A stretch of DNA of 64,000 nucleotides from contig JAQUYQ010000001.1 of NCBI GenBank assembly GCA_028691795.1, positions 106,699-170,698 of the forward strand. The letters are read 5' to 3'. Positions 1 to 64,000 of the stretch are shown here, in pieces; the first letter of the stretch is position 1, and each line of letters opens with the position of its first letter. The DNA is from Herbinix sp. (lineage in GTDB: Bacteria > Bacillota > Clostridia > Lachnospirales > Lachnospiraceae). The notes under the pieces were generated by a model. It did not search any database and was not told the DNA's origin. It saw only the letters and a program-made list of their open reading frames with translations. A program made the translations under genes and the position numbers.

Positions 1-929
1 TGCTTAATAAGCCGTTCAAAGTTAATATCCTCTTTAACGATTTTATTCTTTTTATCAATATAAGACATGGACTCCATAACCGTGTTGCTAAAGAGCTCAT
101 TAACAAAGAAACTCTTATAGACTTCCTCAGTTACTCTCTGAATAACATTGGAGTTATTTTCAGAAAGCAAGAAAGTTAAACTGTCTCTGAGACGAGTCTT
201 GCGATATCTAAGATGTTCACTGTGCTTAAATAGCCATTTACCAATATTCTTCGCATTTTCAATAATTTCTAAAAAATTTTGATTAATGAGGAAATTACCA
301 CTTTTGTTGATGATTTTATTAAGAGCACTCAAATAATCTTCAACATATGGCTTAGTATAAAGTATTTTATCAACTTCAGTTGAATTGGGATTATCTGGGG
401 TATTATATATAGGGGTGGAAAAATACTCTATAATAACATAATAAATCAATTTATTAATTTGAGGCATTCTTTTGAATACCTCTTTATTTGGGGATGGGAG
501 ATTCAAAAAGTCTTTATAGAAACTCTCAATATAAAGAGTAAAAGGTTTTTCAGAATAGAGATTATATAGAGCTGCGTTAGCTATTAAGCCAATCAATTCC
601 TTAGAATTAAATTCACAATTTCTATATAAATCGTCATTAATTTCGATGGCGAATACTCTCTCGTTTAAGTTAATTGGTTCATTCGTACCATGAATTTTAC
701 GACTAAAATAATTATTCCATATATCAAGTTCACGAGTATCAGCAGGAATAATTCTAAGGTAAGAACTCTTTTCAATTTCAGTAGTGAATTGAAGAGTAAT
801 TCCTTTTACACCAAGTCCTCTTGCAAGTGTATTGCAAATTAAATTATAATTATCTTCGTTTTTATAATCGCCGTTTAACAAATCGGTCAGAATCGATTCA
901 GCACTTTTCAGGACATCATAATCTATCAT
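1..929 (-). CDS. Hypothetical, probably virion/head protein; runs off the window edge
   Basis: ATG at 929 preceded by AAGGAGG; frame open to the edge (MIDYDVLKSAESILTDLL...); VMES and VKED protease-site-like motifs; directly downstream of the capsid gene. Confidence 0.7.
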   Translation of the reverse strand, partial: MIDYDVLKSAESILTDLLNGDYKNEDNYNLICNTLARGLGVKGITLQFTTEIEKSSYLRIIPADTRELDIWNNYFSRKIHGTNEPINLNERVFAIEINDDLYRNCEFNSKELIGLIANAALYNLYSEKPFTLYIESFYKDFLNLPSPNKEVFKRMPQINKLIYYVIIEYFSTPIYNTPDNPNSTEVDKILYTKPYVEDYLSALNKIINKSGNFLINQNFLEIIENAKNIGKWLFKHSEHLRYRKTRLRDSLTFLLSENNSNVIQRVTEEVYKSFFVNELFSNTVMESMSYIDKKNKIVKEDINFERLIK

Positions 930-963
930 GTGACAATCCTCCTTAAGTATTTTTTGGACATAA

Positions 964-1001
964 ATAGAGCCGAACACTATTAATTAAGTGTTCGGCTCTA
1001 T
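964..1001. terminator. Intrinsic terminator hairpin after the major capsid gene
   Basis: 15-bp inverted repeat ATAGAGCCGAACACT/AGTGTTCGGCTCTAT. Confidence 0.75.
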
Positions 1002-1034
1002 AGAATTCAAAGATTCAGCTACGTAAGCTAAAAC

Positions 1035-2816
1035 TTAATAGGTACCAGAGAAATCGCTCATGCCGAATCCGGTGTTAGTGAGAACAAGCTCACCCTGAAC
1101 AGGCAGAATTTCAGTGGTAAGATAACGGGACGTGCCCATTACGTTCGGGATGTTCTGAGCATTGGGATTACGATAAGTATTCTCAATGTTGAAGCTGTAC
1201 TTGTAATGCTTGAAGGTATAGGTTTCCGAAGAGGTCGGATACGCAACAATACGCAGACCATACTTCTCAGGAACCTTCATCGAGCTCACAACGTGTACGC
1301 GATCAAGGGTGTTCGTCAGAACGCCGAACTGATAGTCAAGCTGGATACCGCCAACGCGAGTATCATTGTCAATGACCCAACGAACATTGCTGTTCAGCAG
1401 AGTAACATTGTTCGGATGACCATAAACGACAAACATGATATCCGGAGTACGCAGCTTCTTCTTCATTCTCTGAATGAAACGATCAAGAGCGAACTTCAGA
1501 TCCTTCTCGATCCATTCAGGAGTCGAGTACATCTTGCCGGTCGGAATGGTAGCACTGAATTCTTTCGACTCAGTGAAACCTTCGGTGTAACCAAAGGGGA
1601 AGTGAGTCATCGTCTTCCACTTGGACAGCGAAGTGTCAAGGAAAGCAAAGACATCAGAGTCTTCGGTCTGGGTGAGAACGTTACCGATCAGATGGACATA
1701 CTTCGCAGTAATATCGGTATCAAACAGAACGTTGAAATCCTTGATCTTTTCAACGGTCAGACCGGTGTTAATGCGGGTGTTATCCGGGATAACGAACTCA
1801 ATGATTTCTCTCTCGGTATCCAGTTCCAGACTGTTGTTGTTATTCACGTTCGACAGATGCCCACCGAACTTGACCTGGGTAACATAGCTGGGAGCCGAAG
1901 TAACAGAGATAGTACCAGTGTAATAGTCAACCTCACCAAAAATACCAATGGAGATGCTAACAGGAGTATCCTCAGTAGCATCAGAGTTGGTCGTGGTCAG
2001 AGTAACAGTCGTGGTGACTTCATTGTTGAAAGCACCATTAGTGCCCTGCTTAGGCATAATGCTCAGATTGGAAACGGTAAAGGTAATCGCTCCCGAAGTG
2101 GTCAGAGTACCAAAAGCCGTACCAGAGGGAATCGAGCCCTTAATAGCAGAGATGCAGAAATCCATATTCAGAGTGTCACGGGTAGCAAGCGAGCCACCAG
2201 CAATACCAAGAACGTCAAACTTATGAAGGGGAAGAGTGCCAGATTCAGGATAGAACGTATCGGGCATTGCATCGCCCTTACCCAGCTTGACAACCTCTTT
2301 GTACTCTTCATTGTAGTAGATTTCCGGAATGTAATATTTCTTGCCCTGGGCATCCTTCAGGAAGTCACGCTCAAAGGGCAGCTTAATAACAGGTTTAACG
2401 GGGATTTCCGTATTGACAACGTCTTTCGAGTTGCAGGACAGGAAATTCTTCTTAAGAACAGCCAGCGACAGACCGACAACCGGCTCCATCTGGCCAACGG
2501 CAGATTCGCGAACCAGCTCATAGCGAGAGTTCTCGAAAAGCTGAGTCATCTTCTCGCGAATGCAGGAATAAGGGTTGGTATCGGACATGGCCTCAGTAAC
2601 CTGAAGACCATCATCAAGATCCTCCAAAAGTGCCTCACGATAGATTTCAGAATATTCATCGGATTTCAGGATTGTGGCAGCATCGCCAACGATATCCAAG
2701 TTATACTGATTCTTGAAATTCTCCGTAACACTACGAAGATTTTCATCAAATCCCTTATTCTTGGAAATATTAAAGCTGCCGATAGTCTTGGTAAACTCGA
2801 CGGTTTCTTTACGCAT
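1035..2816 (-). CDS. Major capsid protein precursor (AR9/phiKZ-like)
   Basis: 593 aa; acidic N-terminal propeptide ending near LVRES; high-expression codon bias; late promoter and strong SD upstream; near the prohead protease. Confidence 0.75.
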   Translation of the reverse strand: MRKETVEFTKTIGSFNISKNKGFDENLRSVTENFKNQYNLDIVGDAATILKSDEYSEIYREALLEDLDDGLQVTEAMSDTNPYSCIREKMTQLFENSRYELVRESAVGQMEPVVGLSLAVLKKNFLSCNSKDVVNTEIPVKPVIKLPFERDFLKDAQGKKYYIPEIYYNEEYKEVVKLGKGDAMPDTFYPESGTLPLHKFDVLGIAGGSLATRDTLNMDFCISAIKGSIPSGTAFGTLTTSGAITFTVSNLSIMPKQGTNGAFNNEVTTTVTLTTTNSDATEDTPVSISIGIFGEVDYYTGTISVTSAPSYVTQVKFGGHLSNVNNNNSLELDTEREIIEFVIPDNTRINTGLTVEKIKDFNVLFDTDITAKYVHLIGNVLTQTEDSDVFAFLDTSLSKWKTMTHFPFGYTEGFTESKEFSATIPTGKMYSTPEWIEKDLKFALDRFIQRMKKKLRTPDIMFVVYGHPNNVTLLNSNVRWVIDNDTRVGGIQLDYQFGVLTNTLDRVHVVSSMKVPEKYGLRIVAYPTSSETYTFKHYKYSFNIENTYRNPNAQNIPNVMGTSRYLTTEILPVQGELVLTNTGFGMSDFSGTY

Positions 2817-2843
2817 AAACTTATATCTCCTTTCGGTTATTTT

Positions 2844-2855
2844 TACTTTATTGTT
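2844..2855 (-). promoter_or_regulatory. Late (nvRNAP) promoter AACA-N6-TA
   Basis: AACAataaagTA upstream of the capsid gene SD; matches the AR9 late consensus. Confidence 0.7.
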
Positions 2856-3500
2856 TTACTGTTTGTCCTCAAAAGCCTTAATTTTCGATAATAGAGACAA
2901 ATTAATTCTATAAGCCTCTAAAAAGTAGTTATAATTAACTAAATTGATCGTATAAGTATTAGCTCTATAGCTAAATACAATATAGTTAAATGTAACTTCT
3001 TTAAGAAGCTCAAAATTGTGATTAACTTGCTCTACTATTGCGATGATAAAATTATTCTTCTTAGGTATTTGCGAAATTTTACTGATAGTCTCACAAATAG
3101 AATTGTAGATATCAATAAAATTATTTATTAATTTTAATGTTGATAATTTATTATCCCCATTATCATCATTTTCTGTTTCTTCTTCAGAAGTTTCCTCATC
3201 CTCATCATTTTCAGTATCATCCATCTCTTCATCGGGATTGTCATCTGATGGGATTTCTTCATCGGGAGATTCCTCCTCCGACTCTTCTTCCTCTTCAGGT
3301 TCTTCTTCAGGAGTCTCCTCCTCTTTTTCGTCTTCATTATCTTCATCATCGGAATTTACTTTTTCTTCCTCCGGTTCGTTAACATCCTTTTCATCATTGG
3401 GGGCCTCCATGACAATACAAGTGTTAATAATAACATTTTCCAGCGTCACAGATTCAACGATTCCATCGACTTCTTTTAAGCGTTCAAGGAAATAATTCAT
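2856..3500 (-). CDS. Acidic head-associated/scaffold-like protein
   Basis: 214 aa with a long D/E tract and IVES/VMEA motifs; coupled to the upstream gene. Confidence 0.6.
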   Translation of the reverse strand: MNYFLERLKEVDGIVESVTLENVIINTCIVMEAPNDEKDVNEPEEEKVNSDDEDNEDEKEEETPEEEPEEEEESEEESPDEEIPSDDNPDEEMDDTENDEDEETSEEETENDDNGDNKLSTLKLINNFIDIYNSICETISKISQIPKKNNFIIAIVEQVNHNFELLKEVTFNYIVFSYRANTYTINLVNYNYFLEAYRINLSLLSKIKAFEDKQ

Positions 3501-4960
3501 TTCTTTATCTCCTCCTTCTTATAATCTACGTAATCGTCTTTAAGATTATATTTGATGCGATTGATATCTCGTTCAACACGATTTTTTAAACGCATCAGTT
3601 TATATTTAGAAGCTTTATCATTATCAGATCTTGCATCATCAATCTTCTCTTCAATGATTTTCAATTCATGCTCAAGATCTTTTAGTAAAATTGCTTTTTG
3701 TTTAGCATCGAAGTGTTTACTGAGAACTGTAGAAACTAATAATGTTAAAGCAGCATATGCTGGGGTAAGAGTAATTGTACCAACAGCCAATGCTAACGTA
3801 GTATCTCTAACTATTTTTAAAAGTTTAACTCTGACAGTTCCTTTTAAAATTCTCTCTCTGCGTTCCTTGGCATCGCTACTGCGAATTTTCTCTATTACAT
3901 CATTCGCAGATCTTTCCCAATTAACAAGGCTTCGACCAAGAATTTTTAAAACATGTTCATCTCTACCAATCTTCTTCACTTGTTGTAAAGCGGCATCGGA
4001 TTTGGCAGCAATCTTTCTTGCGACCTTTTTCATCTTTCCAGCTTCCGTAACAACATCATTGAAATAAGTTGTACTGAAATTAGCAAAGAACTCAAGGATC
4101 TCCACGTTGACATCATCCGATAAACAACTTTCTATAAGACGGTCGAGGAAGTATTCAGTGACCTGATTGATCTCTTCCAAATCTTCTTCAGTTTCACATT
4201 TGATACAATCATCCTCATCAATAGTTTCAAGTTCTATAGTTGGATTCATCGTAGCAAAGTTTTCTTCGGATATAATCTCTTCCACTAAATAATTTGGACG
4301 AATTAAATGAGTGGGAAATTCTTTTTTAAGAACAACCGGTTTACATTCATGAAGAACCTTTGGAAACACCATCCCATCATATGAAACCATATTATGGAGT
4401 TTGATGTATTCATCAGCTCTATTTTCAAAATCAGTAAACAATGATTGTTCTTCAATTGTCAGACTATTATATAATTGAATAAGTTCATTAAAGAGAATAA
4501 AATCACCTTTATTGAAAATCAAATTAACAATAAGATCGATTTTTTCAATCATGAACTTCTTATGAATAATACAACGTATCACTTTTTCTAATTGGATTGA
4601 CAATACATGAGAGTCTGTACATTCATCAAACAATAGGACGAATACAGAATCGTCAAGATTATCCCCAGCATTTATAGAATAAAGAACACGAACAAAAGCT
4701 TCGTATTCGTTAGTGATCTGAGATTTATAATTAATAAGTTTTTCCTCGGGATTTTCTCCAACCACTTCACTCATCAACGATTCTATAACACCAAGAAAAT
4801 TAGCCAACTCTTTATTTTCAATCTTAGATAAAGAGTCCCAATTCTCTAAGATATCATAGACAGATGACTCGTGAATAATATAATCAGAAAATTTACCATA
4901 GGAAGTAGGAGTGTTGATTTTTTTGGCTTCTATTAGCCGTTTCTTAAACTCGCTATTCAT
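3497..4960 (-). CDS. Putative internal head protein
   Basis: 487 aa; several xES/xEA motifs; basic coiled-coil C-terminus with a hydrophobic stretch; late promoter upstream. Confidence 0.55.
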   Translation of the reverse strand: MNSEFKKRLIEAKKINTPTSYGKFSDYIIHESSVYDILENWDSLSKIENKELANFLGVIESLMSEVVGENPEEKLINYKSQITNEYEAFVRVLYSINAGDNLDDSVFVLLFDECTDSHVLSIQLEKVIRCIIHKKFMIEKIDLIVNLIFNKGDFILFNELIQLYNSLTIEEQSLFTDFENRADEYIKLHNMVSYDGMVFPKVLHECKPVVLKKEFPTHLIRPNYLVEEIISEENFATMNPTIELETIDEDDCIKCETEEDLEEINQVTEYFLDRLIESCLSDDVNVEILEFFANFSTTYFNDVVTEAGKMKKVARKIAAKSDAALQQVKKIGRDEHVLKILGRSLVNWERSANDVIEKIRSSDAKERRERILKGTVRVKLLKIVRDTTLALAVGTITLTPAYAALTLLVSTVLSKHFDAKQKAILLKDLEHELKIIEEKIDDARSDNDKASKYKLMRLKNRVERDINRIKYNLKDDYVDYKKEEIKK

Positions 4961-4991
4961 CGTATAAATTCAACTCCTTTCTTATATATAT

Positions 4992-5028
4992 TAACTAATT
5001 GTTAAAACCATTTTTAAACAAATAAATA
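4992..5028. promoter_or_regulatory. Divergent pair of late promoters AACA-N6-TA
   Basis: Minus strand AACAattagtTA (4992-5003); plus strand AACAaataaaTA (5017-5028). Confidence 0.7.
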
Positions 5029-5069
5029 AGACTATGACCTATTTATCTTATAGGAAAGGATGAAAATAT

Positions 5070-5900
5070 ATGGCAAAAAAAATTAATGCTTTCATTGTAA
5101 TGGAGAGTATGGGTGAAGTTGAAAAGCCTTCAAATATACAGGTTGTCAAAGAAAACAACCTATCTTATATTCGCTTCAAAAGCACTCTTCAAGACCTTGA
5201 AGTCAGAAACCGTAATGGTCGTAAGTATATGCGTTCATCAATTGTTCCGGGGCTCCAAGCACAACATATCCAAGAACTCATGGCTAAAAAATCTTGGTGT
5301 GGAGAAGCTGGTCATCCTCTGACCAATGATAAAGCCAGAATTCTTACTATTGACCCCAAAGCAATTTCCCATAGAATCTGTTCAACCGAAGTTATTGGAA
5401 ATACTGTTAAGGGAGTCATTGAGACTCTCGACAATGGTTCTTTTGGTAATGAAATGACCAAATTGGTTCTTCAGGGAGTTGAAGCAGCGTTTAGTCTTAG
5501 AGCTCTTGCTAAACTTGAAGTTGATCGCGATGGATCGCAAGTGGCTATTAAACCTGCTCATATCGTTACTTATGACTGGGTATTTCTCCCTAGTCATAAA
5601 ACTGCTTATCTTGATGATATTCGCGAGGTGCAATTGATTTCAAAGGATATCAATTCTGCGAATGTTGTCAAGGAAGGATACATGGAAGCTGTAACCGAAT
5701 CATCGCTGATCGATTACATTGTTTCCGAGTCCAAGAATATTCAGATCATTTCCGATATTATGGAATGCTCTGTTAACAGCTTTAAACTCAGTAAAGATCT
5801 TAAATCTGTCGTTATGGAATCTTCCATGGGTAAGATTGAAGCTCCAATTGAAGAGAAGATTGAAAGAGATATATCTCGCTATATGTCTAAGATATTTTAA
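5070..5900 (+). CDS. Prohead core protein protease (T4 gp21-like)
   Basis: Motifs RNRNGRKY, GEAGHP, FSLRA, YDWVFLPSH correspond to gp21 NRNGRxY/GELxHP/SSRG/DxVxxPS. Confidence 0.85.
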   Translation: MAKKINAFIVMESMGEVEKPSNIQVVKENNLSYIRFKSTLQDLEVRNRNGRKYMRSSIVPGLQAQHIQELMAKKSWCGEAGHPLTNDKARILTIDPKAISHRICSTEVIGNTVKGVIETLDNGSFGNEMTKLVLQGVEAAFSLRALAKLEVDRDGSQVAIKPAHIVTYDWVFLPSHKTAYLDDIREVQLISKDINSANVVKEGYMEAVTESSLIDYIVSESKNIQIISDIMECSVNSFKLSKDLKSVVMESSMGKIEAPIEEKIERDISRYMSKIF

Positions 5901-5913
5901 GGAGGGATAATCA

Positions 5914-6645
5914 ATGGTAAACATTGGCCATTTATTAACCTCTATTAAAATGAGCTTAGGTATCTATCAGATTAAGCTTCCATTTGATAATCCAGATGAA
6001 GCTTTGATGGATGTTTTAAGAATAAAAACCCTTCCAATCTTTAGTGTATATTATCCTTATAATATGCGCCGATTTATTAAATTGGCTGATTTGACACCTA
6101 TTGATAAATCATACGAAAGAAGCATATATCGAGTTCCTGAAGAACTTGTTGCCGGAAGACGAATAATAACTATCAATAATATCGAACCTCGAAATAGACC
6201 AATGGGTGGTAACTACTTAGATCCTAATATGGGTTATCAAAGCTCCGAATTATTTGGAGAAATAATGATGACTCAATTGAATCAGGATTTAACATCGCTG
6301 GTTACTCCACCTTTTACTTGGGAATTTAGAGAGCCCAATATATTGATACTTTATAATATTACCGCTTTATATGGTGAAGCTGAATTTGACTTTGGTTTAG
6401 TACACGATGAGAATCTTTCTACGATCCCAATGACATTATATGAAGCTTTTCATGAATTGGCTTTGTTAGACATAAAAGAGTTTCTTTATAATGCTTTGAA
6501 GTATTATAATGAACTAAGCACAGCTTATGGTACAATCACTCTAAAGATTGATGACTGGTCCGATGCTGCTAATCAGAAATCAGATCTATTATCAAAATGG
6601 ACTGATACATTCCATCTTAGTCGCAAAGCCCTATATATTAGATAA
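5914..6645 (+). CDS. Putative neck/head-tail connector protein
   Basis: 243 aa co-transcribed with the protease; SLG start and C-terminal layout resemble T4 gp13-like neck proteins. Confidence 0.5.
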   Translation: MVNIGHLLTSIKMSLGIYQIKLPFDNPDEALMDVLRIKTLPIFSVYYPYNMRRFIKLADLTPIDKSYERSIYRVPEELVAGRRIITINNIEPRNRPMGGNYLDPNMGYQSSELFGEIMMTQLNQDLTSLVTPPFTWEFREPNILILYNITALYGEAEFDFGLVHDENLSTIPMTLYEAFHELALLDIKEFLYNALKYYNELSTAYGTITLKIDDWSDAANQKSDLLSKWTDTFHLSRKALYIR

Positions 6646-6648
6646 AAA

Positions 6649-6686
6649 AAATAAGAGCATACGATTTTATTCGTATGCTCTTATTT
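6649..6686. terminator. Bidirectional terminator between convergent genes
   Basis: AATAAGAGCATACGA/TCGTATGCTCTTATT inverted repeat with A/T flanks. Confidence 0.75.
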
Positions 6687-6770
6687 CTATGTCGTGGTAT
6701 TTAATCCTCGCTGATTGCCTTGTCAAGGAATTTAGCGAATCTCGCATCTTCACGCTCGCTTGGGGTGAGT

Positions 6771-7787
6771 TCATCGGGGAGACAAACACATAACCGTCCG
6801 GTAAATTATGAATTTACCGGTGACAAGATAGGCATGATCGCTGAACTCCTCATCAGTCATGGTTGTGTACGTGAACTCATTGAACGCCGGGAAATGATCG
6901 ATGATACCAAGCCGAGTAAGGCATTTCTTAATAAGACGAATCTGAAGAATCGTCTTATTGATGCTGTACAAGGCGATTGTCCCCACACGGAACGACATAA
7001 TACCATCTTCGTCGTGCATGAGAGTGTCGAAGAGCTTCACGAAATTCGAAGCATCCTCGATGCTCATGAACATGTGATCTCCCCAACTGCTCTTGATTCC
7101 GGTCTCGAGGTTATAGCGAACGTCTCGCTCCTCATAACCAGAACGTCGGCCATCGTCATCATAATCCGGGACACACTCACGACCACGCCGCTCGAATACG
7201 CAATTGAGCGCATCAGGCTCATGAACAACGCCCTGAAGCATGATGGTATAGATATTGGAAATCTGAATATCGCGATTGTTGCAGCGAATGAAATCGGAAG
7301 GCTCAGCGCCATTGAATTCCATATTGTCGTTAGCCGCCGTGTCAGTTGTGTAATCCATCATTTCTTTTTCTCCTTCTTTGTCTGTCATTGTTGTTTCTGC
7401 TTCCGGGATAACCCTGATAGGGGGAACTGAGCCAGGAAATAGCTGCCACACACTCTTACCGAGATGATACTCGATACGACCGATAGCCATACCCAACATC
7501 ATTAACTCCTCGGCATCTTTGCGCTCACCCCACAGATTTCCATCTTTATCAAATGAAAGAGAGTCGAAATAACGCCCCCATTTGAAACCATCATCGAGTT
7601 CGCCAATGATAGCGGATATCTCATCCCGGTATTTTTCAACCCGTATTGGGTTAAATCCAACCGTGATGGTAACACCATCAACGCGAATATAATCGTTCTC
7701 AGTTGGCTGGCCATCGAATTTCTCCAGTTCTTCTTCGGTGAAAAGACAATCAAGAAAGATCTCATTTACACGAGTAGCAGATATCAT
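6771..7787 (-). CDS. Hypothetical protein; N-terminal domain paralogous to the C-terminal domain of 7801..8757
   Basis: AGGAGG SD; MISATRVNEIFLDCLF...FDKDGNLWG...LGMAIGRI aligns with MITAQSVWDVFSDCLF...FDKNGIEWG...LGIAIGRI. Confidence 0.75.
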   Translation of the reverse strand: MISATRVNEIFLDCLFTEEELEKFDGQPTENDYIRVDGVTITVGFNPIRVEKYRDEISAIIGELDDGFKWGRYFDSLSFDKDGNLWGERKDAEELMMLGMAIGRIEYHLGKSVWQLFPGSVPPIRVIPEAETTMTDKEGEKEMMDYTTDTAANDNMEFNGAEPSDFIRCNNRDIQISNIYTIMLQGVVHEPDALNCVFERRGRECVPDYDDDGRRSGYEERDVRYNLETGIKSSWGDHMFMSIEDASNFVKLFDTLMHDEDGIMSFRVGTIALYSINKTILQIRLIKKCLTRLGIIDHFPAFNEFTYTTMTDEEFSDHAYLVTGKFIIYRTVMCLSPR

Positions 7788-7800
7788 TTGTCTACCTCCT

Positions 7801-8757
7801 TTATACTATAGTCAATGTCCGAACCGCTGTGGCATCATCGATAAATGTTATCTGATGATCTGAGGTATTCCGGCGACCATGTTTATATTTTGCCGGAGTA
7901 TATCGAATGCGCCCGATTGCAATTCCGAGAAACATCAATCTCTTAGCATCATCCTCTGAACCCCATTCAATACCATTTTTATCGAATTGAAGATCTTGGT
8001 ATCTGCAAGTGAGTCCGCCATTGGGATCAATCACCGCATCTACCAAAAGAGATATATCTTTCCGGCGGTTTTCAATCTCAGATCTTTTAAAGTATAACCT
8101 ACAACCAATACCGTCAACGACGATATACTCTCCGGTTGGTAATTCAGCTTCCTCGTCTTCATCAAAAAGACAATCGCTAAAAACATCCCATACCGACTGT
8201 GCTGTTATCATCGATTTTCTACCTCCTTTAATATAATTATCATAGTCCCTTTTGAAGATTTCGTACATTTTCATGTCACGATACTCTCCATCGAAACCAA
8301 CACACGTCTCAAGTCTATAACCGGCAATACGACCACCGTATTTTTTAACGATTTTATCGTACATTTTTTCAGCCGGATTGCCAACAAAAACATACCACTC
8401 AATTTTTCTAAATCGATGCACACGGAATAAATCAGAGAGAAACTTATACATATCGCGGGAGAATGTAATATTAGAATCTCTAAAGTTAACAATAGTGAGC
8501 CCATCGATAATTTTGGCCTCTCGATCAACCGAGGCCGAGAAAAGTCCAATGATATCATCTTCCGAATCAACACTCACCATTTGAATTCGATTGGTTGATG
8601 AATTATCAATGGTCACATTATAAGTCCAACCAGACCCAGAAAAGAGATATTTGTATTTAGGATTAAATGCCATCCTTTCCCATTCTAGGTTTAAAGACGC
8701 CTCATAAGATTTTGCCAGTTTAAGCATATCAGATCTCCTCCAACCTGGATAGTTCAA
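7801..8757 (-). CDS. GNAT/RimJ-like acetyltransferase domain fused in frame to a second domain; true start probably MLKLAK at 8727
   Basis: FRKIEWYVFVGNPAEKMYDKIVKKYGGRIAG...FDGEYRDMKMYEI is a RimJ/RimL-type GNAT signature. Confidence 0.6.
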   Translation of the reverse strand: MNYPGWRRSDMLKLAKSYEASLNLEWERMAFNPKYKYLFSGSGWTYNVTIDNSSTNRIQMVSVDSEDDIIGLFSASVDREAKIIDGLTIVNFRDSNITFSRDMYKFLSDLFRVHRFRKIEWYVFVGNPAEKMYDKIVKKYGGRIAGYRLETCVGFDGEYRDMKMYEIFKRDYDNYIKGGRKSMITAQSVWDVFSDCLFDEDEEAELPTGEYIVVDGIGCRLYFKRSEIENRRKDISLLVDAVIDPNGGLTCRYQDLQFDKNGIEWGSEDDAKRLMFLGIAIGRIRYTPAKYKHGRRNTSDHQITFIDDATAVRTLTIV

Positions 8758-9118
8758 ATCCGTATATGTCTTTTAATGCTGAAATCATATCCACTTCTTC
8801 AAGAACCCCAATGATTAAATTAACGGACTCAATACGATAGTTCAAAGTCCGTAAACTGTCTTTCATCCTATTGATTTCTTCATCTTTGAGAATTTCTCTA
8901 AGGGTGACATAAAAGGATAGGAATACCTTCAATGGAATTAATTGATCCACCCTACGATAAATGATTCCCTCTTGCATATCGAGAAAATCAGAGTTTGCAC
9001 CATCAGATATTTCGAGAAACAAAGAAACATTCTCGGTTGGCATAATATACCATTTTTCTGGATTGGGAACATAAAGATCCTCAATTTGATGAGTCGAACT
9101 AAATGTAAAACTCGGCAT
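8729..9118 (-). CDS. Hypothetical protein
   Basis: 129 aa, GGAGG SD, within a tightly packed operon. Confidence 0.65.
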   Translation of the reverse strand: MPSFTFSSTHQIEDLYVPNPEKWYIMPTENVSLFLEISDGANSDFLDMQEGIIYRRVDQLIPLKVFLSFYVTLREILKDEEINRMKDSLRTLNYRIESVNLIIGVLEEVDMISALKDIYGFELSRLEEI

Positions 9119-9129
9119 TTTAACCCCTC

Positions 9130-9651
9130 CTATATCCTCTCACCTCTAAGAAATTCGGTCATATTGTGTATATAGGTAAATTTATATTCTCCTTTGTTGA
9201 TAATTTTTCGAGTGCCGTTTGTTGTTTTGATGATTGTCTTTTCAACAACACATCGCCCACAAACGACCTCATATTCAGATTCATAACCATATGAAACGAT
9301 AGATTCAATTTCGAGATCGGGTTTCATCGCCCGAGCAACGGTTCTCCGATAAGATCTTTTGAAATATATAGGGCTAACGAACTTGTTGATGTAAAACCCA
9401 CAGCAATCATCACCCATACCATTTTTCAAAAGATCAAGAGTAATTCTCCTATTAATCATAAGATGAAATAACCGAAATAACACATTCTCCTTAAGTTTCT
9501 TGATAAAACTCCAAGGAGAAAGTTGTTTATAGCCCGAATCGCTCACTTCGACCTTTGTGATAGGTAACCGAAAGAATACACCATACTCTTCCTTTTCCTC
9601 GGCGTTGATGATGTAATGCTCAAACACCAAACTTCTACTGTAGTTGTCCAT
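9130..9651 (-). CDS. Hypothetical protein; start reassigned to MDNYS
   Basis: AGGAGGT SD directly before the ATG at 9651. Confidence 0.65.
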   Translation of the reverse strand: MDNYSRSLVFEHYIINAEEKEEYGVFFRLPITKVEVSDSGYKQLSPWSFIKKLKENVLFRLFHLMINRRITLDLLKNGMGDDCCGFYINKFVSPIYFKRSYRRTVARAMKPDLEIESIVSYGYESEYEVVCGRCVVEKTIIKTTNGTRKIINKGEYKFTYIHNMTEFLRGERI

Positions 9652-9661
9652 TTTTAACCTC

Positions 9662-9838
9662 CTATAAAATAAACAAAAGTAGCATCGGAACATACAAAGC
9701 TCCGATAGCGCCGATAACCCACGAGGGGTTCATAAGTACCATTGTTACATAATCAACCGGATATTCAATCCGATCGTTAGCAACTCTCCGAATGGAATTA
9801 TTGACAGCTTTGGCAAAGCTCTTATTAAACTTTTTCAT
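9662..9838 (-). CDS. Small membrane protein (58 aa, not in the ORF track)
   Basis: AAGGAG SD; MKKFNKSFAKAVNN...WVIGAIGALYVPMLLLFIL; first gene after an early promoter. Confidence 0.6.
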   Translation of the reverse strand: MKKFNKSFAKAVNNSIRRVANDRIEYPVDYVTMVLMNPSWVIGAIGALYVPMLLLFIL

Positions 9839-9873
9839 ATTTATATCTCCTTTTTATACTTCTTATTATAGAT

Positions 9874-9883
9874 ATAATATATA
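9874..9883 (-). promoter_or_regulatory. Early (virion RNAP) promoter TATATATTAT
   Basis: Same 10-mer recurs at similar spacing before several non-structural operons. Confidence 0.6.
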
Positions 9884-9912
9884 ATCATTAATCAATAAAT
9901 TACAAAAAATAT

Positions 9913-9944
9913 TATAGAGCCATATAATTAATTATATGGCTCTA
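9913..9944. terminator. Terminator/palindrome
   Basis: ATAGAGCCATATAATT/AATTATATGGCTCTAT. Confidence 0.7.
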
Positions 9945-9948
9945 TTTA

Positions 9949-11430
9949 TTATATCATATTTACATACTGAAGAAACTCATCCGATAACACATCGCTATTG
10001 AATTCGATGGGTTTACCAATAACCTCCGGTAAATCAAAATCAACATACGAAAATGATGAGTTTATTATTGTTGACAGAAGTCTTATAAGAATATCAGGTC
10101 CCTCGAATGAAGTCAATACGGAATATTTATTTTCGATAACGTTCTTGTACACTGAAGACGTTGTTATCTTGCCTAGGAATTTCATATTCTGAATTGCTCT
10201 ATTATTAAGACGACCTTCAATATTCCCGCTTATTAATTGAGGAAGATACAAATGACCCTGGGATTGGAGTATCTTCTTAAGCATAACCATAATAGTAATA
10301 TATTGCTTTCTGGTTAACATATGAAGATCTCTATATCCTCCGAAATATTTTACATAGAAATATAAAGCGAGTTCTGTTTGAAAAGGGCTCATTTTATGAA
10401 ACCTCTTGTAAAATTCTATCTCCTCTTTTGAAATCTCTATATGGATTTTCTTCTTCAAATCCTTTATAGTTTTCTTTATCGACGGCTTAGCCAAAATGAC
10501 TATGGATTCATCAATAATAGTATTCGAGATTTCGAATTTATCCATCTTGGATAATCCATCGGAATCCTTATCAGATGATAATGGTACAATATCAGAATCA
10601 TAAGTATCATCTAAAAAGTACCTTAACTGATTCCTTAATATAACGGAATTGAAGTTGATCACATTCCCATTAAAAGTATATCTAAACATATTTTCAGATA
10701 TAATTTTAATTTGAAGCAACTCATCTAAGAATCCATCAGGACTTGTGCCAAAGATTTCACGCTGTTCCCACATTCTCTTATTGGTGGCCACATTCTTGTT
10801 TATTTTAGCAGAAACGGTGGCCCACAATTTATTATATATTTGGTCTTCTTCTCCAAATATAGTGAACAACTTTTCATAGAATCTATATATAAACCTATCA
10901 TGTTTAGTTAGCTTCTTAACCGAAGCATAATGAAAAATAACAGGAACCATTATCTTCATAGCAGTTGAAATTGCCATCAATTTCTTTCCATGTTCATTAT
11001 TAAACTGGAGAATATCGGCGTATTTCTTACCATTTGAAGAAGCGGTCAAATCTACATAATAGTTATCTTCAACCATCCTATTTATTTTTTCAATTATAGA
11101 ATCGGTTAATAGAATACCATATGTAGTTTTAATGAAGGATTTAATTCCGACCTTCATTTCACTATTATCCATAATAGATTTAAGCTTTAAATATGCCAAT
11201 AGAAGCTCTTTGTCATCATCATAGAACTTAATAAAGTAATTGATATAATGACAGATTAAATCGAGTTTCTTTGCATAGTTTTCTTTCTTAATTATAAAGT
11301 TATTGAGGATTTCGAATTCCTCCTTCTTGAATATTCCATCAAAGGGAACTACGAATACTTTGTTCTTGTAACCAACGAAACAATCCCCCAATTCGGGAAT
11401 CCACTCATCTACACGCACAATATCATTCAT
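9949..11430 (-). CDS. nvRNAP sigma-like promoter-specificity subunit (AR9 gp226-like)
   Basis: 493 aa; segments PFDGIF..NNFIIKK..Y, MVEDNYYVDL..SNGKK..LQ and LSKMDKFEI..D resemble AR9 gp226 as recalled; two genes from GroEL as in AR9; early promoter upstream. Confidence 0.7.
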   Translation of the reverse strand: MNDIVRVDEWIPELGDCFVGYKNKVFVVPFDGIFKKEEFEILNNFIIKKENYAKKLDLICHYINYFIKFYDDDKELLLAYLKLKSIMDNSEMKVGIKSFIKTTYGILLTDSIIEKINRMVEDNYYVDLTASSNGKKYADILQFNNEHGKKLMAISTAMKIMVPVIFHYASVKKLTKHDRFIYRFYEKLFTIFGEEDQIYNKLWATVSAKINKNVATNKRMWEQREIFGTSPDGFLDELLQIKIISENMFRYTFNGNVINFNSVILRNQLRYFLDDTYDSDIVPLSSDKDSDGLSKMDKFEISNTIIDESIVILAKPSIKKTIKDLKKKIHIEISKEEIEFYKRFHKMSPFQTELALYFYVKYFGGYRDLHMLTRKQYITIMVMLKKILQSQGHLYLPQLISGNIEGRLNNRAIQNMKFLGKITTSSVYKNVIENKYSVLTSFEGPDILIRLLSTIINSSFSYVDFDLPEVIGKPIEFNSDVLSDEFLQYVNMI

Positions 11431-11466
11431 ATGTCAAAAACCCTCCATGTCTATACTTGCCTGTAT

Positions 11467-11476
11467 ATAATATATA
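11467..11476 (-). promoter_or_regulatory. Early promoter TATATATTAT
   Basis: Directly upstream of the sigma-like gene. Confidence 0.6.
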
Positions 11477-11479
11477 GTT

Positions 11480-12250
11480 TTATATTTTTCTGATAGTGGA
11501 GTTCTTTTTCTTGGGTTTGATTTTTTCCTTGGGCGATATACGTCCTATTTTAGTTCCGGTGATCGCATTAACAGAACGTTTATAATCTTCTCCCGGATTA
11601 TAACTCTTTCGGATTGACTCCTTTGATTTTTTCTTTTCTTCTTTTTCTTTTTGAAGCCGTTGGTTCTCTTTAGTTATTTCTATATCGATAGTAGAGAACT
11701 TTCTCAGTTTATATATAATAGCTTCCTTGGATAACATCTGGGCTTTTAATCCAAGGAATGGTTTTAATAACATTTCTGGATTAAGCTCTAGATATTTACA
11801 AGCGAAATAAATACTTTTTTCGAAGTTTACTATATTATTAGGATTCTTTATCTCGGCTTCTTGATTTAAAACAATCGACGAATAAAGTTTTTCGGTTCCA
11901 CTAATAAGTAAATCTTTCTTATAAAATGTATTGGCAAATGTATATACAAAGCTAGGACAATTTGAGAAGAATCTCAAATCATAATTAGCTAATGATAAAG
12001 CCATCGATTCGAGTATTGCATCGGGATTAAATTCCAACAAGATGTCATATGTATTATCTCTTTCCGATTCAGACCCAATGGTAAATAAGAAATAGATAAC
12101 CATCTTTTTAGTTGTGAAAACATTTACATTGATTTTTTTCTCTTTGATTAATTTTTCAAGTCGTTTATCCAAGTCATCTTTAATAAGCTTATTCTGTACT
12201 GCTGTACTACCCTTCCCCATCGGGGTATTTAAATATTCATGTAGCTTCAT
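11480..12250 (-). CDS. Hypothetical protein with basic C-terminus
   Basis: 256 aa, AGGAGG SD, FFSNCPSFVYTF motif. Confidence 0.7.
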   Translation of the reverse strand: MKLHEYLNTPMGKGSTAVQNKLIKDDLDKRLEKLIKEKKINVNVFTTKKMVIYFLFTIGSESERDNTYDILLEFNPDAILESMALSLANYDLRFFSNCPSFVYTFANTFYKKDLLISGTEKLYSSIVLNQEAEIKNPNNIVNFEKSIYFACKYLELNPEMLLKPFLGLKAQMLSKEAIIYKLRKFSTIDIEITKENQRLQKEKEEKKKSKESIRKSYNPGEDYKRSVNAITGTKIGRISPKEKIKPKKKNSTIRKI

Positions 12251-12285
12251 AGTGTTTTTAATCCCTCCTTATTAATAAGCGGGTA

Positions 12286-12327
12286 AATTAATGAGACTGT
12301 TTAAAAATGAAAACAGTCTCATTAATT
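12286..12327. terminator. Terminator after groEL-like gene
   Basis: AAATTAATGAGACTGTTT/AAACAGTCTCATTAATTT. Confidence 0.7.
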
Positions 12328-12364
12328 TTTTGTTACTTATAAAATTTTATTTAATATCTTTTAG

Positions 12365-14134
12365 TTACGAATTCTGAGTCGAAATAGTAACATATTGATT
12401 GCTCGAAATAAGCAAGGAGATAATTGATACAGTTGCTTTAAGAATCTCAATATCCGTCATAGACGAATTGATGATTTCCTTATCATCGTTGTCAATAATA
12501 GAAATACACCGATTATCGGCAATCATCTTATCACAAAGATTATCAATATATTCCTTCTTGTTATCAGGAACGATTGTAGTCTTTGTCTCGATATCAAAAA
12601 TCTTATATTTATTATTAACAACGTCCTTCAGGGTATTCCGAAATGCTTCGGATATGATATCATAAAGGACAAGATTAATAGGATCGGTTTCAGTCGTAGC
12701 AAGAGTCTTAGCAGCATTCACAACAGCAATACTACCACCGGTATTATAACCGTTATAAAAAGCCGATTCAGAAGCCTTGACAGCGTCTTCAACCAAGTCC
12801 ATGTTAGCAACCTTTTCAAGATTCGAAGCACCACCAACGTTGATGGTCCCCATCAGGCAACGAAGCTTCGAAAGTCTCTGAGATGCTTGGTATAATTCAG
12901 TTGTGAGAATAGTTGCTTTCTTAGAGCGATCTTTCTCTTCGGTGTATTTAGCCATAGCATCTTTTAAACAGACTTGATACATTCCTTCATTCTTTTTCGG
13001 GAATCCTTCAAATACTGAATCGTGCTCATCGATGACAAACGATTCACACTCACCGATAAACTTCAGAATATCGATATTCTCAAGTCGGGGCATTTCATAT
13101 TTCTCAGAATTTTCCCTAAACATACCCATCTCTTGATTATATTTCATCTTCATTTGTTCTCTCATGGAGATATCCTCTTCAGTGATGAGTTCACAACCAA
13201 GAAGAATCGAGAGATCTTTATAAGTATTCTTTGCGAAATTATTCATCAAATTAGAAGTCGCAACGACATAAGAAGAGGTTCCGGTCATTTTGAATTCCTG
13301 ATTAGTTTCTGTCTTAATCTGGTTAAGAACAAATCTATCATAATAAGGAGCCAAAACAATCAACCGTCTTCCCGAAGGTCTGGAGATTTCTAATGCTCTC
13401 TGAATGAATTCAAACCCAGTCTGAATATCTACTGTACTTGTAAACAAAAGAACCATTGGTTTTTTAACGGTGCACTTATTAGTAAGTTCATCGTTAATAT
13501 AAACTCTATCGAGCATAGCCGAATTCTTAAGCTTATAACCTCTGACAATACTATGAGTAGTTTCGTTGTCTTTAGAAGTTACGAACTCAATAGTGGGATT
13601 CTTTGTTTTCTTATAGATATCCTCGATGATATCAGCAATCATCTTATTGTCATTTGTTGATACCAATGCTACCTTATTGATATTCTGAGACCAATTTTCA
13701 TCGTTCTCAGAATCGATCATAGTTGCATTGCTCTGGATATATTCAACGATATTCTTGACAACTTCATCAAGTCTATCGACAATTTCTTTAGGTCTCATAT
13801 ACTTAAGCTTAGTTTCGTTGTTAAGGCCGGTGAAAATATGATTGGCAGCCACAATCGAGCTTGTCGAACCATCACCAACATTAACAACAACCTGTGAGCT
13901 AATCTTAACAAGAAGATTCAGGATAGTGGAAGCCTTCTGATCGTCAAAGCAGAGCTTCTTAAGAATCTGCCAACCGTCCTTGGTGATATGAATATCCCCA
14001 AATTTTTCAATGATAGTCGTACTACCATAAGGACCAAGTGAGCGAGATAATACGGTAGCAACCTTGTCAAAAACATAGTTTACTACTTCCTTGAAATCAG
14101 CCTCGTTGATGATATTGATATTAGACGTGTACAT
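12365..14134 (-). CDS. groEL: Phage GroEL-like chaperonin
   Basis: SLGPYG, ITKDG, VGDGSTS, INVGGAS, VEDAVKA and GGS motifs. Confidence 0.92.
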   Translation of the reverse strand: MYTSNINIINEADFKEVVNYVFDKVATVLSRSLGPYGSTTIIEKFGDIHITKDGWQILKKLCFDDQKASTILNLLVKISSQVVVNVGDGSTSSIVAANHIFTGLNNETKLKYMRPKEIVDRLDEVVKNIVEYIQSNATMIDSENDENWSQNINKVALVSTNDNKMIADIIEDIYKKTKNPTIEFVTSKDNETTHSIVRGYKLKNSAMLDRVYINDELTNKCTVKKPMVLLFTSTVDIQTGFEFIQRALEISRPSGRRLIVLAPYYDRFVLNQIKTETNQEFKMTGTSSYVVATSNLMNNFAKNTYKDLSILLGCELITEEDISMREQMKMKYNQEMGMFRENSEKYEMPRLENIDILKFIGECESFVIDEHDSVFEGFPKKNEGMYQVCLKDAMAKYTEEKDRSKKATILTTELYQASQRLSKLRCLMGTINVGGASNLEKVANMDLVEDAVKASESAFYNGYNTGGSIAVVNAAKTLATTETDPINLVLYDIISEAFRNTLKDVVNNKYKIFDIETKTTIVPDNKKEYIDNLCDKMIADNRCISIIDNDDKEIINSSMTDIEILKATVSIISLLISSNQYVTISTQNS

Positions 14135-14145
14135 TTAATTTCCTC

Positions 14146-14562
14146 CTACGATTTTTTAATTGGATCATTATTTTTATTGAGTAAATAATAACCCATTATT
14201 CTTACTATGGTAAAGGGATCATCGACATTATCTGGGATATTGACATAACCAAAAAGTCCGAGTGTCAACTCCATGTTTTTAAATTGAGAATAGAGTTTTT
14301 CATCAAGAATCTCTACAACTGCCTCGTCTCTATTCTCATCAATTTCGAGAATTTTACCAATGCAAGAACATGGGTCCAATTTGATATCGATAGTATTGGG
14401 TGTTGAGATATAAGCATAGACATATGGATAGGATGAGTTTTTCATCTTATAATCATTCAACGCTTTCTCGTATGATTGTTCATCATAACGAATACCATTT
14501 ATATTATTAGATCCTTTTTTAACATTGAATTTCATGGTAATAGTATTGTTCGCCATGATCAA
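14146..14562 (-). CDS. Hypothetical protein
   Basis: 138 aa in an operon upstream of groEL; NINGIRY resembles the prohead-protease N-terminal motif. Confidence 0.6.
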   Translation of the reverse strand: MIMANNTITMKFNVKKGSNNINGIRYDEQSYEKALNDYKMKNSSYPYVYAYISTPNTIDIKLDPCSCIGKILEIDENRDEAVVEILDEKLYSQFKNMELTLGLFGYVNIPDNVDDPFTIVRIMGYYLLNKNNDPIKKS

Positions 14563-15041
14563 TCATCCCATCTTTCTTTATGATATATATAAAGTCTAAC
14601 CGCTCTATTATACACAAAAGTATTACAGAGGATTTTCTCTATTTCTTTCCAGTCACCACCACCAAGATTACATCCAATCTTATATGGGACTGCAACCGAT
14701 AGTTTACTTTCAACAGCAAATTTCCATACCTTTTTCATTGCTGTATCAAAAGCTTTATAATCAGTGTAGGTCTTAAATGGAGTTCGACCATAATCAAATT
14801 GACCAAATATATTGGCAATTATAAGATCATGTTTAACAGGAACAAATTGTACTGTCCCCATAAGTCCAACACCATTGGGATTGTTATCAAACAACTTCAA
14901 ATAGCTTTCTTTAACAAAGGGCCATTTTTGAGCTATATCTTTAGCAAGACCGGCTCCCATTTTGCCCTTACAATTAACCTGTTGGCAAATAACGCCTTTC
15001 TTAAAATTGAAAATGTCGTCATTAACAATTTCAATACTCAT
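14559..15041 (-). CDS. Macrodomain ADP-ribosylhydrolase (TARG1/DarG-like)
   Basis: QQVNCKGKMGAGLAKDI, IANIFGQ, PYKIGCNLGGGDW. Confidence 0.85.
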   Translation of the reverse strand: MSIEIVNDDIFNFKKGVICQQVNCKGKMGAGLAKDIAQKWPFVKESYLKLFDNNPNGVGLMGTVQFVPVKHDLIIANIFGQFDYGRTPFKTYTDYKAFDTAMKKVWKFAVESKLSVAVPYKIGCNLGGGDWKEIEKILCNTFVYNRAVRLYIYHKERWDD

Positions 15042-15052
15042 TCTGTCACCTC

Positions 15053-15802
15053 CTAGTTGAATTCCTTGATGTTGGTAAGATCTCTTATTCCATCAATTTC
15101 TTTCTTGGTAAATACATCTAAAGATATACCACCTTTAGGAATAAAGAAATTTAACTTACCTCCTTTGGCTTTGATTTGCTCTTGAATATCCGGAATTTTT
15201 GGTTCTAGATATCCATCGACTACGTTGAAATTATATCCATAAATAGCTAGTAATATATCAACCCCAGCAAGGTCTGTATCAAGCAGAGGTAAAACATATT
15301 TTAGACTATTAACACAAATAAGATGCGGTTTTGTCTTATGTATTGCTTCGAGATAATCTCCATTAACATATGATATTTTACTCTGGGGATATCTTGTTAA
15401 TAGATCTAAATTAATGCGATCATCATATTCATAAGACCACACATTAATTTTCTCTATAGTGTTTTTCGCATTCAATATATCTAAAGAATAAGCAAAATCC
15501 AAAAAGTCCTCATTGAGATATAGATCCTCAATGTTATCATGGAGATAAAAATAGGACTCAGGAACATTGAAACTTTTCTTCATAATATCTTCAAAAAATA
15601 ATTCATGCTTTCTTCTCATCAGGAAAACATGAAGTCTTTCATCGGTTTTATCTTTTATTTTACTCATATCCACCATAGACGAATATTGTGTAAAATATTT
15701 AGTGGTTATATCCTTTATTAATCGAATATTGGGAGTTTTAATGACATCTTCAAATAAAGTAAAGATTACACTTGAAGTCTCATTCATCATCAATCCCTCC
15801 AA
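15053..15802 (-). CDS. Hypothetical protein
   Basis: 249 aa within the operon. Confidence 0.65.
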   Translation of the reverse strand: MEGLMMNETSSVIFTLFEDVIKTPNIRLIKDITTKYFTQYSSMVDMSKIKDKTDERLHVFLMRRKHELFFEDIMKKSFNVPESYFYLHDNIEDLYLNEDFLDFAYSLDILNAKNTIEKINVWSYEYDDRINLDLLTRYPQSKISYVNGDYLEAIHKTKPHLICVNSLKYVLPLLDTDLAGVDILLAIYGYNFNVVDGYLEPKIPDIQEQIKAKGGKLNFFIPKGGISLDVFTKKEIDGIRDLTNIKEFN

Positions 15803-16116
15803 TCGATGTTATAAGAGTATTCAGATGCCTTTTTCTGAACCTCCGACAGAATATCTTCTTTACTGATATTAAATATTCTAGCGACATATGCAGATGAAGT
15901 AATAACATGAGACATCTCTTCTATAAGATTACTCAATGCTTCATCTGTTTTATCCCTATCACTTATTGACGTTTTAAGGGTTTGTTTTTTAATTCTTTTG
16001 AGTTTTTGACAGGCCTTTATAAGTTCAGCACATTCTTCAACTAAAATATCCAGTTGATCTTCTCTATCAAATAAGGTGTCCAAAATATCAAGATAAGAAT
16101 CAGGAATATCAAACAT
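15790..16116 (-). CDS. MazG-like NTP pyrophosphohydrolase
   Basis: EECAELIKACQK...LIEEMSHV helical acidic motifs. Confidence 0.7.
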   Translation of the reverse strand: MFDIPDSYLDILDTLFDREDQLDILVEECAELIKACQKLKRIKKQTLKTSISDRDKTDEALSNLIEEMSHVITSSAYVARIFNISKEDILSEVQKKASEYSYNIDWRD

Positions 16117-16185
16117 ATATATCCCTCCTATATGAATTTATAATATAGTTTATCCTATTATTTTTATGTATCTAAGACAAAAAAG

Positions 16186-16218
16186 AAAGCCGTATAGGGA
16201 AATTCCCTATACGGCTTT
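16186..16218. terminator. Terminator
   Basis: AAAGCCGTATAGGGAA/TTCCCTATACGGCTTT. Confidence 0.75.
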
Positions 16219-16223
16219 TTAAA

Positions 16224-17045
16224 TTAACTCATCTGCATCAGAGAGTTAAGTTCATCAATATTCTCGAACTGCTCTACTGCTTGAATATCGTCATCCTTGG
16301 GAACGCTCTGTCCAGAAGAGTTTCCTCTACCAGAGAATGCATTGCCTCTGGAATAAGAGCTCCGTCCACTACTGGCGGAGAGACCCATCGACTCAGCCAT
16401 TCTCTTAATGTTATCAGCGATCATGTTATCATAACCGAATTTAACATATCTCTGGCTATGAGTATAACTATGGAACAATCCCTTTATAGCAGTCTCAAGG
16501 AAAAGAGCAAACGTATAAATTTCATTATAGTTATTCTTCTCTTCGAAAGCACCACTTGTGGGATCATAGTTATTGATTGAACCCCGGATATTGAACTCGA
16601 AATAAATCGAGAACCCGGGTTTAAGGGTGTTGGTATCCACATTCTTAAAGAGAGCAATATATGGTTTAAAACCCTTGCTGTCCTTAAAACCTGTTCCGAT
16701 AACAAACAAGTTATCAGCTCCAACGGGAACACCAATAGAAGCAATTTCCTCTTTTTCTAAAGCGGGAAAAATTACTTCCTTAAGACCTTTAAAAAGAATA
16801 CAAGCCTTGTCCAAACTGATAGCAGTTGAATAAGATTGCTCATAGTTAAATACGTTGACTTCGGTTCTCTTGTTGGCTTCGAGAGCCGGATGGAATCTAA
16901 TGGAAACGTTTCCGTTCCAAAGACCGAAGACCACAGTACTGGGGTCAAAACTGTTTGCGTTGTAGAGTTGAAAAGATGTTGTATTTACACTCTTTTCATT
17001 TCTCTCTTCGTTGTTATTGTTGTTATTTTGATTATTATACGCCAT
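16224..17045 (-). CDS. Hypothetical protein, possible ssDNA-binding protein
   Basis: 273 aa; N-rich start, S/G/R linker and acidic C-terminal tail typical of SSBs. Confidence 0.45.
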   Translation of the reverse strand: MAYNNQNNNNNNEERNEKSVNTTSFQLYNANSFDPSTVVFGLWNGNVSIRFHPALEANKRTEVNVFNYEQSYSTAISLDKACILFKGLKEVIFPALEKEEIASIGVPVGADNLFVIGTGFKDSKGFKPYIALFKNVDTNTLKPGFSIYFEFNIRGSINNYDPTSGAFEEKNNYNEIYTFALFLETAIKGLFHSYTHSQRYVKFGYDNMIADNIKRMAESMGLSASSGRSSYSRGNAFSGRGNSSGQSVPKDDDIQAVEQFENIDELNSLMQMS

Positions 17046-17220
17046 AATTAAAGCACTCCTTTAATGTATTTGATTAAATACATTGTTGACATGTTTATTA
17101 TTTTTTATCTTTAAACCTCATACTGAACGGTTATACTGCCATATAACCGTTTCGTTTCGTGGCGAAATATTAATAATAATCCATATTTGGATAACTGATA
17201 ATATTTCATTACAAATTTAA

Positions 17221-17445
17221 TCATTTTTTCCTTCCTCCCTGCTTAACCAATTCGACCGCTCCGAATCTTTCTTTTAAAGCGGTATTAAGAGTTTTGGAAT
17301 CATCAGGAACGGTGAACTTGGCATAGTCTGCTAAGTGTATCCATTTATTATCATCAATCCCCATCTCAAAAGAAAATTTTTTTGCTTCATTGTATGAACA
17401 CCTAACCTTAAAGAATTTTACCATAGTTATTTCCTCCACACACAA
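17221..17445 (-). CDS. Small hypothetical protein
   Basis: GGAGGA SD before MVKFF. Confidence 0.55.
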   Translation of the reverse strand: MCVEEITMVKFFKVRCSYNEAKKFSFEMGIDDNKWIHLADYAKFTVPDDSKTLNTALKERFGAVELVKQGGRKK

Positions 17446-17774
17446 TCGTTAATAATTCTTTCATGTAAAAGTGGATCGATGCTCTCCAATTCATCAATTC
17501 CAACAATTACATCATGGTTTTCAATATGACCAATCTTTCCAGTTATATCATAATAAGAATTAAAATATTTGTAAATAAAATGTCCGTCCATCTGGTCGTA
17601 CATAATTTTACCACCAGGGTATAATTGTGAAAGGATCAATGAGAAATGATAACAATTTCCATATAAGAATATAGATTCTATAGAAACTTTATCGTGACCC
17701 TTTTTAAAATTCATTATAAAGTCCTCAATGTTAGGTCTTCTGGTGGGATACATAATCGATAAACTCCTTGTCAA
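17427..17774 (-). CDS. Hypothetical protein (GNCYHF...GHF...YYDITG, possible Cys-His-Asp triad)
   Basis: 115 aa with a spaced C/H/D pattern. Confidence 0.55.
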   Translation of the reverse strand: MTRSLSIMYPTRRPNIEDFIMNFKKGHDKVSIESIFLYGNCYHFSLILSQLYPGGKIMYDQMDGHFIYKYFNSYYDITGKIGHIENHDVIVGIDELESIDPLLHERIINDCVWRK

Positions 17775-17895
17775 TTATATTTCTCGTCGATCTGATTATT
17801 TCACCATAGTCTCTTTTCATCTTAATTCTGTTTTTTCTACGACGTTTCGCTTCTCTCTGTTCAAGTCTTCTGTTTCTGCGTGTTGTCGATGTCAT
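17731..17895 (-). CDS. Small Arg-rich peptide (54 aa, not in the ORF track)
   Basis: MTSTTRRNRRLEQREAKRRRKNRIKMK... fills the gap between genes; GGGGTG SD-like site. Confidence 0.45.
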   Translation of the reverse strand: MTSTTRRNRRLEQREAKRRRKNRIKMKRDYGEIIRSTRNIIDKEFIDYVSHQKT

Positions 17896-17934
17896 TATAA
17901 TACCCCCATTTCTTATTCGATGAATGATGAAATA

Positions 17935-18468
17935 TTATCCCCCGAAATTAAATTTCGGGGATTCGGTTTCAATTAAAAGCAAATAGAGATTTGCATCGTC
18001 TTCTTTTAAACCAGAAGACATCATATACTCTATTGCTTTCTTTTCACCGATCTTATTATCCGCAAATCTCCGACCATCAATATAGTACGAATCTCCCGGT
18101 ATATAATGGTCTTTCTGATTGCTTCTTACAGCTTCCGAATATCTTCTGAAATTTGGAAGAGCAGTATCGTTGAATATCAATTCCATTTTATTAACAGATA
18201 AAATTTTAGGAATTTCATGCCGACGACATGCTTCGTAAATAGTAGATCTCGAATCATCAAAATCATAATTCTTGCTAGTGATCCAATTAAAACGACACCC
18301 ACGATCTACGAACGATGATAATTTTAATCCATAGAACCTATTATCAATTTTCATAATAAAGTTTCTAAATTCATGTATCATTCTCAAATTGTTCGGAAAT
18401 TCTTTTAATAATATATTGCCTGCGTCATATGATGATATTCGATATACATCTAAAGTTGCCACAAACAT
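17935..18468 (-). CDS. Hypothetical protein
   Basis: 177 aa, GGAGG SD. Confidence 0.65.
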   Translation of the reverse strand: MFVATLDVYRISSYDAGNILLKEFPNNLRMIHEFRNFIMKIDNRFYGLKLSSFVDRGCRFNWITSKNYDFDDSRSTIYEACRRHEIPKILSVNKMELIFNDTALPNFRRYSEAVRSNQKDHYIPGDSYYIDGRRFADNKIGEKKAIEYMMSSGLKEDDANLYLLLIETESPKFNFGG

Positions 18469-18479
18469 GGATATCCCTC

Positions 18480-18938
18480 CTATAAATTATTATCAATTAT
18501 ATGATTACACATAATTTTTAAACCATCAATAAACCACTCGTGGTTATCATTTGGCTCAACCACTTTACCCCCAAATAGATAATAATGAGTAAATGGCAAT
18601 TTTAATAATTCTTTATCTATAAGATGTTTGTTATTGATTAATTTTATCCATATAGCATATAGAATCTTTCTTCTGAAATCGGGAATAATTTCTTTCTCCT
18701 CTGTTTTGTGAATCATTCTAGCAAATGCTCTAGCATTATTTCCACTCATACATCGAACCTGTTCTTTTGCAACCGGGTCTTTAATACTAAGCCAATGCCA
18801 ATAACATTCCACAGAAGCAAAATATCCGTCTTCACAAGTAAAAGGATAATAATAAAAATTACTTAACATCCTTCCCATAGAAGTTCGGGCTTTGCTATAC
18901 ACATTAAGGTGGGTAATACCATCATCTAAAAGTTGCAT
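18480..18938 (-). CDS. NADAR-superfamily protein (T4 gp30.3/YbiA-like)
   Basis: THLNVYSKA..GRMLSNF..PF...F.SVE.YW motif. Confidence 0.6.
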   Translation of the reverse strand: MQLLDDGITHLNVYSKARTSMGRMLSNFYYYPFTCEDGYFASVECYWHWLSIKDPVAKEQVRCMSGNNARAFARMIHKTEEKEIIPDFRRKILYAIWIKLINNKHLIDKELLKLPFTHYYLFGGKVVEPNDNHEWFIDGLKIMCNHIIDNNL

Positions 18939-19318
18939 AATGATATCTCATCCATCTGAATATATAATTTCCTTTCTTCGAAGGGATAAGATAAATATTG
19001 AGATGGTATTGTACTTGGACTCAAATCGTCCAATTCAACTTTTAGCATCTGAAGAGTTGTTTCTCGCCATTTTGACGGACCTTTGTATATTACACTACAA
19101 TCCTTAGTCCTCAAAACGACAATATCTGAAACTGATGCTATTAGAGATATACCAGGAAATTCTCTATCGACTTTTTCTTTCTCCGAATCATGTATTGGTA
19201 GAGGTAAAAAATATTTATATACAATAAGCCATTTCTGAAAAGGATTATCCTTCGAAAAAGACACCGCTGGTTCTATAAGCTCGGTATTAGCACATTTAAA
19301 GTATATTTCATTATTCAC
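18926..19318 (-). CDS. Hypothetical protein
   Basis: 130 aa overlapping the next gene. Confidence 0.55.
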   Translation of the reverse strand: MNNEIYFKCANTELIEPAVSFSKDNPFQKWLIVYKYFLPLPIHDSEKEKVDREFPGISLIASVSDIVVLRTKDCSVIYKGPSKWRETTLQMLKVELDDLSPSTIPSQYLSYPFEERKLYIQMDEISLCNF

Positions 19319-19420
19319 ATTACAAGGAATAAGTTTCTTGAGCTTTCCACAGTATTCAACCCTCTCATTATCTTAATACAGAAAGGGCATTCTGTGCAAA
19401 CAGTTACATGTTTTTCATAT

Positions 19421-19903
19421 TTAATATACATTTAAATTCCTCATTTCTATTGGTGTAAAATCGTATTCATATGTTTTAACACATAATCGTTTCTTAACTC
19501 CGCTATTTTTATATTTCTTTTCGGTTATTCTCCAATTAGTAATACTACCAATACACTCAACATCTATTTCATTAAGACACCAATGTTCATCTGTGAAATC
19601 AGCATCGGTTACCATATAAGGACTGGGCTTTATAAATCTAGCCCCGTGATACTTTTCATTCAATAATGGAGTAAATACATATAAAATTGGCTCATATGGC
19701 TCCATTGCCATTAAACACTTTCCTATAGATGTAGAAAAACAAATTCTTGGGGTCCAATAATCTTCAAAACCAGCCACAGCATTTGCTGGAATTAATGGTA
19801 TTAACGATGTTAAATTTGGATTGCAACTAACATGGAATAATTTTCCCATATCAGATTTTTCAATTTCATATTTTTGTCTCACCATAACATAAAATCCTCC
19901 CAC
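19421..19903 (-). CDS. Putative ADP-ribosyltransferase-fold protein
   Basis: LFHVS ... PRICFSTSI..CL ... DADFTDEHW gives an H-S-E-like ART motif order. Confidence 0.4.
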   Translation of the reverse strand: MGGFYVMVRQKYEIEKSDMGKLFHVSCNPNLTSLIPLIPANAVAGFEDYWTPRICFSTSIGKCLMAMEPYEPILYVFTPLLNEKYHGARFIKPSPYMVTDADFTDEHWCLNEIDVECIGSITNWRITEKKYKNSGVKKRLCVKTYEYDFTPIEMRNLNVY

Positions 19904-19924
19904 TATAAAATAAATGGATAAGAG

Positions 19925-21358
19925 TTATTTACTCTTATCCATTTCTATTACTTTTAAACATCTTTTCTTAAATAACGGTAAACGTTTCTTATACATCTTA
20001 ACAACTCTATCGAATCCTTTATCCACTAATTCAATATAGAACGAGTTTGTATTAGCATCGATCATTCTAAGACGACCCGATATTTGTTTACCCATTACTC
20101 CAGAACTATAAGGTTCTGTGTTTATACAAAATCTTATATTGGAAATATCTACTCCAGTACCAGCAGATTTTGGAGTAGAGCTGATAATATCATAAGTGTC
20201 CATTATTTTTTGTTTCTCTTCTTCGGGAATTGTACTATTTACAACTCCGATCAATTTATCTGGAAATACACTCTTAAGATATTCAGCTATCTTGTTAGAT
20301 GAATCTATTTTAGACGATAATATTAAGGTTCTTCCATCTTGTTTATTAAAGAAATTCAATAAATCTACTATAGCAATCATCAACGAATCCTTCTTCATCT
20401 GATAATCTATATAGAAATTTTTATCAAATCCTTTATAACCCAGAACCTTTACTCTATCATCATTGCTTGGATTTGAATTAAATAAATAACCAACGAAAAC
20501 AATATGCTTTCTTTTGTTGACTATCTCAGAGCTTCCATATTTAATAACATTCTTAAGACAGAATAAATATAATGCATTCTCTTTAAAATCGCTACGTTCT
20601 AATGTAGCGGTTAAATATATTGTCTTGTACACATTTGAAAACATATCGGTTGTAATGATATTACCAAAATTTAAATGGGCTTCATCATATACTTTAATAC
20701 CAATTCGAATCTTTTCAAAGAACTTTTCTAATTCTTCGGCTCCCTCGGAAGAAACAAAAGAATTGATTGTTTGATGATTTATGAAAAATACCTTATAAGG
20801 AATATTTCTCATATTCATTAACTTTCTCATTTTTGATGAAGAATCAATATCACAAATAAAATCATCATGAAGATCGGTGAATTTGAGAAATGAATCCATC
20901 CACTGTCTTTTGATCTTATCTAAATGAGTAATGATCATAGATTTACACTTATAAAAACTAAGCGCCGCTATGGTGCAATATGTCTTACCATCGCCAGTAT
21001 CAAGATTAAGAGCAATCTGAGATAGTCTACTCGTATCTCTATTCTTATCAGAGCCTAATAGATAATTAATAGCTCTTTCTTGAATCTTATCTTTTGGTGG
21101 AACGGTAAGATTAAAAACTGCTTTATCATATTGAGAATATGAATTCTCGAATTGTAATTCATTGATATTTCTATTAATAGTTCCAACATCAATTCCTCGT
21201 GGAACTCTTAGTTCTTTAGTTTGTTCATTGTACCTCATCCCTCTATATTCAACTCTGAAATAGACATCATTAAATAGTGATAGTTTCTTTTCGAGTCTTG
21301 GGTTATCCCCCATATTATAATCAGGAATGATGATACTGGTTTGTCTTACTTGTATCAT
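19925..21358 (-). CDS. Superfamily 2 helicase (UvsW-like)
   Basis: TGDGKT (Walker A), DEAH, TAT, GTGVDI, QISGRLR. Confidence 0.9.
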   Translation of the reverse strand: MIQVRQTSIIIPDYNMGDNPRLEKKLSLFNDVYFRVEYRGMRYNEQTKELRVPRGIDVGTINRNINELQFENSYSQYDKAVFNLTVPPKDKIQERAINYLLGSDKNRDTSRLSQIALNLDTGDGKTYCTIAALSFYKCKSMIITHLDKIKRQWMDSFLKFTDLHDDFICDIDSSSKMRKLMNMRNIPYKVFFINHQTINSFVSSEGAEELEKFFEKIRIGIKVYDEAHLNFGNIITTDMFSNVYKTIYLTATLERSDFKENALYLFCLKNVIKYGSSEIVNKRKHIVFVGYLFNSNPSNDDRVKVLGYKGFDKNFYIDYQMKKDSLMIAIVDLLNFFNKQDGRTLILSSKIDSSNKIAEYLKSVFPDKLIGVVNSTIPEEEKQKIMDTYDIISSTPKSAGTGVDISNIRFCINTEPYSSGVMGKQISGRLRMIDANTNSFYIELVDKGFDRVVKMYKKRLPLFKKRCLKVIEMDKSK

Positions 21359-21425
21359 ACAATTCTCACTTCCTTTATAGTAATTATAATAATGTCGGAA
21401 CAGATCTAATTTTTAATTAAAAAAT

Positions 21426-21465
21426 AAAATCCCGGTGTATACGTTTTATGTATACACCGGGATTA
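21426..21465. terminator. Terminator
   Basis: AATCCCGGTGTATAC/GTATACACCGGGATT. Confidence 0.7.
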
Positions 21466-21470
21466 TTAAG

Positions 21471-23444
21471 TTATTTAAACATTTCATCCAAATAACTTGT
21501 TCCATCCTTTAAATATGTCAAAGGATTCATAATCTGTCTCTTCAGATCCTGTGTAGATAAACCAATTGTTACCGATTTATTTCTTACAAGAGCATTAAGA
21601 ACTGTTAATATCTGATACTGGGACTCTGGTCCATACTCTGTGAAGTTAGGAAATTCTAAAATATTAGATTTAGACCTAATAAGAACCCTTATCAAAACTT
21701 CAGCATGTACTGAGAGCAGATCAATACCAGATTCCAACATAAGATCTAGTAATTTGCTACACATTTCGGATATAGTTTTACATCCTTCGTGCTCAACTCT
21801 ATTCAATAGAGCCATAATTGAATATAATGGTTTTGTTAATTCGTTATTGGTAACTTCGAATAAGAATATAATCATATCCTCATCGATATTAGTCAACATC
21901 GTCGCATTACGCTCTTTATTCTTTTTATCAACTGTCGTAATAAGTTTAAAGAAGTCTTCCGAAATGATTAACTTAGTATCTGCAACTTCCCTCATTCGAA
22001 AAGTCTCATTTGTTTTAACATTCACTAAATCAAAATAATGAGTTGCGTAACTTACGCCCTGCCCCTCATATTCTTCATCGGGAGTTAATGATGTCATCGG
22101 AAGAACGATCTTCCAATTATCTATATCATCTTTTAACTCATCGTTTAAAACAATCTCATCTCCCTTAACACTAAAGAAATTATAGAATTCATCATTGAAT
22201 TTAATCTCTTGTGAGTTTGTCTTAAGAAGATGCTTTGTTGACAAGATATCCTGAGATAATTTCTTTGTTGTTTTGGTAGCTCCATATCCACCTATATTAA
22301 TATTCTTATTGATATCAGCCATCTTACCATAGCAGGTATTACAAATGCCATTTTTCGATGCACATGTAGCCGGGGATCGTACATAAATGATTTTTCCGAT
22401 CAAATCAAACTCATCACCACGGAGTACACTATAGGGGGTATTTAATATAGTTGTATAATATCTACCTTTGAATCTTGCGAGGATCTTTTTATCTTTCACA
22501 AGAATCTTTATAGGATGAACACTCCCACAGTCATCTATCGATGGGTTGAGAGTCACTGTCGTTGCCAACATGTTTAACATTCTCGAGAAATGCCCACTGA
22601 GACCCATAACGGTTTTATTCATGATGACAGATTTACGACCAGCGAGTCCATCGATATAATAATGGATTAAGTTTGTCAATCCACCATATATAAAATTGCT
22701 ATTAATAACGATCGGTATCGTGTTACCATAGAGATCTGGTTTAAGTCCTCCAGATATTCCGAACTCTGCCAACTGATCAATCTTGATACCTCCCCCAGAA
22801 GCAATCAGGGGTTTTATCATATTATCCTGATCATCATTCATTATGATTGAAACGTATTCATTTTTCAAATCGAGGAGATATTTTTCAACTTCCACTGGTT
22901 GGAGATCATCGGGAATAGATATTTTGGTTATTTCATCGAATCTCGGATAACGCTCTCCAAGATCAATAAAAGTTTCAACATTTAGTGACATTGCCATTAT
23001 AGTGGAGAAATCAGATCCGATTTTAGACAACGCGAATATCAACTCACTTAAAGCCTTATTAGACTTTTTAATAGAAATATTCCCTCTAAAGGGTATAATA
23101 ATCTTATTGTCTATATAGCTTTTTATGTTATTCTTTGTCAATCGAGTACAATCAACGATATATGAATCATCGAATTCATTGATACCCTGAAAATCGATTA
23201 TTGGTTTCCAAAGTATCATATTGGTGATTAAATGTCTGATTTCCATAAGCATCGTTTCAGAATGCGATGTTGTTTTAAATTTGATAAGAAATTCTCTTAT
23301 CTCTTTATTTTCGAAACCACGTTTAAGATAATCATATAAACGACTAAAGACTTTATTATACTCCTTTTCATCGTACATGAGTTCTTGTATGACGATGTCT
23401 TCTTTCGCCATATTTTCTTTTAATTTTGCAAAAATGTCTCCCAT
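21471..23444 (-). CDS. Non-virion RNA polymerase beta' C-terminal subunit (AR9 gp154-like)
   Basis: KPDLYG, GRKS..SGHFSR (bridge helix), DDCGS, RSPATC..GICNTCYG zinc site, LSTKH (trigger loop). Confidence 0.85.
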   Translation of the reverse strand: MGDIFAKLKENMAKEDIVIQELMYDEKEYNKVFSRLYDYLKRGFENKEIREFLIKFKTTSHSETMLMEIRHLITNMILWKPIIDFQGINEFDDSYIVDCTRLTKNNIKSYIDNKIIIPFRGNISIKKSNKALSELIFALSKIGSDFSTIMAMSLNVETFIDLGERYPRFDEITKISIPDDLQPVEVEKYLLDLKNEYVSIIMNDDQDNMIKPLIASGGGIKIDQLAEFGISGGLKPDLYGNTIPIVINSNFIYGGLTNLIHYYIDGLAGRKSVIMNKTVMGLSGHFSRMLNMLATTVTLNPSIDDCGSVHPIKILVKDKKILARFKGRYYTTILNTPYSVLRGDEFDLIGKIIYVRSPATCASKNGICNTCYGKMADINKNINIGGYGATKTTKKLSQDILSTKHLLKTNSQEIKFNDEFYNFFSVKGDEIVLNDELKDDIDNWKIVLPMTSLTPDEEYEGQGVSYATHYFDLVNVKTNETFRMREVADTKLIISEDFFKLITTVDKKNKERNATMLTNIDEDMIIFLFEVTNNELTKPLYSIMALLNRVEHEGCKTISEMCSKLLDLMLESGIDLLSVHAEVLIRVLIRSKSNILEFPNFTEYGPESQYQILTVLNALVRNKSVTIGLSTQDLKRQIMNPLTYLKDGTSYLDEMFK

Positions 23445-23475
23445 ACTATCCTCTCCTTATCTTTTCCTAAAGAGT

Positions 23476-23509
23476 TATAAATGTGTTATTATCTTTATTA
23501 TAATATATA
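23476..23509 (-). promoter_or_regulatory. Tandem early (23500-23509) and late (23476-23487) promoters of the nvRNAP subunit
   Basis: TATATATTAT and AACAcatttaTA. Confidence 0.55.
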
Positions 23510-23573
23510 TTTTCAAGGAATGACAAAAAACTATGGTGTCAGTAACTTATTAATGTTACTGACACCATAAAAT

Positions 23574-24068
23574 TTATTTCTTTGTGGATTCGGCTTCTTT
23601 TTTACCAACCTTATTAAGAACTTTCTCAATAGTTTTGGAGGCAGCATTTACACCGGCTTTAGCGATGGTCTTAACCTTCGATTTCTTAAGATTCTTAACC
23701 ATAATCTTAGCCCGACGAGTAGCTTCAGCCTGGTATTTCTTTTCGATCTTAGCTTCAAGAAAACGCTCCATCTTCCAAACTTTCACAAGCTTTTTATAAA
23801 GAGGATCTTTTTTCTCCTTAGCAACAGTGAACAAGGCGGATTTGAATGCTCGATTCAGCTTTGCACTCTTATCCAAACGGACAATGGTTTTCTCGGTAAC
23901 GATCTGCTCATTGATAGCAGCCTCAACAAGAGAAGCATCATTCACGAACATGTCAATCTCATCGGCAGACAAAGATTCCATAAGAATAGCACTCGTAATG
24001 AGACCTGCACTCTCCAATGAAATATCTTCATTCATGTTATCTTCCAATGCATCTTTTTTAAATAGCAT
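23574..24068 (-). CDS. Virion internal protein with basic C-terminus
   Basis: SLES/LMES/LVEA motifs; late promoter at 24097-24108. Confidence 0.55.
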   Translation of the reverse strand: MLFKKDALEDNMNEDISLESAGLITSAILMESLSADEIDMFVNDASLVEAAINEQIVTEKTIVRLDKSAKLNRAFKSALFTVAKEKKDPLYKKLVKVWKMERFLEAKIEKKYQAEATRRAKIMVKNLKKSKVKTIAKAGVNAASKTIEKVLNKVGKKEAESTKK

Positions 24069-24142
24069 AGTTAAATCGTCCTTTCCTATTTATTTTTACT
24101 ACAATGTTTATATTATAAAAGCGTACCTTAGGGGAACTCGAT

Positions 24143-24152
24143 TATATATTAT
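24143..24152 (+). promoter_or_regulatory. Early promoter TATATATTAT
   Basis: Precedes the three-paralogue operon. Confidence 0.6.
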
Positions 24153-24204
24153 ATAAATGTAATAATATGATTATTGAATAATAATTAATAAAGGAGGACT
24201 AAAA

Positions 24205-24996
24205 ATGTATAATGTTGATTTTAAACCTATACTTGAAACCATCAACGAATTCACCAATGACCAAAAAGAGGTGATATTTAAAGCTATTGTCGACGGGGTC
24301 GATCCGACCCCTTTCTATGATCCCACGATATCATCTCGTCAAATGGAGCACACAGCGAAAAATATCCTATATCACCAAATTCCCACCAATACAAAGAATG
24401 AAGAGGTGGTGGAAATGGTTTGGAACTCATTGGATAAGGGGATCGATATTCGCAAATTTATAACACCGGATATGACTCCCAGGTTCGTGGATATCATCAT
24501 TTCCTGTGTAAAGCGGAATATTGATCCTTCACCAATGATCGGCGCGAATATCAGCTCGATCGTTATCCGATATATCGCGGATTATATACACCTAATCCCA
24601 GATGTCTCAATTTGGGTTCGGAGTAAAACGGTCGAAACTGAATCAGGAGTTTATAAAGAAGGATTCAGTGAGCCTCAGTTGAAAAAGCTTCTGGATGCGG
24701 TATATGAAAAGGTCGACGTATCAATAATAGCAAATCCAGAAATGACTGTTGGCCAAATGAGTGTTTTAATTAAACACCTTAAGGCCGGTAAAGACATTTC
24801 GATTATCAATGATCCATCGATTCCTCCCAAGAAAATGGAGATAATAATGTCTCTAAATCTCCATGGTATCCGACTAACTGAAAAAGAGTATTCGGATTTA
24901 TGGGAGGATTATATCCGCGACGATTCGTTTGACCAATCGTTTGTGAAATGGGTTATTAAAGAATATAATAAAGAGAAGGAGAATGAAAATGCCTAA
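24205..24996 (+). CDS. Helical-repeat protein, paralogue 1
   Basis: G(V/I)D(P/I)xx...QM repeat units; AAGGAGG SD. Confidence 0.7.
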   Translation: MYNVDFKPILETINEFTNDQKEVIFKAIVDGVDPTPFYDPTISSRQMEHTAKNILYHQIPTNTKNEEVVEMVWNSLDKGIDIRKFITPDMTPRFVDIIISCVKRNIDPSPMIGANISSIVIRYIADYIHLIPDVSIWVRSKTVETESGVYKEGFSEPQLKKLLDAVYEKVDVSIIANPEMTVGQMSVLIKHLKAGKDISIINDPSIPPKKMEIIMSLNLHGIRLTEKEYSDLWEDYIRDDSFDQSFVKWVIKEYNKEKENENA

Positions 24997-25777
24997 AGAA
25001 GAATGGAGAGAGATGTTTTATTACCTCATTGACAACTTCTCAAGGGAGCAGTTGGAGGTTATTTTGAGTTGCATTGAGCGGCGCATGAATCCCTATGATA
25101 TCATCGACCCTCGGATGTCGTGGGAGAAGATGTGCAAAATCCGGGATTCAAAACACGAACGGGCAAGGGTTATTCATGATCTCAAAAAGAAAACTTCAGC
25201 CGAAGTGATCGAGAAAGTTCAGAATTATACCACCAAGCAATTGAATGTTATCACAGCGGCGTCAAATCTTAATATCGATATATCAACATATATTGATGAA
25301 TACAGCTCTCCAGAGTTAATGGTCTTCTATGCCAAATTGATCCACAACGGTATCGATCCTGATACCCTTAAGGGTGTTCCAATTGATATTCAAAATAATG
25401 AAGTTATCGATTATGCAATCGCCAATAAGCTCGATTTTTCGAAAATCTTTACCGGTTATCGTGATCGTCATTCGCGGCTCAAAACTCGTATTGAAGCCCT
25501 TAAATACGGAATCGATATTCAGAAGTACGATAACCGGGACGAGGTCAGCGATGAACAACTCAGAGAAATCTATCTCGGGCTGAAAGCCGGAATCGACGTT
25601 TCTATCTTTGACAACCCGAAGAAATTTTCAGCGATTCAGATGCATGAACTCCGGCTTGCGATCACCAAGAATCTTGATCTTACATTATTACTCGAGGCCG
25701 ATGATTGGAGTATCAAAATCCGTCGGAGAAAATTAATGGCGGAAAAGAACGCAGGGATTAATAAGGGGGATAAATAA
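24983..25777 (+). CDS. Helical-repeat protein, paralogue 2
   Basis: QLREIYLGLKAGIDVSIFDNPKKFSAIQMHELRL unit. Confidence 0.7.
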   Translation: MKMPKEEWREMFYYLIDNFSREQLEVILSCIERRMNPYDIIDPRMSWEKMCKIRDSKHERARVIHDLKKKTSAEVIEKVQNYTTKQLNVITAASNLNIDISTYIDEYSSPELMVFYAKLIHNGIDPDTLKGVPIDIQNNEVIDYAIANKLDFSKIFTGYRDRHSRLKTRIEALKYGIDIQKYDNRDEVSDEQLREIYLGLKAGIDVSIFDNPKKFSAIQMHELRLAITKNLDLTLLLEADDWSIKIRRRKLMAEKNAGINKGDK

Positions 25778-25778
25778 C

Positions 25779-26633
25779 ATGAAAATCGATTTTTCGGAAA
25801 TCACTAAGCAGCTAAAAAAGTTCACCAAACAACAGAGAAAGTGCATCCTCGATGCTATTGAGGATGGAATTGATCCCACTCCTTTTGCGGACACTAAATT
25901 CACCTCGGATCAAATGGATGAAATCAGATGGGGAATTGAATCCAAAGTCGATATTGGCAAATACTCAAAAGCAAAATTCGACAGCGATACAATGGTAACG
26001 ATTCGAGAGGCTCTTGGGCGTGGAGTCGATGTTACCCCTTATATAAAGGGAAACCCCGATTGGAAGAATATTCATATGTATGCCCTCATGCTCGAAAATG
26101 GTAAAGATCCGACCCCATTTGTAAAGAGCGATTTTGACTTTACCGATGCTGTATTTGATGAATGTGAGGATGCTATCAAGGAAGGTCTGGATTTAAGTCC
26201 ATTTTCTTTAGTGAGCGAACTCGATCTCGAGCAATTCTGGATCGCAATTGAAGGAATTCGCCTCGGTCTCGATATTCGGCCGATGATGAATGATGGTTTT
26301 GTTGAGTGGGATATGTTGGAAATACTCAAAGGTCTCAAAGACGGCCTCGATGTCTCCGTCTATGCAGATCCCCATTTTAACTCCGATCAGATGGAGGAAA
26401 TGCGCCTCTGGCTTAAATATGGTTTAGATCTGAGCCCCCATCTTGAAAAACTCCGTAGATATGATGATGAAGAATTCATCAATATTGATGTTTTCGGCGA
26501 ATTGAAAGAAGAACGGCTCCGGCAGATGGCTGAAAAAGGGATCGTTGCCGTGACAGAAGAGCCCGAGGAGCCTGAACCGGTTATTCCCATTAAGGTGAAA
26601 AAGTCCAAAAAAAAGAAAAAGAAAAAGAAGTAG
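25779..26633 (+). CDS. Helical-repeat protein, paralogue 3, with poly-Lys tail
   Basis: GLKDGLDVSVYADPHFNSDQMEEMRL unit; ends KKSKKKKKKKK. Confidence 0.7.
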   Translation: MKIDFSEITKQLKKFTKQQRKCILDAIEDGIDPTPFADTKFTSDQMDEIRWGIESKVDIGKYSKAKFDSDTMVTIREALGRGVDVTPYIKGNPDWKNIHMYALMLENGKDPTPFVKSDFDFTDAVFDECEDAIKEGLDLSPFSLVSELDLEQFWIAIEGIRLGLDIRPMMNDGFVEWDMLEILKGLKDGLDVSVYADPHFNSDQMEEMRLWLKYGLDLSPHLEKLRRYDDEEFINIDVFGELKEERLRQMAEKGIVAVTEEPEEPEPVIPIKVKKSKKKKKKKK

Positions 26634-26645
26634 GAGGAGAGCATT

Positions 26646-26804
26646 ATGAAGATCGAGAGTGTTCTCGATTTAACGGATGAGGAGATGATGACCATTTTAA
26701 AAATCGTCGTCGAATCCCAATCGAGAGCGATAACCCCACCCGATTCTTCCGTTAAAAGGACTCGGGTGGTACTCACTCTTTCAACAACAATCGTTGCTAA
26801 GTAG
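26646..26804 (+). CDS. Small hypothetical protein (52 aa, not in the ORF track)
   Basis: AGGAGGAG SD; MKIESVLDLTDEEMM... Confidence 0.55.
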   Translation: MKIESVLDLTDEEMMTILKIVVESQSRAITPPDSSVKRTRVVLTLSTTIVAK

Positions 26805-26807
26805 TTA

Positions 26808-26845
26808 AAATAAAGGGTGGGTTTTTATTCCCACCCTTTATTTTT
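26808..26845 (+). terminator. Intrinsic terminator
   Basis: AATAAAGGGTGGG/CCCACCCTTTATT followed by a T-tract. Confidence 0.75.
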
Positions 26846-26858
26846 TTATCCCTCTTTT

Positions 26859-26893
26859 AACATTTTCATATAGTATAAATAGTTATATATTAT
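26859..26893 (+). promoter_or_regulatory. Late (26859-26870) and early (26884-26893) promoters of the DNA polymerase operon
   Basis: AACAttttcaTA and TATATATTAT. Confidence 0.55.
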
Positions 26894-26917
26894 ACTAATA
26901 GAAAAGGAGGTATTATT

Positions 26918-28867
26918 ATGGACAATACATCTTATTTTTACGACAAATGGTCTAAGGAACAGACTAAAAGATTGATGTTAAGATTTCCCGACATCGATAA
27001 ATCAGAGATTGAAGAGCTTGTTAAAAATTCATATGAAGAAAGACTAGACGACGGAGAAGTCGTATTAGTAAATAATTATATCAATAGATCATTTAAAATG
27101 ACTATGTTAACCCTGATACACTTTATCGAAGAAAAGAAACCGATAATGGGTGGATACGGAGTTCTGTATCGAAATCAGAACGAGGTTAAAAATCCCACCA
27201 CAGTAGTTATTCGAAAATTTCTTGATTCGAGAGCTGCTTATAAAAAGGAATTAGAATTATATAAGGAAGATTCTTATGAGTATAAAAACTCAGACCGAAT
27301 GCAATTAAATGAGAAAGTTAACGTTAACTCATTATATGGCGCAATCGGCACAATGGCCTTCTTCCTCTTTAATTTATTTGTAGCAGGTTCTGTTACTGCA
27401 ACTGGACAGGCATTGATATCGACAATGCTTACAACCTATGAAAACTTTTTATCTGGTACGGTGCGACTTAATAACATCGATGATGTATATCAATTCATCA
27501 GAAATGTTGAGAGAGATTATAAATCTATGGAGCACAAACTTGATAAATTCATCGAAGATGTTTCTGTTGACGATGTTTTCAATAAAATTAGAACGGCTAT
27601 GAGTTTTAATAGTTACGATTCTATGAATGAAGTATTAAATATACTTTATAATCTTGACCAGGGATTATTAAACCTATTATATTACAAAAACAATATCTAT
27701 GAGTTTATCAAGATACCCAAGATTACCAAGTTGATTGAAAAGATCATCATAGAGACTGAATCATTTAAAGATCCAAATAAAATACCCCCAGAGGCTAAAG
27801 ATGACATCGATGATCTTTGGAAATATATTGAAAAATATGTGTTCTATAATTATCTTGTTTTCGATAAAATTCAAAGAGCAAAAACGGATTCAAGAAATGT
27901 AGTAGTTGTCACCGATACTGACTCTACTATGTTAAATTTAGGCCCCTGGTATGATTTTGTTAACGATAATATAGTCGAAAACAATCCCGAGTTATTAAAT
28001 CAGAGGGGAAGAGAGCAGGAATATATTATATTGAATTTAATGTGTTCCATTCTCACCCGAGTATCTAAGAGTATATTAACTCATTATTGTAAAGTGAATA
28101 ATATACTTGAAGATTATAGGCATATGATTAATGCTAAGAATGAATTCCTCTTTAGTATTATGATACTTGCACAAACAAAGAAAAGATATATATCTTCTGT
28201 CCGTTTAAGAGAAGGTAGAGAATTCACAAAAGAAAAACTTGATATTAAGGGTCACGATTTTATTAAATCTTCTACAACCCCCCAGACAAAAAAATATTTT
28301 GAAGATATAATAAAAGAAGAGCTCATCGGTAAAGAAGATATTAATCCTCATCAAATATTAAAGAAAGCGATGTTGTTCGACAGACTTATTAAGGAATCTT
28401 TGATGGCTGGTGAAAAGGACTTCTTAGTCCCTAAATCGGTTAAAGAGTTTTCTGCATATAAGCCGGATCAACTTTATAAGGAACAAGGCGTCAGAGCTAT
28501 ATTGGCATGGGATGCTGTGTATCCTGATTTAGAATTTGAATTGCCTGCTAAATTTTATGTGGTTAAGACCAGAATGGAAACCCTGGATAAAATAGAACCA
28601 CTAAAATTAACCGAGCCCAAAATATATGAAGCTCTCAAAAAAGGTATATTTGAAAACTCTAATGAGAAAATTTCCTCGAAGGGTGTTACTGTTATAGCAA
28701 TACCTCGAAATGTGGAAAAGATTCCTAGTTGGATTATTCCTTATATAGATTATGATACGATGATTTCTGATAATATCAATAAATCTTTGTCATTATTAAC
28801 TATATTCAGTTTTCAAACAATATCAACAAGTAGAAATAAATATATTTCAAATATTATATCGATCTAA
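26918..28867 (+). CDS. Family B DNA polymerase catalytic subunit (split phiKZ/AR9 type)
   Basis: EKVNVNSLYG (motif B), TATGQ, TDTDS (motif C), KKRY, IKG; no N-terminal exonuclease domain recognised. Confidence 0.85.
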   Translation: MDNTSYFYDKWSKEQTKRLMLRFPDIDKSEIEELVKNSYEERLDDGEVVLVNNYINRSFKMTMLTLIHFIEEKKPIMGGYGVLYRNQNEVKNPTTVVIRKFLDSRAAYKKELELYKEDSYEYKNSDRMQLNEKVNVNSLYGAIGTMAFFLFNLFVAGSVTATGQALISTMLTTYENFLSGTVRLNNIDDVYQFIRNVERDYKSMEHKLDKFIEDVSVDDVFNKIRTAMSFNSYDSMNEVLNILYNLDQGLLNLLYYKNNIYEFIKIPKITKLIEKIIIETESFKDPNKIPPEAKDDIDDLWKYIEKYVFYNYLVFDKIQRAKTDSRNVVVVTDTDSTMLNLGPWYDFVNDNIVENNPELLNQRGREQEYIILNLMCSILTRVSKSILTHYCKVNNILEDYRHMINAKNEFLFSIMILAQTKKRYISSVRLREGREFTKEKLDIKGHDFIKSSTTPQTKKYFEDIIKEELIGKEDINPHQILKKAMLFDRLIKESLMAGEKDFLVPKSVKEFSAYKPDQLYKEQGVRAILAWDAVYPDLEFELPAKFYVVKTRMETLDKIEPLKLTEPKIYEALKKGIFENSNEKISSKGVTVIAIPRNVEKIPSWIIPYIDYDTMISDNINKSLSLLTIFSFQTISTSRNKYISNIISI

Positions 28868-28880
28868 GGAGAAAATAATT

Positions 28881-29348
28881 ATGATTAATATTTATACAGA
28901 TGGTTCATGTCTTGGAAACCCCGGTCCTGGTGGCTGGGGTTATGTTATTAAAACAACGGAGGATGATTCGTTGTTCTTGGATATGCAGGGCTCTGGATTT
29001 TCATCTCAAACAACAAACAATCGAATGGAACTTACAGCATTAATAAGTGCACTTGAAGCTTTACAAGAAATAACCCCAGTTAAAAATTTGAATGTGACCG
29101 TAACATCCGATTCTCGATATGTCTTAGACGGTATTCAAAAAGGTTGGGCTAAGAATTGGAGAATTCGGAATTGGATTAAGAGCGATGGAAAGAAAGCACT
29201 CAATGATGATCTGTGGGGAACACTCTTAGATCTAACAGAACAATATAAAATTAAGTATATCTGGATTAGGGGTCATAATGGACATCCAGAGAATGAAATA
29301 TGTGATTCTTTAGCCAGAGGAGCAGCAGAAAGGCAGAGACCGTTATGA
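28881..29348 (+). CDS. rnhA: Ribonuclease HI
   Basis: YTDGSCLGNPGPGGWG, TTNNRMEL, DSRYV, WIRGHNGHPENEICD. Confidence 0.95.
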   Translation: MINIYTDGSCLGNPGPGGWGYVIKTTEDDSLFLDMQGSGFSSQTTNNRMELTALISALEALQEITPVKNLNVTVTSDSRYVLDGIQKGWAKNWRIRNWIKSDGKKALNDDLWGTLLDLTEQYKIKYIWIRGHNGHPENEICDSLARGAAERQRPL

Positions 29349-29465
29349 ATAAATATCGTGGTTTTTCTGGCTTTATTAAATTTGTCGAATAGTTCAATGA
29401 CAAAGAATTATATCAATATCAGAAAATTATTCTGAAATCGTTTTATAAGAAACGAGGTATGCTAA

Positions 29466-30479
29466 ATGGCAGAGTTAAAATCCGATCTAATGGAGAAACT
29501 CCTATCAATTCCTAAGGCTAAGAAGATAAGTAATAAAGAAATAGCATTAAGATGCCCTTTCTGTGGAGATAGTCGAAGAGATCCTAATAAGACAAGATTT
29601 TACATTAACATCGACACAGAGAACAATAAACCAATATTATATTACTGCTTCAATTGTCCAGCTCATGGAATATTAACCCCAGATGTTCTCCGTTTATTAG
29701 AACTATCTGATTTATCTTTAAACGGGGAACTTCTACGCTATAATAAGAATTCCAATAAAGGATCTAGAATATCCGGTAAAAGATATCAAAAAAATATCCG
29801 AGTACCAAAATATTCTATAAGTGAAAAATCGCAAAAGAAATGCGATTATATCAATTCACGTCTAGGTTTAAATTATAATGTTGACTATTGGACTAAGTTT
29901 AAAATTATCTTTGACTTAGAAGAATTCATGAAGCTTAATAAGAAAATCGAATTTGGTTTCAATGACAGAGAGAAATGGATATTAGATAACTACTATGTCA
30001 TGTTTATAACATCGAAGAATGACTATTTAATATCTCGTAATATCACTGATAAAGGTCAACGATATAAGAAAACCCCGATCTTCAAAAACAACGATAACTC
30101 CTTTAAGTTTTATTCTATCCCAAATCAAATTGATATTCTCACCACTAACACCATTAATATTAATATAGCAGAAGGTACTTTTGATATTCTTGGCGTCTTC
30201 CATAATGTAAGAAACAGAGAAGTAAAAGATAATATATATGTCTCTGTAACCGGATCAGGATATAAGTCTGTTATTTATTATATACTCAGTGAAGGAATCG
30301 TAAATAACGTTTCTCTAAATATATATTCTGATAGTGATAAGGATGTTAATTATTATAAAGAGCAATTAAAAGATTATTTAATCTGGTTTCAATCGGTCAA
30401 AGTAATCTATAATACTCTTTATAAAGATTTTGGAGTTCCAAAGGATATGATAAATCAAAGGGAGGTTATAATAAAGTAA
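29466..30479 (+). CDS. DNA primase (T4 gp61/DnaG-like)
   Basis: RCPFCGDS...YYCFNC zinc ribbon; TOPRIM AEGTFD and YSDSD. Confidence 0.85.
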   Translation: MAELKSDLMEKLLSIPKAKKISNKEIALRCPFCGDSRRDPNKTRFYINIDTENNKPILYYCFNCPAHGILTPDVLRLLELSDLSLNGELLRYNKNSNKGSRISGKRYQKNIRVPKYSISEKSQKKCDYINSRLGLNYNVDYWTKFKIIFDLEEFMKLNKKIEFGFNDREKWILDNYYVMFITSKNDYLISRNITDKGQRYKKTPIFKNNDNSFKFYSIPNQIDILTTNTININIAEGTFDILGVFHNVRNREVKDNIYVSVTGSGYKSVIYYILSEGIVNNVSLNIYSDSDKDVNYYKEQLKDYLIWFQSVKVIYNTLYKDFGVPKDMINQREVIIK

Positions 30480-30507
30480 CCTCCGGACGTTTAAGGAGGA
30501 CTTTAAA

Positions 30508-30636
30508 ATGGACGTTGAAATCAGAAGAGTTTTGGGTCATTATGAAGCCTATGACAAACAAGGGAATTTTTTATGCTCGGGAGATACCCCAAAAGAATGT
30601 ATCGATGAAATCGAGAAGGATAGCGATGAGATTTAG
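30508..30636 (+). CDS. Small hypothetical protein (42 aa, not in the ORF track)
   Basis: AAGGAGG SD; MDVEIRRVLGHYEAYDKQGNFLCSGDT... Confidence 0.55.
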   Translation: MDVEIRRVLGHYEAYDKQGNFLCSGDTPKECIDEIEKDSDEI

Positions 30637-30718
30637 TTCTCATCGCTATCTTATTTTTTTTTGTCTTTTATCTTTAAAAACACTATATTAAATATGTAAG
30701 AAAGAAGGTGATTGCTTA

Positions 30719-31930
30719 ATGGGACAGTTCATAAACGAAAAACAATTTATCAATAATAACATTTTTCTTTATGAAGGGAGATTGGAATCTCAATACACAA
30801 GATTCCAAGAGAAGAATCCCACATTTGTCACTTACTATCATATAAATCCAATTGAATCAACTACTGATACCGGTCTGTTATCCGTAGAACAAATCATAGG
30901 AAGTAAATCTCCATTAAAATTCCAAAAGATTAAAGACTTCCCAGTATATGGTCTTGACCAAATTCAATTAGATTTAACAGAAACCGACGGAGGATTGAAC
31001 ACTGAGTTTAATTCTGAAGTCGTAATTCTTCCCAATACAATAAACCCATCACCCAATGACTTTATGTTATTCTCATATCTCGATCAGGATTTCATTTTTA
31101 TGATTACCAGGGTCGCATATGATACAATAAAGTCTAATAACTATTGGAAAGTTGATTATACCTTAAAAGATATCTCTCATGAGAGATTTGAAGAATTAGA
31201 AAGACAGGTAGTTGAAAACTATACATGTATATTCAGAAATATCGGAACGGCCGATAAATGTATAGTAAAGGACGACGAGTTTGAACAACTTAATTTATTA
31301 AAAAGTATATTTAATACCTTCTCGGATGATTATTTAAGAATGTATTATAATAAGAAATATAATTCCTTTATAACTCAATTAGATAATTCTAAAATGATAT
31401 ATGATAAATATTTATCTCATTTTATAACAACCACTCATATGTTTGATAATCCCTACGGTTATACTACTTTATATATAACAAATGAAGCCCCTGAGCCTCT
31501 ATTCCTGATTAAATATCATGATACTATTTTCGGGGATATTGAGAGAGGCAAAAAGCCTAGAAGACAATGGGTTTGTGAGGATTTTATTAACAGCTCTTCT
31601 TCTTCGATTTTTGCTATGTATAATGTAACAGATTCTGTATATAGCATTATACCATGTATTGAACATGATAATGCTCAACTATATTTGAATGAGGTGTTAT
31701 ATGATATTATTGAAACCAAGGATTATACTGACGAGGATATCCCATATCTGTATATTCTAATATCAAAATATTTTAATAATGAAATAGCTTCATTAACATC
31801 TATTGATTTTGATAAACTTAAAGATGTTAATATAACCATTGATAATTATAGAGAGTATATGGTTTTAATCCCTATAACTCTATTTATAATAAGCCAAATC
31901 ACTAAAAAATTCTTATCCAATTCAAACTAA
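30719..31930 (+). CDS. Virion structural protein
   Basis: 403 aa; late promoter AACActatatTA at 30679-30690; LPNTINPSPNDF motif typical of jumbo-phage virion proteins. Confidence 0.55.
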   Translation: MGQFINEKQFINNNIFLYEGRLESQYTRFQEKNPTFVTYYHINPIESTTDTGLLSVEQIIGSKSPLKFQKIKDFPVYGLDQIQLDLTETDGGLNTEFNSEVVILPNTINPSPNDFMLFSYLDQDFIFMITRVAYDTIKSNNYWKVDYTLKDISHERFEELERQVVENYTCIFRNIGTADKCIVKDDEFEQLNLLKSIFNTFSDDYLRMYYNKKYNSFITQLDNSKMIYDKYLSHFITTTHMFDNPYGYTTLYITNEAPEPLFLIKYHDTIFGDIERGKKPRRQWVCEDFINSSSSSIFAMYNVTDSVYSIIPCIEHDNAQLYLNEVLYDIIETKDYTDEDIPYLYILISKYFNNEIASLTSIDFDKLKDVNITIDNYREYMVLIPITLFIISQITKKFLSNSN

Positions 31931-31988
31931 TAAATAATTTAAATAAAACATATGATTAATACTTTAAGTTAAAGGAGGAAAATTACGT

Positions 31989-32843
31989 ATGTTTACATCA
32001 CTCAAGAGAGATATAAAGAGAGAAGAACTTATCGACTTGGAGCACGCGCTTCTGTTGGAGGGCACTGATTCTCTCAAAGACGAATTTCTCGACGAAGAAG
32101 AACTCGATGGTAGTTATTCCCCGGATGAAGAAGAAGAGCTTGAAAAACTCTTAGAAAATATTCCGGAAGATGACGAAGAAGAGGAGATTGAGAAAGATGT
32201 TGAAGAACTCGAAGAGTCTTTTACTAAGCTCGAAAAGCTCCTTGAAAGTGCCGACGAAGGCGATGATGTTGATCCTGATGTCGGTCTTGACGATGACTCT
32301 TTTATCGATGATGAGGTTAGTGAAACCTCCCTAGATTCTGAGGATCTCGATGATGGGTCTGAAGCCGAAGTTAATCCTGAAGATGAAATCGTTAGCGAAG
32401 ACGGTGCTGAGTCTGATGAAGACGAAGAAGATACCGACGACGAAGATGAAGATTCTGAAGAGGATGAGGTCATCGGAGAAGACGTATCCGAAATTGATGA
32501 AATCGAGTTTGATCCCGAAGGTGACGATATAGTATCCGAAGATTCTGATGTTGAAGTTGTCGTTAATGACGACGAAGACGGTGAAGATGAAGGTGAAGAA
32601 GACGTCGACGTTGAGATTGAAATCGACGTATCTGAATCTGACTATATCGAATTTGATCCCGATGCCGAAGTTGTTCTCGGTGACTCTGAAGCCGAAGTTA
32701 ATCCTGAAGATGAAATCGTTAGCGAAGACGGTGCTGAGTCTGATGAAGACGAAGAAGATACCGACGATGAAGACGATGATTCGGAAGAAGATGAAGACTT
32801 CGATGACAGTGAACTTGATGACGAAGACTTCGAAGAAGAATAA
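31989..32843 (+). CDS. Extremely acidic protein (scaffold or DNA-mimic candidate)
   Basis: About half D/E; late promoter at 31947-31958; internal exact repeat. Confidence 0.7.
   Translation: MFTSLKRDIKREELIDLEHALLLEGTDSLKDEFLDEEELDGSYSPDEEEELEKLLENIPEDDEEEEIEKDVEELEESFTKLEKLLESADEGDDVDPDVGLDDDSFIDDEVSETSLDSEDLDDGSEAEVNPEDEIVSEDGAESDEDEEDTDDEDEDSEEDEVIGEDVSEIDEIEFDPEGDDIVSEDSDVEVVVNDDEDGEDEGEEDVDVEIEIDVSESDYIEFDPDAEVVLGDSEAEVNPEDEIVSEDGAESDEDEEDTDDEDDDSEEDEDFDDSELDDEDFEEE
32358..32767 (+). repeat. 83-bp exact direct repeat (32358-32440 and 32685-32767)
   Basis: Both copies encode SEAEVNPEDEIVSEDGAESDEDEEDTD. Confidence 0.9.
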
Positions 32844-32866
32844 ATTCTGATAAAGGAGAAACTAAT

Positions 32867-33328
32867 ATGGTTAAGCAAGTTGTATTTCCCTATTCGGGAA
32901 TGGTTCCTTACCGTGGTACTTATATTCATGGGCCGGTTAACACCCCGTTTCCTATGAATACTGATGCTATTTTTAAACTCATCATCAAGAAGTTTGATGT
33001 TTATGAGAGACTCTCCGATGGCAGCAATCTTAAGCTGGATATTCACAACTTCGATAAGGATAATACTCCTGTTATTGATGAAGTGGTCGTTGATCCGGTC
33101 ATCGATGAGGTTCCCGAAGAAAATAAAATTCCCGCGGAAACCGTTATTGCTCCGGTTGAGACTCAAGTTGAAAAAGAAGTCCCTGAAGAGGCTAACACTG
33201 TTGCTCCCGATGAGACTCCGACTGTCGAAAACTCCCCGGAAGCAGAAAAGATTCCCGAGGCTGTCGTTGATGATGCTCCTGTTGTTAAGAACAACTACAA
33301 TCAGGGTAACAGAAACAACAGACGATAA
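32867..33328 (+). CDS. Hypothetical protein with P/E/V-rich tail
   Basis: 153 aa, AAGGAG SD. Confidence 0.7.
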   Translation: MVKQVVFPYSGMVPYRGTYIHGPVNTPFPMNTDAIFKLIIKKFDVYERLSDGSNLKLDIHNFDKDNTPVIDEVVVDPVIDEVPEENKIPAETVIAPVETQVEKEVPEEANTVAPDETPTVENSPEAEKIPEAVVDDAPVVKNNYNQGNRNNRR

Positions 33329-33381
33329 ACTACACAATAAATGACAAGTATATGGTTAAACCATATACTTGTCATATCTTT

Positions 33382-34950
33382 TTAATTTTTTGTTAAGTTG
33401 TAAAGAGCCTGTATTGACTCATTGGTAGATTCTCTATTACATTCTCCCTGAACGTTTAATAGATTTGATTTAGATTTAATTATCTTCATCGCTTCTTTAT
33501 TCGCCTCTTGAGAATATATTCCCTTGATCGTAATTTGGTCACCGTCATAGTCACCACCAAGACCACCGAGGTATAAGTTACTCATAACAACAGTATCAGC
33601 AAACAATAGACCAATCTTTTCGGTCTTAACATTAAAGTCTATTATTGGATAAAAAGGATAATATGTAGAGCCAACCATAACCGGAATAGTTCTATGAGTA
33701 GAAAGAACTGTTATCAGATTTGGGAATGAGCTAAAATGGTCTGTTACAGGATAACGAGTAACAAAAACTGTCTTGTCCTGTGTTATTTCATAAGCTCCTC
33801 TATACAATAAATCAGTCCATGTGACAACCTGTGTGAACTTGTTATGTTTATCATCAGGATTTTTGGCATTATATAAAATACCTGTAAAGATCATATCTAC
33901 CATCTTACCCCCAACAACCGGAACCTGAATCTTTTCAAATCTATATTCAGTAGTATAGATAAACTGATCAAGTTTCTTTTTAAGATAATCGATAGTAAAG
34001 AAGTTTTCTGGTTTATCTAAATCGATATATTCAACGTCACCTTTATCATTTACGACAACTGGATAATTAGTTCTAGAGAATAATTCTCTATCAAAATAAC
34101 TCTTCAGCCAATGTATCATAAATGGCATAAACAATGAGCAACATTGTGCCAGTGGAACACCACAATGATAAAAATCAACCTTCATCTCTTCGGGTCGATT
34201 ACTATTGAATATAGGGGCAGAGATAACCATACGGGAAGAATAATCAACCGATTTACCCATAAGGTTTTTTCTTATTAAACCATTTTTCTTCGCTATCTTA
34301 GATTCTAATAAATCATATATCTCAACAAGAGTATTTTGTACAATAGCTCTTGAATTATTCAACATAAAATCAAAATCAACGCCTTGTTTTATAATATTGA
34401 CAGTTCTTATCAATTTAGAATACATGTCGTTAATTTCGTGAGGCGCAACCTTCTGTTTTTTATTTAAAGTTTGAATATTCACATCTCGATAGAATGCTGG
34501 AATAACTATTGCTTTAGTTACAAATAATCTATCTTTTTTATATGCGGTGAGGAGATCAATTCTCTCTCCACGCATTCTGCTTTCGTTTTTATTAAATTTT
34601 AATTTTTCCCAATTATTATATAGAAACTCAGGGCCATTGTCTCCATTCTCATCCTCGACAATCTGTCCTTTGCTGTCTATAATGAAAGTTTGAGTGCCTA
34701 ATATCAGGTCTTCAAACTTTCTATTTAACCGCTTTAATAGTTTAAAAACAATCGGGGTTAAATAATGACCATTTAGATCTATATATGAAAATGTCGTCTT
34801 TCTAGTATTAATATCATTACCAAATATAACAGTAGAAAGTAGACCATTTGGGTTTAATTCAAATCCTCTATTAAAAATAACAGGATCTGTTATTGGTATC
34901 ATATTATTATCTTCAACAAATTTATCGATATCAAGTAAATCTATCTTCAT
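33382..34950 (-). CDS. RNA polymerase beta' N-terminal/catalytic subunit, probably virion RNAP
   Basis: GLLS..IFG, GKSVDYSSRMVI, TRYP and catalytic GGDYDGDQ; start reassigned to MKIDLL after GAGGAG. Confidence 0.85.
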   Translation of the reverse strand: MKIDLLDIDKFVEDNNMIPITDPVIFNRGFELNPNGLLSTVIFGNDINTRKTTFSYIDLNGHYLTPIVFKLLKRLNRKFEDLILGTQTFIIDSKGQIVEDENGDNGPEFLYNNWEKLKFNKNESRMRGERIDLLTAYKKDRLFVTKAIVIPAFYRDVNIQTLNKKQKVAPHEINDMYSKLIRTVNIIKQGVDFDFMLNNSRAIVQNTLVEIYDLLESKIAKKNGLIRKNLMGKSVDYSSRMVISAPIFNSNRPEEMKVDFYHCGVPLAQCCSLFMPFMIHWLKSYFDRELFSRTNYPVVVNDKGDVEYIDLDKPENFFTIDYLKKKLDQFIYTTEYRFEKIQVPVVGGKMVDMIFTGILYNAKNPDDKHNKFTQVVTWTDLLYRGAYEITQDKTVFVTRYPVTDHFSSFPNLITVLSTHRTIPVMVGSTYYPFYPIIDFNVKTEKIGLLFADTVVMSNLYLGGLGGDYDGDQITIKGIYSQEANKEAMKIIKSKSNLLNVQGECNRESTNESIQALYNLTKN

Positions 34951-35272
34951 AGTAATTCTCCTCATCGTTTTTTAATAACAAAATCATACATGAATCACGA
35001 TATACTAAATTCATGTTATGTGAAAACGGTCCTTTATAAAAAGCTTCATTAATATCATTACAGACCGATTCATCAATATCATTAACGAATATTAAGAGTT
35101 CATTTTCATTAGCTTCACATCTAATGTTATCTATAGATATACACTCAATATTCTTAATACATTTATAGAAGAATTTAAACTTCTCATAATGCTTTTGAAT
35201 AATATCTCCATATAAATCAGGGTTACCACTTTGAGTAATCTGATTAAATAAATCGACAATGTTTTTCTTCAT
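34931..35272 (-). CDS. Hypothetical protein
   Basis: 113 aa overlapping the RNAP start. Confidence 0.6.
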   Translation of the reverse strand: MKKNIVDLFNQITQSGNPDLYGDIIQKHYEKFKFFYKCIKNIECISIDNIRCEANENELLIFVNDIDESVCNDINEAFYKGPFSHNMNLVYRDSCMILLLKNDEENYYEDRFT

Positions 35273-35332
35273 GAGAACACCCCCTTTTAAAATATTGTCC
35301 TTTAAAAATCAACGAACTGGGGTAGAAAGATA

Positions 35333-35512
35333 TTATTTCTTTCTACCCCTGGAAGCTTCAGATTCTTTTCTCTCCTTCTCAAGATCTTCTCTTTCTTTCT
35401 CATATCTCTTAGTACGAGCATTTTTGAGAGCCATTATCTCTCTATATGTCATGTTTTCGATATCAGATTTAGAAAGTTGTCCCTTGAATAATTCGAGGAG
35501 TTCGTCTAGCAA
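35333..35512 (-). CDS. T4 gp51-like/tail chaperone C-terminal segment, probably reached by -1 frameshift
   Basis: LLDELLELFKGQLSKSDIENMTYREIMALK...; no SD or ATG; open in the -1 frame back into the upstream gene. Confidence 0.55.
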   Translation of the reverse strand: MLDELLELFKGQLSKSDIENMTYREIMALKNARTKRYEKEREDLEKERKESEASRGRKK

Positions 35513-35526
35513 CTTATAATAAGATG

Positions 35527-36915
35527 CTATTCGACGGTCACTTCCATCGCCCGCTGATTCTCGATAAAAAGCAATCTTTCAATATCGATTGAACGATAGT
35601 CCTCTTTCTTATGGCAATGGGGGCATTCGACATCGCTAATACCAAACTCAAATCCAATAGTGCCAATTTTATCAGCATAGCTGGAAAGAGCAATGATATC
35701 TCTGTTGCTGAGCTGATAAAGGATATCGATAATATCCAAGGTGGAATCAATCTCATAATACATTCCGTCGTTCAAATCTTCAATAAAGATTTTCGAAACG
35801 GTAGAGGAAAGCATAATTGCATGAGAATATCTTTCACCCTTTCGCTGGACAACATCGGTCAGAGTAGAGTTAATGAATTCGTATACATTTTTCGATCTCA
35901 TGTCAACGATCATATTCGAATCGGGAAGTCTAATTCTTGTAGCAGTACAGACTTCGGATTCTTCATGAACTCTCTTGGCATCTTCCAAAATAAAAGAATT
36001 GTCGATAATATTAGTAATAATATCGACAGTTTTATCATTCATTCTCTCAGCTCTGAGAAGTCCCTTTACCGCATACGGGAAATCGATAGATTTCTTACAA
36101 GCGGGGCATGTGATATCGAGGCTATCCACATCGGGGAACGTTGCACAAAGAATACCATAAATGAAAACAGAATCATCAAAGTACGAGGTATTCTTCAAGA
36201 ACGTATCATAGTCCATATCACCAATGGATGTACTGACGATCTTGGAATGAATAAGGCTCCACTTATTCGTCATCATATCAACGACATTTTCACCGGATCT
36301 TAATGCAGTAATTTCAAAAGGACTACATCCTTTAATTACTGCGGTATAACCAGAATTCGGAAGTACGATACTAGTGTTGTTGAAAGATACGTTCCGTTTA
36401 AGAATGGAACTAATTCCACCACTCGGTCTACCCTTCTTGACCTTAATATCAAGATTAACATTTTCAACTTCTTTAATATGAATAACTTTAGATTTTTTAA
36501 GCTTTTCTTTTTCTTGGTCATCGAATATAACAGATCCGATTCCCTGCTTGTCGAGAAGTACAATAACTTCGTTGATCTTCTCAGTCCGTTCATCGACTTC
36601 TTCTTCATCTTTTACCAAGTGAGCCATTTCTTCTTTTTTTCTCAAGAGCTCTTCGGCAAGTCTCTTCTCTTCAGCAATTTCATCATTAATTCCCTGAAGA
36701 GTTTTGCTAAAATTGTCTTGAGAGTCCTTTACAACCCCGGTTACGACCATGGGCTGTTTATTCTTAAGATCGGCATCAACTTCGTCTTTATTGACGACGA
36801 TACCAGGGCCTTCATAGTTTTCAACGATAGCTGGTCTAATTACCTTGTCTTCGGTACGATTGGTAATTTCTTTAGCGTTGGTCATTGCTTCCTCAAAATT
36901 AATATTGGTGTCCAT
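35527..36915 (-). CDS. Baseplate hub assembly protein (T4 gp26-like) with N-terminal extension
   Basis: LPNSG, CPAC and CPHC motifs; adjacent to the gp25-like gene. Confidence 0.6.
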   Translation of the reverse strand: MDTNINFEEAMTNAKEITNRTEDKVIRPAIVENYEGPGIVVNKDEVDADLKNKQPMVVTGVVKDSQDNFSKTLQGINDEIAEEKRLAEELLRKKEEMAHLVKDEEEVDERTEKINEVIVLLDKQGIGSVIFDDQEKEKLKKSKVIHIKEVENVNLDIKVKKGRPSGGISSILKRNVSFNNTSIVLPNSGYTAVIKGCSPFEITALRSGENVVDMMTNKWSLIHSKIVSTSIGDMDYDTFLKNTSYFDDSVFIYGILCATFPDVDSLDITCPACKKSIDFPYAVKGLLRAERMNDKTVDIITNIIDNSFILEDAKRVHEESEVCTATRIRLPDSNMIVDMRSKNVYEFINSTLTDVVQRKGERYSHAIMLSSTVSKIFIEDLNDGMYYEIDSTLDIIDILYQLSNRDIIALSSYADKIGTIGFEFGISDVECPHCHKKEDYRSIDIERLLFIENQRAMEVTVE

Positions 36916-36927
36916 TTGCTAATCCTC

Positions 36928-37335
36928 CTAAAAATTTGTTATTTGATAGTTATATAGTAGGTTGCCACTACGTTTATCTTTAGATATACCGAACATATAG
37001 TTTTCGTCCTCAATTGTCATTCTAACAATCAAGAGACCAACTCCTTTATATTCAGATACATAAATACTAATATCGGTAATGGACAAGTATGGAACTAAAT
37101 CTGCGCATTGATCTTCGATTAAACCTTTTATATGATCCCCATCTATATCTTCACTGAATTTATAAAGATATTGTCCAAGATCCAATCCAATATGGGGAAG
37201 ACTTGGAAGGGTGCCAGGTTTCATCATAAATATATTTATAATATTTTGAGCTAGTGATTCTCCTGGGGATAATTTTTGCTGTTGATTAAAATTATCAACC
37301 CCCATTACTAACTCATTAGGGAAATTAATAGCCAT
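36928..37335 (-). CDS. Baseplate wedge gp25-like protein; start MAINF
   Basis: NIFMMKPGTLPSLPHIGLDL..YLY matches the gp25 pattern; GGAGGTG SD. Confidence 0.65.
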   Translation of the reverse strand: MAINFPNELVMGVDNFNQQQKLSPGESLAQNIINIFMMKPGTLPSLPHIGLDLGQYLYKFSEDIDGDHIKGLIEDQCADLVPYLSITDISIYVSEYKGVGLLIVRMTIEDENYMFGISKDKRSGNLLYNYQITNF

Positions 37336-37510
37336 GATTAATTCACCTCCATATAAGCCTTGATTTATAATTATGTATATTGAATAGTATTTCACAGCAA
37401 ATAAGAAAAGTGTAATTTATTAAATAACTATTATATATTATTACCGTGTATAGTGAATAAAACATATGCAATCCGTTCTGTATTTAATTTATTAGAAGGA
37501 GAAAACAAAA

Positions 37511-37888
37511 ATGAAAATCATGCTTAACGAAATCGAGGCCAATCTTATTGTGAAAACAGTATCATCTTTTATCGAGGCTGCTACCGATGATGATGTCGTC
37601 GGCGAACTTGATCTGTCTCAGGCAGCGTGTGATAAGTTCAACAATTCCCAGAAAATCGTGGCTATGAAAAACACCAACGGCGCTATTGAGCTCGAGATCA
37701 CCACCGAGTTCCTCATTGATCTCGACAAGGTCCTTATCAGAAAGCTCGTCTCGCTGGTTAAGATTCTGCGCACCTGTGTTGAGGGAATGATCGGTTCTGT
37801 CGATTTCCACGAATTCCTCAAAAAGTGGAAAGGCGAACGTCCTGAAGAAAAGCAAATCAAGGCGAAGTCGAAGAAGGCTAAGGAATAA
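37511..37888 (+). CDS. Early hypothetical protein
   Basis: Early promoter at 37432-37441; AAGGAG SD; terminator at 37894-37931. Confidence 0.7.
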   Translation: MKIMLNEIEANLIVKTVSSFIEAATDDDVVGELDLSQAACDKFNNSQKIVAMKNTNGAIELEITTEFLIDLDKVLIRKLVSLVKILRTCVEGMIGSVDFHEFLKKWKGERPEEKQIKAKSKKAKE

Positions 37889-37935
37889 ACGATAAAATAA
37901 AGGGATGGTGTTATACCATCCCTTTATTTTTTTAT

Positions 37936-38442
37936 TTAATAATTATATCCCATGTCATCATTAACCCATTTTTCAACGGTTATGATTTTAATACTTTGGT
38001 CATTATAAGATATAACTCTTTTAATCCCCGCATTAATAATCATACGACGACACATCATACATGGATCATTTACCGATAACGGTTTCTTTGTTTTATAATC
38101 GGTTCCAAAAAGATATAGAGTTGCATTTTCCATATCTGATTTTGAACCATTAATAATAGCATTAGCTTCTGCATGTACAGAACGACAAAGCTCATATCGT
38201 TGACCACTGGGAATGTTAAGTCTTTCTCTTTCACAAACCCCTCGATCGATACAATTGTAACAACCTCGTGCTGCTCCAGTATATCCTGTTGAAACTATTG
38301 TATCATTCTTAACGATTACAGCTCCATAATTTCTTCTAAGACAAGTTCCTCGTGTAGAAACTCCTCTTGCGATATCTAAATAATATTCATGGCGACTCGG
38401 TCTGTTTTCAGCACCCATTATAATCTCCTCCATTAATTGCAT
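37936..38442 (-). CDS. dCMP deaminase
   Basis: STRGTCLRR, HAEANAI and PCMMC zinc motifs. Confidence 0.9.
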   Translation of the reverse strand: MQLMEEIIMGAENRPSRHEYYLDIARGVSTRGTCLRRNYGAVIVKNDTIVSTGYTGAARGCYNCIDRGVCERERLNIPSGQRYELCRSVHAEANAIINGSKSDMENATLYLFGTDYKTKKPLSVNDPCMMCRRMIINAGIKRVISYNDQSIKIITVEKWVNDDMGYNY

Positions 38443-41195
38443 TTAGAATACCCACATTCCATACACAAACAGCAACCGCTACCATATGATAATTTATTAC
38501 CACATTCGGGGCAGTCATTTGTTTGAGAATTTATATCTTTTTCAATTGTTTTTATTTCTTCAGAATCCTCAATCAGTCTCTTCATTACATTATTAAGTGA
38601 ATCACTCGGAATTGATTCGGTGGATTTGGTATTAGGTGATCCACGTTTACTCAGATAATCTTGGGTCTTAACAAGAACACGAGCAATAGCATCCGGGCAA
38701 GATAAACAACCGACTCCCGGTTTACGAATTGTTGACATGCACCGAATTCCCTTAAGTTGTTTAATAACAATATCGAGAGGAACTCCATAACGAAGAGCGA
38801 TGGAAGCCATTCTCGCAGATGCTTCCGATTGAGAAGGACATCCGCCCGATTTACCAGTATTGGTAAACACCTCGACAATTTTATTATTGGAATCATAATT
38901 AACCGTCACATATAGAGTACCGCATCCGATTTTAACCTTCTCGGTAAATCCTTGAACCGTTTGAGGTCTGGGATTATTCTCAATAGTAATCGAAATTTCA
39001 TCGATTTTTTTAGTGGGGTTATTATAATTAATCATCTGGGTATCCCTCTCTTTATTATTCTTATCAATAGATTCTTCTTTTTTGAAAGAATTACCAGTGA
39101 CAAGAACTTGTGAGTCTCTACTACCATCTCTATAAATAGTAATACCTTTACAATCCAACTTATAAGATTTCTTATAAGCCTTAAGGACATCATCAACAGT
39201 TGCATCAGAATTCATATTTATAGTTTTAGAAACTGCATTATCAACTCCGCTCTGCCATGCAGATTGAATTTCGATATGTGCGTCAGGAGTTATATCATGG
39301 GCACATACAAATATTTTCTGTAATTTTTTAGGAACCCTATTAACACCTCTGACAGTTCCCTTATCCATGATTTCCTTCATAATATCGTTATACTCATCGC
39401 TATCTTCGAGAATTCCAGTCTCCTTAATAAATGCTTCTTTAAAAAGGCGGTTTACATAATAGAGTTGAGTATCTCCTCCAAGAGTATTACGAACATACAC
39501 AATCCCAAAGTTTGGTTCTATACCAGAACTAACACTTGCGATTATAGATAGACTTCCTGTTGGTGCAATAGTTGTAACTGTTGCATTTCGTTCAGATGGG
39601 TTTGTCGTGTTTTCTTTTTTTGATGCAGGATAAGCACCCCTTATCATACCCAAAAAAGAACTTTGCGCGTGTGCATGACCATTAATCAATAATGCAATAT
39701 ATCGAGCAACAGCGATCGATTCAGGGGAACCGTATTCAATTTCCATCATATATAGAATATCTGCAAACCCCATTACCCCAAGACCTATCTTACGATAACG
39801 TCTTACCATTTCGCCAACCTCTGGTATTGGATAATGATTAACTGTGATTATATCGTCGAGAAAATCGACAGCACCACATACTGTATTCTTTAATTTTTCG
39901 TGATCAATATTAAATTTATAGGATTCATCATCGTCATTAGACACTCTTTTCATCATATTAACAAGATTGATTGAACCGAGGTTGCAAGCTTCATAAGGGA
40001 ACAGCGGTTGTTCACCACATGGGTTTGTTGCAACAATATTTTGATCTTTAATGGAGTTATCTCTATTGATTTTATCAAGAAAAATAAGTCCCGGTTCACC
40101 ATTTCTCCAAGCTGACTGAGCAATTTTATATAACAAATCGTGTGCTTTAATAGAGTCACAATCTTTACCATTCTCAAAAGAATAATCCTTAAGTTGAATA
40201 ATAGAATCGTCATCAAATAATTTACTATCAGTGACTCCAACTGATAAATTGAAATTGTTTATTTCATCATTATTTTCTTTACAATTTATAAAGCTCAAAA
40301 TATATTCAGAATCCATATTAACAATTCCCATATTAGCGCCTCGACGGACTCCGCCCTGTTTTACAACTTCGGTACAAGCATCAAATACTTTGATTGTTGT
40401 AATAGGGGTTATATCATTTTTGATAAATGTCATAACGGCGTCCCAGGCTTTCATGAAACTAACTGGACCACTGGCAACTCCTTTAGTAGAATTAACGATA
40501 GAATTGGTCGCTCTTAATTTATTAAAGGATATTACCGTGTCATTATTGGTTGGACGATAGATCGATTCAACCATGAATATATTATTAAAATCAAAAATAG
40601 ATTCCATATTATCTTCAATCTCGATGATATTTTTAAAATCATTTCTAAGATTCGAGATATTATCAGAAGTTGCCTTGATAATATTCTTAAACTCAGTACT
40701 CATATATTCCTTATAATCAGGATGGTCGGTTGCCAGGAAAACATTTAACATCGCTTCCTTATTAGCAGCCGGTTTCATCTTAACACTCGTGAAATTAAAC
40801 CCGGTACCACCACCAGATTTATGAATCAGTGCAGTATTTTTAAGGGTTTCAAAAATCTGGAGTATATTATTCTCAATAGGTAAAACGTAACAAGCACTCA
40901 GACCCGATTTTCTACCGGCATTTACCAGTGTTGGGGTATTAGGGAGAAAATCGAGGCTATTGATTAAATTAAAATATACCTTATCTTGATTCTGAAAGCT
41001 CTGTGAAACGATTCTATCATCATTAAGAAGAACAGCCCCACCCTTTGTATATGCAGATGCTGCACATTTGGCGACTCTTTTACACATCCCATCGAAATCC
41101 TCAATGGGATTTCCATTCTGATCTTTTTCGTAGTATCGTGCCCTCAATACCTTTTCAGCATTTTCGGTTACGACAGAGTAATGACTATTAGGCAT
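38433..41195 (-). CDS. nrdJ: Class II (adenosylcobalamin) ribonucleotide reductase with C-terminal TSCPD domain and zinc ribbon
   Basis: PNTPTL, LSACYV, GGGTG, QGGVRRGA, TNPCGEQ, CNLGS, TIAPTG, SKTIN, SCPDAI, terminal CGYSKC. Confidence 0.92.
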   Translation of the reverse strand: MPNSHYSVVTENAEKVLRARYYEKDQNGNPIEDFDGMCKRVAKCAASAYTKGGAVLLNDDRIVSQSFQNQDKVYFNLINSLDFLPNTPTLVNAGRKSGLSACYVLPIENNILQIFETLKNTALIHKSGGGTGFNFTSVKMKPAANKEAMLNVFLATDHPDYKEYMSTEFKNIIKATSDNISNLRNDFKNIIEIEDNMESIFDFNNIFMVESIYRPTNNDTVISFNKLRATNSIVNSTKGVASGPVSFMKAWDAVMTFIKNDITPITTIKVFDACTEVVKQGGVRRGANMGIVNMDSEYILSFINCKENNDEINNFNLSVGVTDSKLFDDDSIIQLKDYSFENGKDCDSIKAHDLLYKIAQSAWRNGEPGLIFLDKINRDNSIKDQNIVATNPCGEQPLFPYEACNLGSINLVNMMKRVSNDDDESYKFNIDHEKLKNTVCGAVDFLDDIITVNHYPIPEVGEMVRRYRKIGLGVMGFADILYMMEIEYGSPESIAVARYIALLINGHAHAQSSFLGMIRGAYPASKKENTTNPSERNATVTTIAPTGSLSIIASVSSGIEPNFGIVYVRNTLGGDTQLYYVNRLFKEAFIKETGILEDSDEYNDIMKEIMDKGTVRGVNRVPKKLQKIFVCAHDITPDAHIEIQSAWQSGVDNAVSKTINMNSDATVDDVLKAYKKSYKLDCKGITIYRDGSRDSQVLVTGNSFKKEESIDKNNKERDTQMINYNNPTKKIDEISITIENNPRPQTVQGFTEKVKIGCGTLYVTVNYDSNNKIVEVFTNTGKSGGCPSQSEASARMASIALRYGVPLDIVIKQLKGIRCMSTIRKPGVGCLSCPDAIARVLVKTQDYLSKRGSPNTKSTESIPSDSLNNVMKRLIEDSEEIKTIEKDINSQTNDCPECGNKLSYGSGCCLCMECGYSKCN

Positions 41196-41793
41196 TTTTA
41201 TGTCCTCCTCTTTTATTAAATTTTCTATATAAAAGTCTTATGACTTTAGCGTCATATAATGAATTATGTTTCAAATTAGAGAAGTCTGATATGTTTGAAT
41301 TGAGGAGTTCTTCTCTATTAAGATCAAAAGCATCGCTAAGAGATATATTCATCTCTTTAGCGATTAGTTGATTTATATCATAACACGTCGGAGAAATATA
41401 ATCAGGGAGATTTAAAGCACTCTGTTTATCCGTTATTAAATCAACCAACAATACAAAATCATAATGACAGACATCACTCACGAATTGTATCTTCTCATTT
41501 TTTGGTAATGTGTCAACCAATCCCTCGAGGAATTTATTTAATTTATAGGATACTTCATCAAAAGATCCCTTAATAACATATCTCATGTCCTTTATTTTAT
41601 TAACAGACGCTTTTCTATTTAACAATAGATTCTTTATGACATTATTAACAATCCATTTATCGAGATTTTCATCGTCATAATCATTGAGTTCTGCATAGAA
41701 TAGTGTCTCTTTAGTATCTGATATAATCCCAATTGAAATTATATCGGTTTTCTTTTTTAACCCGGTGAACTCCATATCAAAATATAAGTTCAT
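41188..41793 (-). CDS. DEDDh 3'-5' exonuclease (Rv2179c-like)
   Basis: YFDMEFTGL, HYDFVL, HNSLYDA. Confidence 0.8.
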   Translation of the reverse strand: MNLYFDMEFTGLKKKTDIISIGIISDTKETLFYAELNDYDDENLDKWIVNNVIKNLLLNRKASVNKIKDMRYVIKGSFDEVSYKLNKFLEGLVDTLPKNEKIQFVSDVCHYDFVLLVDLITDKQSALNLPDYISPTCYDINQLIAKEMNISLSDAFDLNREELLNSNISDFSNLKHNSLYDAKVIRLLYRKFNKRGGHKNA

Positions 41794-41851
41794 ATAATCA
41801 TCTCCTTATTCAAATTAAGATATTGTAAATGGTAAAATATTCTTTAATAAA

Positions 41852-41861
41852 TATATATTAT
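41852..41861 (+). promoter_or_regulatory. Early promoter TATATATTAT
   Basis: Upstream of the MazF-like pair. Confidence 0.6.
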
Positions 41862-41919
41862 TATCTTGATAAAAACAGTAGAGTAACCGATAACTCCACT
41901 GAATATAGGAGGTTTAAAA

Positions 41920-42801
41920 ATGGAAGTTGAAAAAATCGGTACATATCACGCGTTTGATGTGGGGCAAATTTGGATTGCAAAAGCACCGGATAATCGCCCC
42001 GAAATCAAAGATCGCCCAGTGCTCGTTCTCCAGGGAAAGGAGATATATCCTTTTTATGGAAAAGTCAGGGTTGTGACAATAACGCACACAAATCGCTTTG
42101 GGCCGAAAATTATATTGGAGGATGGAATTATAAGCACAATTAGTCTATTGCAAACGAGGATCGTGCCGATTCAGAGTTTATACAAATACGTCGGGGTGGT
42201 CGATAATCATACAATGGAGCTCGTTGAGAATGGTCTTAAATATCTTATGTTTGGGGAAGAACTCCACTCGGAATTGAAAACGACATTGGATACAATCATC
42301 AACCTAAATCAAAAACTGGGAGGCAATAGCGACAACATCTCCCAGATGGAAGAGCTTATTCAGCGCGAGATTGATAATAATAATAATGATATATCAATCC
42401 CCGTCGAGGTTGAAAAGAAGGTATATCCAGCCGAAGACACCCAGCCAGTCGTCGTTGATGATAAGCCCAAGCGAACCAAAAGGAGTATATCTACATACAC
42501 ACGATTGGAGACAGCGGCAATAGTTGCATACAATCTCAATACAGTTCGTGATCTTGTGGGTTATGGACTCAGTTATACCACAAAAGAGAAGATAAAAAAT
42601 AATCCAAACAGAGAAATATTCGCATCGATTGGCACCGATTCGCTTAAAAATCTTCAACCTCTCGAAAAAGCAGGGTTTGTAGCTATGTACAAAAACAGTA
42701 AGCGAGATCTTATACTCGGAATCAATCGTCCATCAACAATGATCCAATTGTATTATGAAAAATTCCTAGCTGAATTTAAAGAGAAAGGAATTAAGTTGTA
42801 A
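41920..42801 (+). CDS. PemK/MazF-like domain protein with long C-terminal extension
   Basis: GQIWIA..E.KDRPVLVLQ...VVTIT...QTRIV...KYVG. Confidence 0.65.
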   Translation: MEVEKIGTYHAFDVGQIWIAKAPDNRPEIKDRPVLVLQGKEIYPFYGKVRVVTITHTNRFGPKIILEDGIISTISLLQTRIVPIQSLYKYVGVVDNHTMELVENGLKYLMFGEELHSELKTTLDTIINLNQKLGGNSDNISQMEELIQREIDNNNNDISIPVEVEKKVYPAEDTQPVVVDDKPKRTKRSISTYTRLETAAIVAYNLNTVRDLVGYGLSYTTKEKIKNNPNREIFASIGTDSLKNLQPLEKAGFVAMYKNSKRDLILGINRPSTMIQLYYEKFLAEFKEKGIKL

Positions 42802-43224
42802 ATGGACAGAATACCTTCTGATAATATCGGGTTTAAACCAGGTCAAATATGGTGGTATGAAGATACCACCATAAGAGACAAAACTCAATATGATGGTGAT
42901 AAAACGATTGTCGGAAAACGACCGGTGATTATTATCGCTAAGATAGTAACTCCCCTCGTGGTTCCATGTTCAACAGAAGGAGGATATCTCGATACACATG
43001 TAAAATTGGATTTTGGGGACATGATAAGCTTCGCCGAATGCGAACTTTTCTCACCCACCAATATGAGATATTTCCTAAATTACAAGGGATTGGTCAAAGA
43101 GGATAAATTCAATGAAATCCTCAATGTCTTAGATGACATCATTCACAACAAATACCCAACCGTCAATCAACCAATACACCAGCTACGAGAACAATTCAAA
43201 CGGAACAAGGAGCAGAAGGTTTAA
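42802..43224 (+). CDS. PemK/MazF-like endoribonuclease
   Basis: GQIWWY...GKRPVIII...VVPCST...HV...SFAECE...YKG. Confidence 0.7.
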   Translation: MDRIPSDNIGFKPGQIWWYEDTTIRDKTQYDGDKTIVGKRPVIIIAKIVTPLVVPCSTEGGYLDTHVKLDFGDMISFAECELFSPTNMRYFLNYKGLVKEDKFNEILNVLDDIIHNKYPTVNQPIHQLREQFKRNKEQKV

Positions 43225-43238
43225 ACCTTCTGCTCTTT
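43209..43238. terminator. Bidirectional terminator overlapping the end of the second MazF-like gene
   Basis: GAGCAGAAGGTTT/AAACCTTCTGCTC. Confidence 0.7.
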
Positions 43239-43245
43239 TACCCTA

Positions 43246-43686
43246 TTATTTTCTTTTTGCTTTTGTTTTGTATGAGCCTTCAACCATACAGTAATATCCA
43301 TGTTTATGGAGCTTACTCTTATTGAAGATATCGATTGAGCTATCTTCATGACACTTAGTATACAGTTTGATAAGATCTTCGAACATCTTATCAATTGACT
43401 CGAGGACTTCCTCATAATTATAATCATGAGAAGCATCTGCTCCAAAATAAATTTCGGTTGTGTCTTTCTCAAGAATCTCAATACAGTCTTTAAGACCGAT
43501 CGGATTTCCACCAAGAGATTTAATAATCTCTCCGACTTCATCAATCATTTTCTCAAACTTGTCGATATATTCATCAGTCTCTTCATGAGCACTCGAAAAA
43601 TCTATACCGGTACTATTCCAATGTAGAATTTGCAGATTATGTTTATACATAACAAGACACGCAAATAGATTTTTAAGATTATCCAT
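43246..43686 (-). CDS. Dps/ferritin-like protein
   Basis: HNLQILHWN..G.DF..AHE...IDEVGE..LGGNP. Confidence 0.8.
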   Translation of the reverse strand: MDNLKNLFACLVMYKHNLQILHWNSTGIDFSSAHEETDEYIDKFEKMIDEVGEIIKSLGGNPIGLKDCIEILEKDTTEIYFGADASHDYNYEEVLESIDKMFEDLIKLYTKCHEDSSIDIFNKSKLHKHGYYCMVEGSYKTKAKRK

Positions 43687-43776
43687 TAAAATATCATCTC
43701 CTTATTATTTTTCTTACTAAGATGTTTAAAATACCCATAGAACCTAAGTGGCTCTATGGGTATTTTTTGTGAGTTA

Positions 43777-44121
43777 TTACTCGCAGTCGTCGGGATCGAA
43801 GTTAGGATCAAACAGATTCAGCTTCGGACGTTTGCCCGGCTTAAATACCATTTTATCAGCATCAAAGAACTCTTCCCAGCGATGGCCATAAACAGCCTTA
43901 ACCTTCACCAGAAGGCGGGTATTCAGAAGATTGTCACGATAATCCTTAGTGGCTTCCTTGGAAGCAATATCGAGGAGATTCTCGTATTCACCTTCAGTGT
44001 TACGAAGCGGGACTACAGTGTTATCACCATAGAACCATTTCTTTCCATCGGTATAGTGACCTTGGTCAATATGCTGCTGAACAGTCAGACCGTCACCAAG
44101 AAGATCAGTAAGTTTAGCCAT
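43777..44121 (-). CDS. Hypothetical late protein
   Basis: 114 aa, high-expression codon usage, late promoter at 44151-44162. Confidence 0.65.
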   Translation of the reverse strand: MAKLTDLLGDGLTVQQHIDQGHYTDGKKWFYGDNTVVPLRNTEGEYENLLDIASKEATKDYRDNLLNTRLLVKVKAVYGHRWEEFFDADKMVFKPGKRPKLNLFDPNFDPDDCE

Positions 44122-44153
44122 AATTGTGTCAACACCTTTCTGTTAGTATTTAC

Positions 44154-45227
44154 TTAAATGTTAGTCCCGATAAATTCTTTATAATTAAATTCATTCTTAG
44201 CAGACCTATATGTGTAATATATTACGCCACGATTTAGATCTACAGAATTTATACTATTGGATTTTATAGCATTATATATATTGTCCATCTCTTTAATAAA
44301 AAGCTCAGTAACGTTATCTGTTGCTTTCTTTAGGGGAACGAAACAGTATCTAACAATCAATTCAAAAAGATCAAAACGAATAAATTCAGCGCTATCTTTA
44401 AAGAGTTTCATGAAATATTCATAAAGCTTCTTCCAATCTACAAAATACGTATATGGAGTAACATCTGTCTGATTTATTTTATTTTTAAATGATTTTATGA
44501 TATCTTTAATTCCCGATTCTATAACGAGATAATCAGAATTAAAATCCATAATAAACGATTCATTCACAGTTTTGAGTTTATACTCCTCTAATGCTTTCTT
44601 GGTTTCCTTCTTCAGATCTTCTTCTTTAAAAGTAGCTATAGTGTACTCTTTTAAAACTTTAACTGAATCGACATGTCTAATATCCTCTGGAGATAATAAA
44701 ACATCATTAAATCCGTCGACATTAACACTCTTTAACATATAAGAAACAAATTCACTACAGAAGTATTTCTTCTTAGTTTCTTCAGATATATTTTTAGTGT
44801 TTTTGAAATTGAGATAATATTGAATTAGCCCAACGTCATTATATCTAAATCTGTTATGATTTTTAATAAAATAATCTATTTTATTTTTTAATATTGTATA
44901 TTCTTCTCTGGTTACAAAAACCACTGAAACGACGAAGAATTTATTTTTTCGATACATTGGCGACCATAGGGATTCTCTAACGAATCCATCACCAAATGCT
45001 CCATGATTATAAGGAATATCACTAAATGAATACATGTTGTTTAATGATGGATCTAATGATATAACCGCGTGGCTAAAATCAGAACCAGTGGCTCTTCTTA
45101 TAACCTTACCAAAATCGGTATCATTCGAAAATAATACTATATATACCGGATAGGTTCTTTCTATTGGTGATGAGGACTCTTTTATAAGAAACATGTTAAT
45201 CAACTCCCATAGCTTTATTTTTTTCAT
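44154..45227 (-). CDS. Permuted papain-like (YiiX/NlpC-P60) enzyme, probably head-packaged; true start probably MFLIKES
   Basis: His before Cys: FSHAVIS ... YFCSEFV; IKES/VNES/VIES motifs. Confidence 0.65.
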   Translation of the reverse strand: MKKIKLWELINMFLIKESSSPIERTYPVYIVLFSNDTDFGKVIRRATGSDFSHAVISLDPSLNNMYSFSDIPYNHGAFGDGFVRESLWSPMYRKNKFFVVSVVFVTREEYTILKNKIDYFIKNHNRFRYNDVGLIQYYLNFKNTKNISEETKKKYFCSEFVSYMLKSVNVDGFNDVLLSPEDIRHVDSVKVLKEYTIATFKEEDLKKETKKALEEYKLKTVNESFIMDFNSDYLVIESGIKDIIKSFKNKINQTDVTPYTYFVDWKKLYEYFMKLFKDSAEFIRFDLFELIVRYCFVPLKKATDNVTELFIKEMDNIYNAIKSNSINSVDLNRGVIYYTYRSAKNEFNYKEFIGTNI

Positions 45228-45936
45228 TTATTAAAAACTTTAAGAATGTATCATATTCCTTATTAACAACTTTAATATACTTTACATTCTTTACAGATGA
45301 AAGAACTGCATCTTTGAGCTTTTCTTTCTCTTTATCAACAGCAATTATCTTATGATGGGTATTGGGGTTATCACCACCATCTTTAACCTCAACTTCCAAA
45401 TTAAGAGTTGGAATGAAGAAATCTGGAATATAAAAGTGTTCTTTTCCCTCATATATATAAAAATATGTATGGGGTGAAGGAGCCATTATATCACTGGGTG
45501 AATAATTCATCACCAAATCTAAAAACTTAAGGAAGTCGTATTCGTATGATCCAACGCATTTCATTTTTTCACCATTGGACCATTCATATTCCTTAGAAAT
45601 ACTGCGATTCTCAAGCATTTCTCTTTGTTTAGTTGGATCATTTAATAAATGAACTTTTCCATATTTTCCAACCATTCGTTTTTTAAAACGTGCAGCATAC
45701 TTTTGCTTACAGGCTGGATCTTTACAAAATCGATTATATTTAAATGTCAGATCATTAAATTCTGTCGGTTTTTTACACTCAACACAATGCCCTTCTTTTT
45801 TACCAGTTAGTAAAAAATAAGCATATCGTGTAGACGTAAAATCTTCAGGAATCTGATCCTGATGCTCATCTTCGATATGTCGAGCAAAAGCGTCTTTATC
45901 TTTTAAACGATCTGCACAGATTCTACATTTAATCAT
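45196..45936 (-). CDS. Zn-finger plus TnsA-like PD-(D/E)XK endonuclease (head-completion-like)
   Basis: CRIC..H..H, CVEC..FC..C; GSYE, YIPDF..EVEVK. Confidence 0.7.
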   Translation of the reverse strand: MIKCRICADRLKDKDAFARHIEDEHQDQIPEDFTSTRYAYFLLTGKKEGHCVECKKPTEFNDLTFKYNRFCKDPACKQKYAARFKKRMVGKYGKVHLLNDPTKQREMLENRSISKEYEWSNGEKMKCVGSYEYDFLKFLDLVMNYSPSDIMAPSPHTYFYIYEGKEHFYIPDFFIPTLNLEVEVKDGGDNPNTHHKIIAVDKEKEKLKDAVLSSVKNVKYIKVVNKEYDTFLKFLINEKNKAMGVD

Positions 45937-45963
45937 TTTTATTTCCTCCTTATACAGTCTTAT

Positions 45964-46010
45964 TAAATGAATGTTTCCGAGTATCTTTTCTGCTATTTAA
46001 CATATTATTA
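45964..46010. promoter_or_regulatory. Divergent pair of late promoters
   Basis: Minus AACAttcattTA (45964-45975); plus AACAtattatTA (45999-46010). Confidence 0.65.
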
Positions 46011-46015
46011 ATACT

Positions 46016-47677
46016 ATGATATCAATGATACCTTATAATAAGGAGGTTAAAGCCGTGGGATATCTATCGAATGAAGAAGTTAACAATATTTTTGATGAAC
46101 TTATCGTATATCCAAAAGAGGCAATAATTAATCGTCTCGATATAATTAAAGGGAATATAGACCCCAGACATACTATCAAAACTCTTAGTTTTATTTATCT
46201 TGAATATAATATATTTAATGATAATACCGTACGGGAAAGGTTCAATTTTAGATTTGAACAACCCAAGGGTGATTTTTTTGACCATTGTGTTCTGTGGGAT
46301 TTATTTACAAAAGGAAATGATTACATATCCGAACATGCTGTGATTGGAAAAATAAGAGAAAACCCAGAAAAAGCTTTCGCTTATCATTATCTCATTAATA
46401 AATATTATTTAATGAGAGATAAGCTTGTGAGTAATCCTATCTATAATGATACCGAAAATAATAACGGGCGTTTAATTTCTTTACAAAAAGCATTTGATCT
46501 TTTTGAATATCTGTGTTATAAACACGTAGAATTCAAAGAGATATTATGTGATGCTGAAATATTCGGGATTCTGATGTATATGAAACGGATAATGCTCGTT
46601 TTCAATAAAGAAGAATTTAATATTGAGCACTTTAATATTAGAAGTTCCAAACGCCCCGATTTCTCTATTTATGAGCTTTTAAACTTAATATGTCACAATG
46701 AAGAACTCTATAAAGAATTGATTCATAAAAACAATCAAGACGGAGAAAAAGTATATATTATTAAACCGAATGGGGAAGCATTAGAAATGAATAATATTTC
46801 ATTTAATTCGTTTTTAACAAACGTGGATTCGGCTCATCTATATGAGGTTATGGATATAATCGATACTTTACAGTCTATGATGGATATTGATATAATTCTA
46901 AAACTTTTTGAGAAGTATACAAATATAATTACCGATGATCCACTGTTTCAAAATACAATTTTTAAACCCGAGGAGATATTCCTTTTAAGAGATATAAACA
47001 ATAAACCGTTTTATATTGTAAATACAGGCAATGAAATTGGTATTCTCTTGGAGGATAAAATAGCCAACAACTTCATGATTATCGTTCCTTTATACGATAT
47101 CAAAAATAATGAAACCAATGTCGAATTGATAAATTATTTTAAAAATTATATGGACAATGAAAATCTTGAGTTTTCTACTAAATGTATTAAACTGGAATTC
47201 TCATATGTCAGCAATAAGACTCCTATCAATACTCCTACTATTCAAGAAGTATTTGAATCGTTCTCCTTCGATAAAGAGGGGAATATTAAAATAAAATTCA
47301 GTAAGAATAAATCCTATATGGATCAATATTCTGAGTGTCATAAGATACTCGTTGAGAATATTAAGAATCGTAATTATGAATCTGCTAAATATGATTTAGC
47401 ATTTTTATTTAGTCTGATTTCTACACTGGATTCTAAAATCAAAAACAACGATTCGGATTATAAGAATCCCGATAAGAAGATTGATATTGATAAAGCAAGA
47501 ATGTTTGCTATCAATGATTTCAAAACATACCTTAAGGTCGTTCAATCTAATGATAAGCGATTTAACTTTGCTGATTTCTATAAAGAAAAAGAATTCGGTA
47601 AAACTGAATTTGCTATTAACGTTGACACGTTAGTTAATATAAAGAATCTGGTCTTTCGGATAATGACTGGGTTTTAA
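46016..47677 (+). CDS. Hypothetical late protein
   Basis: 553 aa following a late promoter. Confidence 0.7.
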   Translation: MISMIPYNKEVKAVGYLSNEEVNNIFDELIVYPKEAIINRLDIIKGNIDPRHTIKTLSFIYLEYNIFNDNTVRERFNFRFEQPKGDFFDHCVLWDLFTKGNDYISEHAVIGKIRENPEKAFAYHYLINKYYLMRDKLVSNPIYNDTENNNGRLISLQKAFDLFEYLCYKHVEFKEILCDAEIFGILMYMKRIMLVFNKEEFNIEHFNIRSSKRPDFSIYELLNLICHNEELYKELIHKNNQDGEKVYIIKPNGEALEMNNISFNSFLTNVDSAHLYEVMDIIDTLQSMMDIDIILKLFEKYTNIITDDPLFQNTIFKPEEIFLLRDINNKPFYIVNTGNEIGILLEDKIANNFMIIVPLYDIKNNETNVELINYFKNYMDNENLEFSTKCIKLEFSYVSNKTPINTPTIQEVFESFSFDKEGNIKIKFSKNKSYMDQYSECHKILVENIKNRNYESAKYDLAFLFSLISTLDSKIKNNDSDYKNPDKKIDIDKARMFAINDFKTYLKVVQSNDKRFNFADFYKEKEFGKTEFAINVDTLVNIKNLVFRIMTGF

Positions 47678-47774
47678 CCAGAGATTAAATTTTTACATGG
47701 TAAGAACATATATAGATAGGGTATGAACATTCATACCCTATCTATTTTATGGATATTTATTCTAATAAGAAAGG

Positions 47775-48623
47775 ATGATAAATATGAGTATTTCTTCTAA
47801 TAAAATGAAGAGTATATTATTCATTATTATCACAGCGTTTTTCGTTGTTTCTACAATTCAAACTCTTGGTAAAAAAGAAACCAAGGAAGTAGAAAACAAT
47901 ATCGAAGTAGCAGCGATCAATGATTCAGCTACTATCAAGTTATCAGTTGAAAAAGTTTATAATCATTACATCCTATTAGATGAAACTTTTACAGCAACTT
48001 CTATGACCCTTATTGAAGGATATGTGGAAGGTTCTAAAGTATTAACAGACGATGGGAAAGAATATAATGAAGTGGACTGTATTATCTATAGCGAGTTTCA
48101 CAAACTTAAAAGGAAAGGTTTAATCAAATATCCTGAAAAAGAAATCGAGGAAATAAAAGAGGAAATCATTATTAATAAAATTGAATCTGTCCACGACCGA
48201 ATGGATACTGTGTCAAATCTCAACAAAGAGCAAGTACTGACTCTTCTTGACAACAGTTACATTGAGGGTGATGAAGATATAGCCCAGGCAATTCTTGATA
48301 TCGAGAAAGATTATAATATCAACGCATTTGCTGTTATCGGAATTATGAAAACCGAAGCCGGTATAAAGATAGATTCTCATTATGCAAAAAATAACAATAA
48401 TCTCTTTGGCATTTATGATAGTAAAGCTAAACGATATAGATCTTTTAACTCGAAGGAGGAATGTATACATTATTTCGGTAAACTCATATCAGGAAAATCA
48501 TATTTCGGTAGAGGCAATTATACATTGAAAGATATAAACCCAACCTATAACCCAGCTAACTCAGGATGGGCCGATTACACCTTTAAAAGAATAATGGAGG
48601 TAACAAATAAGTTAATTGTATAA
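47775..48623 (+). CDS. GH73 glucosaminidase-type peptidoglycan hydrolase with N-terminal signal/TM
   Basis: Hydrophobic N-terminus; INAFAVIGIMKTEAG, NNLFGI, FNSKEECI, TLKDINPTY. Confidence 0.75.
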   Translation: MINMSISSNKMKSILFIIITAFFVVSTIQTLGKKETKEVENNIEVAAINDSATIKLSVEKVYNHYILLDETFTATSMTLIEGYVEGSKVLTDDGKEYNEVDCIIYSEFHKLKRKGLIKYPEKEIEEIKEEIIINKIESVHDRMDTVSNLNKEQVLTLLDNSYIEGDEDIAQAILDIEKDYNINAFAVIGIMKTEAGIKIDSHYAKNNNNLFGIYDSKAKRYRSFNSKEECIHYFGKLISGKSYFGRGNYTLKDINPTYNPANSGWADYTFKRIMEVTNKLIV

Positions 48624-48717
48624 TTTAAATATATTTTAAACTATACATAATAACAATGATATTAAATACATCTGTATTTAATAAATATATTTCACTATTT
48701 CAAGGAGGTATTTCAAA

Positions 48718-49365
48718 ATGAACGAAAACAAGAACATTGCCCAGGTAAACCCTAATCAAGGTGAGCGTACAACGCAAACCCACACCGAGAACAATTACCA
48801 CAGCAGCAACAACATGGGTCTGAAGCCCAATGGTTCTCACTTCCAGTTTACCGACCGCGATATCCTCACCTACATTAAGTCGCATTTTCTGCGTAATAAT
48901 GTGAAGGAATATCTTGAAGGTCGCGTTGTTGCTAAGAGCGGCGGTCGTGAAGTCAACGTCGTTATGTACTTTGACATTTCCAACCTCGAAAAGAACTCCA
49001 ATGGACAGAGCACTCAGGAACTGTTCATCGACATCGCCCCGGAAGATTCCAATGGAAAGATTCCTGAGGCTATCTTCCACAAGGTGAAGATGTTCCTCAT
49101 CCCCAATCGTTATGGGGTTGAGCGTGTCACTGGTAGCTCTGGTCGTCGATTCCTCGTTATTAAGCTTTTGGATATCGATGCGGTCTTCTACTCCGGCTTT
49201 AGAATCAATCAGTTCTTTGAACTCGATATCATGAAGATTCAGCCTGAGAACAAGGGCCCCGTCTATTTCAATATAATTAAGCGCGAGAAGCCGCAGTCCA
49301 CTGTGAGCTATTCTGACATCGATCGTATCGAGGCGGATATTTTCAAGAAGGGGAAGAAGGATTAA
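48718..49365 (+). CDS. Hypothetical protein with high-expression codon usage
   Basis: 215 aa; AAGGAGG SD; TATACATAAT early-like motif upstream; terminator at 49387-49420. Confidence 0.75.
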   Translation: MNENKNIAQVNPNQGERTTQTHTENNYHSSNNMGLKPNGSHFQFTDRDILTYIKSHFLRNNVKEYLEGRVVAKSGGREVNVVMYFDISNLEKNSNGQSTQELFIDIAPEDSNGKIPEAIFHKVKMFLIPNRYGVERVTGSSGRRFLVIKLLDIDAVFYSGFRINQFFELDIMKIQPENKGPVYFNIIKREKPQSTVSYSDIDRIEADIFKKGKKD

Positions 49366-49450
49366 TTCTTCCAAGTGGGTTTATTTATCGGTGGAGTTGT
49401 TTCCTTGCAACTCCACCGATATAATTTCATATAGAATTTTATTTATATAA

Positions 49451-49462
49451 AACATATTATTA
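49451..49462 (+). promoter_or_regulatory. Late promoter for tRNA-Glu and the RNA island
   Basis: AACAtattatTA. Confidence 0.6.
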
Positions 49463-49499
49463 AATTTATGGGATCTCCAATAAAGAGTTAGAAATATTT

Positions 49500-49574
49500 G
49501 GCATGTTAGTCGAGCGGTCAAGACACCGCCCTTTCACGGCGGTAACACGGGTTCGATTCCCGTACATGTCACCA
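49500..49574 (+). tRNA. tRNA-Glu(TTC)
   Basis: GGCATGT/ACATGTC acceptor stem; CCGCC-CTTTCAC-GGCGG anticodon arm; GTTCGATTC; encoded CCA. Confidence 0.95.
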
Positions 49575-49624
49575 ACATCTTCTAACTCCTTTTATTGTCG
49601 TCCCATGTCTCTTTACCCTTGCAC

Positions 49625-49708
49625 CGAGGTTCGAAATTACATTATAAATGTAATGGGTCCGGTACGATTCCGGAGGGAGATGAGTTATCATCTCCTAACG
49701 CTTAGTCC
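49625..49708 (+). repeat. Copy 1 of an ~80-nt structured T-loop element
   Basis: CGAGGTTCGAAA-hairpin-TGGGTCCGGTACGATTCCGGAG-hairpin-TAACGCTTAGTCC, repeated at 50666-50745. Confidence 0.85.
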
Positions 49709-49858
49709 CAAGCGGGGTTTCCGAATTTCTTGTGTTGCTCTCCTTCATAATTTGACACATTTATACTTCCGTTTTCTTTTGGTTATTCATAACCCAATTG
49801 TTTGACGATTGACATATATCCTCCCCGCTTGGGATATTGTAAAAGCTGGAATTATAAA

Positions 49859-49868
49859 TATATATTAT
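49859..49868 (+). promoter_or_regulatory. Early promoter upstream of tRNA-Lys and the large ncRNA
   Basis: TATATATTAT. Confidence 0.55.
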
Positions 49869-49898
49869 TTTTGTGTAGTGAGAGAACAAAATACATAA

Positions 49899-49974
49899 AT
49901 GCCTATAGCTCAGACGGCAGAGCAATTGACTTTTAATCAATGGGTCTGGAGTTCAAGTCTCCATAGGCATACCA
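49899..49974 (+). tRNA. tRNA-Lys(TTT)
   Basis: ATGCCTA/TAGGCAT acceptor stem; ATTGA-CTTTTAA-TCAAT; GTTCAAGTC; CCA. Confidence 0.93.
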
Positions 49975-50044
49975 TCGGGTTCTACTACTTTAGTATGAGC
50001 CCATTCTCGATTATTACATCGGAGTATCCGATTTAATAATAAAG

Positions 50045-50665
50045 GTACTCCCTTCTCAGGAGTTCATTGTCGGTCCTTTAAGCCGATACCTAGTGAAGCT
50101 CACTATCCGAGCTTCAATAACGATTCCCTGTTTCTCGGAGCTTATGAGAATGACACTCCCTTCACTATAAGGCGAAATCATTCTATCCGTGAAACCGGAA
50201 TCAAGCGGCCGGCTTCCCGGCCTATCACGCTGACCCGTTCCTATGGGTCTCAAGGTTCGTGCGTTAAGCGGCCCACCATCCCAGAAGCGGCCTAGCCCCT
50301 GGGATGGATATATGATATCGGCGAAGTGATTCATCGCCAAATCGAAACGAGATATCGTTTACGGTTCTACAATGAATCGGATACGGGGAAGGACGACTCC
50401 GATATATTATCGGCTCGTCTCCAGTTCACAAGCGGTTCCTTAAGCCGTTGTCGGCGTTCGGCTATGCCAGTATACACGCCGGCGAGAAATGAGGTGCCCC
50501 CTGCGGCTTTATTAGCCGCCATATTGGGCTCGTAGTCGGTCCTTTAAGTCGACCATTATGTATTGTGGCCGCCCGGTCCGAGGCTTCGGCGATGATCGCC
50601 GTCTATAAGCCTATCTTTTTCGGACGGCCGCGAACTTAACCGATATTATTCGGTTTATTATAAAG
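50045..50665 (+). ncRNA. Large GC-rich multi-hairpin ncRNA of unknown family
   Basis: About 20 consecutive stem-loops; G-U pairs form on the + strand; repeated loop motifs; no credible ORF. Confidence 0.65.
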
Positions 50666-50745
50666 CGAGGTTCGAAATTACATTTATAAATGTAATGGGT
50701 CCGGTACGATTCCGGAGGGATATTTAATATCCTAACGCTTAGTCC
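50666..50745 (+). repeat. Copy 2 of the structured T-loop element
   Basis: Core identical to copy 1; hairpins differ in length but stay paired. Confidence 0.85.
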
Positions 50746-50773
50746 TGTGATATAGAGATATAATCATGTTTAA

Positions 50774-50953
50774 AGGTTTCCACTTCGGTGGGCTGATCGG
50801 ACATAGATTTTACTCTATTAGCAGGGGAGGCCCATGCCTTAGGTGGGAAGTACGGAAAATGCGGCCCGTGCGGGTGAAATTACAGAACGCAGACTGCCGG
50901 TGGAGAAAAAAATAGATTTCTTCGAAAAATCTATTGGTTAACCGGATATACCT
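50774..50953 (+). ncRNA. Candidate structured ncRNA
   Basis: CCAC-TTCG-GTGG tetraloop, GCAG/CTGC, CCCA/TGGG, TGCG/CGCA, CCGGT/ACCGG, AATAGATTT/AAATCTATT stems. Confidence 0.45.
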
Positions 50954-51049
50954 AAAAAGAGACAGATGATTAATTTCATCTGTCTTTATATAATCGCTAA
51001 AACACCAGATACTATAATAACTTAGTATCGCACCACAAGGAGTAAGAAA

Positions 51050-51307
51050 ATGGGCAACGAAATCATTACTACAAAAGAACACGTAAATGAAGTAAACGCC
51101 TGCGTCTGGCACAAGTTTCGTGACCTCGGCCCCGGAATTGTGATTCGGTTCAATCCGAAGATTGCGTCGAAAAAGCAGACCGAAGTCCAATTCGCCGATG
51201 GCACTCGCGGCTGGTATTCCAATTCTGAGTTGGTTTATATCGCCTCTATTGGCGACACCGGCAAACCAAGCTACATCAAGAAAGAAAACGCACATACTGA
51301 GCACTAA
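51050..51307 (+). CDS. Small hypothetical protein (SH3-like barrel candidate)
   Basis: AAGGAG SD; 85 aa; followed by a hairpin at 51322-51353. Confidence 0.6.
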   Translation: MGNEIITTKEHVNEVNACVWHKFRDLGPGIVIRFNPKIASKKQTEVQFADGTRGWYSNSELVYIASIGDTGKPSYIKKENAHTEH

Positions 51308-51380
51308 CGCTCAAAAACTACTTAGGGAGAATATACAAAAATATTCTCCCTAACAAATAATTAATCTTATTTATTTTTGT

Positions 51381-51456
51381 GGGCCTTTAGCTCAATTGGC
51401 AGAGCCACCGGCTCATAACCGGTAAGTTACAGGTTCAAGTCCTGTAAGGCCCACCA
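51381..51456 (+). tRNA. tRNA with CAT anticodon, most likely tRNA-Ile2 (lysidine)
   Basis: GGGCCTT/AAGGCCC; ACCGG-CTCATAA-CCGGT; resembles Bacillus tRNA-Ile2; lacks initiator features; late promoter at 51352-51363. Confidence 0.9.
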
Positions 51457-51523
51457 TAGATTTTATATCAAGAAAGGAGGAGTAAACACAATTATCTATT
51501 AAGCGTAGTTCATATTCATATAT

Positions 51524-51911
51524 GGGCCCGCCAGGTTTCGACGGGGTAATGAAAGTGTTTATTTCGCACGTATGATTCACGATACGAATTAACCTTAAAT
51601 TTAAATGCTAATACATTTAAACCTGTTGGGGTTGCTGCTTAAGTAGCTTCTCCCTTCACCAAAACGACACACCAATGATAAGACGGTAAGTGTATGAGGT
51701 TCAACGATAGTCATTATCACCGTTTTCTTTGTTTTCGCAAAACAAAGTGGTGGAGGATATAACTTTTATGTCCCACGTGACCAAGATCGTTGTCGCTTAG
51801 AGTTTCATGTTAAGAGTTTTTACTCTATACTCAAAAAGACAACTATTGCGTAAAAAGAATAAACATGAATATTTATTTCGGACACGGGTTCAACTCCCGT
51901 CGGGTCCACCA
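51524..51911 (+). ncRNA. ssrA: tmRNA; tag peptide ANTFKPVGVAA (51607-51642)
   Basis: 5' GGGCCCG...GGTTTCGACGGG; 3' GGACACGGGTTCAACTCCCGTCGGGTCCACCA; G3-U wobble; TAAAT resume context; tag ends AA-stop. Confidence 0.93.
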
Positions 51912-51990
51912 AAGACAGTAAAGCAAATTCTGAGTCTGTCTATAATAAAAACTCCATAAGCCGTGACGGCGACGTTAAGCCGTTTTACAT

Positions 51991-52066
51991 TCCTTGTTAG
52001 TTCAGTTGGTAGAACGATGCGCTGTTAACGCATAAGTCGCTGGTTCGAGTCCAGCACAAGGAGCCA
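51991..52066 (+). tRNA. tRNA-Asn(GTT)
   Basis: TCCTTGT/ACAAGGA; ATGCG-CTGTTAA-CGCAT; GTTCGAGTC; G discriminator plus CCA. Confidence 0.95.
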
Positions 52067-52111
52067 ATCTTACATTCTTTATTACAAAGGATGTGGAGAT
52101 AATAAATTAAC

Positions 52112-52216
52112 GTTTTAAGTGAGGGTCGGCTTGCTATAATATTTTGCAAGTGGGGGACTATACTGCATGTCCAAAGGAGTAGGAGTAATTGCTCTGCCTA
52201 CTGTGTAACTTAAAAC
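52112..52216 (+). ncRNA. Candidate four-way-junction ncRNA
   Basis: GTTTTAAGT/ACTTAAAAC closing stem around CTTGC/GCAAG, GGAC/GTCC and AGTAGG/CCTACT hairpins. Confidence 0.45.
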
Positions 52217-52452
52217 AATTTTTATTTTATTTATATTATCACGTTTACATAGTTTTCAAAATAAAATTTAGAAAATATATTGTATTTGGCAGCGTGATAT
52301 TATTAAACATTTCATCTGGGTAATACATCTGGATGATCTGAATCGTTTAACTAGTGTGGGAAAACATCTCACACTAGTTTTTTTACCCTAAAATGATAAT
52401 GTAATATCATAATCACATTATATTAAACTAAACTAATATGGAGGTTTTAATA

Positions 52453-52869
52453 ATGAAAGAGTTTATATTATTATTAATGATATTTTGTCACATTGTCGAC
52501 GATTTTATATTACAAGGAATTTTATCCAAGATGAAATGTAAATCGTGGTGGTATGGTGAAATTAATAAATTACCCACAAAATCTTGGAGTGAACAACAAG
52601 AGAACAAAAGATTATATAAGAATGATTACAAATGTGCTTTATTTGTTCATTCATTATCATGGACATTATCTATTATGCTACCTTTAGCATATTTCATTAA
52701 CTTTAATTTAAATATTGAATATAATTTATTATTAGTATTCAATATATTAACCCACATGTTTATAGACAATCTAAAAGCCAATAAGCTAAAAATAAATCTT
52801 ATTACCGATCAGAGCATACATCTGATACAGATTATAACAACATGGTATGTATTAATAGGGAGGTTTTAA
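52453..52869 (+). CDS. DUF3307-family membrane protein
   Basis: CHIVDDFILQ, HSLSW, THMFIDNLK, DQSIH; GGAGG SD before the ATG at 52453. Confidence 0.75.
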   Translation: MKEFILLLMIFCHIVDDFILQGILSKMKCKSWWYGEINKLPTKSWSEQQENKRLYKNDYKCALFVHSLSWTLSIMLPLAYFINFNLNIEYNLLLVFNILTHMFIDNLKANKLKINLITDQSIHLIQIITTWYVLIGRF

Positions 52870-52871
52870 TA

Positions 52872-53228
52872 ATGGCTAAGAAAAAAAGTAGCAAAGAATT
52901 CTCTTATGATATTAAAGAAGTCATAGGAATATTGGATAATAACGCTGAAAGTAAATGGAGGAAATATCTATCATTCATATCATGGAATGATGCTCCTCCT
53001 AAAATCGATATACGAAATATGAATCTTGAAGATGAACGTATGTCGAGTGGAATAACTTTAAATGACAATGAGGCCGATATATTGACCGATTTGTTAATAT
53101 CAAGAGGATATGGTAGTATTGAACTATTAAGAGAAACCATATCTCAAAAAGAAAATATCATGAAATCTTTACAATCTCTCGATGAAGAGAAAAAAGATTA
53201 TATATATGAAATAACTATAGGGGAGTGA
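52872..53228 (+). CDS. YdbC/PC4-like ssDNA-binding protein
   Basis: IGIL....WRKYLSFISWNDAPPKIDIR...MSSGITL. Confidence 0.8.
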   Translation: MAKKKSSKEFSYDIKEVIGILDNNAESKWRKYLSFISWNDAPPKIDIRNMNLEDERMSSGITLNDNEADILTDLLISRGYGSIELLRETISQKENIMKSLQSLDEEKKDYIYEITIGE

Positions 53229-53235
53229 TCCATTT

Positions 53236-54345
53236 ATGATGGATATACCATTTTCCCTTCATAAGATAAAACATAGTAAGCTGGACGAATTGTTTGATAA
53301 GTGTGATGAAATTCAACTTAATAAAAATTCTACAGTTAATGTGTTTATCAATATGGAGAACGTTGTTAATAAAATAAAACACAATGAACTTTATACATTT
53401 AATCGTGGCAACTTAAGTGATAATGTACAGGAGCTAACCTCCAATATAATAAATTTATCCGCCCATTATCGTTATTATTTCAATAAGCGGAAAATAAAAT
53501 CTAACGTATATGTATATGGTCAATATCCATTAATACCGAGTTATATTAAGAATAGAAATATTCTTGAGAATTATCGAATACGGTATTACAACATGTATAC
53601 CAAAGATTTGAAATATTCTGCTGTTACTGAAACTATAACAAATGCAATACCGATTGCAAAAACAATTCTTCAATATATTGAAGGAGTATATTTTATAGAG
53701 GCTGATTTTATGGAATCTGCACTAATTCCAATGGTGGTGAACTCATATCATCAACAAGAAGGAACATCCCAGGGATCATACAATTTTATCGTTACTATGG
53801 ACAGATATGAGTATCAATATGTAAATTATGGTTATTATATATTGAGACCCAATCCAAAGAATAATGCTGTCATATTAACGAAAAATAACATAGTCAATCA
53901 GATAAAGAGTGATTACTCTATTATCTCTTCTGAACTCGATTTCTCTCCTTCTAATATTCCTATAATATACTCTTTCCTTGGTAATTTACCAAGAAGCATT
54001 CTTAATATCAAACGCTTTGGTATTAAAAAGACTCTTAAATTATTACAAGGCGCAATCGATAATCAAATCATTACACCGAATACTAATCACATCAATATGA
54101 TAATGAGTTTCATTCAACAATCATATTGTGATGAGGTTAAGGATAATTTTGATGTAACAGATTTGGTTTCTCAATTTAACAGACTATCTTTAAATGATAA
54201 GTATTATATATACGATCAAATTATTGATACATTCGATAATAAATCATTGAGGGAATTAAACGATTATTATTTTCCAAAGTTCCCATTAATGCTTATCGAA
54301 ATAGACACATTCAAAAATAGAAAAAATCCATTTGACAGAAAGTAG
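53236..54345 (+). CDS. Divergent 5'-3' exonuclease/FEN-like protein
   Basis: PIN-like strand order and helix-hairpin LGNLPRSILNIKRFGIKKTLK; catalytic acids degenerate. Confidence 0.45.
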   Translation: MMDIPFSLHKIKHSKLDELFDKCDEIQLNKNSTVNVFINMENVVNKIKHNELYTFNRGNLSDNVQELTSNIINLSAHYRYYFNKRKIKSNVYVYGQYPLIPSYIKNRNILENYRIRYYNMYTKDLKYSAVTETITNAIPIAKTILQYIEGVYFIEADFMESALIPMVVNSYHQQEGTSQGSYNFIVTMDRYEYQYVNYGYYILRPNPKNNAVILTKNNIVNQIKSDYSIISSELDFSPSNIPIIYSFLGNLPRSILNIKRFGIKKTLKLLQGAIDNQIITPNTNHINMIMSFIQQSYCDEVKDNFDVTDLVSQFNRLSLNDKYYIYDQIIDTFDNKSLRELNDYYFPKFPLMLIEIDTFKNRKNPFDRK

Positions 54346-54356
54346 GAGGGTTTCAG

Positions 54357-54653
54357 ATGAAAGGGAAAAAATTCGATGCTGCTGAAAAACACTTTATGGA
54401 AAAAGAAGCAAGACTCAAAAAACAAATTAATTCATTAGAAGCTAGAAACTCTGAATTAAGAGCGGCTCTCGTCGAAAAGACTAGCGAGAATAATTCTCTT
54501 TCTACTAAGAATGCCGAACTCGAAGACTGGATTGAGCGTCTGCTCATTTATACCGAGCTCAACCGCGAAGACATCAAACGAATCTGTCAGGAAGATAAAC
54601 GTAAAGGCGAAAACATCAATATGGTATTACATCTTATGAGCAGATTCATCTAA
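54357..54653 (+). CDS. Coiled-coil hypothetical protein
   Basis: 98 aa, AGGAGG SD; terminator at 54657-54690. Confidence 0.65.
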   Translation: MKGKKFDAAEKHFMEKEARLKKQINSLEARNSELRAALVEKTSENNSLSTKNAELEDWIERLLIYTELNREDIKRICQEDKRKGENINMVLHLMSRFI

Positions 54654-54729
54654 TTAAAATAAGGACAATAATATATATTGTCCTTATTTTTTTATCCAAG
54701 TTCTACATTTTTGTAAGAGGTGATTTATT

Positions 54730-55965
54730 ATGGCCTATCTATCTCAATATAGATATATAATAGACCCAGTAACAATAATGGTTAATGGTTCAGCTATTAC
54801 TGAAGTTCCTACTAACAGAATTAAATCTTTTGGTTTAGAGAAAGACTTTGATTTCTGCCATTTTCCATTGTTATCTGTATCTTTGAATATTAAACCAAAG
54901 ATATATCAAATGATTCAAGATTCAAGAGAATCTGTTACATTTAAAATACGTATACAACGATACTCATTCGATCAAACCGATCTAACCAATTATAAATATA
55001 AAAGGGATTTTATTAATGGGGTATTTACTACGTTTATAGATGTGAAAACACCTATTCTTGATGATACCTTAATAGAATACGATAATGAGATTAATAATGA
55101 TGATAATAAGATTAATGATCTAGCTAACGTTTATACTTTCTATTTATTTAAAGAAAAAGATATAAGCAATGCTGCTAAGATTAATAACCTTATATTCACA
55201 TCAGATACGCTAACTAATATAGTCACATATCTATTCTATACTTGCGGAGTAAGCAACGTATTGATGAGTAAACTCACAAACGCTGCTTTACAATCAGAAG
55301 TTCTTCTTCCGCCATATACATTAACCGGAGCTATAAATTATTTAGATCAACAATATGGTCTATATACCACAGGCTCTGTTTTATTTTTTGATTATGATAG
55401 AACTTATCTATTGCAGAAAATGGCTAAATGTACAGCGTGGAGATTAAACGAATATAAAAAGGTTGTATTTTCAGTAACTAAAATATCCAATCCAAATTCA
55501 TCTTTTCCGGGATCTATGGTTGATTCAGAAAAAGAATACATATATGTCAATGTGACAAGAAACTGTGTTGATATACTGACAGATACTATTACTAATGACG
55601 CAGTTAGTGGTAATAATACTCTTATAGTAGATCCTATGAGTGGAGGAGAAAAAGTTACATCTAACGCTGAACAAATAGGGTCGGGTACTTATTCGGTTAA
55701 GATGCAATCCTTTGAAAATCCCTATATAAAAACAATGAATAACATGATAATCAATGAGAATAAAACGGTTATTAATATATATTTAACTGAAACCGATATA
55801 TCTGAATTTACTCCTAATAAAGAATATGTCATGACATTTGAAGATCAATCAGTTCAAGCTGAATATGGTGGAAATTATAGATTGACCTTCTTATCTGTGG
55901 AGTATTCTAACCAGGGAGATTCATATTTTGCCAATATTATGTTAACACTAAAAAGAAGCCTATAA
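54730..55965 (+). CDS. Virion structural protein (baseplate hub-like)
   Basis: 411 aa beta-rich; YLDQQYGLY...FFDYD and FTPNKEY motifs; late-like TACA-N6-TA upstream. Confidence 0.5.
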   Translation: MAYLSQYRYIIDPVTIMVNGSAITEVPTNRIKSFGLEKDFDFCHFPLLSVSLNIKPKIYQMIQDSRESVTFKIRIQRYSFDQTDLTNYKYKRDFINGVFTTFIDVKTPILDDTLIEYDNEINNDDNKINDLANVYTFYLFKEKDISNAAKINNLIFTSDTLTNIVTYLFYTCGVSNVLMSKLTNAALQSEVLLPPYTLTGAINYLDQQYGLYTTGSVLFFDYDRTYLLQKMAKCTAWRLNEYKKVVFSVTKISNPNSSFPGSMVDSEKEYIYVNVTRNCVDILTDTITNDAVSGNNTLIVDPMSGGEKVTSNAEQIGSGTYSVKMQSFENPYIKTMNNMIINENKTVINIYLTETDISEFTPNKEYVMTFEDQSVQAEYGGNYRLTFLSVEYSNQGDSYFANIMLTLKRSL

Positions 55966-56004
55966 AATAAAGAGTGTATGGAAATTAATCCATACACTCT
56001 TTAT
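55966..56004. terminator. Bidirectional terminator
   Basis: AATAAAGAGTGTATGGA/TCCATACACTCTTTATT. Confidence 0.75.
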
Positions 56005-56007
56005 TAT

Positions 56008-56970
56008 TTACACGATGGTGCCAATTTTTTGGATAACATAGTTATCCTGTTGAATCATTTCTTTTACCGCTTGGAGTTTTTCAACATAAACCTTCATTAT
56101 GTTGGTAAGCATATAGCTCATTATACGGAAATTCTTATTATAAAAATCCCGTATAAGTTGTACATCTGATTCGTTGGAAATAAATTTACCATCAACTTCA
56201 ACGACCTTTGTTCCAACAATATTAACCTTGGCATCTCTGAATAAATCCTCCATCTTTTTAAGATGCTGAATTAATTCGGTCTTATCTCTTTTTACCATAG
56301 TCAATATCTTATTAGATTCTTTGGCCCTGGTGATAATTTCGTCTATTTCTTTTTTTGTGATAGTTATTTCGGATACATCTTTCTTCATGTTTCTGTGAAC
56401 CATGAAGATATAATCCAAAAATTTATCATCTTCGAGTAATGTACCCGAACGGCATATTGAATTCTTCAATTTACTTCTCTTAGATTTTGTATCATCGAAG
56501 AATTCATGAAGATCTTTGCTGGCATTATTGAACACATTTACATTAGGTTCTTTAAATAAACTATTTAAAGAAATAAACATCGATGCTTCAAGTTTGCTTA
56601 ACTCGGTATAATTGGGAATCCCAGTATTGATTGTATAATTATATCCCTTTATTTTAAAAGATCCTTCAAAGGTACTTGACTCAGTTTTGAACTCTGTCAA
56701 TAGGATCTGATTATTTTCAAGAAGTTTAGTTATTTGTCTATATAAAGTATCTCCATATTTTTTATAAGTATCTATATACATAGACACAAATGTCGATACA
56801 TCGATATTTATATCTCTAACAGCTTCTTTCAAAACATCACTATTCATGGTTTCAGCCACTATATCAAAATAGTTATTAACAGATTCAGTTAAACCAATAA
56901 CACCTGCTTCAAATGAATCGGGAATAGAATTTTCAAATACTGAACTGTTTATTGCACCAAAAAGACTCAT
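56008..56970 (-). CDS. Internal head protein paralogue
   Basis: Own late promoter at 57002-57013; LTES/LKEA motifs. Confidence 0.55.
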   Translation of the reverse strand: MSLFGAINSSVFENSIPDSFEAGVIGLTESVNNYFDIVAETMNSDVLKEAVRDINIDVSTFVSMYIDTYKKYGDTLYRQITKLLENNQILLTEFKTESSTFEGSFKIKGYNYTINTGIPNYTELSKLEASMFISLNSLFKEPNVNVFNNASKDLHEFFDDTKSKRSKLKNSICRSGTLLEDDKFLDYIFMVHRNMKKDVSEITITKKEIDEIITRAKESNKILTMVKRDKTELIQHLKKMEDLFRDAKVNIVGTKVVEVDGKFISNESDVQLIRDFYNKNFRIMSYMLTNIMKVYVEKLQAVKEMIQQDNYVIQKIGTIV

Positions 56971-57077
56971 ACTATTCGCCTTCTTTCGTATTTATTTTTA
57001 TTAATTGGTTGTTCTTTGTATTATAGGGTATAAAATCAGTGAGAGTGTATAAAACACTCTCACTGATTATTATTAAC

Positions 57078-58082
57078 TTAGAGCTCTGCGTAAGCAGCCT
57101 CAAGAACAGAACGCGAATTACCGGTATCTTCTTCTTCACCAGTATACGATTCCTTGACAGTCTTCATCGCAAATCTCTTAAGCTGACGAGCCGACTCATT
57201 GGCCAGGCCCTTAACAGCACTAACAGTTTTATTGAGCATCTCAGACTGAAGCGTAGCACCACGCGAAGCAACCTTAAACGCTCCGCGAATACTCTCCTGA
57301 GCGGCGGGCTTATCGGTCTGCTTAACAGCCGCGTCACAAGCCTTTTCGATCGCTTTCTGATACTCGGCGACCTGATCAATAACGCTATTGAGCTCTCCGA
57401 TGATGTCGGCCTCTTTGCTCACATACGTGAGAAGGGCTGTTTTAATCGAAGCGTTCATAGTGTATTCCTCAGACTTATTATCACGGTTACGACCAATCAG
57501 AGAAGCTCTCTCGGTCAGATTGGTCTTAACGAGATCAAAATACTTGGTATACTCTTCCATCTTCTTACCAAGTTCAGAAGGCTTGGAAGAAAGAATGGTG
57601 TTCTGTGCGCTCTTCGTCTTGGAACGAAGATCGGCAAGACTATAATTAATAGTCTTAGGAACATCGATTCCATCCTTGAGATTCCAGTTAGACTTGAACT
57701 TGTAATTGTCGCCTTTGGCTTTCTTGATTTCTTTCTCATATTTGCCCACAAACTTGCGGCCTTCAGTAAAGAAATCCTTGACCTTCTTCACCCATCCCAT
57801 GACAATATTCTTGATACGGGTGAAGAACTTAACGGCAGCCGCCTTGATGTTTTTGAAAACATCAGTAAAGGTGGCCTCAATAACCTCTTCCGCTTCATCA
57901 TCTTCCATATCCTCAACGGCAGATTCAATGATGACATCGGAAATATAAAGAGCATTCAGAATATTCGAAGATTCGACAAGTGCATCGGCATATGCAAGTG
58001 CCGGCGAGTCATAACCTTCACCCACAATAACAGTTTCTGCGGGATTATTCGTTGCAGTATTGCGATTAAACAACATACTCAT
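57078..58082 (-). CDS. Abundant internal head protein paralogue
   Basis: LVES/IIES/VIEA propeptide then a KFFxRIKN..WVKK amphipathic helix; high-expression codons. Confidence 0.6.
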   Translation of the reverse strand: MSMLFNRNTATNNPAETVIVGEGYDSPALAYADALVESSNILNALYISDVIIESAVEDMEDDEAEEVIEATFTDVFKNIKAAAVKFFTRIKNIVMGWVKKVKDFFTEGRKFVGKYEKEIKKAKGDNYKFKSNWNLKDGIDVPKTINYSLADLRSKTKSAQNTILSSKPSELGKKMEEYTKYFDLVKTNLTERASLIGRNRDNKSEEYTMNASIKTALLTYVSKEADIIGELNSVIDQVAEYQKAIEKACDAAVKQTDKPAAQESIRGAFKVASRGATLQSEMLNKTVSAVKGLANESARQLKRFAMKTVKESYTGEEEDTGNSRSVLEAAYAEL

Positions 58083-58105
58083 TGTATTTTTCCTCCTTAA
58101 TTATT

Positions 58106-59080
58106 TTACTTAGAAGCGGCAGCAACTTTGCTGATGAGCTTGCGAGCAGTACGAATACGCTCTTCGATCATACGAACACCGACGCTCGTAATTACAGTGG
58201 CTTTATTATAGCAAACGTTGGTTTCAGCAAGAACTGCACGAGCCCAAGCGAGAGCACTGGTTTCGGTGGTATTGCCTTTAGACAGCGCCTCAACGACATC
58301 CTCAGCACTTTCAACGAAACCTTTAAGGGTTTTCTCCATCTCTTCAATGGCCTTAGCATCGCTATCATTTTTCAGATTAGCAATCTGATCGGCAAGATTA
58401 ACCGTTTTTTCGCGAGCAGTTGCATCTCCCGAACGATATTTCTTTTCAATCGATGCCTTAAAGTTACTGACATCAAAACCAAAACCCGCAAGAGCCTTAT
58501 TTCGAAGATTCTCTTGCTCAGTCTTCCATTTTTCAATACCAGCGGTTTCCTTCTTGGTGACGTCCGAATTCTGACCCTTCAATCCACTGAAGGCAGTTTT
58601 ACGACCGCTCATGAATTTACCAGCATCAGCAACGGGACTGAAATCATAAACAAAATAAGAAGCGCGAACCGAAGCGGGCTTCTTCAGCTTGTCTTTGTAC
58701 AGGGACAGGAAAGCTTCGTTATCGCCACGAAGAGCCTTCCAACGCGTTTTGAGATTCTTGAAGAACGCCGAAATCTTTGCTTTAATAGCAGCGAAAATTT
58801 CCTTGATCTTCTTCCAAGCGCCGGCCATGGAAGCCTCCATGACAACATTGTACTCGGCCTGTGCGGACTCGAGAACAACACCATTCGAATCGACAGAACG
58901 ATTCATGGTGATCTCGGCCATATCCATTTCATGAAGGGACTCCATGAGCGAACAAGTAGATTCGATGGCTTCAGCATGAGCGAGGATCAGTCCTTCGTTT
59001 TCGACCGTATAAAGGGCCTCGTTAACGGAAACATCGATATCACGATTTGAGTTAAATAAGATACTCATAATTATTTCCAC
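58106..59080 (-). CDS. Abundant internal head protein paralogue
   Basis: AIES/LMES/VLES/VMEA then an AWKKIKEIF..FFKNL helix; late promoter at 59095-59106. Confidence 0.6.
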   Translation of the reverse strand: MEIIMSILFNSNRDIDVSVNEALYTVENEGLILAHAEAIESTCSLMESLHEMDMAEITMNRSVDSNGVVLESAQAEYNVVMEASMAGAWKKIKEIFAAIKAKISAFFKNLKTRWKALRGDNEAFLSLYKDKLKKPASVRASYFVYDFSPVADAGKFMSGRKTAFSGLKGQNSDVTKKETAGIEKWKTEQENLRNKALAGFGFDVSNFKASIEKKYRSGDATAREKTVNLADQIANLKNDSDAKAIEEMEKTLKGFVESAEDVVEALSKGNTTETSALAWARAVLAETNVCYNKATVITSVGVRMIEERIRTARKLISKVAAASK

Positions 59081-59124
59081 CTTTCGTGTAATTTTATATT
59101 TATGTTTGTAGATTTAAACTTACC

Positions 59125-60084
59125 TCAGAGAATAAACGAGCTGGAGTTGGATTCTACGGAATCCAAATTAAAAGATTTGTTTTCCTTCTTGATAGCATCC
59201 TTGGAGAGCTTTGTCGACATAACACTATTAACTCGCATTTTGTCAGACATGCCTTCTAGACGCTTGATCATTTCGTTCTGTTTCTTGATAACTTTTTCTC
59301 TATCCTTGATATCAGAAGATTTTCCGATTCGAGTTTCATTAAGCTCAATGAGATTCTTTTGATAATCGAGATATTCAGAAATCTTCATCTTAGAATAAAA
59401 AAAATAGAAAATGAGTTCTCTTAGAACCGGGATAACCGAAAGAACTGCAATAATTACAGCAGCGGTTATTCCACCAACAGCAATGAAAGATTCTTTAACC
59501 ATAATATCACTCGCTTTAAGTGCTTTGGTCATCGAACCACTTGCCACGGATTTATTAAATTGCTTTATACTATCAAATGCCACATATGAGAAATTTTCTT
59601 TTGCAATCTTAAGTTTAAAAGACCCATTAATGGGAAATTTAACAAAGTCAATGTATGCACTTGAAAGCAATGATGTAGATTCTATACAAGAAGCTACCAT
59701 AGAGCAGTACAATAGCTGAACAAAGCTATTGTTCATTTTGAAACCGCGTTCGAAAACGGGCTTCATGTTTTTTAAATTAATGATACAATTTTCTACTTCC
59801 ATAATCTCAGACGAACTGACAGATGATACTGACAATAATCGTTTGATAATATCGAGGGTAGACATCATTGGTCCATATCCCGAATAGGCGGTTATATCAC
59901 CCTTCGAGTTAGGTATATTTTCAAAATCTATACGACTCTTTTTAAGAATAGAATCATATAGAGTTTTCATCATAGCATTATCGATATTTTCAAGTTCGGC
60001 TTGCTCCATACAATAGATTTTTTGTTTCTCTTTATATGTAGCATTTTCCAAAACTAGCCTTAAAGCATATGACGTTCCACTCAT
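59125..60084 (-). CDS. Virion structural protein with a hydrophobic segment
   Basis: IPNSKGDIT motif; MVKES then a TM-like helix and RELIFYFF. Confidence 0.55.
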   Translation of the reverse strand: MSGTSYALRLVLENATYKEKQKIYCMEQAELENIDNAMMKTLYDSILKKSRIDFENIPNSKGDITAYSGYGPMMSTLDIIKRLLSVSSVSSSEIMEVENCIINLKNMKPVFERGFKMNNSFVQLLYCSMVASCIESTSLLSSAYIDFVKFPINGSFKLKIAKENFSYVAFDSIKQFNKSVASGSMTKALKASDIMVKESFIAVGGITAAVIIAVLSVIPVLRELIFYFFYSKMKISEYLDYQKNLIELNETRIGKSSDIKDREKVIKKQNEMIKRLEGMSDKMRVNSVMSTKLSKDAIKKENKSFNLDSVESNSSSFIL

Positions 60085-60105
60085 TTTGGTTTCCTCCTTT
60101 CCTTA

Positions 60106-61368
60106 TTAATAGCTACGGTTTAACATCTTTAGCATATCTTTAAATTTCTTCTCGTCTCTACCGTTTTCACGTTCAAGACCAGAAAAAGAAGTAGTCTGGA
60201 AAGAATTGTTGCCATCGAATAAGAAGTGAGCCATTTTAGTGAAATCGTCAACAACAACGAATCCTAAGAGGAAGAAGGAATTCATAATTTTATATATGAC
60301 CCTTTCATCCATTAAGTTAATCCCGTATTGTTCCTTAAGGATATTGACCTCTTCCATTCCTACTACAATAGTAGCATTCGGAAGAATTGCCTTACTGGGA
60401 TTAACGAGTTTCATCGCATTCTTAACAGCTTTACGCCGTTTAAGAGCAATCCACCAATTTGAACGACCGAGACTTCTATCAGCGACGTCGCTCTTAATAT
60501 CATCGACATTAAGAAGGAAATCTTTAAAGAAAGAAATCTCACCAGTAGTCCATCGAATGAAGTTGAAGAATACCGAAGAGTTAATTACAGCTCTTTGGAT
60601 ATTATCAATAACTTCAAGAGAGGTAACAGGATGCATAACGGCTTTAACACCAATTAAAATATCCTGAAAACCAACAGCACTTTTATCTTTTTCGTTGATA
60701 ACTCGGACTCGGATTTGTATCAATGTGGAAATAAGCTCATTAGCTTTTTTCACATCATTATCAACAAGTTTCTGAGTAGGGAGATCATCATGAACTCGAA
60801 TTTCTTTTTTAGGTGGAACAGCTACTGCTTCCCTAACATTAAAGAGATTTGGAGTTTTATATCCAATATCGTTTAATGATACATGGTTAATAGTATCTGC
60901 TTGCAAAGTTAAATCTCGAGAATTTGATTCTATGAGTGCTTTAGTATTACCAGAGAATTCTCCAGCAAACATAATCACGTTTTCGTTTTCATAAATAGCC
61001 GTATAGTTTTCAAAAACTTTACCGGCTAAATTATCAACCATATCAGGAAGTAACCTGTCACGGTCATCACTATTTTGATGAAATTGTTTAATATAATCGA
61101 CCATGGATGAACCGTTTCCTAATTCTTGAGTAGGATTCAAATTCATCGCCAACTGAGTAACCGTGCTCATTTCTCGTTCAATCGCTTTAGTAACTATTTG
61201 TGCAGTTTCCAAATCTATAGAACGTGAAATAATCACAGGAAATTGGAGTGTAGCCTCTTTAGCCATTTGGGTTATCGAGCGGCTTTTATTACGTTTAAAC
61301 AAACTAACTAACTCATTATCGTTTGCAACGTCTTTAGCCATACTCACAACATCTGCGAAAACACCCAA
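60106..61368 (-). CDS. Virion structural protein
   Basis: LQFPV, KKANEL, IRWTTGEISFFKDFL; late promoter at 61396-61407. Confidence 0.55.
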   Translation of the reverse strand: MGVFADVVSMAKDVANDNELVSLFKRNKSRSITQMAKEATLQFPVIISRSIDLETAQIVTKAIEREMSTVTQLAMNLNPTQELGNGSSMVDYIKQFHQNSDDRDRLLPDMVDNLAGKVFENYTAIYENENVIMFAGEFSGNTKALIESNSRDLTLQADTINHVSLNDIGYKTPNLFNVREAVAVPPKKEIRVHDDLPTQKLVDNDVKKANELISTLIQIRVRVINEKDKSAVGFQDILIGVKAVMHPVTSLEVIDNIQRAVINSSVFFNFIRWTTGEISFFKDFLLNVDDIKSDVADRSLGRSNWWIALKRRKAVKNAMKLVNPSKAILPNATIVVGMEEVNILKEQYGINLMDERVIYKIMNSFFLLGFVVVDDFTKMAHFLFDGNNSFQTTSFSGLERENGRDEKKFKDMLKMLNRSY

Positions 61369-61443
61369 AATAATTCACCCTTTCTTTATTATATTTATAA
61401 TTATGTTTTGAGAACTAGATAAACTCTAACGAAAAGACAAAAA

Positions 61444-61480
61444 AATAAGAGTAAGTGATGTTACTCACTTACTCTTATTT
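61444..61480. terminator. Terminator after thyX
   Basis: AATAAGAGTAAGTGA/TCACTTACTCTTATT. Confidence 0.7.
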
Positions 61481-61486
61481 AGATAA

Positions 61487-62683
61487 TTATATTTTTCCTT
61501 TAAGGGGATTCCCACAGCTTAGGCCTTTTTCTTTGCACCCGTCATAACAACAATCAGGTTTAAAATTTCCAAACAGGAATCTCTCTTCAGCGGGAATGTG
61601 TGCCAGCATATATAATGCAAGCTCCCGGATTTCGGTCTGAGCGTTGTTACAGAGTCTAAGTTTAAAGAAATTCGAAAGACCTCTAGGGTTGGCAACAATT
61701 CTTGCTTTGATCGTAAATCCATTCGGGATCATAGTTAAATCAGGAAATGATTTACGAGTCAGATAGTCAGATATTTCATTCATTAAATCGGAATACTTCT
61801 TATTATATTCTTCATTGATTCGAATTGACTCGGGAATATAATATTTGAAGTCATTGACCGATGTTAATGGCTGCCTAAAGATTTTAAGATGTCTATGCCT
61901 AATAAGCTGGTGATAACAACAGAGTGAGAGTAGAATCTCGAAAGAATACTCAACGTGTTCGACTATAGAGACATGACCATAATCGATTACTCTCTGTGCT
62001 ATCGGAGAATCCTTTGGTATATCATAATTAAACGATTTCGAACCAGATATAGCAGCAGCAAAGCTGACTTTCTGATTCGGAAGCATATAATCTTCGTTGT
62101 CCTTTACACTCATAAAGGACATGGTATCTATATTGTGTTCAAATATATGCTGGTTTAGGGCATATATTTGAAGAATGGTTCCCATGTCTTCAGATATTGA
62201 GTAAAGCTCATTATGAAAATCATTTCCAAAAACAAACGAATACTCAGATGAAAACATGAGATTCAAAAGCTCGAAGAATTTACCACCGTCAAACGTCATT
62301 ATCAAATTAGTGTTAGATGCAATGGGTAAAATATATCGAGCATCCTCATATGGGATACCATATTTAAAATCGGTCTTTTTTGGTCTACCCGTTCCCGAGT
62401 AGGTTTCACTAAGTTCAGTCATTTCATGATACAGATCATACATCCGCTTTTCCAGAGGATGCATATCTGAAGCTTCTTTATTTGCTGATACATAGCGCTG
62501 GGATTGTTGAGTATAAGAATACTTCAATTCACATAATAACATGGATTGAAATCTGTTTATATCCTCAAATACCAATGTTACAGCATACTGGTTACACTCA
62601 TTGAGTAAGTTGTGGATATTTCCTTTTCTGGTTAAGATGTCTGCTATATAACCTAGGTTATCGCTTATGCTTCTTATTCTCAT
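61487..62683 (-). CDS. thyX: Flavin-dependent thymidylate synthase, tandem two-domain form
   Basis: SQRYV and DARYILP in the N-half; GHVSIVEH, HQLIRHR and LRL..AQTEIRELA in the C-half. Confidence 0.82.
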   Translation of the reverse strand: MRIRSISDNLGYIADILTRKGNIHNLLNECNQYAVTLVFEDINRFQSMLLCELKYSYTQQSQRYVSANKEASDMHPLEKRMYDLYHEMTELSETYSGTGRPKKTDFKYGIPYEDARYILPIASNTNLIMTFDGGKFFELLNLMFSSEYSFVFGNDFHNELYSISEDMGTILQIYALNQHIFEHNIDTMSFMSVKDNEDYMLPNQKVSFAAAISGSKSFNYDIPKDSPIAQRVIDYGHVSIVEHVEYSFEILLSLCCYHQLIRHRHLKIFRQPLTSVNDFKYYIPESIRINEEYNKKYSDLMNEISDYLTRKSFPDLTMIPNGFTIKARIVANPRGLSNFFKLRLCNNAQTEIRELALYMLAHIPAEERFLFGNFKPDCCYDGCKEKGLSCGNPLKGKI

Positions 62684-62822
62684 TTTTATCCTCCTCCCCA
62701 GTATATTCTTCTATAGGGGCATATCTACAGATATATCCCGGAATACGTTTATTTCTTCTACACTTTTCTCTGTCTTCCTTGGTAATTCCCTCAAGGAATT
62801 CCTGTAAAATCGTAGTAATCAT
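62658..62822 (-). CDS. Small hypothetical protein (54 aa, not in the ORF track)
   Basis: AAGGAG SD; MITTILQEFLEG...; overlaps the thyX start; early promoter at 62963-62972. Confidence 0.45.
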   Translation of the reverse strand: MITTILQEFLEGITKEDREKCRRNKRIPGYICRYAPIEEYTGEEDKNENKKHKR

Positions 62823-63036
62823 AAATAACTCGACTCCTTCTAAAATATTATGTTATAGTTTATTTTCAAATAATAAACTATCACTGTATTTCGAAGTCCG
62901 TTATTTTATAATTCCTTTCTTTTACACGTCATGTGAAACAAATTATACATTGTCTCACGCTAATAATATATATTTATTTTTAAAAGGTATTTCAACAATT
63001 AATTAAAGCTAATTGTAAAAGGAGGCGAGATAAACT

Positions 63037-64000
63037 ATGATGAGATATAAAGTAGTTTGTGTCTCTATATGGACCACAACAGCGTGGAATAAATTTGGTA
63101 GTGTCAATGATAAAACTTGCGGTCTTGTTTATACGAACGATGAGTTTGATGTTACCGAATTAAAAACATACGATGGAGCAACTCGAGCTCACATGACAAG
63201 TGGAATGTGGGTTACCGTTATAACAAGCGGTGGAACAACATATGCAAAAATGATAAGTAAAACAGAAGAACCCCCAATTGTTCCCGAACCTAACCCCGTA
63301 ACCGGGTATGAAGAATATGAAGAGAAACAGGTTAGTGCAGAAATAGATGCCGATATGTATAATATGTTATTGGCAAATTCCAGAAAGAATAGTGATATCG
63401 TTCTAGGTACTACTAAACTTTATGGAAGCCCATTTCAATTTCTTCCATCAACCGATTATAGATCTCTTGGTTCAAATGATAAAATAGGTCGTACTTATGC
63501 TCAGTATATTATAGGAGAAGCTCCTATTGTATCACTGATGCCGGGAAAACCTTTCTATCTTCCGTCGACATCAGATTCTCAGAGAAAAAGTTTAGAAGCT
63601 TTAATGGGTGGATCTGTCAGCGGCGTTGAAAAAACAGCATTTAAAGAAATCATATCAACTCTTAAAAAGGGCGATACTCGATATTTTGATTTCCAAACCG
63701 ACTATAATACATACATGACATATGTAAACTTCTTATGTCGTTTATGTGCATATTATCTCGGAATAGAGGATGAAACTGCTCCTGGTAGTACTGTGCCCTT
63801 TAAGAAGTTTAACTGGAAGAATTATAAATTCCGACAGGATTTTGTTAAATATCAAAATTATGGTATATGGGACACTGTTGAACAAGGATTAAATGATGCA
63901 ACTGGTAAATACCGGTATGTGGAATTCTTTGCTGATTCAAATTCTTCTATGAGTGAATCAGCCAGTAACTCCACGACCAACTCCATGTTCGAGGGTTTAA
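63037..64000 (+). CDS. Virion/baseplate protein with N-terminal SH3-like domain; runs off the window edge
   Basis: AAGGAGG SD; late promoter at 62994-63005; frame open to the edge (..YGSPFQFLPSTDYR...GRTYAQ..APIVSLMPGKP..). Confidence 0.6.
   Translation, partial: MMRYKVVCVSIWTTTAWNKFGSVNDKTCGLVYTNDEFDVTELKTYDGATRAHMTSGMWVTVITSGGTTYAKMISKTEEPPIVPEPNPVTGYEEYEEKQVSAEIDADMYNMLLANSRKNSDIVLGTTKLYGSPFQFLPSTDYRSLGSNDKIGRTYAQYIIGEAPIVSLMPGKPFYLPSTSDSQRKSLEALMGGSVSGVEKTAFKEIISTLKKGDTRYFDFQTDYNTYMTYVNFLCRLCAYYLGIEDETAPGSTVPFKKFNWKNYKFRQDFVKYQNYGIWDTVEQGLNDATGKYRYVEFFADSNSSMSESASNSTTNSMFEGL

Follow-up and report, generated by a model that had tools for sequence, protein, structure and literature searches.

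A predicted large structured RNA behind a jumbo-phage tRNA-Lys gene, with three repeated hairpins that may imitate tRNA-Lys anticodon arms

The structures of large ornate phage RNAs have been solved, and their function is not known. The locus described here raises the question of whether a GC-rich stretch with no obvious gene, at positions 50045-50665 of the window (the whole 64,000-nt stretch of DNA that was analysed), encodes another such RNA, and what that RNA might do. The window is part of a contig of 213,358 nt and 33.5% GC within a 3.05-Mb assembly. The contig carries virion structural, ribonucleotide reductase and endolysin genes together with an AR9-type promoter motif, which identify it as a jumbo phage that was binned with a bacterium; this bacterium need not be its host. 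Its RNA genes form a compact cluster, all on the + strand (tRNA-Glu, tRNA-Lys, tRNA-Met, tmRNA and tRNA-Asn). The 621 nt in question have 51.2% GC, and none of 2128 sampled windows of that length on the contig was as GC-rich, so that the GC-rich island described in a first-pass annotation stands. That annotation took the stretch for a phage non-coding RNA of many stems and reiterated loop motifs, serving as a decoy or sponge. The features to which we refer are listed below in window coordinates.

49625..49712, + strand, truncated upstream copy of the 5' domain of a RAGATH-36-family RNA, 90.6% identical over 85 nt to the downstream copy
49856..49875, + strand, phage early (virion-RNAP-type) promoter, exact AR9 early consensus AAATATATATTAT-(6N)-G, predicted start G49875
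49899..49974, + strand, tRNA-Lys(UUU) with a canonical anticodon arm (A31-U39, U33)
49977..50040, + strand, two predicted hairpins between tRNA-Lys and the GC-rich body, pair probabilities 0.93-0.99
50045..50660, + strand, body of the predicted large structured RNA, fold z -6.99, in no family, ends not mapped
50069..50087, + strand, motif hairpin 1, 5-bp stem, U·G closing pair, loop CCUUUAA (Lys-UUU-like, 6/7)
50431..50449, + strand, motif hairpin 2, loop UCCUUAA (Lys-CUU-like, 5/7, tied with Thr-CGU)
50535..50553, + strand, motif hairpin 3, loop CCUUUAA, a competing local fold predicted to dominate
50662..50905, + strand, downstream RNA of the extended RAGATH-36 family (RF03104, 37.3 bits, E 1.7e-5), 3' end approximate
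50953..50992, no strand assigned, strong hairpin at which the early transcript may end, scored as a terminator on the - strand only

On the + strand, the predicted fold of the stretch reached -240.4 kcal/mol, and none of 20 shuffles was as low; the - strand gave a z of -5.83 (20 shuffles). The minimum-free-energy structure over 49975-50670 contained 29 helices of at least 4 bp and 17 hairpin loops, and the five stems named earlier all appeared at pair probabilities of 0.83-0.98, in agreement with the many stems proposed. The further argument that G-U pairs identify the + strand did not survive, since the + and - structures contain 13 and 14 of them, respectively, and the strands are not separated. 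The Rfam scan returned no match at gathering threshold, and inside the RNA only chance-level matches appeared at E<=10. The GOLLD model (RF02032) had no match at E<=10 in 49560-51400 or across the assembly, and the ROOL model (RF03087) had none at E<=10 in 49560-51400; a second ROOL search was also empty, but it was weak, its control having found nothing. The earlier statement that the RNA is neither GOLLD nor ROOL was thus upheld.

Three internal ORFs of 94, 69 and 51 aa were absent from a collection of 15 billion proteins and had no PHROG match at E<0.05, and a homologue search with the 69-aa ORF was empty. In near-identical relatives, the 69-aa ORF on the + strand has 3 synonymous changes among 5 coding changes and loses its stop in X3 and X11, and the 94-aa ORF on the - strand has 7 non-synonymous changes out of 10, plus frame-shifting indels in X4. 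As had been claimed, the stretch appears to contain no credible protein gene. It likely encodes a folded RNA of about 600 nt, and the description of a large structured non-coding RNA on the + strand, early transcribed and distinct from GOLLD and ROOL, holds; its structure is a prediction.

An early promoter and tRNA-Lys had been placed upstream of the RNA, and the exact AR9-type consensus at 49856-49875 bears this out. The AR9 early consensus AAATATATATTAT-N6-G is described as being read by the injected virion polymerase (PMC5312081). The contig has 45 copies of its core, TATATATTAT, 26 of which are followed within 150 nt by the start of a same-strand ORF, compared with 8.9% of random places. 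The transcript would consist of tRNA-Lys, the two small hairpins, the large RNA and then a second, RAGATH-36-family RNA. The hairpins at 49977-50040 are either a spacer or a true 5' part of the large RNA; the change A50023G in relatives X2, X8 and X12 retains a hairpin pair as G·U. Assignment to the + strand is supported by the promoter and, weakly, by the variants.

The promoter, tRNA-Lys and the large RNA are bracketed by 85-nt direct repeats, the RAGATH-36-family copies, which the first-pass annotation missed together with the anticodon-loop reading discussed below. The downstream copy, which resembles a full-length one, opens with the AAGCGAGGUUC 5' motif at about 50662 and has downstream motifs as in other phage copies, although its 37.3 bits fall below the RF03104 gathering score of 70. 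The RAGATH-36 T-loop hairpin and UAACGCUUAG core are absent inside the large RNA, the cores lying outside it at 49655-49712 and 50697-50774, and the sequence upstream of RAGATH-36 copies in 31 viral loci showed no similarity to the large RNA. RAGATH-36 flanks the large RNA on both sides and is a separate RNA. The absence of a catalogued-family match stands. The ends of the large RNA are unproven: the hairpins at 49977-50040 precede the proposed start, and a RAGATH-36 RNA begins at about 50662. A literature search for RAGATH-36 by name found no paper. As a separate observation, the RAGATH-36 core resembles a permuted tRNA half, with a T-arm (5 bp, loop UACGAUU), a closed acceptor-like hairpin and a D-arm-like CGCUUAG. 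A link to Y RNA and Ro60 was rejected, no TROVE being present in the assembly.

Parts of the stretch were present in 12 of the 16 sequencing runs listed; variants and coverage were examined in 8 of the 16, and the wastewater runs with a small share may be DNA. In X2, a small digester metatranscriptome, one 592-nt contig covers 49909-50500, running from tRNA-Lys into the RNA, with 4 differences and a depth of 13.6. The tmRNA contig of the same run has 16 differences in 374 nt and a depth of 23.5, and the upstream ORF is represented by two short pieces at a depth of 2.5-2.8; other runs contained short pieces of the stretch. These data suggest that the RNA is expressed, and they go no further than that: strand, ends and level cannot be read from such contigs, and some DNA may be among the material.

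The near-identical relatives carry 18 substitutions within 49975-50575, with 50576-50624 uncovered among the matches listed. Together, the substitutions break 2.92 units of predicted + strand pairing, compared with 4.5 ± 0.9 at random places (P 0.052), and the trend drops to P = 0.25 without five clustered changes in X4. Against the - strand fold, they disrupt pairing as much as randomly placed changes would (P 0.45). Breaks fall at three strongly paired positions (50147, 50387 and 50404), and the X4 cluster falls in the apical part of the 50276-50307 hairpin, the six basal pairs of which are unchanged. None of the 18 substitutions lies in the three motif hairpins, where about 1.7 would be expected by length, a difference that is not significant.

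A search for homologues in related jumbo phages, followed by covariation, had been proposed; no diverged homologue was found, and so there is no family covariation to report. When 49580-51000 was compared with phages by blastn, the best 20 of 334 matches covered tRNA-Lys only, and the RNA alone gave 18 phage and 10 plasmid matches, all at E of at least 2 and at most 36 nt long. Two pattern searches of IMG/VR gave 0 matches; a single-motif pattern gave 24, all without a second copy and 23 of them inside long open frames; and a further pattern gave 2 unrelated matches. The double-hairpin pattern had 20 matches in metagenomes (JGI) and 2 in genomes (GTDB), mostly tandem repeats, none with a tRNA or with similarity to the RNA. 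The 215-aa neighbour protein had no relatives in the search made with it. Related jumbo-phage loci numbered 25, at 28-40% protein identity; tRNAs were present in 4 of 24 such loci, the five clusters having no GC-rich island. Blastn against 30 phage records (24 related jumbo phages and 6 RAGATH-36 phages) gave only chance words inside the RNA. Among 54 phage records, a covariance model of the hairpin had 3 matches at E about 0.6, and a single-sequence model for the 3' 281 nt, of low sensitivity, had none. Forty-one related genomes matched through tRNA-Lys only, and 14 of 400 GTDB genomes had short chance matches, 9 of which were inspected. Beyond the near-identical relatives, therefore, the annotated phages and plasmids, IMG/VR, JGI metagenomes, GTDB genomes and phage records searched contained no homologue. 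A diverged family may have gone unseen because these searches depend on exact motifs or single-sequence models. Because homologues are lacking, the structure stays a prediction and the mechanism a guess.

Two kinds of repeated word had to be considered in the RNA. The first-pass annotation had counted eight copies of CUAU, mostly in loops or bulges. All eight positions are right, but the enrichment over 3.64 expected (2000 dinucleotide shuffles) has a nominal p of 0.02 and a family-wise value of 0.97 over all 4-mers; with regard to placement, 3 of the 8 have no paired base, 2 are free in their 3' part, and the remaining 3 have half or most of their bases paired. The copy at 50165 is changed in relative X5, and CUAU was rejected as a sponge motif on both counts. 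AAGCGG (four copies) and AAGCGGCC (three copies) are enriched over 0.17 and 0.01 expected, respectively; all three AAGCGGCC copies are changed in some relative (X4, X5), and these words were likewise rejected as a kept motif.

The threefold hairpin reported earlier was confirmed. The pattern CGGUYCYUUAAGYCG, derived from the three copies themselves, is present at 50071, 50433 and 50537, where chance would give 0.02 occurrences, and the rest of the assembly does not contain it. The copies are scattered along the RNA, 362 and then 104 nt apart. In an alignment of the three, pairing is kept in all 18 stem cells; two changes are double-sided and one is single-sided, and the U·G closing pair is invariant. 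By comparison, slid controls were 22-67% paired; covariation among three copies did not rise above shuffles (118/500). A 5-bp stem with closing pair and 7-nt loop is possible in each copy but is predicted at 0.6, 0.5 and 0.03. Hairpin 1 has pair probabilities of 0.53-0.60 in the full fold and 0.88-1.0 in a local fold, and hairpin 2 has 0.35-0.50; hairpin 3 does not exceed 0.03 in the motif form because a competing local fold wins. Forcing all three together would cost 8.2 kcal/mol. In X3 and X11, A50534G would extend the base of hairpin 3 by a G-C pair.

The loops read best as candidate tRNA-Lys anticodon loops (UUU, CUU and UUU), a reading chosen post hoc as one of at least four tried on a single 9-nt loop. 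For loops 1 and 3, the closest among 55 distinct loops is the anticodon loop of Lys(UUU), with 6 of 7 positions identical; loop 2 has 5 of 7 in common with Lys(CUU) and equally many with Thr(CGU). A random 7-mer reaches 6 of 7 against a Lys loop in 0.27% of cases, against the phage's own tRNAs in 0.66% and against any tRNA in 5%. Thus, the anticodon reading is rarer by chance (~0.3%) than pairing with Shine-Dalgarno (SD) sites (4%) or a palindromic loop (20%). The copies differ in the loop only at positions 32 and 34, which vary in tRNAs, and the register does not shift; the centred YUU anticodon, A37, A38 and a pyrimidine at 32 are present. In tRNAs, U33 is invariant. All three loops have C at position 33. 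No T-loop or D-loop pattern of a tRNA-like elbow was found in 49975-50670.

We tentatively propose, as a best guess that we would still call doubtful, that the RNA is an early, multivalent decoy of the tRNA-Lys anticodon arm on an ornate scaffold. The injected virion RNA polymerase would co-transcribe tRNA-Lys and the RNA in the first minutes of infection, 3' processing of the tRNA would release the large RNA, and its rigid scaffold would display three anticodon-arm-like loops. Their target would be a tRNA-Lys anticodon nuclease of the PrrC, RloC, MazF or PARIS type; binding of lysyl-tRNA synthetase is the less likely variant. With C33 and the U31·G39 pair, the loops would be cut poorly and would hence inhibit competitively, sparing host and phage tRNA-Lys. 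In favor of the decoy, the gene adjoining the RNA is tRNA-Lys, matching the loop reading; against it stand the 3% of hairpin 3, C33 in all copies, the tie of loop 2 with Thr(CGU) and the missing elbow signature. The phage needs tRNA-Lys heavily, as 5033 Lys codons were counted in its 143 long ORFs. Also on the side against the decoy, a search of the assembly turned up neither a T4-type RNA ligase nor RtcB, its ligase control having found nothing.

Published systems bear on the proposed decoy in both directions. According to PMC4756823, a MazF-family nuclease cuts a bare 15-nt tRNA-Lys anticodon stem-loop and needs the stem and a centred UUU; that oligonucleotide is identical to hairpin 1 at 12 of 15 positions, differing at 31, 33 and 39. 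PMC12409363 reports that AriB cuts unmodified tRNA-Lys and that a change at U39 abolishes cleavage, and also that AriB requires contacts outside the anticodon arm and PrrC requires the A37 modification. Both needs count against the decoy, as does the lack in the RNA of any T-arm or D-arm signature that could provide an L-shape. A phage tRNA-Lys rescues from PrrC (PMC11555353), and phage tRNAs that counter tRNA-Lys-directed defence (PrrC, PARIS; PMC11555353 and PMC12409363) share with this locus a tRNA-Lys gene, a strong early promoter and the same conflict. Such tRNAs replace cut tRNA; the large RNA, unable to be charged or to decode, would act as a decoy only. A bare U-rich viral hairpin binds the anticodon domain of LysRS (PMC5113203). 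Like the hairpins here, this HIV-1 tRNA-like element is a viral hairpin with a pyrimidine- or U-rich loop imitating the tRNA-Lys anticodon arm; it is, however, a single element in cis in a eukaryotic viral genome with binding shown, whereas the present case is predicted and consists of three copies on a free phage RNA.

G39 is also found in several tRNA-Lys(UUU) genes of the phage loci that were fetched: among such genes in L092-L096 and L153, several have C31-G39 instead of the usual A31-U39. These genes are possibly nuclease-escape variants.

Other accounts of the same loops have to be weighed against the decoy. The main rival, conceivable although we doubt it somewhat more, is that the RNA is architectural in the manner of GOLLD and ROOL, its loops making tertiary or quaternary contacts by which it self-assembles into a cage or network. 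It has in common with them a length of several hundred nt, dense helices, no ORF and a place beside phage tRNA genes (PMC12286853), the traits of ornate phage RNAs generally. GOLLD and ROOL assemble via kissing loops, some of them palindromic (same source), and here YUUAAG is self-complementary with G·U, so that kissing would be possible between any pair of loops; in copy 2, a change from U to C turns the G·U of the palindrome into G-C. The predicted loop-loop duplexes are nevertheless weak (-0.8 to -3.8 kcal/mol), such palindromes are present in 20% of random 9-mers, and 50053/50484 is the only other loop-loop candidate of at least 5 bp with useful energy (-3.3 kcal/mol). Unlike GOLLD and ROOL, moreover, the RNA has no match to their covariance models, contains three near-identical dispersed hairpins and has only near-identical known relatives; any pseudoknot or oligomer of it is hypothetical. 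Unlikely, in our judgment, is a sponge of the CsrB kind, in which the RNA would soak up an RNA-binding protein, of phage or host, that has nothing to do with tRNA, and the lysine resemblance would be due to chance. Three dispersed copies of a fixed loop on a variable, pair-keeping stem are the typical layout of protein sites, CsrB and RsmZ likewise repeat a loop on variable stems, and C33 is not tRNA-like. The large RNA differs from CsrB and RsmZ, however: its loops lack GGA, its sites number just three in 600 nt, and its scaffold is far larger. Relatives do not preserve the other repeated words (CUAU at 50165 is changed in X5, AAGCGGCC in X4 and X5), and with the motif nowhere else in the assembly, no mRNA targets are visible. 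The multivalent decoy or sponge put forward by the first-pass annotation is therefore plausible through the threefold hairpin and not through CUAU.

The same annotation had suggested that the loops sequester SD sites early in infection. The 3' end of 16S rRNA carries a CCUCC core. An anti-SD mimic, whose loops would resemble the 16S 3' end or base-pair with ribosome-binding sites of the AAAGGA type, could draw on UCCUU in all three loops, on duplexes with SD words of -4.8 to -7.1 kcal/mol and on AAGGA preceding 57 of 143 long phage ORFs. We consider it very unlikely: the loop has no CCUCC core; the register varies between copies while UUAAG is fixed, the invariant UAAG playing no part; the U·G closing pair must melt; the phage's own genes would be blocked too; and 3.9% of random 9-mers pair as well with AAAGGAGG. 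Nor are UCCUU and UUCCU depleted in phage ORFs, although CCUU (z -5.8) and CCUUA (z -3.8) are under-used. Antitoxin mimicry, also raised earlier, found no support in these counts, which covered CUAU as well and 139 phage ORFs. Type III antitoxins are tandem pseudoknot repeats. The copies here are dispersed and form no tandem pseudoknots, and neither a ribonuclease target word nor a type III antitoxin mimic found support. The least probable account, in our estimate, is that no discrete functional RNA exists, the stretch being a structured spacer or decayed element between the RAGATH-36 repeats, or a small protein gene. It is an orphan flanked by 85-nt direct repeats, its pair-keeping trend is weak (P 0.052, or 0.25 without one cluster), and the 69-aa ORF has its share of synonymous changes; on the other hand, the stretch is the GC maximum of the whole contig with a z of about -7, and the lost stop in X3 and X11, the non-synonymous changes and indels of the 94-aa ORF and the empty protein searches all count against a gene.

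The tRNA-Lys decoy has a more specific form, in which the RNA would be an anti-defence RNA, three uncleavable look-alikes of the tRNA-Lys arm covering the UUU and CUU isoacceptors and jamming tRNA-cutting immune nucleases. We regard this form as decidedly unlikely; if it held, RNA anti-CRISPRs would have a tRNA counterpart, and an ornate phage RNA would for the first time have a concrete job. If the hairpins are decoys, phages would answer tRNA-cutting immunity with a dedicated RNA inhibitor, beyond spare tRNAs; if they are not, the RNA is an uncatalogued ornate RNA worth structural study. In either case, repeated, mutable internal hairpins behind a matching tRNA offer a direct test of function. 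A literature search, with most subscription journals outside its scope, found no description of the large RNA or of a phage anticodon-decoy RNA.

Several minor observations were made along the way. In L024 and L033, a 94-nt duplication near the contig end (- strand) holds two GUCGG-UCCCUUAAGC-CCGAC hairpins in a GC-rich repeat ending in a U-run; the loop word is similar, in a 10-nt loop, and these loci have no tRNA or other similarity to the large RNA. Six viral contigs (L010:1550-2310 and the related L009 and L011-L014) share a conserved, ORF-poor stretch of about 800 nt from the RAGATH-36 core to tRNA-Glu, with no further Rfam match in the four contigs scanned, which may be the rest of the RAGATH-36 RNA plus another RNA. 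On the phage contig itself, ORF-free gaps outside the window lie at 1753-3048, which is locally GC-rich (48%), 89402-89491 and 191369-192054; one of the three has a doubtful tRNA-Ile(AAT) call. Within the window, the phage-encoded tmRNA (51524-51911, +) has the tag ANTFKPVGVAA, and a non-coding tract 3' of tRNA-Asn (52080-52400) has hairpins and a terminator-like site at 52349-52379. Two tandem PemK/MazF-like genes, both singletons for which PDB and PADLOC searches gave no match, lie at 41920-42801 and 42802-43224 (+) behind an early-promoter motif at 41852; the second has a weak Pfam match (E 0.013), and the first is above the Pfam cut-off (E 1.7e-8) and carries a 185-aa extension.
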